Source of the DNA: a virus
Lineage: Duplodnaviria; Heunggongvirae; Uroviricota; Caudoviricetes
Direction: 5' to 3' (one strand)
Virus record (IMG/VR): IMGVR_UViG_2713896834_000012
Coordinates: 1-10,759 of that record
DNA: 10,759 nucleotides
Positions 1-10,759 of the stretch are shown here, one piece after another (the first letter of the stretch is position 1; the number at the start of each line of letters is the position of its first letter). Position numbers and translations under genes: made by a program. Under the pieces are notes generated by a model. That model saw only the letters and a list, made by a program, of their open reading frames with translations, had not been told where the DNA came from and did not search any database.

Positions 1-192
1 TCAGGAGCATTTCTGATTAACGCCACCGTTAAGAATCCACCCTTCAACAGCTTCACGAAGGTATGATTTGGGGTGGGTTCTGACTGGCTTCGGAAATCCG
101 TGTCGTTTGGTATAGTTCCAGATTGTCTGACGTGATGAAACACCGAGCTTGTTCATCACTTCTTTCTCAGGAATCAGGCTGGTATCGGTCAT
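1..192 (-). CDS. AlpA-family (prophage regulatory / excisionase-like) helix-turn-helix protein, 63 aa
   Basis: Complete minus-strand ORF (ATG at 192-190, stop at 3-1). GGAG Shine-Dalgarno (complement of 200-203) lies 7 nt upstream of the ATG. The pattern KLGVSSRQTIWNYTKRHGFPKPV...AVEGWI matches the AlpA/TorI/Xis winged-HTH signature as I recall it. Family assignment is from memory, not a search. Confidence 0.6.
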   Translation of the reverse strand: MTDTSLIPEKEVMNKLGVSSRQTIWNYTKRHGFPKPVRTHPKSYLREAVEGWILNGGVNQKCS

Positions 193-206
193 CTTAATTC
201 TCCAGG

Positions 207-232
207 CAAAAAGAAACCGCCATCAGGCGGCT
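207..232 (-). terminator. Intrinsic terminator-like hairpin between the zinc-ribbon ORF and the AlpA-like gene
   Basis: On the minus strand: GC stem (plus-strand 217-221 ccgcc pairs with 226-230 ggcgg, 4-nt loop) followed directly by TTTCTTTTT (complement of 207-215). It ends about 15 nt upstream of the AlpA-like start codon. Confidence 0.45.
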
Positions 233-296
233 TGGTGTTCTTTCAGTTCTTCAATTCGAATATTGGTTACATTGTTTTCATATATGAATAAATAAA

Positions 297-476
297 TTAG
301 CTTTTTTCGTTGCCTTCGCGTTCTTTATTAATTTTAACAAACTCGTTTTTACCACGCTCTCCAAATGCGTCTTTAGAGTCGTTGTATCCGCAATCGCAGC
401 ACACATAATCACCAGACCATCCACGCATTGTTTTTTCTTTTGCAATATTTCCAGAACCGCATTCTGGGCAAGACAT
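297..476 (-). CDS. Small zinc-ribbon protein, 59 aa ([59 protein letters not shown])
   Basis: Hand translation of the minus strand: ATG at 476-474, TAA at 299-297. Two zinc knuckles, CPECG and C(C)DCG, spaced about 19 residues apart. AGGT 8 nt upstream as a weak RBS. Below the length cut-off of the supplied ORF track. Function unknown. Confidence 0.45.
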
Positions 477-488
477 ATCACGAACCTG

Positions 489-1070
489 ATGAAAAAACTG
501 GAGACGATAGGATTCGACACCAAAAAAGACCTGCTTATCTCGGTTGGCGATTTGGTCGATCGCGGTACAGAGAACGTCGAATGCCTGGAATTAATCACAT
601 TCCCCTGGTTCAGAGCTGTACGTGGAAACCATGAGCAAATGATGATTGATGGCTTATCAGAGCGCGGAAACGTCAATCACTGGATGCTTAATGGCGGTGG
701 CTGGTTCTTTAATATCGATTACGACAAAGAAATTCTGGCTAAAGATCTTGCCCATAAAGCAGATGAACTTCCGTTAATCATCGAACTGGTGAGCAAAGAT
801 AAAAAATATGTCATCTGCCACGCCGATTATCCTTGTGACGAATACGAATTTGGAAAGCCAGTTGATCATCAGCAGGTAATCTGGAACCGCGAACGAATCA
901 GCAACTCACAAGACGGGATCGTGAAAGAAATTAAAGGCGCGGACACGTTCATCTTTGGTCATACGCCAGCAGTGAAACCACTCAAGTTTGCCAACCAGAT
1001 GTATATAGATACCGGCGCAGTGTTCTGCGGAAACCTCACATTGATTCAGGTACAGGGAGAAGGCGCATGA
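489..1070 (+). CDS. Lambda-type Ser/Thr protein phosphatase (orf221/NinI, PrpA/PrpB family), N-terminally truncated; probably non-functional
   Basis: 193-aa ORF with metallophosphatase motifs GDLVDRG and GNHE and C-terminus ...[13 protein letters not shown], near-identical to the lambda phosphatase as I recall it. The first about 35-40 residues, including the GDxHG metal-binding motif, are missing. The frame is open upstream to 288 but encodes unrelated sequence. Confidence 0.8.
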
Positions 1071-1690
1071 GACTCGAAAGCGTAGCTAAATTTCATTCGC
1101 CAAAAAGCCCGATGATGAGCGACTCACCACGGGCCACGGCTTCTGACTCTCTTTCCGGTACTGATGTGATGGCTGCTATGGGGATGGCGCAATCACAAGC
1201 CGGATTCGGAATGGCTGCATTCTGCGGTAAGCATGAACTCAGCCAGAACGACAAACAAAAGGCTATCAACTATCTGATGCAATTTGCACACAAGGTATCG
1301 GGGAAATACCGTGGTGTGGCAAAGCTCGAAGGAAATACTAAGGCAAAGGTACTGCAAGTGCTCGCAACATTCGCTTATGCGGATTATTGCCGTAGTGCCG
1401 CGACGCCGGGCGCAAGATGCAGAGATTGCCACGGTACAGGCCGTGCGGTTGATATAGCAAAAACAGAGCAGTGGGGGAGAGTTGTTGAGAAAGAGTGCGG
1501 AAGATGCAAAGGTGTCGGCTATTCAAGAATGCCAGCAAGCGCAGCATATCGCGCTGTAACGATTCTAATCCCAAACCTTACTCAACCCACATGGTCACGC
1601 ACTGTTAAGCCGCTGTATGACGCTCTGGTGGTGCAATGCCACAAAGAAGAGTCAATCGCAGACAACATTTTGAATTCGGTCACACGTTAG
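1067..1690 (+). CDS. Q: Late-gene antiterminator Q (lambda Q type), 207 aa
   Basis: Protein [27 protein letters not shown]... matches lambda Q essentially along its full length (from memory). ATGA start/stop overlap with the phosphatase gene. GGGAGAAGG RBS at 1055-1063. Zinc-binding CRDCHGTG...CGRCKG. Confidence 0.93.
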
Positions 1691-1732
1691 CAGCATGATT
1701 GCCACGGATGGCAACATATTAACGGCATGATA

Positions 1733-1761
1733 TTGACTTTTTGAATAAAGTTGGGTAAATT
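1733..1761 (+). promoter_or_regulatory. Late promoter pR' with Q-binding (qut) element
   Basis: -35 TTGACT (1733-1738), 17-nt spacer, -10 TAAATT (1756-1761), about 45 nt after the Q stop. Nearly identical to the lambda pR' TTGACTTATTGAATAAAATTGGGTAAATT as I recall it (2 differences). Confidence 0.7.
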
Positions 1762-1797
1762 TGACCCAACGATGGATAAATGCACTCGTTAAATAAA

Positions 1798-1826
1798 GCC
1801 CTGAGTTAATAGCTCGGGGCTTTTTG
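1798..1826 (+). terminator. Promoter-proximal intrinsic terminator (candidate tR' analogue)
   Basis: 8-bp stem (1798-1805 gccctgag pairs with 1813-1820 ctcggggc, one G-U pair), 7-nt loop, then TTTTT (1821-1825). Lies about 30-58 nt downstream of the predicted pR' start. Confidence 0.45.
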
Positions 1827-1968
1827 CGTTTTAAGCACGGCCTTTCTGAAAGCACATCAAACCAAATACCAGACAGACAAAAATAATCACCTTATCCGCT
1901 GTGGCTACGTTGTGGTGTGCTTTGCATAAAAGAAAACCAGCTCAATGGCTGGCTTCGTGAAAGCGGGT

Positions 1969-2004
1969 GGCAGGAGGTCGCGCTAACAACCTCCTGCCGT
2001 TTTG
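1969..2004 (+). terminator. Conserved GC-rich stem-loop with U-tract, about 120 nt upstream of S
   Basis: ggcaggagg (1969-1977), 12-nt loop, cctcctgcc (1990-1998), then GTTTTG. The same element sits upstream of S in lambda (from memory). Terminator-like, but its function here is not established. Confidence 0.4.
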
Positions 2005-2103
2005 CCCGTGCATATCGGTCACGAACAAATCTGATTGCTAAACACAGTAGCCTGGATTTGTTCTATCAGTAATCGACCTTATTCCTAATTAAATAGAGCA
2101 AAT

Positions 2104-2117
2104 CCCCTTATTGGGGG
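2104..2117 (+). promoter_or_regulatory. sdi-like stem-loop controlling the S107/S105 dual start
   Basis: cccc (2104-2107), ttatt loop, ggggg (2113-2117), immediately upstream of the Met-Lys-Met start of S, as in lambda. Confidence 0.6.
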
Positions 2118-2123
2118 TAAGAC

Positions 2124-2447
2124 ATGAAGATGCCAGAAAAACATGACCTGTTAGCCGCCATTCTCGCGGCAAAGGAACAAGGCATCGGGGCAATCCTTGC
2201 GTTTGCAATGGCGTACCTTCGCGGCAGATATAATGGCGGTGCGTTTACAAAAACAGTAATCGACGCAACGATGTGCGCCATTATCGCCTGGTTCATTCGT
2301 GACCTTCTCGACTTCGCCGGACTAAGTAGCAACCTCGCTTATATAACGAGCGTGTTCATCGGCTACATCGGTACTGACTCGATTGGTTCGCTTATCAAAC
2401 GCTTCGCTGCTAAAAAAGCCGGAGTAGAAGATGGTGGAAATCAATAA
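2124..2447 (+). CDS. S: Holin S (class I; dual start, S107 antiholin at 2124 and S105 holin at 2130)
   Basis: 107-aa protein [39 protein letters not shown]... essentially identical to lambda S (from memory), with three transmembrane segments. Confidence 0.95.
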
Positions 2448-2907
2448 TCAACGTAAGGCGTTCCTCGATATGCTGGCGTGGTCAGAGGGAACTGATAACG
2501 GACGACAGAAAACCAGAAATCATGGTTATGACGTCATTGTTGGCGGAGAGCTATTCACTGATTACTCCGATCACCCTCGCAAACTTGTCACGCTAAACCC
2601 AAAACTCAAATCAACAGCAGCCGGACGTTACCAGCTTCTTTCCCGTTGGTGGGATGCCTACCGCAAGCAGCTTGGACTGAAAGACTTCTCTCCGAAAAGC
2701 CAGGACGCTGTGGCATTGCAGCAGATTAAGGAGCGTGGCGCTTTGCCGATGATTGATCGTGGTGATATTCGTCAGGCAATCGACCGTTGCAGCAATATCT
2801 GGGCTTCACTGCCTGGGGCTGGTTATGGTCAGTTCGAGCATAAGGCTGACAGCCTGATTGCAAAATTCAAAGAAGCAGGGGGAACGGTCAGAGAGATTGA
2901 GGTATGA
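2431..2907 (+). CDS. R: Endolysin R (lytic transglycosylase)
   Basis: 158-aa protein [39 protein letters not shown]... matches lambda R (from memory). Overlaps the 3' end of S by 17 nt. Confidence 0.95.
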
Positions 2908-3341
2908 GCAGAGTCACCGCGATTATCTCCGCTCTGGTTATCTGCATCATCGTCTGTCTGTCATGGGCTGTTAATCATTACCGTGATAACGCCATCGCCT
3001 ATAAAGAACAGCGCGATAAAGCCACGTACATCATCGCTGACATGCAGAAGCGTCAACGTGATGTAGCAGAACTCGACGCCAGATACACAAAGGAGCTTGC
3101 TGATGCTAACGCGACTATCGAAAGTCTCCGTGCTGATGTTTCTGCTGGGCGTAAGCGCCTGCAAGTCGCCGCCACCTGTGCAAGGTCAACGACCAGAGCC
3201 AGCGGCATGGGCGATGGAGAAAGCCCAGGACTTACAGCAGATGCTGAACTCAATTATTACCGTCTCCGAAGTGGAATCGACAAGATAACCGCGCAGGTTA
3301 ACTACCTGCAGGAATACATCAGGATGCAATGCCTGAAATGA
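2904..3341 (+). CDS. Rz: Inner-membrane spanin Rz (i-spanin)
   Basis: ATGA overlap with the R stop. N-terminus [31 protein letters not shown]... is lambda Rz-like with an N-terminal transmembrane helix and predicted coiled coil. The central region diverges from lambda. Confidence 0.85.
3103..3288 (+). CDS. Rz1: Outer-membrane lipoprotein spanin Rz1 (o-spanin), embedded in the +1 frame of Rz
   Basis: AGGAG (3091-3095) 7 nt upstream of ATG 3103. Signal peptide [20 protein letters not shown] with lipobox VSAC, followed by a proline-rich stretch ([13 protein letters not shown]). The track's 3097 start is a TTG in the same frame. Confidence 0.7.
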
Positions 3342-3377
3342 TCGGGCGATGAAAACCAAAAAAAACAGGAGCAATAC

Positions 3378-3653
3378 ATGACTAAGCTTTATCACCGCAT
3401 CTCAACTTTTCTCTCTGGTTGCTGGGCGTTTATCACGTCTATTTCGTTCGCCATCTTTAGTTTCGGTAGCACAGCGTGCTCGCTTAGTCGGGGTCTGTGG
3501 CGTGCTATTTCAGCACTAGCGCCGAAATTTTTACCTGAAAAGGCTGTTTGGCGAATTGTAGAGCGAATGTGTAGTGAGAGCGTTCGCGAGAAGATTAACG
3601 TATTTGGACGTCATCCTCGAAATACAGGCGCATTGTGCAGTCCGTTACTGTAG
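3378..3653 (+). CDS. Hypothetical protein, 91 aa, hydrophobic N-terminal segment (possible membrane protein)
   Basis: Strong RBS (AGGAG at 3367-3371, 6 nt before the ATG). Occupies the position where lambda carries bor, but on the opposite strand and with unrelated sequence. No family recognised. Confidence 0.45.
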   Translation: MTKLYHRISTFLSGCWAFITSISFAIFSFGSTACSLSRGLWRAISALAPKFLPEKAVWRIVERMCSESVREKINVFGRHPRNTGALCSPLL

Positions 3654-3654
3654 T

Positions 3655-3690
3655 CATTCCAAATCCCATCTACGGGTGGGCTTGATAATG
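3655..3690. repeat. Intergenic motif copy A (CATTCC...CTACGGGTGGGCTTGATAATG), imperfect hairpin
   Basis: Begins 2 nt after the stop of the 3378-3653 ORF. Shares CATTCC plus CTACrGrGTGG.CTT(T)GATAATG with 4319-4346. Confidence 0.5.
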
Positions 3691-3745
3691 AAACCGTGAT
3701 TTACATCCCCACAATCCGGGTATGTAAAAGATAGTTCAGGCGAGA

Positions 3746-3765
3746 ACAGATTTAACTAAATCTGT
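3746..3765. promoter_or_regulatory. Perfect palindrome ACAGATTTA-AC-TAAATCTGT (9-bp arms)
   Basis: Read directly from the sequence. Lies in the 283-nt non-coding gap between 3653 and 3937. Candidate dimeric protein-binding site or RNA hairpin. Confidence 0.4.
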
Positions 3766-3936
3766 GCACCACCAGTTGCGGCAGTACAGCGAAACAACCC
3801 AAGCCAGAAAGTGGGGAAATAACACTGGCAGCCACTGAAAGATGAACCTCCAGCCTTATGGCAAAAAAGATTCTTTGTGGTGGCGGACTGATGGAAAGAC
3901 ATCCTAATCAAGCAACCACTCTACAGGGTCATAATT

Positions 3937-4305
3937 ATGAACGACAAGCAAATTGAAAAAGAAATCGCAGCCAAGGGTAAGGCGGCTCGCGTTACTCCTG
4001 AACACATTGCCAGCATAATCGCCAGCGAACATTACTTTACGGCCGCTGATGGTGCTCGCTTTGCTCATGTGCAGAGAAGCGAAACATACAGCGTAAAAAT
4101 CCCAGACCAGCCTGACGAGCTGGAGCTGCTGACATTCTGCGTTCTGGTGCTGAAGAATGGCTTTACGGTCACCGGGGAAAGCGCCTGCGCCAGCCCAGAG
4201 AACTTCGATGAAGAAATCGGGCGCAAGATTGCTCGCCAGAATGCTGTAAACAAAATCTGGATGCTCGAAGGTTACTTGCTGAAGCAGAAGCTAAGCGAAC
4301 AGTAG
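3937..4305 (+). CDS. Phage protein of unknown function, 122 aa (possibly the gp49/Sf6-gp66-like family found upstream of terminase genes)
   Basis: Clean ORF located between the lysis cassette and the small terminase gene. Family assignment is tentative and from memory only. Confidence 0.55.
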   Translation: MNDKQIEKEIAAKGKAARVTPEHIASIIASEHYFTAADGARFAHVQRSETYSVKIPDQPDELELLTFCVLVLKNGFTVTGESACASPENFDEEIGRKIARQNAVNKIWMLEGYLLKQKLSEQ

Positions 4306-4318
4306 TTATTACAAAAGC

Positions 4319-4346
4319 CATTCCCTACAGAGTGGCTTTGATAATG
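4319..4346. repeat. Intergenic motif copy B (CATTCC-CTACAGAGTGGCTTTGATAATG), hairpin aaagcca/tggcttt
   Basis: Begins 14 nt after the stop of the 3937-4305 ORF. 7-bp stem (4314-4320 pairs with 4333-4339). Related to copy A and to the sequence just before the ATG at 3937 (CTACAGGGTCATAATTATG). Confidence 0.5.
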
Positions 4347-4408
4347 GCTTATACCCTACACGGGATAACTTAACTGATATCCCTTTTAACGGATAAACGG
4401 AGCCAACA

Positions 4409-4651
4409 ATGGCAGAGATTATTCCCATGACTGAAGAACAGAAATTCCAGCTAGAGATTTACAAACTGGTCATGAACCAGAACGCAGCCGCAGAGGAAGC
4501 ATTTCAATTTATTGGCACTGACGAACTGAAGCTTGAGCTATTCAAAATTCACTTCCAGTCAGGCGGCGCTAATTCAGATATCACGACCCGCACAATCGAA
4601 GCGGTGCGTAAATCGAAGGAAGCGTTAGACCTGTTCACTACCGGAGCATAA
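4409..4651 (+). CDS. Hypothetical small acidic phage protein, 80 aa
   Basis: GGAG RBS (4399-4402) 6 nt before the ATG. Its stop (4649-4651) lies 2 nt before the small terminase start, suggesting co-transcription. Confidence 0.5.
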   Translation: MAEIIPMTEEQKFQLEIYKLVMNQNAAAEEAFQFIGTDELKLELFKIHFQSGGANSDITTRTIEAVRKSKEALDLFTTGA

Positions 4652-4653
4652 AC

Positions 4654-5094
4654 ATGGCGCGCCCAACAAAGTATCAAGAGGCGTATGCCGAACAGGCACG
4701 CAAACTGTGCTTGCTGGGCTACACCGATGCAGAGCTTGCTGATTTCTTCGAAGTCAGTGAGTCAACTATTAACAAGTGGAAGCTCGATTATCCTAAGTTT
4801 TCGGAGTCCATAAAAAAGGGTAAGGCCGTCGCTGATGCAGAAGTTAGTGACCGTCTTTATCAACGCGCTATGGGCTTCGTGGCTCCAGACATCGATATTC
4901 GTGTTATTGAAAACAGAATTGTCGAAACTCCGCTTGAGAAGTATTACCCGCCTGATACAACAGCTGCCATCTTCTGGCTTAAGAACCGACAGAAGGATAA
5001 ATGGCGCGACAAGGTTGATCACGAGCTAACAGGCAAAGACGGCGGCGCAATTCAGATTGAAACATCACCGATGAGCACTCTATTCGGAAAATGA
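4654..5094 (+). CDS. Terminase small subunit (HTH DNA-binding), 146 aa
   Basis: N-terminal HTH-like segment (...GYTDAELADFFEVSESTINKWK...). Immediately precedes the large terminase subunit and is translationally coupled to it by an ATGA overlap at 5091-5094. Confidence 0.75.
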   Translation: MARPTKYQEAYAEQARKLCLLGYTDAELADFFEVSESTINKWKLDYPKFSESIKKGKAVADAEVSDRLYQRAMGFVAPDIDIRVIENRIVETPLEKYYPPDTTAAIFWLKNRQKDKWRDKVDHELTGKDGGAIQIETSPMSTLFGK

Positions 5095-6314
5095 CCTCGA
5101 TTAATCCTATCTTTGAACCGTTCATTGAGGCGCATCGCTACAAAGTCGCCAAAGGCGGTCGAGGTAGCGGTAAGTCATGGGCAATTGCTAGGCTGCTTGT
5201 TGAAGCGGCGCGTCGTCAGCCAGTGCGTATTCTCTGCGCTCGTGAACTGCAAAACAGTATCAGCGATTCGGTAATCCGGTTGCTTGAAGATACCATCGAG
5301 CGGGAAGGGTATTCGGCTGAGTTTGAAATTCAGCGTTCAATGATTCGTCATCTCGGTACGAATGCTGAATTCATGTTCTACGGCATCAAAAACAACCCGA
5401 CGAAGATTAAATCGCTCGAAGGCATTGATATCTGCTGGGTGGAAGAAGCGGAAGCGGTAACGAAGGAATCATGGGATATCCTGATACCAACCATCCGCAA
5501 GCCGTTTTCCGAAATATGGGTGAGCTTTAACCCGAAAAACATCCTCGACGATACCTATCAGCGATTCGTCGTAAATCCTCCCGATGATATTTGTCTGCTG
5601 ACAGTGAACTACACCGACAACCCGCACTTTCCTGAAGTTCTCCGTCTGGAGATGGAAGAGTGTAAACGCAGAAATCCGACACTGTATCGTCACATCTGGC
5701 TTGGTGAGCCAGTAAGCGCAAGTGATATGGCAATCATCAAACGTGAATGGCATGAAGCCGCAACCGATGCGCACAAGAAACTCGGATGGAAAGCGAAAGG
5801 CGCTGTTGTCTCTGCGCATGACCCATCAGATACAGGGCCAGATGCTAAAGGTTATGCATCGCGTCACGGTTCGGTAGTTAAGCGCATTGCTGAAGGTCTG
5901 CTGATGGACATCAACGAGGGTGCTGACTGGGCTACTTCGCTGGCGATTGAAGACGGTGCTGACCACTACCTGTGGGATGGCGATGGCGTTGGTGCCGGGC
6001 TACGCAGACAGACAACGGAAGCGTTCTCCGGCAAGAAAATCACCGCCACGATGTTCAAGGGCAGCGAATCGCCATTCGATGAAGATGCTCCGTATCAGGC
6101 CGGAGCATGGGCTGATGAAGTAGTACAGGGCGACAACGTTCGCACTATTGGCGATGTGTTCCGCAATAAGCGAGCGCAATTCTATTACGCGCTGGCTGAC
6201 AGGCTGTATCTAACCTGCAGAAGCTTGGTAAGGTTGCTGATAACGAGACTATTTCAAAACTTCAGTCCTATCGTGATGAGCTTGTTCGCAATGCTGGTCC
6301 AGATGGTCCGGTAA
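5091..6314 (+). CDS. Terminase large subunit (PBSX/Sf6-like family), C-terminally truncated or frame-disrupted; probable pseudogene
   Basis: Walker A motif KGGRGSGKS near the N-terminus, ATPase and RNase-H-like nuclease regions recognisable to about residue 372 (...RAQFYYALADRLYLT). The last about 35 residues (CRSLVRLLITRLFQNFSPIVMSLFAMLVQMVR) look like out-of-frame junk. No portal gene follows. Confidence 0.85.
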   Translation: MTSINPIFEPFIEAHRYKVAKGGRGSGKSWAIARLLVEAARRQPVRILCARELQNSISDSVIRLLEDTIEREGYSAEFEIQRSMIRHLGTNAEFMFYGIKNNPTKIKSLEGIDICWVEEAEAVTKESWDILIPTIRKPFSEIWVSFNPKNILDDTYQRFVVNPPDDICLLTVNYTDNPHFPEVLRLEMEECKRRNPTLYRHIWLGEPVSASDMAIIKREWHEAATDAHKKLGWKAKGAVVSAHDPSDTGPDAKGYASRHGSVVKRIAEGLLMDINEGADWATSLAIEDGADHYLWDGDGVGAGLRRQTTEAFSGKKITATMFKGSESPFDEDAPYQAGAWADEVVQGDNVRTIGDVFRNKRAQFYYALADRLYLTCRSLVRLLITRLFQNFSPIVMSLFAMLVQMVR

Positions 6315-6997
6315 ATCTGGATTTGAAGCAATTAAGCGATCTGCGCAGCCAGTTCAGAATGGACGTGAAGGGTGAGCGACCAGTGTTACCAAACCGTTCC
6401 GATGCTGCCATTCAGCGCGTTTACAAGGCAATGACTGACGATATCAATGGTGCCATTGGTCAGAATCTTGGCAACGATACTCTCCGTAAATATCAGCAGG
6501 CCAATGCCGTCTACGCTGACGAAGCGGCGAAGCTAAAGAATACCAGGCTGAAGAATGTTCTCATGAAAGGCGACCTGACGCCGGAAGTTGTCAACAACAT
6601 GCTATTCAGCAAGAACAAATCGGAAATTAAGACGCTGTATAACTCAGTTGGTCGTGTTGGCAGGGCGCAAATGCGCAATGGCATCATTGGAAAGGCGATG
6701 GAGAAATCTGGCGGATCCCCTGACCAGTTCCTTCGGCAGCTTAACATCCTGCAAAACCAGACTGGCATCACATTTAAGGGGCAGGACGCTGCTTATCTGA
6801 AAGGATTGAAAAAATACCTTCAGTCCACTCAGCAGGCAGCAAAAGCGGCAGTAACAACACCAACAGGGCAGCAAACCATCCCGTTCATTATCGGGTATGG
6901 GACGGCAACGAACCCGGCGACAACTGGCGCAGCAGTAAGCTACGGACTTCTTACTCGCGCCTATGAGAGCGAACCATTCAGAAATGCAATGCTCTGA
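6200..6997 (+). pseudogene. 3' fragment of a virion structural gene (possibly the last ejection/injection protein upstream of the tailspike), lacking its 5' end
   Basis: Frame +2 is open from 6200 (preceded by TGA at 6197-6199) to the stop at 6995-6997, with no ATG until far downstream. The track's 6323 start is a TTG. The translation is Q/N/K/A/G-rich (QAVSNLQKLGKVADNETISKLQSYRDELV...). Gene identity is inferred from synteny only. Confidence 0.4.
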
Positions 6998-7217
6998 ATG
7001 GCAAATACCCCACGCGGATCAACAGCGTTTGAGAAAGCCTTGCAGCAGGCACAAAAGGCAATTAACGCGCTGACCCAAGGCGCTAAGTCTGATGCGTTGT
7101 CTGAATAGTTTCGAAAACACCAGGAACGTGCAAAAACCAAATATGTAGAACGCAATATTCAACAGATCTCTTTGCATAGACTCATCTCATAATTAACAGA
7201 TCATAACTGACATTAGT

Positions 7218-7253
7218 GCAATGCCGGGCAAGTTGCATCTTGTCCGGCATTGC
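7218..7253 (+). promoter_or_regulatory. Very stable 15-bp stem-loop immediately upstream of the tailspike RBS
   Basis: 7218-7232 pairs with 7239-7253 (14 Watson-Crick pairs plus one G-U), loop ttgcat. No U-tract follows. The tailspike SD (GGAG, 7261-7264) lies 8 nt downstream. Confidence 0.4.
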
Positions 7254-7272
7254 TACGTCCGGAGCAAATTAA

Positions 7273-9453
7273 ATGACAGACATTACAGCCAATGTTGTAG
7301 TAAGCATGCCTTCGCAACTCTTCACTATGGCGCGTTCTTTTAAAGCCGTAGCCAATGGCAAAATTTATATCGGTAAAATTGACACTGACCCAGTAAATCC
7401 TGAAAACCAGATTCAGGTTTATGTGGAGAACGAAGACGGCTCTCACGTTCCTGTTTCGCAACCAATCATCATTAACGCTGCTGGTTACCCTGTATATAAC
7501 GGACAGATTGCCAAATTCGTTACCGTGCAAGGCCATTCTATGGCTGTTTATGACGCGTATGGTGCACAGCAATTCTATTTTCCGAATGTACTTAAGTACG
7601 ACCCTGCCGCACTAAAATATGACTTGGAAGCTCCGTATGGCATGTCGATTATTGGGGAGTTCGAATCGGTAGCGGACTTGCAATCCTTCTCCCAGTTGTC
7701 CCTGATTGATAACGGGGAGAGAGTGTCGGTAAAAAGCTTTCATGCTGGAAGAGGTGTTGGTGGTGGTTATTTCAGATGGTTGGCCACAAGCACGCTGGCT
7801 GATGACGGATTTTCTGTCATCAAACCAACCGCTGTTACTGGTTCCGGGCGATGGGTAAACGTGAAGAGAGGTGCGCTTACTCCACCAGAGTGTGGGGCTG
7901 TTCCTGATGATTCTACTTTCGACAGTGCTACCGGACTTTCAAACTGGGCTACTCAAAACCGCTGCATTGGTAGTCCTGGTGTGTTTAGATCATCAACTGG
8001 GATAGTATTTACAGGCAGTAATCCATGGGTTACTGCCGATCGTATGACGATTGAATATACTGCACCAGAGATTAACGGCGTTATGGTAACCACTAACGAC
8101 CAGACTATATTTCAAGTTGAGGGACTGGAAGTTAAAAACGTTAGTGCGACACCATCTACGGCTGCCGCAACTGCAAATGGATTTAGAATGATTGGGCTTA
8201 AGCAGGCATTTGTTAGGCGCTGCAGAAGCATCGGATGGAAAAATGCAGGGATATTCTTCCAGAGCTGCAGGCAGTGGGAAGCTATTGATAATTTATGCTG
8301 GCTTAATGATTGGGACCTAACCAATACATTTGCCTCCGGTGGGGATATCGTTTCCTACACTGGAACGCCAGGCGCTTCAAAGGGAGGGAAAATAATTGGT
8401 AATTTACTGCTTTCCGATGCAAGCCAAGGAATTAACGTAAACGCACTGTCTGCTGATAGGGAAATCATCATTGCAAATAACACGATCCTTACCTATAACA
8501 CTGATTTCACAACGAAAGATTTCTCTCTCATTAATAAAAGACATGGTATTGAGTTTGGGTACAAAAGTAATCAGACTTACGGAGGCTCGATACTTATTGC
8601 AAACAATATTATTCGTGATACGAACTGGACTGGTATTTACCGTTCTGGTGGAGCGGATGGTTCTGTTTCTTATCCACCATCAATGATTCATGGCAATTTG
8701 ATCCATAACGTTGGTATGAAAATTGATGCATCCAATATCTCTGGTGGTATTCTAATTGGTGATATAGTTGATGGTGACATACTATCTAACAATATTGTTT
8801 CTGGTTTTGGTCAATTATCATCTGGTGCCTATCGGATACAGGATTCGGTTGGAAGCGGTAAGCTCACAATGAACAACAATGTAGACTTTGATAGCAAGGG
8901 GTCAGGTATATACATAACTGGTGAGGCTAATGGTGTGGTTGTTAACGGTCACAGAACTGTCAGAGCTTCAGGTTATAGCGTATTCCTTGCCCCCGTATCA
9001 GGAGCTACAGTTTTTGGCGATCACGTACTAAATAACATCGTGGTTGAAAGGACTACGGATGGTTACGGTGTTGTATTTGCTTCAGGCGCTGCGACAACAA
9101 GCTCTCTGAATAATCTAAATGCAAAAGGAACCTTCACAAACGCCACTACTAACTCAGCTGTATATGTGGCAGGAACACCTTCAAATGCAATAATTATCGG
9201 AGGCGTCATTAAAGGGTTTGCGTATGGAGTCTGGTGTCAGTCTTATGTCGACACTACAATCCAACTTCCATGGGGTGGCATAACCTTCATTGGTACAATA
9301 AATGCTTTCAGGCTGGCAAGGACAACAGGAACCGCAAATGCGTTTGTAAATCCTAATTTTTTCTATGGCGTAACTAATAGATTCTCAAATGGTGGCACAG
9401 GTACCAGTAATGGAGCAGAAAGATTATTGGTTAATGGGGCTGTTGTGGCATAA
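7273..9453 (+). CDS. Tailspike protein: P22-type N-terminal head-binding domain plus right-handed beta-helix receptor-binding (probable glycanase) domain, 726 aa
   Basis: N-terminus [13 protein letters not shown]...[27 protein letters not shown]...[13 protein letters not shown]...NVLKYDP matches the P22/Sf6/HK620 tailspike head-binding domain (from memory). The remainder has beta-helix-like repeats ([29 protein letters not shown]). GGAG RBS 8 nt upstream. Confidence 0.9.
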
Positions 9454-9475
9454 AAAATATTGGGGGGTGTCACCC

Positions 9476-10759
9476 CATAAGCGCTAACTTAAGGGTTGAA
9501 CCATCTGAAGAATGCGACGCCTCGGTGCCTCGTTAAGACGATGCCTCGCGTTCTTCAATTGCGTTTTGTAGGCTGTCAGGGATACTGTCCCACGAATGGC
9601 CACCTGTAAGCTCCAGATGACCATTTTTGTTATTCTCCACAACGAGTTAGTTCTTCTTTTCGGATCCGGCACTTCTGGGGGGGAAATCCAGCGATGGCTG
9701 GATTATGTCGTCAATTAAAAATGCGGCGAGTAGATTAGCAAATATCCACGCTTTCGCGAGTTCAGGTTCCTTTGCACGCAAAGCATCCAGGTGCAGCAAA
9801 CTTTTGAGCCGCTTAAAAGCCAGTTCAATTTGCCATCGCAGACGGTAACAATCAGCCACTTGCTCTGCTGAATATTCATCTTCCGGTAATGATGTTAGCA
9901 ATAGCACATGGCCCGCTGCTTCCAGCGTTTCCGCCTGAACTACTCGTCCTTTTCGACGATTCTCGCTGAGCAGTCGGGTTTTACTGATTAATGCTTTTTC
10001 GGGAGGAAGTGATACGGCAATGAGACGTGCCGGAAAGGGAGCTCCGGCTTTTTTATTACCTGAATTGCCTATCATTACAGTGGTTTCACCGTTCTTACCG
10101 CAATCCAGCCCGCGCAGAAAACCCATCATGTCAAAGCGCATTCCTTCTGCAGTTAACCAGCGCAATCCTCGCCAGTGAACCCGGACGATATAATCAGCTT
10201 CTCCAAAAGCAAGTGAGCGGATACATTCGGGACGCGAACCGAATCCCCGGTCAGCAATGCGTATCTCGTCTGCCGTTTGCGCAAATCGGTCCAGCCGTTC
10301 AGCGTCTCTGCTGTCGGTTAGCTCAAAATCAGTGAACTGACAGGTATGAGGATCATATCCCATATGTAGTCGCCATTCAGCGCTGCCGCCCCCGGGCGCA
10401 CTGATTGCTGTTCCATCGACAAGACGCAATCTCTTTCCGCTTGTACAACCCGTAACTGCGGCGCGTACAGCAAGTGTTTGTGCGGCAAGTATGCCAAACC
10501 AGTCGGCGGCATTCCGCAGCCGCTTCAGGAGAGCCACGTCAGATAATGTTGCAACGTCATGGAGCTGAGCCCATGCAGTGACTTCACGTAATGACATCCC
10601 CCCGGGGCCGTAAGCCAGCCCCAGACGTAGCAGAGTTGCAGCATCACGAATTTCGCGGCGGCGGGTTAGAGCCCCGGCATTACGTGCCGAAGTATCCAGT
10701 TCTTCGGGCTTACCAATATGGGCCAGAATTGCTGACCAGTTATCGTGAGAGTAATTCAT
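9476..10759 (-). mobile_element. IS186 (IS4 family), partial; the far end lies beyond the window
   Basis: Terminal inverted repeat CATAAGCGCTAACTTAAGGGTTG begins at about 9476. It is flanked by GGGGGGTGTCACCCC (9462-9476), the G-run/C-run target type IS186 is known to prefer. Contains the complete insL-type transposase. Boundary is accurate to about 1 nt. Confidence 0.9.
9647..10759 (-). CDS. insL: IS186 transposase (IS4 family, DDE), 370 aa
   Basis: Protein MNYSHDNWSAILAHIGKPEELDTSARNAG... with the IS4-family motif YRLRWQIELAFKRLK. The start codon is the last 3 nt of the window (10759-10757), stop at 9649-9647. Confidence 0.95.
   Translation of the reverse strand: MNYSHDNWSAILAHIGKPEELDTSARNAGALTRRREIRDAATLLRLGLAYGPGGMSLREVTAWAQLHDVATLSDVALLKRLRNAADWFGILAAQTLAVRAAVTGCTSGKRLRLVDGTAISAPGGGSAEWRLHMGYDPHTCQFTDFELTDSRDAERLDRFAQTADEIRIADRGFGSRPECIRSLAFGEADYIVRVHWRGLRWLTAEGMRFDMMGFLRGLDCGKNGETTVMIGNSGNKKAGAPFPARLIAVSLPPEKALISKTRLLSENRRKGRVVQAETLEAAGHVLLLTSLPEDEYSAEQVADCYRLRWQIELAFKRLKSLLHLDALRAKEPELAKAWIFANLLAAFLIDDIIQPSLDFPPRSAGSEKKN

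Follow-up and report, generated by a model that had tools for sequence, protein, structure and literature searches.

The left end of the window (the whole stretch of DNA that was analysed, 10,759 bases) and the truncated phosphatase gene that follows it, that is, bases 1-488 together with what is left of ninI, very probably represent a scar left by a single large deletion inside a P22-like prophage (Lederbergvirus, Sf101-like), now defective, that resides at sbcB of Escherichia coli. The window is E. coli chromosome and is 100% identical to strain MB1 (NZ_CP073994.1 1829186-1839944), with which it is collinear over all 10,759 bases. The features that bear on the deletion are as follows, in window coordinates.

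1-20, plus strand: last 20 bases of the integrase gene (int), annotated in RefSeq as a tyrosine recombinase (L012 2342-3520) and ending at window base 20
1-192, minus strand: gene for a 63-aa helix-turn-helix protein, AlpA-like, a candidate excisionase (recombination directionality factor) of the sbcB-type module, from the open reading frame (ORF) and PHROG 66
213-270, both strands: conserved linker of approximately 58 bp with a GC-rich hairpin (214-233), from terminator-like sites and the P22 and HK140 annotation
297-476, minus strand: eaG, encoding a 59-aa zinc-ribbon protein of the distal early-left (pL) operon of P22-like phages, from DNA identity and PHROG 2945
479-481, no strand: deletion junction, CAC, three bases common to both parental sequences
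479-1070, plus strand: ninI, 5'-truncated, a lambda-type Ser/Thr phosphatase pseudogene without codons 1-25, from DNA homology, the 1g5b alignment and PGAP
1067-1690, plus strand: Q antiterminator gene, lambda-type, intact, 207 aa, the nearest complete gene on the right of the scar, from the ORF, annotation and Pfam Antiterm

The observed junction is confirmed to be real. Homology of the eaG type, to P22, HK620, HK629 and Sf101, stops at window base 481, and DNA homology to ninI and Q opens at 479 and extends to 1100 with 96-99% identity in 242/242 matching phage records, which include lambda, HK544, mEp234 and Sf101 and were drawn from a searched database of 50,697 records. An earlier sequence-only reading of this DNA had placed a recombination junction near 480, with phosphatase homology beginning at about 480-490, and had suggested locating the breakpoint against uninterrupted phage alleles of the phosphatase; the 242 records agree with both placements and set the ninI-side start at 479. 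Base-by-base comparison with Sf101, P22 and HK620 gave ...CATATCAC/TACCTCC for the eaG-side parents, where the slash marks the break, and ...GATGCTACAC/GAACCTG for the ninI-side parent, and the window reads CATATCACGAACCTG across the junction. In a longer alignment, the eaG parents read ...GACATATCAC/TACCTCCAAAGC, the ninI parent reads ...GGATGCTACAC/GAACCTGATGAAC and the window reads GACATATCACGAACCTGATGAAA. Since the parents have only CAC in common, the join is illegitimate and of microhomology level rather than a homologous exchange, the 3-bp microhomology being by itself too short to carry statistical weight. The break lies 5 bp upstream of the eaG ATG on one side and at codon 25/26 of ninI on the other. 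Bases 1-1100, including the junction, are present at 100% identity in 50 complete E. coli genomes, and the same junction occurs in four further assemblies; it is not an assembly artefact.

Extension to the left in matching genomes leads into the integrase gene on the plus strand, immediately left of the 63-aa gene, and then into chromosomal sbcB. An integrase gene upstream was what the sequence-only reading had proposed to look for, and the finding that it named as contrary to its view, an ordinary nin region continuing on the minus strand, is not seen, the DNA left of int being the sbcB chromosome. The int and AlpA-like genes are convergent and overlap by 20 bp in E. coli, Sf101 and HK140, and the same convergent pair is found in the complete phages HK140 and APC_JM3.2. 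Owing to this convergent overlap (L012 2342-3692), any transcript of int would, at its 3' end, run antisense to the putative excisionase gene. In strains MB1 and KBN10P04869, int contains an internal stop; in CP050221 it is intact (392 aa; Arm-DNA-bind_3 and Phage_integrase domains; L010 10457-11635), so that some carriers of the junction might still be able to excise the remnant.

Both minus-strand ORFs that had been read from the letters are present, at 1-192 (63 aa) and 297-476 (59 aa, a four-cysteine zinc ribbon). The assignment of the 63-aa protein as AlpA-like is probably right as well, in the sense of an AlpA/excisionase-like helix-turn-helix protein: it matches PHROG 66, 'excisionase and transcriptional regulator', at E = 1.9e-8, with a score of 17.8 bits against Pfam Phage_AlpA (PF05930), below the 21-bit cut-off, and no match to NCBIfam models. 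A single-sequence AlphaFold2 model of the protein (mean pLDDT 59.6, pTM 0.34) was too poor for fold comparison. The DNA of its gene is 99.6% identical to HK140 and 97% identical to Sf101, the annotation there being an AlpA family regulator beside int. From this family annotation and the position of the gene, we regard the protein as a candidate excisionase; the Sf101 paper (PMC4159516) makes no mention of 'excisionase' or 'xis'.

The DNA over 203/207-481, which includes eaG, is 96-98% identical to P22, HK620, Sf101 and HK629, and for P22 the match over 207-481 takes in eaG together with its downstream hairpin at 96.4% identity. The 59-aa product matches PHROG 2945 (EaG) at E = 8e-31 and gives weak zinc-ribbon and Lar-like matches. 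In P22, HK620 and Sf101 the eaG ATG is preceded by GGAGGTA (TACCTCC on the plus strand), which has been replaced in the window: the eaG coding sequence is intact, and its Shine-Dalgarno sequence and all upstream DNA are lost. The arrangement of P22 itself is int-xis-eaC-eaG, in which int and xis are co-oriented with eaG and the integrase is of a different family, whereas the int found here is inverted, convergent with the AlpA-like gene.

Between these two gene modules, the linker at 213-270 is identical in P22, HK140 and the eaG-proximal Sf101 copy, and it is also found in HK620. Its hairpin is annotated as a terminator in HK140 and in P22, where it ends the aI RNA, and on the plus strand this same hairpin is the first one downstream of int. 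The fold at 214-233 has an energy of -14.5 kcal/mol on the minus strand, with no excess of stability over shuffled sequence (z scores of -1.7 and -0.9 for the minus and plus strands, respectively); the case for a terminator is therefore made by conservation and by the P22 and HK140 annotation, not by energy. The linker, at which the int/AlpA and eaG modules meet, is a mosaic joint of the ordinary kind, and with its hairpin it has the look of a joint at which mosaic recombination recurs. A GenBank note on L06296 states that a 60-bp stretch under the linker match is identical to lambda 29106-29165. Sf101 has two related copies of the hairpin (L002 2270-2300 and 2580-2640), which flank an extra 312-bp segment missing from the window. 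A scan of the whole window with Rfam at gathering thresholds returned no RNA family.

The chromosomal setting identifies the element to which this arm belongs. Sf101 (a Shigella/Enterobacteria phage; Lederbergvirus; NC_027398) integrates in the 5' end of sbcB (Jakhetia et al. 2014, PMC4159516), and a 13-bp att core, CGTAATCGTGAAA, has been published for Sf101 and phage 2851, both of which integrate at sbcB (PMC4159516). A single copy of this core lies in sbcB, at its 5' end, 1.4 kb to the left of the window (L012 2115-2127; L001 13615-13627), and another single copy approximately 20.8 kb rightward, just before dacD (L011 8771-8783). Directly outside the cores lie yeeD/E-sbcB on one side and dacD-sbmC-yeeA on the other, and no chromosomal DNA is present between the two prophage arms; sbcB and dacD are presumably adjacent in E. 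coli K-12. The genes of the remnant thus stand in phage order, with matching att sites on either side, at a site known to be used by phages. No att core was found at the junction or elsewhere in the window, whose best match (914-926, 2 mismatches) is no better than chance would give.

We propose that the ancestral prophage carried, in order, attL, int, the AlpA-like xis, the terminator, eaG, the remaining part of the leftward pL operon, N, repressor, cro, cII, replication genes, nin genes, ninI, Q, lysis genes, terminase, head/tail genes, tailspike, O-antigen acyltransferase and attR. Illegitimate recombination at CAC would have fused codon 25/26 of ninI to the DNA lying just ahead of the eaG start, with replication slippage or end-joining at the microhomology as the mechanism that we infer. 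Approximately 14 kb would have been lost in this way, which on the Sf101 map would be L002 2853-16826 (13,974 bp, 33 genes), comprising gp21-gp53 and the first 25 codons of gp54 (ninI). The lost genes would include ead/Ea22-like, abc2, erf, kil, cIII, ral, N, repressor, cro, cII, the replication genes and ninA to ninH. Sf101 has int(+), AlpA(-), eaG(-), 33 further genes, ninI(+) and Q(+) in this same order and orientation, and removal of L002 2853-16826 from it leaves genes ordered and oriented as in the window.

Such a deletion would have three consequences. Without ribosome-binding site, start codon and the motif I sequence GDLHG, ninI would be a dead pseudogene, and eaG would keep its coding sequence and lose its Shine-Dalgarno sequence and the pL promoter. 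A prophage that lacks immunity, N, replication and the pR promoter would be capable neither of induction nor of replication, nor would Q be transcribed from pR.

The likeness to Sf101 includes the sbcB site, the 13-bp att core, the convergent int/AlpA-like pair followed by eaG, the lambda-type ninI-Q-S-R-Rz, the P22-type virion genes and the O-antigen acyltransferase beside att. Sf101 differs in being a complete, inducible, 38.7-kb phage; the remnant differs in being without the 13,974-bp segment, without the 312-bp insert between the terminator copies and without most head/tail genes, and in bearing insertion sequence (IS) elements.

It is very unlikely that two lambdoid prophages recombined here, one giving attL-int-AlpA-eaG and the other ninI-Q-lysis and onward. 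Such an origin is suggested by the best relatives, which differ along the sequence (HK140/Sf101 over 1-270, P22/HK620 over 203-481, HK544/mEp234 over 479-1100), and most junction-bearing genomes hold a second ninI-like place elsewhere, a potential partner. However, differing relatives are expected from lambdoid mosaicism, and Sf101 alone holds all three modules in order. Moreover, the 3 bp of identity at the junction speaks against homologous exchange between shared genes, the same 13-mer stands at both att ends directly between sbcB and dacD, and an exchange between different loci would have deleted or inverted chromosome, of which nothing is seen between the arms. One internal deletion accounts for the order, the orientation and both att ends, so that a second prophage is not needed. 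The 'prophage-prophage recombination scar' offered as one option in the sequence-only reading was therefore close in spirit, in that the scar is real, and went too far in calling for a second prophage.

The relatives do limit how closely the single deletion can be drawn. The closest relatives differ by arm, with ninI-Q nearest to HK544 (98.9%; Sf101 96.9%) and int-AlpA nearest to HK140 (99.6%; Sf101 97%). An undeleted sister prophage was sought through contigs encoding identical EaG; the 26 contigs obtained amounted to 5 places, none of them undeleted. All five lie beside sbcB; the junction is shared by the four that were aligned, and the gene order by the fifth. Because the ancestor is pieced together from mosaic relatives, no undeleted sister with near-identical arms having been recovered, both the extent of the lost segment and its gene content are approximate.

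In the searches made, the eaG/ninI junction is confined to closely related E. coli genomes (50 complete). At least 80% of the window is present in 45 complete genomes, most of them with an extra IS100; in KBN10P04869, IS100 lies inside the tailspike gene, and that genome is accordingly not collinear with the whole window. The junction is the same in assemblies without IS100 or with intact int, CP050221 being both free of IS100 and intact in int, which indicates that the deletion is older than those changes. CP169139 (L008 1-10000) has the same eaG/ninI junction, but unrelated island genes occur within approximately 1.5-2.5 kb of it, namely those for an AlpA PF05930 protein, Hha and a YfjJ-like protein, with IS110, in place of the Q, lysis and terminase genes. 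This replacement points to further rearrangement of the remnant.

Decay is evident in the remainder of the prophage as well. The immunity, replication and morphogenesis modules are lost, and no gene lies between eaG and ninI. A second internal deletion, at 6207-6214, has fused the terminase large subunit to a P22-gp16-like gene (ORFs 5091-6314 and 6323-6997): homology to terminase large subunits (CUS-3, HK620 and others) runs to 6214 and that to P22-gp16/Sf6-gp13 begins at 6207, with an 8-bp overlap. The remnant has no portal, scaffold or coat gene and lacks most of the tail and ejection genes. IS100, IS421, IS66 and IS3 are inserted in the prophage, IS100 in most relatives. The IS421 (IS4-like) transposase gene follows the tailspike gene in the window (9647-10759, minus strand). 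The tailspike ORF of 726 aa (7273-9453) is intact in the window, and in most related genomes IS100 splits the tailspike gene near 7380-7415. Holin, endolysin and Rz are intact alongside Q (1067-3341), and a pR'-like promoter, TTGACT-17-TAAATT, is located at 1733-1761, with a strong terminator at 1795-1823. Between IS66 and attR, at the position of oacB in Sf101, lie an acyltransferase and a GDSL esterase (L011 4758-6518), which may be different serotype-modifying cargo.

That the remnant is a maintained, domesticated element rather than debris is, in our judgement, highly improbable. The retained parts relevant to domestication are both att cores, the AlpA-like gene, the Q-pR'-S-R-Rz cassette, the 726-aa tailspike, the O-antigen acyltransferase and, in some strains, an intact integrase. 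Transcription of truncated ninI and Q on the plus strand can come only from int, which faces inward, by read-through of the hairpin at 214-233, and int expression could thereby be newly coupled to host lysis or excision.

The sequence-only reading had also entertained the edge of a small element integrated in the nin region, in which a P4-like satellite or PICI-type island, bringing an integrase and an AlpA regulator of its own, would have inserted in ninI and displaced the 5' end of the gene. AlpA-type regulators are typical of P4-like and PICI-type islands, and integrase and AlpA-like genes do lie directly leftward, but the proposal is scarcely plausible. The left boundary of the int block is chromosome (sbcB) rather than nin DNA, and the att cores enclose the entire 20.8-kb remnant, one at sbcB and one approximately 20.8 kb farther right, with none at 479-481. 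The left breakpoint, 5 bp upstream of the eaG start, is inside a normal P22-type operon and is not the end of an element, and the int/AlpA module is that of two complete phages, Sf101 and HK140. Displaced 5' ninI sequence does not occur in the 46 kb of flanking DNA searched (L001 and L011), and the direct repeats that the sequence-only reading had proposed to look for do not flank bases 1-478. A satellite, PICI or P4-like island should have its own att repeats at the insertion point and its target gene on both sides, and neither was found.

Base composition does not alter this assessment. The hand-counted GC values of the earlier reading were right (35.0% over 301-360 and 48.3% over 5101-5160), and its term 'AT-rich module' suits bases 193-478 (38.1%) and is overstated for the 63-aa gene at 1-192 (46.9%). 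GC content is 41.6% over 1-478 versus 47.9% in the rest of the window, and approximately 6% of all 478-bp stretches are as low as 1-478, for example 8401-8900 at 36-38%. The GC dip at 193-478 is inside the normal range of the window, and we rejected it as evidence of foreign origin. As eaG is simply an AT-rich phage gene, composition is silent on a foreign insertion.

On the other side of the junction, the product of truncated ninI is, as judged from its sequence, almost certainly inactive. The first usable start is Met29 at 489, and the 193-aa ORF that begins there (489-1070) aligns end to end with residues 29-221 of the lambda phosphatase (PDB 1g5b) at E = 7e-127 and is approximately 95% identical to it across those residues. 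Because the alignment opens at residue 29, residues 1-28 are absent, including G19-D-L-H-G23 of motif I, whose metal ligands we take to be Asp20 and His22 (1g5b structure). Motif I (GDxHG) is thus missing from the ORF, whereas motifs II (GDLVDRG) and III (GNHE; RGNHE) are kept and shared with the lambda enzyme (NinI, ORF221). The ORF scores 38.6 bits against Pfam Metallophos, above the 21.5-bit cut-off, 223 bits against NCBIfam PRK11439 (cut-off 326 bits; model positions 33-218 only) and 195 bits against NCBIfam PRK09968 (cut-off 332). The PGAP/RefSeq label is that of a partial pseudogene, 'incomplete; missing N-terminus'. These results accord with the earlier expectation that loss of GDxHG probably inactivates the enzyme.

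It had also been noted that the phosphatase frame is open upstream to 288 and encodes unrelated sequence there; the frame indeed runs back to a TGA at 285-287, and the upstream part is antisense eaG. No ATG, GTG or TTG start codon was found in this frame between 288 and 489, no Shine-Dalgarno-like sequence is present before ATG 489 (sequence ATCACGAACCTGATG), and no promoter-like site was found upstream of truncated ninI in the antisense-eaG region. All 242 phage homologues run on upstream into full-length ninI, where homologues starting at the Met at 489 would have contradicted the reading of a truncation. Against this background it is barely credible that the 193-aa ORF is a genuinely expressed short phosphatase, or a non-catalytic pseudo-phosphatase made from Met29, even though its 193 codons are intact with motifs II and III preserved and at least 50 genomes have stably inherited the junction: motif I with Asp20 and His22 is gone, neither Shine-Dalgarno-like sequence nor promoter-like site precedes it, and full-length homologues, sub-cut-off NCBIfam scores and the PGAP pseudogene call all stand against it.

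Cryptic prophages of E. coli K-12, such as DLP12, Rac and Qin, have kept int/xis and Q-lysis and have lost immunity, replication and morphogenesis via deletions and IS elements. They resemble the present remnant as grounded prophages and differ from it in integration site and breakpoints. IS-disrupted Sf101-like remnants at sbcB have been reported in Shigella flexneri genomes (PMC4159516); these too are grounded, as is this prophage, and their specific breakpoints differ. Decayed Sf101-like prophages at sbcB are therefore already known, having been described for Shigella (PMC4159516).

In summary, the scar is ordinary cryptic-prophage decay, the consequences of which are already in the RefSeq annotation. 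It matters little beyond annotation, in which the phosphatase ORF is to be treated as a pseudogene and the int/AlpA/eaG block is to be assigned to the left arm of a grounded prophage of the Sf101 type at sbcB and to no satellite or island. As a clonal marker, the 3-bp junction conveniently identifies the E. coli lineage in which it occurs, and the remnant adds one more case of microhomology-mediated decay of a lambdoid prophage, in which immunity and replication are out and Q-lysis and the tailspike remain intact.

Follow-up and report, generated by a model that had tools for sequence, protein, structure and literature searches.

A small zinc-ribbon gene in a decayed P22-like prophage is the orthologue of phage P22 eaG

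We found that a 59-residue open reading frame (ORF) on the minus strand of the window, the 10,759-nucleotide stretch of virus DNA analyzed here (IMG/VR record IMGVR_UViG_2713896834_000012), is by an unambiguous sequence match the orthologue of eaG, an accessory gene of phage P22. The ORF runs from an ATG at 476-474 to a TAA at 299-297, and both the ORF list and RefSeq place the coding sequence at 297..476. Taken together, the results make it very likely that the ORF is eaG, an early accessory zinc-ribbon gene, stranded in a defective prophage. A first-pass annotation of this DNA had reported a zinc-ribbon ORF on the minus strand at 297-476, which is present as described and has annotated homologues, far beyond chance. 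It had counted the ORF as unlisted, but eaG is an already known gene, long annotated in P22, that is named in the P22 GenBank records L06296 and NC_002371 as well as in RefSeq. The earlier interpretation is therefore partly supported: this is a real, conserved, small zinc-ribbon phage gene, and it is neither an analogue of Com or Ogr nor part of a cassette with its AlpA-like neighbor.

Identity, conservation and fold of EaG

Searched by tblastn against phage genomes, the ORF matches 40 records, in which the gene is annotated as eaG, Eag or hkaD. The full-length matches (E ~1e-31 to ~1e-30) include HK629 (98% identity), HK620 hkaD (97%), Sf101, and eaG of P22, ST64T and L (93%, in P22 over 59/59 amino acids). 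The RefSeq 'Eag protein' WP_053908461.1 occupies exactly the coordinates 297..476 of the window, and this annotation is found at the same place in E. coli KBN10P04869 and in numerous further genomes with a 100% match to the window. The PHROG family phrog_2945 (function unknown) matches residues 1-58 of the protein (E=8e-31). P22 EaG (NP_059587) and HK620 HkaD (NP_112037) have the same length of 59 amino acids and the same cysteines as the window protein, and their genes have the same 3' flank with its hairpin and the same place immediately upstream of the excision/integration module.

The family is narrow, and consists of proteins from gammaproteobacterial and metagenomic phages and prophages. 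A HMMER scan of 1.84 billion representatives at 50% identity returned 16 EaG matches at E<=0.001, and a one-genome-per-species scan returned a single distant match. A profile search gave 71 clusters at 90% identity, with hosts among E. coli, Salmonella, Cronobacter, Enterobacter, Yersinia, Vibrio and Colwellia, several of them named 'Eag protein' by NCBI. In other gammaproteobacterial phages and prophages, relatives at 31-54% identity have the full set of four cysteines, with two exceptions, and over this range the motif CPxCGS..K[ED]..G[WQ][ST]GDY[VI]CxxCG[YF]..F is conserved as well. Across an alignment of 36 sequences, with identities as low as 31%, M1, P4, C6, C26 and C29 never vary, and C3, K13, G22, D23 and F38 are conserved at >=90%. 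The window protein has the four cysteines (CPxC ... CxxC), the GDY[VI]C segment and the F38 by which membership of the family was judged. Both zinc knuckles of the first-pass annotation, CPECG and CCDCG, are present, but the ligands are C3/C6 and C26/C29, and C27 of the second knuckle is not conserved in the alignment.

Allelic variation was compared at 83 loci (80 IMG/VR proviruses, P22, HK620 and the window), which carry 22 DNA alleles of eaG. The variable sites fall on codon positions 1/2/3 as 4/5/12, and there are 10 synonymous changes on ~33 sites and 12 non-synonymous changes on ~144 sites (ratio ~0.28), the non-synonymous changes being concentrated in the C-terminal tail. The K5E and C3C differences are private to the remnant lineage of the window. 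Because the cysteines persist in distant homologues and polymorphism in eaG favors third codon positions, eaG is a genuine protein-coding gene. The first-pass annotation had staked its case on conserved cysteines among homologues and a conserved reading frame in related prophages, and both were found.

The window protein (6.6 kDa, pI 5.3) is predicted to be made up of one Cys4 zinc ribbon (C3, C6, C26 and C29; residues ~1-38) and a flexible, charged, K/E-rich tail (residues 39-59). The AlphaFold model, built on the 36-sequence alignment, has a beta-hairpin zinc-ribbon core over residues 1-40 (pLDDT 82-87), and tail residues 42-59 are disordered (pLDDT <50). The ribbon of the window allele is acidic (pI 4.5) and its tail slightly basic, and the tail is clearly basic (pI 8-10.7) in most relatives. 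A C-terminal K[WL]KLK motif is common to many of these relatives (tails of P0036, P0037, P0038, P0049, P0054, P0058 and others), where it stands in an otherwise variable, disordered, lysine-rich tail; E. coli and Salmonella EaG read VKINKER at that position. The motif may be a short linear binding motif.

Models of described zinc-ribbon families all score the window protein under their cut-offs, and their matches are those of a generic zinc ribbon. Lar_restr_allev (PF14354) gives 21.8 bits against a cut-off of 28.6 (model positions 5-43 of 58), HVO_2753_ZBP (PF07754) 21.4 against 33.2 (second half of the model only, positions 18-46), the TFIIB-type Zn_Ribbon_TF (PF08271) 16.4 against 29, NCBIfam PRK14890 26.9 against 61, NF041909 18.8 against 80, and TIGR03655 14.4 against 39.6. 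Among 12 EaG relatives, weak matches to the TFIIB ribbon were found in 10 (best E=1.5e-6), to Lar in nine and to HVO_2753 in seven. Membership in the HVO_2753 or archaeal small zinc-finger group (PF07754, NF041909) was rejected on scores under cut-off and on the match to only half of the PF07754 model. A sequence-profile search of the PDB gave E>=7e-4, and Foldseek with the EaG model gave no significant match (PDB E>=0.9, viral models E>=0.012). The fold class is settled as a zinc ribbon, and a narrower family beyond EaG itself is not. A domain search with P0041, a protein of 3904 amino acids with repeated EaG-like ribbons, gave nothing informative.

Location of eaG in phages and the modules beside it

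In intact P22-like and lambdoid phages, eaG is a non-structural accessory gene of the leftward early operon, where it typically stands close to the end farthest from the promoter. The recombination genes (erf/abc or recT) and further 'ea' genes precede it, and the excision/integration module comes directly after it, with a conserved 60-bp hairpin element in between. The gene order is abc-...-eaE-eaF-eaD-eaI-eaA-eaG-[hairpin]-eaC-xis-int-attP in P22 and ...hkaE-hkaD(eaG)-[hairpin]-PI promoter-xis(TorI-like)-int in HK620, and the Cronobacter and Yersinia homologues (49-63% identity) are found between RecT/Erf-SSB recombination genes and the integrase. More distant relatives occur in the nin region of a lambdoid prophage, in a replication module beside UDG and DNA polymerase, and upstream of terS. 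The distal early-left position is typical but not universal, because these distant homologues sit in other early modules. The window matches P22, HK620 and lambda on the downstream side of eaG, and its upstream side is deleted. The most distant protein named 'Eag protein' (38% identity; Vibrio contig L104, ~4001-4165) lies outside any obvious early operon of a prophage and adjoins genes for a SNIPE/T5orf172 nuclease, a DUF4238 protein and a KAP NTPase, a context that recalls a defence island. PADLOC defence-system models gave no match to EaG, and noise only for one distant relative.

The gene downstream of eaG in the window (1..192, minus strand) encodes an AlpA-like helix-turn-helix protein, which matches phrog_66 'excisionase and transcriptional regulator' (E=1.9e-8) and, under the cut-off of 21, Pfam Phage_AlpA (17.8 bits). 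The first-pass annotation had suggested that the two genes form a regulatory cassette and had asked whether they co-occur in other genomes. At the 83 loci, the first same-strand ORF downstream of eaG belongs to six unrelated families: a 123-aa protein (31 loci), a TorI-like Xis (26), a lambda-type Xis (nine), an AlpA-like protein (five, including the window and its twin L005), P22 EaC (four) and a 71-aa protein (four). Complete E. coli genomes (n = 5426) carry eaG in 325 cases and the AlpA-eaG adjacency in 95, and the AlpA-like module is also found without eaG and with other upstream genes, for example in O157:H7 strains. Co-occurrence is not fixed, and the cassette has to be given up; eaG behaves as a mobile accessory gene of early regions without a fixed partner.

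In the matching genome, a tyrosine integrase pseudogene converges on the AlpA-like gene, which overlaps its end. Cronobacter prophages have the same AlpA-integrase arrangement, with three genes between the AlpA-like gene and eaG. Because of this overlap and the match to phrog_66, the gene probably belongs with the integration module, most likely as the excisionase (recombination directionality factor) of the integrase beside it rather than as a partner for EaG.

A conserved element of ~57-60 bp (214..270, minus strand) follows eaG and ends in a hairpin and a T-run (stem 233..214). Lambda, P22, HK620 and the window share its sequence, GTAACCAATATTCGAATTGAAGAACTGAAAGAACACCAAGCCGCCTGATGGCGGTTT (window 270..214, minus strand), at 100% identity, and immediately past the T-run they diverge completely. 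In lambda (29106-29165), the element encodes the C-terminus of the small ORF lambdap35/orf55 (...VTNIRIEELKEHQAA); after eaG it is untranslated. Lambda orf55 occupies the same slot (between ea8.5 and xis) and has the identical terminal 60 bp with the hairpin, but its protein is unrelated to EaG and has neither a cysteine motif nor a Pfam match. The hairpin scores as terminator-like on both strands, and the P22 annotation describes the element as the terminator of the antisense aI RNA. No RNA family was found by Rfam in window 1-1200 at a permissive threshold, so no RalA-like or other known antisense RNA, and the eaG 3' region, terminator hairpin apart, folds no more stably than shuffled sequences (z = -0.9). 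The element is probably a linker or terminator joint at which lambdoid modules are exchanged, which would explain why eaG is joined to many different excision modules.

Conservation of this kind could also mean that selection concerns the DNA itself, the 60-bp boundary element with its flanks, and that eaG is merely carried along by recombination. The 3' flank, identical in all four sequences, is more conserved than the coding sequence, and it is far commoner, being found in 2489 of the 5426 complete E. coli genomes against 325 with eaG. However, homologues at 31-54% identity from Cronobacter, Yersinia, Vibrio and metagenomic phages have retained both the cysteines and the frame in DNA surroundings that differ, and the third-position bias of eaG polymorphism points the same way, so we regard this explanation as extremely unlikely.

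The deletion joint and the state of eaG in this prophage

When the window, lambda ninI and HK620 are aligned together, a deletion joint (no strand) falls at 479..481, where a 3-nt microhomology (CAC) marks the fusion of the 5 nt upstream of eaG to approximately codon 27 of ninI. Only GTGAT is left upstream of the ATG on the eaG side, and the ninI side begins at ~codon 27 (TNLM...). A microhomology-mediated deletion fused the 5 nt before the eaG ATG to the interior of ninI. The remnant of the ninI-type serine/threonine phosphatase gene (480..1070, plus strand) is 5'-truncated and is followed by Q; Pfam Metallophos matches it (E=2e-9) over model positions 22-189 only, and PGAP annotates it as a 5'-truncated pseudogene from window 480 ('incomplete; missing N-terminus'). 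Homology to ninI begins at ~479-482, just outside the eaG ORF, and eaG does not overlap phosphatase-derived DNA. The first-pass annotation had described the ORF as antisense to an out-of-frame leader of the phosphatase; it does overlap a plus-strand ORF (428..634), but this is merely a mechanical ORF.

The native GGAGGT Shine-Dalgarno sequence of P22 and HK620 eaG is gone from the window, and phosphatase-derived sequence stands in its place. The plausible ribosome-binding site that had been proposed exists as an AGGT 7 nt before the ATG, but it is weak and a by-product of the deletion joint. Sigma-70-like promoters were sought on both strands of window 1-1200, and none was found. With the native Shine-Dalgarno sequence gone and no such promoter in this region, eaG would be silent or at best weakly expressed in this prophage, although read-through transcription may still reach it. 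Judging by the gene order of intact relatives between eaG and ninI, the early-left promoter region and the remainder of the early-left operon would have gone with the deletion, together with the immunity and replication regions. In comparison with P22 and HK620, the window thus differs by the deletion of the upstream operon and the native ribosome-binding site, by the K5E substitution in its allele, and by a downstream module with an AlpA-like xis, where P22 has eaC/xis and HK620 a TorI-like xis.

The gene order in the matching genome is sbcB, integrase pseudogene, AlpA-like gene, eaG, 5'-truncated metallophosphoesterase, Q, holin, lysozyme and Rz, and it continues to a truncated terminase fused to a truncated ejection-protein gene, then a P22-type tailspike and an IS4-family transposase. 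The window is a decayed, defective P22-like prophage beside sbcB, in which eaG is a passenger. Its whole arrangement, including the phosphatase joint, is found in 50 of the 5426 complete E. coli genomes; being identical in all 50, the arrangement is the signature of a successful lineage or prophage remnant next to sbcB.

Additional signs of decay in this P22-like prophage are found elsewhere in the window (5091-6314, 6323-6997, 7273-9453 and 9647-10759). The gene for the large terminase is cut short and adjoins a truncated lytic-transglycosylase (ejection protein) pseudogene. A 726-aa tailspike with a P22 head-binding domain is apparently intact in the window and is followed by an IS4-family (IS421-like) transposase on the minus strand. 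The tailspike is also split by IS100 in KBN10P04869, an element that is absent from the window.

Possible functions of EaG

A literature search found no functional study of EaG; genome-annotation tables list it as 'unknown', and the literature on 'Eag protein' otherwise concerns unrelated type VI secretion chaperones. The mechanism proposed here is for this reason drawn from the fold class, composition and location of the protein. In intact phages, EaG would be made early in lytic growth and would work by stoichiometric binding, not by catalysis, the zinc ribbon and the lysine-rich tail binding nucleic acid or a host nucleic-acid-processing complex. It would be a dispensable host-interference factor and would regulate neither excision nor the late genes of the phage itself. 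We put forward this role, an early lytic binding factor for nucleic acid or a host complex that interferes with the host, only tentatively. Most members have a lysine-rich tail, a hint that the target is a nucleic acid or a nucleoprotein, and the acidic ribbon core of the window allele argues against direct binding of nucleic acid by the core. It is possible but improbable that the family represents an uncharacterized class of small zinc-ribbon host-takeover or anti-defence proteins, distinct from Lar, Ral, Ocr and further known anti-restriction proteins, in which the ribbon together with the K[WL]KLK-type lysine-rich tail would act on a host nucleic-acid-processing complex.

Among known systems, the Rac protein Lar/RalR (PF14354, restriction alleviation), which the K-12 annotation lists as a type I toxin DNase, offers a likeness: it is a ~60-aa Cys4 zinc ribbon encoded near xis in the distal leftward early operon, and its ribbon weakly resembles that of EaG. 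EaG could be a divergent Lar member that shields phage DNA against type I restriction while it enters the cell or recombines, a reading that agrees with sub-threshold Lar_restr_allev matches in nine of the 12 family members (best E=6e-5), with a precomputed PF14354 label on several EaG homologues, and with a positional analogy to Rac, in which lar/ralR is two genes away from xisR, distally in the leftward operon. The genuine Rac Lar, however, scores 53.5 bits over model positions 2-58, whereas EaG stays under the gathering cut-off of 28.6 with the C-terminal part of the model absent from its match, and a profile comparison of EaG with Rac Lar (hhalign) gave 8% probability. The TFIIB-type ribbon and HVO_2753 models match EaG as well as Lar does, and the Lar signal is therefore that of a generic zinc ribbon. 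No RalA-like antisense RNA accompanies eaG by Rfam, a further difference from Rac, and in a Yersinia prophage an Eag homologue stands beside a true Lar-family gene. We judge a Lar-type function distinctly unlikely, and placement of EaG in the Lar family (PF14354/TIGR03655) was rejected on scores under the curated cut-offs and on the unmatched C-terminal model segment. The Yersinia prophage concerned (L103) has its Lar gene (PF14354) at 3146-3349 and the Eag homologue at 4001-4168 of the same leftward early operon, which also includes an MT-A70 methyltransferase; this co-occurrence suggests that the two small zinc-ribbon proteins are not redundant.

The weak Zn_Ribbon_TF matches in 10 of the 12 members, together with nearest structural neighbors that include the TFS4, TFIIS and TFIIB ribbons (none of them significant), would fit a ribbon that binds RNA polymerase in the manner of TFIIB or TFS, or else an activator of the Com/Ogr type, possibly acting with the AlpA-like protein. 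The first-pass annotation had likewise pointed to Mu Com-like translational activators and Ogr/Delta-like late-gene activators. Mu Com and P2 Ogr are also small phage proteins with four cysteines, but their homology to EaG is undetectable: neither gives a Pfam match at E<=1, and hhalign returned 1.8% over six columns for Com and 2.0% over eight columns for P2 Ogr, aligning only one CxxC knuckle in each case. The annotation of the matching genome, over the stretch equivalent to window ~1-7100, includes no mom-like gene, and P2-type late operons are absent here. The prophage carries a gene for a lambda-type Q antiterminator, the usual late-gene regulator of lambdoid phages. A transcriptional or translational activator of this kind is very unlikely, and the host-directed binding factor described above is the role that we propose for EaG.

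As a discovery the gene carries little weight, given that eaG is already catalogued and that the copy in the window is a stranded relic. The notion that the zinc-ribbon and AlpA-like genes form a regulatory cassette is corrected here, and the exact deletion joint is documented that gave rise to a widespread prophage remnant, present in 50 complete E. coli genomes. EaG itself is a conserved phage protein, and at 59 amino acids it is a tractable target for assigning functions to the 'ea' accessory genes of P22-like phages.

What the first reader, a model, noticed from the sequence alone, without database searches (positions are those of the whole stretch)
3378..3653. Unknown ORF with strong RBS at the classical moron position after the lysis cassette
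In lambda this position holds bor, on the opposite strand. Here a 91-aa plus-strand ORF with a strong RBS and a hydrophobic N-terminal segment (FLSGCWAFITSISFAIFSF) is present instead. The slot between lysis and packaging genes often holds accessory cargo (lysogenic conversion or defence genes), so this is a candidate new accessory gene. I could not assign a family, and it may also be an over-called ORF.
Basis: inference. Interest (0 to 1): 0.45.

Follow-up and report, generated by a model that had tools for sequence, protein, structure and literature searches.

The report
Unannotated small membrane gene after spanins
The 91-codon ORF is a real, conserved phage gene for a small, probably membrane-anchored protein of unknown function that nearly always sits next to the host-lysis genes of temperate enterobacterial phages and that standard annotation pipelines usually miss.

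Summary
The ORF at 3378-3653 (+) exists as described. It has an AGGAG ribosome-binding site 6 nt upstream and a hydrophobic segment at residues 11-29.

It is a real gene. Homologues of 87-93 aa occur in E. coli, Enterobacter, Citrobacter and Klebsiella (pro)phages. Between clades dN/dS is 0.33, and 0.10 for the C-terminal 39 codons with saturated synonymous sites. 63 of 66 viral loci are intact.

It matches only PHROGs 34701 and 24233 (unknown function). Pfam, NCBIfam, PADLOC and PDB gave nothing. PGAP leaves it unannotated in nearly all listed E. coli matches.

It lies immediately after the spanin genes in 66 of 66 viral loci, and beside a lysis cassette in 6 of the 8 distant-homologue contexts where flanking genes could be read. 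This holds across six endolysin classes and several holin and spanin types. No promoter-like site precedes it.

My best reading (about 50%) is a late-expressed, membrane-tethered accessory factor of the lysis cassette, not a promoter-bearing moron. The slot is nevertheless variable: Sf6 and HK620 hold other genes there. Within the E. coli clade constraint looks relaxed (pN/pS about 0.9-1.1). Function is untested.

The parts
3367..3371 (+). Shine-Dalgarno AGGAG, 6 nt before the ATG
   Evidence: Read from the sequence. CAGGAG is conserved 6-8 nt upstream of the start in the main clades, and a purine-rich SD-like motif is present in the distant homologues.
3378..3653 (+). Gene X: a 91-aa small basic protein (net charge +8). 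It belongs to PHROG 34701/24233 and is identical to phage HK140 gp68.
   Evidence: ORF. phrog_34701 E 7e-57. HK140 and N7 carry an identical copy. Purifying selection acts on this frame only. Composition.
3408..3464 (+). Codons 11-29: hydrophobic, Ser/Thr-rich segment, a predicted membrane anchor
   Evidence: KD mean 1.69. A hydrophobic first segment is present in all 64 family members, with mean 17-residue KD 1.72. It forms part of a long helix (residues 2-51) in the AF2 model, at pLDDT about 80-89.
3534..3650 (+). Codons 53-91: the highly conserved basic C-terminal region, PEKAxW[RK]IVERMCSESVREKINVFGRHPRNTGALCSPLL. The last ~15 residues are predicted disordered.
   Evidence: 19 invariant columns in A1. 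W58, E62, L86 and P89 are invariant across 64 sequences. dN/dS is 0.10, with 31 of 39 third positions variable. pLDDT is below 50 for residues 87-91.
2124..2447 (+). Lambda-type class I holin S, with an MKM dual start
   Evidence: PF05106, E 2.4e-30.
2431..2907 (+). Lambda R-type endolysin; soluble, with no N-terminal hydrophobic segment
   Evidence: Translation. Annotated as endolysin or GH24 protein in HK140, Sf6 and RefSeq.
2904..3341 (+). Rz i-spanin. Its stop lies 36 nt before gene X.
   Evidence: PF03245, E 1.1e-33. Rz ends 35-37 nt upstream of X in the Rz-type loci.
3097..3288 (+). Rz1 o-spanin lipoprotein, embedded in Rz
   Evidence: PF06085, E 4.2e-20.
1733..1823 (+). PR'-like late promoter (1733-1761) and tR'-like terminator (1795-1823). 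This is the only + strand promoter-like site upstream of gene X in 1600-3378.
   Evidence: HK140 annotates the homologous PR'/qut.
3665..3690 (+). Hairpin CCCATC-TACG-GGTGGG followed by CTTGATAATG. It starts the conserved non-coding segment that follows whichever gene occupies this slot. It has no U-run, so it is not a canonical terminator.
   Evidence: Sequence. Alignment of the window, Sf6, HK620 and HK140. The motif is repeated at 4332-4346. The terminator scan did not call it.

Best explanation
Gene X is a genuine protein-coding gene of the Q-dependent late operon. It is translated from its own strong SD just after the spanin genes.

It encodes a 91-aa basic protein with three parts:
- an N-terminal hydrophobic helix that anchors it in the inner membrane;
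- a variable amphipathic linker, which is a second transmembrane helix in some distant relatives;
- a strongly conserved, positively charged C-terminal region, probably cytoplasmic, that ends in a disordered tail with the motif STGALxSPLL.

I infer that it is an accessory, non-essential component of the lysis cassette. It would be made together with holin, endolysin and spanins and would modulate lysis (timing or efficiency). Its conserved tail would contact something common to all these phage-host pairs, such as a host inner-membrane or cytoplasmic factor or a generic membrane property, rather than one particular holin, endolysin or spanin.

Shown: it is coding, it is under purifying selection between clades, it has a conserved SD, it has a hydrophobic N-terminus, and it is persistently adjacent to lysis cassettes.

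Inferred: membrane insertion and topology, late-only expression, and any role in lysis.
For: Coding:
- pN/pS is 0.33 overall and 0.10 for codons 53-91 with saturated synonymous sites. Off-frames give 0.97-2.0 or carry stops.
- Length is conserved at 87-93 aa across 64 sequences.
- 63 of 66 loci are intact and the SD is conserved.

Membrane character:
- The first segment is TM-grade in the whole family.
- Relatives with a second TM-grade segment have no K/R in the loop after TM1. Relatives without one have 2-4 K/R there. The C-terminal 38 aa are net +1 to +5 in all members. This fits a cytoplasmic C-terminal region in both forms.
- AF2 gives a long helix over residues 2-51.

Link to lysis:
- X lies directly after Rz/Rz1 or other spanins in 66 of 66 IMG/VR loci, including loci with GH19 or GH108 endolysins and non-Rz spanins.
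- Of 8 distant homologues whose flanking genes could be read, 5 lie after Rz or another spanin and 1 lies 200 nt upstream of holin-lysozyme-Rz. In two of these phages the cassette sits at the prophage end next to the integrase, not before the terminase genes.
- X identity tracks Rz identity (Spearman 0.86, n=62).

Late expression: no promoter-like site was found upstream. Terminator-like hairpins abut the SD in L073, L079 and L080.

Precedent: Mu gp25 releasin is a 99-aa membrane-tethered cytoplasmic protein encoded after the spanins (PMC9239132). P1 carries several accessory holin-like proteins (PMC9025707, abstract as listed).
Against: - No experiment and no homology ties X to lysis.
- The post-lysis position and the prophage end are also classic cargo slots, so guilt by association is confounded.
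- Sf6 (Rz 94% identical) lacks X, and HK620 has unrelated genes in the slot, so X is dispensable.
- Every cassette examined already has holin candidates, and this window's holin has its own dual-start antiholin.
- Two distant homologues (P0060, and the marginal hit P0067) are not next to lysis genes.
- Within the E. coli clade X shows 14 amino-acid-changing versus 4-5 synonymous polymorphic codons (pN/pS 0.9-1.1). Neighbouring genes give 0.05-0.30. The family-invariant Pro89 is Ser in many E. coli copies.
- Topology is ambiguous for the one-TMD form: the N-terminal flank carries +2.
- The promoter scan is a crude consensus scan.
Confidence: 0.5

Rival explanations
1. X is accessory cargo unrelated to lysis. 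On this reading it is a small membrane protein, for example for superinfection exclusion or host-envelope modification, that merely occupies a permissive insertion slot at the end of the lysis cassette. This is moron-like in the comparative sense.
For: - The slot is demonstrably variable: Sf6 holds gene 65 and HK620 holds hkbK/hkbL, and both join the same downstream conserved segment.
- X is rare: 113 of 5426 E. coli genomes and only 3 distinct phage isolates among 50,697 records.
- Constraint within E. coli is relaxed.
- In two lineages X is the last gene before the integrase, which is another cargo hot spot.
- By the definition quoted in PMC2629481, a moron 'appears to be inserted when compared across related phages'.
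Against: - No promoter-like site was found, and no canonical terminator flanks the gene in this window (also for promoters).
- Upstream terminators leave no room for a promoter in several relatives.
- There is no PADLOC or defence match.
- Cargo genes normally turn up at different places in different phages. X stays beside lysis genes in siphoviruses, P22-like podoviruses and unrelated prophage types.
Confidence: 0.35
2. X is a holin- or antiholin-type protein in the strict sense. It would be a second hole-former, or a direct inhibitor or partner of the cassette's holin.
For: - It meets the generic holin description: small, at least one TMD, basic C-terminus, encoded in the cassette.
- Distant members have two TM-grade segments and an inferred N-in/C-in layout like class II holins.
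Against: - No Pfam holin family is matched. The only hit is 1 of 18 members to Phage_holin_2_2 at E 0.095.
- The strongly conserved C-terminal sequence is kept while the neighbouring holin families change: PF05106, PF04971, PF16931/PF05449 and unclassified ones. This argues against a holin-specific partner.
- The window's holin already encodes its own antiholin form through the MKM dual start.
Confidence: 0.1
3. The ORF is over-called or non-functional. Alternatively, the conservation reflects a nucleotide-level element or an antisense gene.
For: - PGAP leaves it unannotated in nearly all of the E. coli genomes listed.
- Its codon-position GC pattern is atypical, with GC2 above GC1.
- The annotators of the Klebsiella phage split it into a truncated ORF and an antisense ORF.
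- 3 of 66 copies are disrupted.
- The within-E. coli pattern is near neutral.
Against: - Synonymous sites are saturated while the protein is kept (dN/dS 0.10 in the C-terminal region). Third positions vary at 81 of 91 codons, second positions at 41 of 91.
- All antisense frames carry stops in every representative.
- Start codon, SD and length are conserved down to about 25-30% identity.
- There is no Rfam match.
Confidence: 0.03
4. X is a Bor-like or bacteriocin-release-protein-like lipoprotein, suggested by LSGC at residues 12-15.
Against: - Only about 4 hydrophobic residues precede the Cys, whereas the hydrophobic stretch continues for 14 residues after it.
- Cys15 is not conserved in distant members. 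One close member has AEC and one has SGG.
- There is no Pfam Bor hit.
Confidence: 0.02

Closest known systems
PHROG 34701 / PHROG 24233 (unknown function); phage HK140 gp68 (AFH20309.1, 'hypothetical protein')
   Same: X is a full-length sequence member: E 7e-57 over positions 1-91 of the 91-position profile. It is identical to HK140 gp68 and to an unannotated ORF in phage N7.
   Different: Nothing differs in sequence. The family has no described function, structure or phenotype.
Phage Mu gp25 'releasin' (DUF2730, PF10805; PMC9239132)
   Same: It is of similar size (99 aa against 91 aa). It has an N-terminal membrane anchor with the bulk of the protein proposed to be cytoplasmic. It is encoded just downstream of the spanin genes and before the packaging genes, and it is an add-on to the canonical lysis proteins.
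   Different: - There is no sequence relationship: no PF10805 hit at E up to 1.
- The gp25 cytoplasmic domain is anionic, whereas X is basic (+8).
- gp25 serves SAR endolysins in a holin-less phage. X occurs with holins and with soluble endolysins of six classes.
Holins and antiholins (e.g. class II S21, T4 RI, P1 LydB/LydC/LydD)
   Same: These are small membrane proteins encoded in lysis cassettes, with basic C-termini. Some relatives of X have two hydrophobic helices with an inferred N-in/C-in layout.
   Different: - X has no homology to any Pfam holin family.
- It is never the only holin candidate in its cassette.
- Its C-terminal sequence motif is far more conserved than is usual for holin tails, and it is independent of holin type.
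Lambda Bor and other genes of the post-lysis slot (Sf6 gene 65, HK620 hkbK/hkbL)
   Same: They occupy the same genomic slot between Rz and the packaging region. Sf6 gp65 is also a small protein with an N-terminal hydrophobic segment.
   Different: - Bor lies on the opposite strand, is a lipoprotein, and (from general knowledge of lambda, not checked here) has its own promoter.
- X lies on the late strand, has no conserved lipobox and no promoter-like site.
- X shows no sequence similarity to gp65 or hkbL by inspection of their translations.

Membership tests
PHROG 34701 (uncharacterised phage protein family) | Full-length match to the family profile | tested here: met
   E 7e-57, residues 1-91 against profile positions 1-91 of 91. 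All 18 of 18 diverse members match.
Moron (Hendrix/Casjens sense; definition quoted in PMC2629481) | Appears as an insertion when related phage operons are compared | tested here: met
   X is present in the window, HK140 and N7. Sf6 and HK620 hold other genes at the same junction.
Moron (Hendrix/Casjens sense; definition quoted in PMC2629481) | Own promoter, giving expression independent of the late operon | tested here: not met
   No sigma-70-like site lies upstream of X on the + strand between PR' and the ORF, and none in L041, L079, L080 or L082. This is a consensus scan only, so weak promoters could be missed.
Moron (Hendrix/Casjens sense; definition quoted in PMC2629481) | Own terminator directly downstream | tested here: inconclusive
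   The window has a hairpin at 3665-3680 without a U-run, which the scan did not call. L082 has a bidirectional terminator after X, shared with the integrase gene.
Moron (Hendrix/Casjens sense; definition quoted in PMC2629481) | Expressed from the prophage, with a benefit to the lysogen | not testable with these tools
   This needs RNA-seq or reporter assays in lysogens.
Holin (functional class) | Small protein with at least one TMD and a charged, basic C-terminus, encoded with an endolysin | tested here: met
   KD 1.69 for residues 11-29 and a C-terminal 38 aa of net +3. X lies 470 nt downstream of the endolysin gene, in the same cassette.
Holin (functional class) | Sequence membership in a described holin family | tested here: not met
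   Pfam hmmscan of 18 members at E up to 1 gave a single non-significant hit, to Phage_holin_2_2 at E 0.095.
Holin (functional class) | Lethal, timed permeabilisation of the inner membrane | not testable with these tools
   This needs induction experiments.
Mu gp25 releasin / DUF2730 | PF10805 (DUF2730) signature | tested here: not met
   No hit at E up to 0.1 for X or at E up to 1 for 18 family members.
Mu gp25 releasin / DUF2730 | N-terminal TMD with an anionic cytoplasmic domain (PMC9239132) | tested here: not met
   An N-terminal hydrophobic helix is present, but the rest of the protein is basic: K+R 10 against D+E 4 in residues 30-91.
Mu gp25 releasin / DUF2730 | Paired with a SAR endolysin that it releases | tested here: not met
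   The window's endolysin is lambda R-type with no N-terminal hydrophobic segment. The partner endolysins of relatives belong to six different classes.
Bor / bacterial lipoprotein | Conserved lipobox after a signal peptide of adequate length; Pfam Bor family | tested here: not met
   LSGC occurs at residues 12-15, but the preceding hydrophobic stretch is only about 4 residues. The Cys is not conserved in the wider family. There is no Pfam hit.
Known anti-phage defence proteins (PADLOC-DB v2) | Match to any defence-system HMM | tested here: not met
   0 families for 18 members at E up to 1.

The most novel reading that the evidence does not exclude
X defines a new, widespread class of lysis-cassette protein in temperate phages of Enterobacterales. 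It would be a membrane-tethered adaptor whose invariant, disordered C-terminal peptide (…N-x-F-G-x-x-P-R-x-T-G-A-L-x-S-P-L-L) docks onto a conserved host inner-membrane or cytoplasmic factor. Through this it would tune or license envelope disruption independently of which holin, endolysin or spanin the phage carries, as a fifth functional component beside holin, endolysin, i-spanin and o-spanin.
Probability: 0.25. Interest if true: 0.6.

Novelty: new variant of a known kind. Interest (0 to 1): 0.4.

Why it matters
Lambda-type lysis cassettes are a textbook system, usually described as complete with holin/antiholin, endolysin and the two spanins. Here a conserved extra gene keeps its place next to these genes across at least six endolysin classes and several phage architectures, yet it is invisible in most RefSeq E. 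coli annotations.

Two practical consequences follow:
- It is a concrete annotation gap. The exact protein occurs on at least 1000 public contigs and is called 'hypothetical' at best.
- It is a cheap, testable candidate for a new lysis modulator. HK140 and N7 are plaque-forming phages that carry a copy identical to the window's.

If the gene turns out to be unrelated cargo, it is still an example of how small membrane proteins with atypical codon-position GC (GC2 above GC1) escape gene callers.

Tried and rejected
- **Family searches.** Pfam, NCBIfam, PADLOC and PDB-sequence searches found no informative hit.
- **RNA elements.** An Rfam scan of the whole window gave only a spurious MIR399 hit at 7214-7257. 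There are no tRNAs.
- **Genome-contig scan with the family alignment.** It gave one dubious 33-aa match in a Sphaerobacteraceae MAG and was not used.
- **AlphaFold2.** With 28 sequences the mean pLDDT was 60. With 64 sequences it was 72, with pTM 0.30, giving essentially one long helix plus a disordered tail. That is too simple for fold comparison, and Foldseek against BFVD returned nothing. I did not run further fold searches.
- **Lipoprotein idea.** Rejected, because the Cys is not conserved and the pre-Cys hydrophobic stretch is too short.
- **Antisense ORF.** A 94-106 aa antisense ORF is seen in L041, L050 and L056. I rejected it because the antisense frames carry stops in all representatives, including the window.
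- **Frame-shifting indel among E. coli copies.** The 316 versus 317 nt matches map to the upstream A-run.
- **Co-evolution of X with Rz.** The correlation exists (rho 0.86), but Sf6 (Rz 94%, no X) and L010 (X 100%, Rz 73%) show that the pair can be separated.
- **Plasmids.** Only 2 records matched.
- **Literature.** I found nothing on this family.

Full report
**Setting**

The window is the late region of a lambdoid, Sf6/HK620-like (P22-type) prophage. In order it holds:
- a truncated NinI-type phosphatase (489-1070, PF00149);
- Q (1067-1690, PF03589);
- a PR'-like promoter (1733-1761) and a tR'-like terminator (1795-1823);
- holin S (2124-2447, PF05106);
- R endolysin (2431-2907);
- Rz (2904-3341, PF03245) with embedded Rz1 (3097-3288, PF06085);
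- the ORF in question (3378-3653);
- 283 nt without an accepted gene;
- a gp49/Sf6-gp66 protein (3937-4305, PF13876);
- DUF2560 (4409-4651);
- small and large terminase genes;
- a tailspike (7273-9453, PF09008 head-binding domain);
- a DDE transposase (9647-10759, minus strand).

An identical region in E. coli KBN10P04869 lies next to sbcB in a visibly degraded prophage: the integrase, phosphatase and TerL are pseudogenes and an IS100 sits in the tailspike.

**Observation**

A 91-codon ORF is not in itself beyond chance here, because longer ORFs that fall inside or antisense to the assigned genes occur in the window. The case therefore rests on comparative evidence.

**Is it a gene? Yes.**

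- A search of 5.8 billion proteins found 53 clusters at 55-99% identity. All but two short fragments are 84-93 aa, mostly 90-91 aa, and come from E. coli, Enterobacter and Citrobacter; the Klebsiella sources of cluster 3 come.
- A profile search of 1.84 billion representatives added 14 more distant members of 87-93 aa.
- 66 IMG/VR loci were fetched. 63 are intact, one has a nonsense codon, one a frameshift and one an altered N-terminus.
- On a codon alignment of 33 unique sequences, third positions vary at 81 of 91 codons and second positions at 41 of 91. Pooled pN/pS among 11 divergent representatives is 0.33: 0.49 for codons 1-52 and 0.10 for codons 53-91, with synonymous sites saturated. 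The two other sense frames give 0.97 and 1.73, and all three antisense frames contain stops in every representative.
- CAGGAG is conserved 6-8 nt upstream of the ATG in the main clades, and a purine-rich SD-like motif precedes it in the distant homologues.
- The 1-bp length polymorphism among E. coli copies lies in the upstream A-run.

A caveat applies. Within the young E. coli clade (13-14 unique sequences, at least 96% identical) there are 14 amino-acid-changing against 4-5 synonymous polymorphic codons, giving pN/pS 0.9-1.1. Measured the same way in the same loci, R, S, Q and DUF2560 give 0.05-0.10 and Rz gives 0.30. The family-invariant Pro89 is Ser in many E. coli copies. Constraint is therefore strong between clades but looks relaxed recently in E. 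coli prophages, many of which are defective.

**What is the protein?**

It matches PHROG 34701 (E 7e-57, full length) and, through its C-terminal region, PHROG 24233. Both are of unknown function. Nothing matched in Pfam, NCBIfam, PADLOC or PDB sequences. Every source calls it 'hypothetical protein'. The exact sequence is HK140 gp68 (AFH20309.1) and occurs on at least 1000 contigs.

It has been overlooked rather than studied:
- PGAP leaves it unannotated in all but one of the 40 E. coli matches listed, out of 113 matching genomes.
- Phage N7's annotators missed it.
- The Klebsiella phage ST15-VIM1phi2.1 record splits it into a truncated ORF and an antisense ORF.
- Its GC2 (0.53) exceeds its GC1 (0.45), unlike every neighbouring gene. 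I infer, without having tested it, that this atypical pattern is why ab initio gene callers skip it.

Sequence anatomy:
- The N-terminal flank is short and positive (mean 1.7 K/R across the family; +2 in the window's copy).
- A hydrophobic, Ser/Thr-rich helix follows, present in all 64 members (mean 17-residue KD 1.72).
- Next comes a variable segment. In the enterobacterial branch it is amphipathic and Arg-rich. In six members, mainly distant ones, it is a second TM-grade helix (17-residue KD of at least 1.6).
- The C-terminus is the conserved block W[RK][IV][IV]ER…[LI]N.[FY]G…[RK]STG[AS]L.SPLL, net +1 to +5.

Members with two hydrophobic helices have no K/R between them, and members with one have 2-4 K/R after it. 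By the positive-inside rule this places the conserved C-terminal region in the cytoplasm in both forms. This is an inference, and the one-TMD topology remains ambiguous.

The lipobox-like LSGC is not conserved, and neither are the other cysteines, so a lipoprotein or a disulfide-dependent periplasmic domain is unlikely. AlphaFold2 with 64 sequences (mean pLDDT 72, pTM 0.30) gives one long helix over residues 2-51, two short helices and a disordered tail over the most conserved residues. That is what a partner-binding peptide would look like, but the model is too simple for fold searching, and BFVD gave no match.

**Context: the most informative result**

- In all 66 viral loci the gene follows the spanin genes. 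Where a lambda-type Rz is present, even at only 36-57% identity, the Rz stop lies 35-37 nt upstream.
- In loci with a GH19 or GH108 endolysin and other spanin types the gap is 120-190 nt.
- Among the distant homologues, P0059, P0061, P0064 and P0065 follow muramidase-holin-holin-Rz cassettes. In P0064 and P0065 these lie at the prophage end next to the integrase, not before the terminase genes.
- P0055 follows a holin_8/holin_3_7/M15-peptidase/DUF2570 cassette.
- P0062 lies 200 nt upstream of holin_2_1/T4-type lysozyme/Rz.
- Only P0060 (a T7-like head/terminase region) and the marginal hit P0067 are elsewhere.
- For P0054 and P0057 the upstream side is cut off or uninformative.
- Each cassette already has its own holin candidates.
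- X identity tracks Rz identity (rho 0.86, n=62). The pair is separable, though: Sf6 has a 94%-identical Rz but carries gene 65 instead of X, and L010 has an identical X with a 73% Rz.

**Is it a moron?**

In the comparative sense, partly. The slot between Rz and a conserved downstream segment holds X here and in HK140 and N7, a 50-aa hydrophobic gp65 in Sf6, and KilA-N plus hkbL in HK620. X lacks the other hallmarks:
- No sigma-70-like site lies upstream on the + strand other than PR', and none was found in four other loci.
- In L073, L079 and L080 a terminator-like hairpin ends 15-25 nt before the SD, which leaves no room for a promoter.
- There is no canonical terminator after the gene in the window.

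It should therefore be transcribed only by Q-modified polymerase, together with the lysis and morphogenesis genes. This is an inference from consensus scans.

**Mechanism proposed**

I propose a late-expressed, inner-membrane-tethered protein whose basic, conserved cytoplasmic tail contacts a factor common to all these phage-host pairs and thereby modulates lysis. The closest functional analogy is Mu gp25 releasin: 99 aa, an N-terminal TMD, a cytoplasmic domain, and a gene located after the spanins (PMC9239132). X is not a DUF2730 protein, it is basic rather than acidic, and it occurs with holins and soluble endolysins, so it is not a releasin. Accessory holin-like proteins such as those of P1 (PMC9025707) are another analogy.

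I put about 50% on a lysis-related role, 35% on unrelated membrane cargo in a permissive slot, 10% on a strict holin or antiholin, and under 5% on an artefact or a lipoprotein.

**Verdict**

The interpretation as an 'accessory gene in a variable slot' is partly right, but the defence or lysogenic-conversion flavour has no support. The gene is known to databases only as a hypothetical protein. It is a moderately interesting, cheaply testable candidate for a new lysis-cassette component, and its function remains unproven.

Noticed in passing
window 3654-3903 (core 3771-3903): A segment of about 250 nt with no accepted gene starts 2-5 nt after the stop of whichever gene occupies the post-Rz slot. 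It is 92-98% identical in 163 phage records, including Sf6, HK620, IME10, many Salmonella P22-like phages and the HK97-like HK140. The 133-nt core is kept in 19 unique sequences with long invariant runs. HK140 lacks about 59 nt of the 5' part. There is no Rfam hit. RNA folding z-scores are only -1.9 (+ strand) and -2.4 (- strand), and the variable columns show no clear 3-periodicity. Its function is unknown.
   Followed up: partly
window 3665-3690 and 4318-4346: The motif 'short hairpin followed by (C/T)TTGATAATG' occurs after the stop of gene X and again after the stop of gp66. In HK620 and HK140 the conserved segment runs through a related ...CGACAATG junction straight into the sequence that in the window follows the second copy (4340-4408, upstream of DUF2560). 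gp66 therefore looks like a cassette inserted between two such junctions. These may be mosaic 'boundary sequences'.
   Followed up: partly
window 3378-3653 versus its neighbours, in loci L004-L034: Within the E. coli clade gene X shows pN/pS of about 0.9-1.1, while R, S, Q and DUF2560 show 0.05-0.10. The family-invariant Pro89 is replaced by Ser in many copies. This suggests recent relaxation of constraint in E. coli prophages.
   Followed up: yes
window 489-1070, 5091-6314, 6323-6997; L087: The prophage is defective. The phosphatase lacks its N-terminus. TerL (PF04466) is cut after about 380-407 codons. The next ORF is what RefSeq annotates as an N-terminally truncated lytic-transglycosylase-domain pseudogene, so the whole portal-to-tail-accessory block is missing. 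In KBN10P04869 the integrase is also a pseudogene and an IS100 interrupts the tailspike.
   Followed up: partly
window 3097-3288: The embedded Rz1 o-spanin gene (PF06085, E 4e-20) is not annotated by PGAP in the RefSeq genome, just like gene X.
   Followed up: yes
window 7214-7257 (- strand hit; palindromic): A strong GC-rich inverted repeat, GCAATGCCGG(A/G)CAAG…CTTG(C/T)CCGGCATTGC, lies just upstream of the tailspike gene. It was picked up as a spurious MIR399 match (23 bits against a gathering score of 57). It is probably a terminator or attenuator before the tailspike gene.
   Followed up: no
L085 1335-1487 (Sf6 gene 65); L056 3698-3871: Other occupants of the post-spanin position are also very small proteins with an N-terminal hydrophobic helix: Sf6 gp65 (50 aa) and a 57-aa ORF in L056 between the o-spanin gene and X. 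Small membrane proteins may be a recurrent feature of this slot.
   Followed up: no
L073, L079, L080, L041/L042/L050, immediately upstream of the X homologues: A hairpin of the type (G)CCTCGC-loop-GCG(G/A)GG(C) precedes the SD of X homologues in several unrelated loci. It carries a T-run in L073 and L079. L080 has a different GC-rich terminator hairpin (GCCCGG-TTCGT-CCGGGC followed by a T-run) in the same position. The recurrent arrangement is therefore terminator, then SD, then gene.
   Followed up: partly
L088 2501-2773 (Klebsiella phage ST15-VIM1phi2.1): In the GenBank record the intact X homologue (61.5% identical over the full length) is replaced by a 43-aa C-terminal fragment CDS and a 38-aa antisense CDS. 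This is an annotation error worth correcting.
   Followed up: yes

Follow-up and report, generated by a model that had tools for sequence, protein, structure and literature searches.

The systems closest to the element considered here include: (i) REP elements, which reportedly serve as stabiliser hairpins in E. coli operons (Newbury 1987), (ii) C(UUCG)G hairpins, which reportedly lie between cistrons of phage T4 (Tuerk 1988), (iii) the stem-loops of operons subject to selective RNA processing and stabilisation (SRPS; for the concept see PMC4423207 and PMC8219983), and (iv) T7 R1.1-type sites and lambda sib, which are hairpins with internal loops by which phages set how stable the upstream message is within long read-through transcripts. 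A second line of work, on DNA exchange between lambdoid phages, concerns the 'boundary sequences' (bsq) of HK620 (Clark et al. 2001) and Sf6 (Casjens et al. 2004), a concept taken here as it is cited in PMC3029335.

HP1, the element of the locus examined here, is an unannotated and widely conserved RNA hairpin located just 3' of stop codons in lambdoid late operons. Like the REP, SRPS and T4 C(UUCG)G hairpins, HP1 is stable, has no U tract and is found just 3' of a cistron in a polycistronic RNA; it is also often capped by UNCG (28 of 60 distinct elements) and can follow the gene of an abundant structural protein, the major tail protein. By contrast, HP1 has an invariant AU-rich basal helix and a fixed CA/GA loop, directly adjoins the stop codon and is common to unrelated cassettes of many phages. 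Unlike REP, HP1 lacks a flanking GTAG and is not a host chromosomal repeat, and the stabilisation it may confer is putative. With T7 R1.1 and lambda sib, HP1 shares the general design of a phage intercistronic or 3' hairpin with an internal loop, but it is shorter (14-15 bp vs ~20 or more) and has no sequence similarity to them, and its cleavage is putative.

The window, the whole stretch of 10,759 nt that was analysed, is the late region of a P22-like (Lederbergvirus-type) prophage. Its features are:

1067-1690, Q antiterminator
2124-2447, holin
2431-2907, endolysin
2904-3341, Rz
3378..3653, + strand, orf91, PHROG 34701 (unknown function), stop codon adjoining HP1 copy A
3655..3690, + strand, HP1 copy A, degraded: CAUUC CA AAUCCCAUC UACG GGUGGGCUU GA UAAUG
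3779..3903, + strand, non-coding block of 125 nt, >95% conserved, homologous to the body of the phage RNA P22G
3919..3939, + strand, CTACAGGGTCATAATTATG, part of the 5' leader and RBS of orf122, outside the HP1 family
3937..4305, + strand, orf122, Gp49/Sf6 gene 66 family (PF13876, Pfam E 7e-37), stop codon adjoining HP1 copy B
4307..4346, + strand, HP1 copy B, intact: UAUUA CA AAAGCCAUUC CCUACA GAGUGGCUUU GA UAAUG
4349..4368, + strand, HP2, UUAU(A)CCC UACAC GGGAUAA, -4.4 kcal/mol, z -2.96
4378..4395, + strand, HP3, UAUCC CUUUUAAC GGAUA, read from the sequence
4409-4651, DUF2560 (hkbM) gene
4654-5094, small terminase
from 5091, large terminase
7273-9453, tailspike head-binding protein; a DDE transposase is likewise encoded 3' of the terminase genes

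The HP1 hairpin is 35-40 nt in length and forms 14-15 bp. The outer stem of 5 bp is AU-rich, (C/U)AUUA...UAAU(G/A), and consists of the core AUU(A/G)/(U/C)AAU and a closing C-G, U.G or U-A pair. It is followed by an invariant 2x2 internal loop, CA/GA, and by an inner stem of 9-10 bp that covaries freely and ends in a loop of 3-6 nt, often UNCG. Copy A starts 1 nt past the TAG at 3651-3653 and matches the covariance model of the family at 3652-3693 (49.9 bits, E 6e-11), with 2 non-canonical pairs flagged. Compared to the family consensus CAUUA CA AAGCCCAUC, copy A has two substitutions that break pairs, which accounts for its weak fold (MFE -12.9 kcal/mol, z -2.3; the HK620 orthologue reaches -18.8). 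The copy A orthologue of Sf6, HK620 and N7 reads CATTACAAAGCC(C/T)ATCTAC(G/A)GGTGGGCTTGATAATG, and HK620 and N7 have GGTTATTGCAGAGGCCATTCAATGAGTGGTCTCGACAATGG at the position of copy B; these relatives share the fold ((((..(((((((((....)))))))))..)))). Copy B starts 1 nt after the TAG stop codon (4303-4305), and its pairing can be extended to 4304-4349, the span of its model match (39.6 bits, E 4e-8), which takes in the AG of the stop codon. The full fold of 8+10 bp has a free energy of -20.1 kcal/mol (z -5.65; 0/200 shuffles as good), compared to -13.9 for the minus strand.

The preliminary description of this DNA had two related repeat units here, and both are present far beyond chance (E 6e-11 and 4e-8), but they were set partly in the wrong register. 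Of the motif proposed at the time, the 3' part, CTAC..GTGG.CTT.GATAATG, is correctly aligned, and the 5' end is not. The model pairs CAUUCC of copy A (3655-3660) with UAUUAC of copy B (4307-4312); thus, copy B starts 1-2 nt past the stop codon at 4303-4305 and not 14 nt past it. The CATTCC that the two copies seemed to share is a coincidence, being a mutated outer stem in copy A (CATTAC>CATTCC) and inner stem plus loop in copy B. Similarly, the aaagcca/tggcttt hairpin drawn for copy B is real but incomplete, as it covers a portion of the 8+10 bp fold. The extended architecture, the true register and the role at mosaic joints were overlooked, and two of the four occurrences cited are not members of the family.

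The first of these non-members is CTACAGGGTCATAATTATG, taken to be a related motif directly before the ATG at 3937. It gives no model match at E<=10 and no structure (-1.8 kcal/mol, z +0.47), its 9-mer is found at chance frequency (5 vs 4.2 expected), and the 3919-3939 segment is at most a decayed HP1 relic. The second is the partial CCCTACACGGG at 4354-4364, which is instead the top of a different hairpin, HP2. HP2 belongs to a second hairpin or palindrome family, TATCCC..GGGATA, of which 41 of the 194 regex matches in 3.3 Mb are located within 70 nt 3' of an HP1. HP3 is a weaker tandem copy of the same type of palindrome and lies just before the RBS of the DUF2560 gene; tandem pairs of this kind occur 3' of HP1 in several lineages.

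Conservation of HP1 is observed at the level of both the structure and the sequence of the base. The covariance model was built on 22 ungapped variants pre-filtered for pairing. When the covariation analysis proposed earlier is carried out on this alignment, 99% of the cells are paired, 6 of the 14 pairs are changed on both sides, none of 500 shuffles matches this, and slid registers come nowhere near the observed pairing. As the set was filtered for pairing, two unbiased tests were run. In one, a single genome per bacterial species was scanned for CATTACAAAG-N16-24-CTTGATAATG with the centre unconstrained. The N=16 matches (n=39) form 5.77 of the 6 possible central pairs, compared to 1.0-3.2 for chance matches of other lengths, except for two N=17 matches at 5.5; the scan yields 28 distinct centres and at least 10 different stems, and the record titles listed are mostly Enterobacterales with a few metagenome bins labelled otherwise. 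In the other test, major tail protein loci (phrog_853, one prophage group, 72-100% protein identity) were collected without reference to the hairpin. HP1 is found directly 3' of the stop codon in 76 of these 80 loci, with one locus cut off and three without it. The basal 11+11 nt are 100% conserved in the tail loci compared to 0.69-0.77 at third codon positions of the flanking genes, while the hairpin centre varies by wobble or compensatory changes. Pattern-based samples fix the basal arms by design, a constraint that the tail loci counter for the tail-gene lineage only.

The invariant basal helix and CA/GA loop are kept across at least 10 unrelated inner stems and in lineages with ~63% identical flanking DNA. 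Judged by these sequence comparisons, HP1 is a conserved family under purifying selection. It is not a decaying remnant of a repeated element, as had been one of the earlier suggestions, although copy A is degraded in this defective prophage. Absence from related phages would have counted against the motif in the preliminary description; HP1 is instead widely kept among them and is a real element.

The strand on which HP1 folds is marked. When 60 distinct elements, chosen by a strand-neutral filter, are read on the gene-sense strand, their stems contain 87 G.U pairs and 6 A.C mismatches; thus, the opposite strand would carry 87 mismatches. Loops of the UNCG type are exceptionally stable in RNA, and the frequency at which they cap these elements is ~30x that of chance (~1.6% expected); most are closed by a C-G pair. 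Folds of the minus strand are weaker than those of the sense strand. As sequence features, the strand bias and the UNCG loops together are typical of an RNA hairpin carried by the late transcript.

The GATAAT at the 3' end of HP1 resembles a -10 element and some copies adjoin true terminators, features that might suit a signal for RNA polymerase not modified by Q, be it promoter, intrinsic terminator or pause site. Such a transcription signal is highly improbable: no promoter or terminator is called at copy A or B, the spacing of TTACAA to GATAAT is 21 nt in copy A, 25 nt in copy B and variable in the family, and the sense strand has no U tract 3' of the stem. The copies had been described as lacking a sigma-70 -35 at the right spacing, and this holds, with no promoter call at either copy and the -35 and -10 elements not 16-18 nt apart. 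Of the attributes of an intrinsic terminator, the G+C-rich stem-loop is present (9-10 bp, -12.9 to -20.1 kcal/mol); the stem is followed by GAUAAUG with no U tract (>=5 U in 8), and the terminator scan is negative at both copies, so this identity was rejected. A DNA-binding site for a dimeric protein was also considered and is argued against by the variable arm spacing and the covarying centre.

HP1 is widespread among lambdoid phages and occurs in many prophages of Enterobacterales. The covariance model detects exactly two copies each in the window, the whole Sf6 genome and the whole HK620 genome. All have the strand of the late operon and lie between Rz and the gene of the small terminase. 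With the same model, lambda has none, and the window, Sf6 and HK620 have no others. By blastn with one variant, 147 phage records are matched, including P22 relatives, HK97, ES18, mEp phages, Stx1/Stx2 phages and phages of Enterobacter and Klebsiella. The copy-B module is present in HK022, and the species scan adds Enterobacter, Xenorhabdus, Pantoea, Serratia, Morganella, Budvicia, Leclercia and others. P22 has a single HP1 (NC_002371 40308-40350), which overlaps the annotated 'orf25'; some small annotated ORFs that overlap HP1, such as this one, are probable artefacts. The element is otherwise passed over in annotation: no feature underlies HP1 in 57 of the 60 rows listed, with 'hypothetical protein' alone in the other 3, and the Sf6 record has no feature at 37835-37870 or 38499-38538. 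A cmscan of the whole window against Rfam release 15 (E<=1) gives nothing at 3655-4370 and only a spurious miRNA match at 7214-7257. No description of the HP1 sequence or of lambdoid late-operon hairpins was found in the openly readable literature, and HP1 is unmentioned in the epsilon34 genome paper.

Two genomic settings are common. In the first, HP1 follows accessory genes (e.g., those of Rha and the KilA-associated hkbL, Sf6 gene 65/66, orf91 and others) between the lysis and packaging genes; orf91 itself is present in only a few relatives (N7, HK140). In the second, HP1 separates the major tail protein gene from the gene that follows it, whose Shine-Dalgarno (SD) sequence starts 3-5 nt past HP1. 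In 53 of the 74 distinct upstream contexts, HP1 starts within 10 nt of the stop codon of a same-strand ORF of at least 50 codons; the distance is most often 1 nt and is 0-2 nt in most contexts, and all three stop codons are used. In one locus (L107), a hairpin of the classical terminator-like type comes after the major capsid gene, and HP1 after the major tail gene.

This position, with HP1 starting 0-2 nt after the stop codon in most contexts and the SD sequence 3-8 nt past its 3' end in the tail and terS contexts, raises the alternative that HP1 acts on translation and couples or insulates neighbouring cistrons between the stop codon and the next RBS, either by keeping the downstream SD free of upstream pairing or by being opened by the terminating ribosome. 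A translational role is improbable, however, as the next start is more than 100 nt away in 26 of the 74 contexts and missing from 11, and the SD is not within the stem. The AUG at the end of the element also gives little: in 66 of the 70 copies listed it opens ORFs of 1-30 codons only, for which reason the ATG of GATAATG was rejected as a start codon, and in the other 4 a better internal start follows an SD.

The edges of HP1 coincide with joints in the phage mosaic. In a phage collection assembled without regard to the hairpin, the match to the window begins at 3649-3655, where copy A has its 5' edge, in most related genomes, and in local BLAST against fetched loci, which were in part chosen by the hairpin, match starts heap at 3650-59 and 4300-09. 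Among 114 hairpins, 59 upstream and 57 downstream sequence classes occur in 76 pairings, and a single downstream leader has seven different upstream genes as partners. The hkbK-hkbL cassette of HK620 is located between two copies of CATTACAAA, at a place where Sf6 has a single hairpin. In another locus (L009), hkbL is joined straight to the hkbM leader through one hairpin, and in a third (L070) the junction falls within the loop. The pair of orf122 and copy B is cassette-like in this respect and is absent from HK620, N7, P22 and HK97 (HK620/N7 comparison, 25 contexts). As junctions fall at several positions, exchange would be driven by homology or be illegitimate, and not be the work of a site-specific enzyme. 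Service as a recombination joint is well supported by these comparisons as a consequence of HP1.

Joints at both edges and even within the element, the CATTACAAA direct repeat that flanks the HK620 insert and the deletion between two hairpins in L009 could each be explained if HP1 acted purely at the DNA level, as a boundary sequence, a linker or a miniature mobile element in which the hairpin is incidental or palindrome-corrected. This reading is hardly probable. The excess of G.U over A.C (87 vs 6) and the UNCG enrichment are RNA signatures, the CA/GA mismatch persists where palindrome correction would have the opposite outcome, and the covarying centres indicate selection for pairing. Furthermore, no transposase or integrase is associated with HP1, and the spread of the joints over several positions is not that of a site-specific process.

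HP1 resembles the bsq in that it is short, conserved and located exactly where homology between mosaic genomes begins or ends. It differs from them in that it is not among the annotated bsq2-bsq7 of Sf6, the nearest of which, bsq7, lies inside Rz, and in that it is a covarying RNA structure with, as far as the sequence evidence goes, an evident function of its own. Integron attC sites are also alike in some respects: they are imperfect hairpins in which the outer boxes are conserved, the central bases are unpaired and the centre is variable, and they lie 3'-terminally in promoterless gene cassettes. By contrast, HP1 lacks the GTTRRRY/RYYYAAC core, is 35-40 nt in length compared to 57-141, and folds as the mRNA sense strand with loops of the RNA type. 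An attC identity was rejected, as the arms of HP1 are CATTACAAAG and CTTGATAATG, no integron integrase is present in the window or related genomes, and crossovers occur at several positions. Elements of the IS200/IS605-like or REP-like kinds were likewise set aside, with no core sites, no associated enzymes and junctions at several positions. The two copies in the window are 652 nt apart, have different stems and form no array, and thus are not CRISPR repeats; the few bases in common with the tail of what is presumably the I-E CRISPR repeat (GAUAA..AAACCG) are a resemblance only.

RNA evidence comes from P22. Ten abundant phage RNAs are listed in a 2026 small-RNA study of P22 infection (PMC13397905), of which P22G is a sense RNA of 204 nt that accumulates during infection (PMC13397905 Table 2). 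P22G is an exact match to NC_002371 40122-40325. It begins with the final 57 nt of rha and stops at ...GGUUAUUGCAGAGGCCAU, in the 5' arm of the HP1 of P22; thus, an accumulating RNA species ends in the hairpin, although this end was set by small-RNA read coverage and its position may be technical. The preliminary description would have doubted the motif if no transcript ends mapped to it, and the published P22G ends inside one. The body of P22G is 96% identical to the block at 3779-3903 of the window. HP1 lies directly 3' of this block in P22, HK620, HK97 and N7, and orf122 intervenes in the window; the block occurs in 25 distinct contexts that share a sharp right edge at GACATC. No marked fold is detected in the block (z -0.38). 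A small ORF in it was discounted, as by inspection the start and sense codons are unconserved.

The preferred reading, which is given about an even chance on the comparative evidence, is that HP1 is an intercistronic or 3'-end stabiliser and insulator of mRNA that also serves as a recombination joint. Polymerase modified by Q ignores terminators; thus, the ratios of late products are set after transcription, and insulation of the upstream cistron would matter because terminators cannot set ratios in an antiterminated operon. HP1 would be portable and be carried by the sense strand of late transcripts antiterminated by Q and by that of the moron transcripts within them. The hairpin would form immediately 3' of the stop codon, where the very stable inner stem, often capped by UNCG, would most likely block 3'-to-5' exonucleases, and HP1 would mark a processing boundary. 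The upstream cistron, an accessory or major tail protein gene, would thereby be stabilised and structurally insulated from the RNA downstream. Since the 10-nt basal arms are invariant across unrelated contexts, HP1 would also act as a homology patch where lambdoid phages swap, gain or lose cassettes.

Several observations accord with the stabiliser and insulator reading. A stable stem-loop of the sense strand lies just 3' of a cistron within an operon, as in stabiliser hairpins, and P22G is an abundant RNA that covers the 3' end of rha up to the hairpin. Of the options offered in the preliminary description, that of an RNA processing or stability element is upheld in kind by the finding of a selected hairpin on the late strand at gene 3' ends, in which a P22 RNA ends. 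Two observations are at odds with a simple barrier: the P22G end is in the 5' arm and not at the predicted 3' foot of the hairpin, and the lower helix must be melted whenever a ribosome terminates 1 nt upstream. Moreover, the invariant AU-rich base and CA/GA loop are unexplained by a passive barrier, which suggests a specific factor.

An active processing signal, recognised by an endoribonuclease or RNA-binding protein conserved in Enterobacterales, is thus an alternative to the passive barrier that is possible, though on the unlikely side. Candidates include RNase III cutting at the CA/GA loop, in the manner of T7 intercistronic sites, and a factor that reads the AU-rich base. The persistence of the basal helix and CA/GA loop across at least 10 unrelated stems favours a recognition site, and the broad host range and varied phage types point to a host factor. 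The layout of upper stem, internal loop and lower stem is also like that of T7 R1.1-type sites. RNase III is documented to process lambda late RNA (Daniels et al. 1988, as cited in PMC7547250). The HP1 helix has an upper stem of 9-10 bp topped by its loop; below the 2x2 internal loop come 5 bp more, or 8 in copy B. A site of E. coli RNase III takes about two helical turns of dsRNA around the cut, with ~12 structured positions to either side of it (PMC6212723), and HP1 is short for this enzyme, with 14-15 bp in total and only 5 bp below the internal loop; the P22G end is also away from the internal loop.

A more far-reaching version, that HP1 is a dedicated, sequence-specifically recognised 'cassette end' signal common to lambdoid phages of Enterobacterales, at which a host or phage factor cuts or protects the late RNA and of which the arms provide the linker homology long postulated for the movement of accessory genes from phage to phage, is doubtful. 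If true, the invariant base (C/U)AUUA-CA...GA-UAAU(G/A) would be read by this factor at every cassette boundary, and the late region would have an integron-like gene-cassette economy without an integrase, in which accessory genes carry their own hairpins.

Whatever its function, HP1 provides a name and a searchable model for an element of P22, HK97, HK022, ES18, Sf6, HK620, Stx phages and many prophages of Enterobacterales. It offers a handle on how relative expression is set within Q-antiterminated late operons and on whether lambdoid joints form at short conserved sequences (the 'linker' of Susskind-Botstein/Clark) or by random illegitimate events, and is a defined site of 35-40 nt for mutational testing of both questions. 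As to the copies in the window, the prophage element of the closest E. coli chromosome adjoins sbcB, its integrase gene is a pseudogene, its terminase is truncated and most morphogenesis genes are absent, which indicates that the window stems from a defective prophage. Copy A is degraded as well; thus, the function of HP1 may be lost here. DNA related to positions 3640-3940 of the window, which include copy A and the 125-nt block, is found in about one-fifth of complete E. coli genomes.

Besides HP1, the family of RNA hairpins located 3' of late-operon stop codons in lambdoid phages, a further motif is repeated: TATCCC(C)-loop-(G)GGGATA(A). Its copies in the window, and those identified in other fetched loci, together with an annotated P22 gene that spans one of them, are:

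Window 4349-4368: first copy of the TATCCC(C)-loop-(G)GGGATA(A) palindrome
Window 4378-4395: second copy of the palindrome
Comparison loci L022, L148, L191, L088 and L100: the same palindrome
P22 (locus L198) 1375-1405: the same palindrome
NC_002371 40329-40406 (L198 1330-1407): annotated orf25 of P22

The palindrome often occurs as a tandem pair directly 3' of HP1 and closely upstream of the packaging genes, and is enriched approximately 88-fold within 70 nt (<=70 nt) 3' of HP1. As the sequence itself is conserved rather than covarying, the motif could be a palindromic protein-binding site or else form a hairpin in the RNA. The P22 orf25 has its start within the loop of HP1 and spans the 3' arm of HP1 and the palindrome that follows; this gene is probably an annotation artefact.

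A 125-nt non-coding block (window 3779-3903) is conserved at >95% across 25 different contexts and has a sharp right edge at GACATC. The body of P22G, the published small RNA of P22, is a homologue of this block. Neither marked secondary structure (z -0.38) nor a conserved ORF was found in the block.

HP1 is also a site of cassette insertion, as exemplified by two loci. In HK620 (L005 17941-18890), the HP1 5' arm is truncated (CATTACAAA) and followed by an intrinsic terminator and a KilA-type cassette, while in L070 (1200-1660) the joint with foreign DNA is inside the HP1 loop. Separately, the 3' arm of HP1 is partly duplicated in tandem between the tail genes of one prophage (L188 5565-5625), with two copies of GCCCTTGATAATG at a spacing of 12 nt. 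In the three tail-protein loci that are devoid of HP1 (L267-L269), the sequence 3' of the major tail gene stop appears translatable as an additional Ig-like domain, which could represent a read-through or frameshift extension.

The prophage of the window is defective (window 5091-7273 and 9647-10759; L280). Within the first of these regions, a truncated large terminase gene precedes a fragment that carries the annotation of a lytic-transglycosylase-domain pseudogene in L280 and for which a Pfam search (window 6323-6997) returned no match; the tailspike gene comes immediately after this fragment. The second region, at the end of the window, includes a DDE transposase. In E. coli KBN10P04869, the prophage lacks its early region and carries the integrase as a pseudogene. 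The defective state of the prophage may explain the decay of HP1 copy A in the window. A near-perfect 18-nt inverted repeat without a spacer (window 7216-7253; -29.9 kcal/mol, z -4.9), which has no U tract on its 3' side and a spurious Rfam match to MIR399, is positioned 20 nt upstream of the tailspike gene.

Follow-up and report, generated by a model that had tools for sequence, protein, structure and literature searches.

The stretch of DNA analysed here at its full length of 10,759 nucleotides (the window) very probably represents, on the basis of its sequence, a decayed P22-like prophage of E. coli (Lederbergvirus, of the Sf6/CUS-3/HK620 type) integrated between sbcB and dacD. Within it, a deletion of more than 11 kb has joined the 5' 79% of the gene for the large terminase subunit (TerL) to the 3' part of a P22-gp16-family DNA-ejection gene, with a single copy of the pentanucleotide TATCT left at the join. 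The parts that have been retained are collinear with Sf6, CUS-3 and the intact E. coli prophage of EC17CM6 at 92-97% nucleotide identity, and in the late-region order of lederbergviruses (Q, holin, endolysin, Rz/Rz1, small terminase subunit or TerS, TerL, head, ejection, tailspike) it is the head genes that are missing. The features of the window are the following, with the evidence for each given in brackets.

297-476, minus strand: Eag-like gene (adjoins the truncated ninI phosphatase gene)
489-1070, plus strand: NinI-type phosphatase without its N-terminus (open reading frame)
1067-1690, plus strand: Q-type antiterminator (open reading frame)
2124-3341, plus strand: holin, endolysin and Rz with embedded Rz1 (open reading frames)
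between Rz/Rz1 and TerS, plus strand: two small conserved phage genes (open reading frames)
4654-5094, plus strand: intact gene for the small terminase subunit, 146 aa (97% nucleotide identity to the CUS-3 small terminase)
5091-6211, plus strand: 5' 79% of the large terminase gene, Sf6 gp2 type, codons 1-374 of 470 (Pfam, phmmer, blastn)
6207-6211, plus strand: deletion junction, TATCT, single copy retained (three-way ungapped alignments with Sf6, CUS-3 and EC17CM6)
6212-6314, plus strand: out-of-frame tail of the TerL reading frame, 33 codons, stop at 6312-6314 (translation)
6207-7108, plus strand: 3' fragment of the P22-gp16-family DNA-ejection gene, corresponding to Sf6 gene 13 codons 367-665 (blastn to Sf6 12653-13554)
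6995-6997, plus strand: nonsense codon TGA at the position of Sf6 gp13 codon 629 (AGA in Sf6, CGA in EC17CM6)
7273-9453, plus strand: full-length tailspike gene, 726 aa (Pfam Head_binding and tblastn)
9647-10759, minus strand: transposase of IS421 (IS4 family), running off the window end (open reading frame)

The reading frame for TerL, the start of which is overlapped by the stop of the small terminase gene, spans 5091-6314 and encodes 407 aa. An earlier note, made from the sequence without database searches, had considered this frame recognisable to about 6215 and junk thereafter, and comparison with Sf6 bears this out: residues 1-374 are identical to those of the crystallised Sf6 gp2 at 373 of 374 positions (99.7%), the PDB entries of which, 4IDH and 4IFE, are matched by phmmer at E=1e-260 over residues 1-380, whereas no similarity to Sf6 gp2 is present past residue ~375 of the window protein. 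The final 33 residues derive from gp16 DNA translated in the wrong frame. Terminases of about 400 aa, with which the frame might have been complete as it stands, were not what the comparison returned, since the full-length homologues of Sf6 and CUS-3 have 470 and 471 aa, respectively. The ATPase domain is present (Pfam Terminase_3, PF04466, residues 15-206, E=2.5e-41) and has the same sequence as Sf6 gp2 in that region. The nuclease active site of the Sf6 enzyme includes D244, D296 and D444, plus K428 and N441 (PMC4678813); homology to the window protein stops at residue 374/375 of 470, and the weak Terminase_3C match that Pfam reports for residues 305-449 of Sf6 gp2 is gone. Hence, the predicted TerL remnant would have a complete ATPase domain and cannot possess a complete nuclease, for K428, N441 and D444 lie in the part that has been deleted. 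Two antisense reading frames overlapping the region 5091-6997 (116 aa at 5469-5819 and 86 aa at 6511-6771) were regarded as by-products of the coding strand.

The second frame, which runs open from 6200 as far as the stop codon at 6995-6997, had been taken for the C-terminal part of an unrelated protein rich in Q, N and K. This assignment can now be refined to an ejection protein of the P22 gp16 family, since the frame is ~98% identical at the protein level to residues 366/367-665 of Sf6 gp13, the homologue of P22 gp16. Full-length proteins of this kind have 665 aa in Sf6 and 797 aa in EC17CM6, and only codons 367-665 are kept in the window, in a frame that differs from that of TerL and lacks an ATG; a TTG at 6323 is the earliest possible start. 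The TGA at 6995-6997 interrupts a homology that goes on to the normal stop at 7108; it is an additional decay mutation, later than the deletion or independent of it. Pfam has no family for the 6200-6997 frame, the 6323-6997 frame or even full-length Sf6 gp13, and the identity of the fragment thus rests on homology to Sf6 gene 13 together with the names given by RefSeq. A 97.7% match to the 3' half of this gene also occurs in a DH5alpha record (NZ_CP026085.1, 1473285-1473589), a K-12 derivative, where it is annotated as a hypothetical protein.

The abrupt breakdown of the terminase frame near 6212, just as another frame opens, might also be produced by a simple frameshift or local scrambling in a full-length terminase gene, in which case the downstream frame would encode the terminase C-terminus. 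That frame matches Sf6 gp13 and shows no terminase similarity, and the coordinates of the aligned Sf6 genome jump from 1543 to 12653; a simple frameshift is consequently excluded, and we attach practically no probability to any rearrangement confined to the terminase gene.

The position of the deletion follows from local blastn against the whole Sf6 genome, in which Sf6 335-1543 corresponds to window 5006-6214 (95.6% identity) and Sf6 12653-14052 to window 6207-7606 (94.5% identity). Megablast against phage genomes gives the same picture: the window up to 6211-6214 matches the terminase genes of CUS-3, HK620, Sf101 and others at 95-98%, and from 6207 onwards it matches genes 13 and 14 of Sf6 at 96%. 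The break does not move when CUS-3 or the intact prophage of EC17CM6 serves as the reference. In ungapped three-way alignment the window follows terL exactly to ...GGCTGTATCT and gene 13 exactly from TATCTAACCTGCAG..., so that the crossover, placed base by base, is the TATCT at 6207-6211, the sole sequence common to both parental sites and well within the interval of 6200-6215 that had been suggested at the outset. Sf6 and EC17CM6 have TATCT at both sites, CUS-3 at the terL site. Over the longer string TATCTRAC the two parental sites agree at 7 of 8 positions, and the microhomology would amount to 8 bp instead of 5 if the true parent carried TATCTAAC in terL, the parental sites being deduced from relatives that are 95-97% identical and not from an intact copy of this very prophage. 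Among the best E. coli matches examined, no intact prophage was found at sbcB-dacD.

The alignment reveals no inserted DNA, no filler and no insertion sequence or end of one at the junction, nor any att-like site or long homology. There is, then, a direct repeat at both breakpoints, of which a single copy is kept with nothing inserted. A short direct repeat retained in one copy, without filler and without an IS end, is the signature of short-homology-dependent illegitimate recombination. In 200,000 random pairs of terL and gp16 breakpoints drawn from EC17CM6, a microhomology of at least 5 bp arose in 0.6% of the joins (P=0.006); the TATCT overlap is thus unlikely to be accidental, in keeping with the microhomology-mediated deletion that the earlier note had proposed. 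Could the overlap be coincidental all the same, the DNA having been removed by a deletion adjacent to an insertion sequence, or by several deletions in succession? The element does contain many insertion sequences (IS421, IS100 and IS66, just downstream), and a second large deletion around 477-479 indicates that DNA has been lost here repeatedly. Yet the junction is free of any IS or IS end, both parental homologies run unbroken into the shared TATCT, and a 5-bp overlap is expected in just 0.6% of random joins; even in a series of nested deletions, the last event would remain a microhomology join. We consequently see only a slim chance that the deletion arose in such a manner.

The DNA absent from the window amounts to 11,117 bp with respect to Sf6 (1541-12657) and to 11,550 bp with respect to EC17CM6, the intact related prophage in which the same break is seen. 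Lost are the last 96 codons of terL, the genes for portal, scaffold and coat, gene 6, and the homologues of gp4, gp10, gp26 (the needle) and gp14, as well as those of gp7 and gp20 and codons 1-366 of the gp16 homologue (from comparison with Sf6 and EC17CM6). From the end of the terminase reading frame (6314) to the ATG of the tailspike (7273) only ~1 kb is left, as had been pointed out originally, and the same stretch is longer by 11.1 kb in Sf6 and by 11.55 kb in EC17CM6. The accompanying claim that the prophage cannot produce capsids holds equally, given that every capsid gene present in Sf6 and EC17CM6 is absent; with all capsid and tail-accessory genes gone, no virions can come from this element.

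Sf6 itself (a Shigella phage, Lederbergvirus Sf6) resembles the window on both flanks of the junction at 94-96% nucleotide identity, and its segment 12653-14052 is collinear without gaps through the 3' end of gp13, the intergenic region and the head-binding domain of the tailspike. In contrast, it possesses in 1541-12657 what the window is without, namely genes 3-12, flanked by the end of gene 2 and the initial 1.1 kb of gene 13, and it differs also in its Q gene, in the receptor-binding domain of its tailspike and in its integration site. A second comparison is with the prophage of EC17CM6 (NZ_CP190018.1): its TerS (WP_000113732.1 in both elements) and DUF2560 proteins are identical to those of the window and its terL and gp16 flanks 96-97% identical, with TATCT at both sites, although it sits at a locus other than sbcB-dacD. 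Unlike the window, the intact EC17CM6 prophage, CUS-3 and HK620 carry the full head/ejection module of 11.5 kb between the two sites. A remnant at argW (tRNA-Arg) in strain ECL27829 was considered as an intact parent and rejected, for it is a separate, independently deleted element. It, too, has undergone a large deletion ending in a gp16-family gene, so that a 3' gp16 fragment is followed by a tailspike and an acyltransferase; its junction is different, a fragment of the anti-RecBCD gene abc2 being joined to gp16 (19640-20902 of locus L007). The independent deletion in ECL27829 shows that the erosion of P22-like prophages recurs.

The distribution of the junction bears upon its reality. Of 5,426 complete E. 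coli genomes, 48 match a junction-centred query of 605 bp over its full length, the remaining matches covering one half only, and the query is 100% identical in four full-coverage carriers among the matches listed. E. coli MB1 and several other complete genomes match the whole window at 100% identity. In both carriers inspected, MB1 and KBN10P04869, the element lies at sbcB-dacD; the latter strain and an ST410 isolate are separated by 36 whole-genome SNPs (PMC10472685). A scan for the exact junction returned no match among GTDB species-representative genomes, and in IMG/VR it returned one contig, which is identical to window 1-7328, ends at the site of an IS100 insertion and is the same remnant. 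An assembly error or chimera, uniting distant parts of an intact prophage, has nothing in its favour besides the abruptness of the junction, and is hardly conceivable when that junction recurs in 48 independent complete genomes, from various laboratories, hosts and countries, and in the IMG/VR contig. From its presence in these genomes and in no other species representative we infer that the deletion is not an artefact but one event inherited in a single lineage, from which nested deletions would be indistinguishable. RefSeq (PGAP) already labels the terL half as a pseudogene ('PBSX family phage terminase large subunit, missing C-terminus') and likewise the gp16 half ('lytic transglycosylase domain-containing protein, missing N-terminus, internal stop').

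How might the junction have come about? Illegitimate recombination would have fused terL at codon 374 with the gp16-family ejection gene at its codon 366/367, by an exchange between two copies of TATCT lying ~11.1-11.5 kb apart, of which one was kept. The process, presumably a single event, was probably RecA-independent and dependent on short homology, for example replication slippage or end joining. It appears to have occurred in the integrated prophage within the chromosome; a phage particle is an unlikely setting, since without head genes the genome could not have packaged itself. The join, being out of frame, would yield a TerL product of 407 aa in which the ATPase domain is intact, the nuclease incomplete and the last 33 residues nonsense, and would leave the gp16 remnant without a start codon, a nonsense mutation having been acquired since.

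The loss of the capsid genes is one among several lethal lesions. At the second large deletion junction, ~477-479 (474-489), the start codon of the minus-strand Eag-like gene abuts the ninI phosphatase gene, the homology of which to phages starts exactly at 479 and which has lost ~25 N-terminal codons. The deletion has taken away the entire early region, with the genes for recombination, immunity and replication as well as the nin genes, which in Sf6 terms amounts to ~16 kb. This region ordinarily drives the expression of Q and late transcription, and its deletion means that late transcription of the element is probably silent. Just upstream of the window, the integrase gene next to sbcB carries an internal stop and is a pseudogene (14189-15367 of MB1 locus L003), which renders the element defective also in excision.

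These lesions have to be set against the fact that TerS, holin, endolysin, Rz/Rz1, Q and tailspike are full length in the window. The lysis region is free of gaps and 96-97% identical to Sf6, CUS-3 and EC17CM6, and the endolysin has the same protein accession as that of the intact EC17CM6 prophage. The tailspike begins with the head-binding domain of P22 (Pfam Head_binding, residues 1-112, E=6e-66), and its homologues align through residue 725 by tblastn. The earlier description of the lysis genes and tailspike as intact is in this respect correct; the intact tailspike is nevertheless no mark of preservation, since an IS100 element (IS21 family) splits the tailspike gene after window position 7328, at codon 19, in ~40 of the 48 junction carriers. 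Among these is KBN10P04869 (14727-16633 of locus L006), and only 8 genomes have the site uninterrupted at an identity of at least 99.8%.

In functional terms, the remnant might be regarded as domesticated, with TerS, an ATPase-only TerL, the lysis cassette and the tailspike kept for the benefit of the host, and the intact ATPase domain, 99.7% identical to Sf6 gp2, would fit this reading as do the full-length genes. We consider it very improbable: the carriers are all identical across the junction and offer no signal of selection, the tailspike is interrupted in most of them, the early region driving Q and late transcription is deleted, and the gp16 remnant has gained a nonsense codon. It is just as doubtful that TerS with a nuclease-dead TerL', or the lysis and tailspike genes, would benefit the ST410-related lineage, for instance by dominant-negative interference with the packaging of superinfecting phages of Sf6/HK620 type. 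Such a benefit has its sole support in the intact reading frames, whereas neutral decay is favoured by the IS100 in the tailspike of most carriers and by the missing early region. The full-length state of the remaining genes reflects most simply the recency of the decay, not selection.

The element is ordinary prophage decay, already captured by public annotation, and not a new biological system. It has little significance beyond annotation, where the deletion explains the adjacent 'terminase' and 'lytic transglycosylase domain' pseudogenes at the locus, and it constitutes a textbook case of prophage erosion by short-homology deletion. The TATCT junction at 6207-6211 is nevertheless a clean clonal marker of 48 complete E. 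coli genomes, including the ST410-related carrier, and together with the later insertion of IS100 in the tailspike it forms an ordered series of decay that could serve in lineage typing.

Of the tailspike, only the head-binding domain is P22-like, and in the phage collection no close relative of the receptor-binding domain (7609-9453) was found, the best matches, at 44-46% amino acid identity, being Shigella phage ChubbyThor and two Kayfunavirus records. In the variant represented by the window, for example in MB1, IS100 lies within the tnpB of the downstream IS66 and not in the tailspike. IS421 directly follows the tailspike gene, and beyond it the MB1 genome has IS66/IS100 and then genes for an acyltransferase and a GDSL-esterase (24994-32533 of locus L003), which may be prophage cargo for O-antigen modification.
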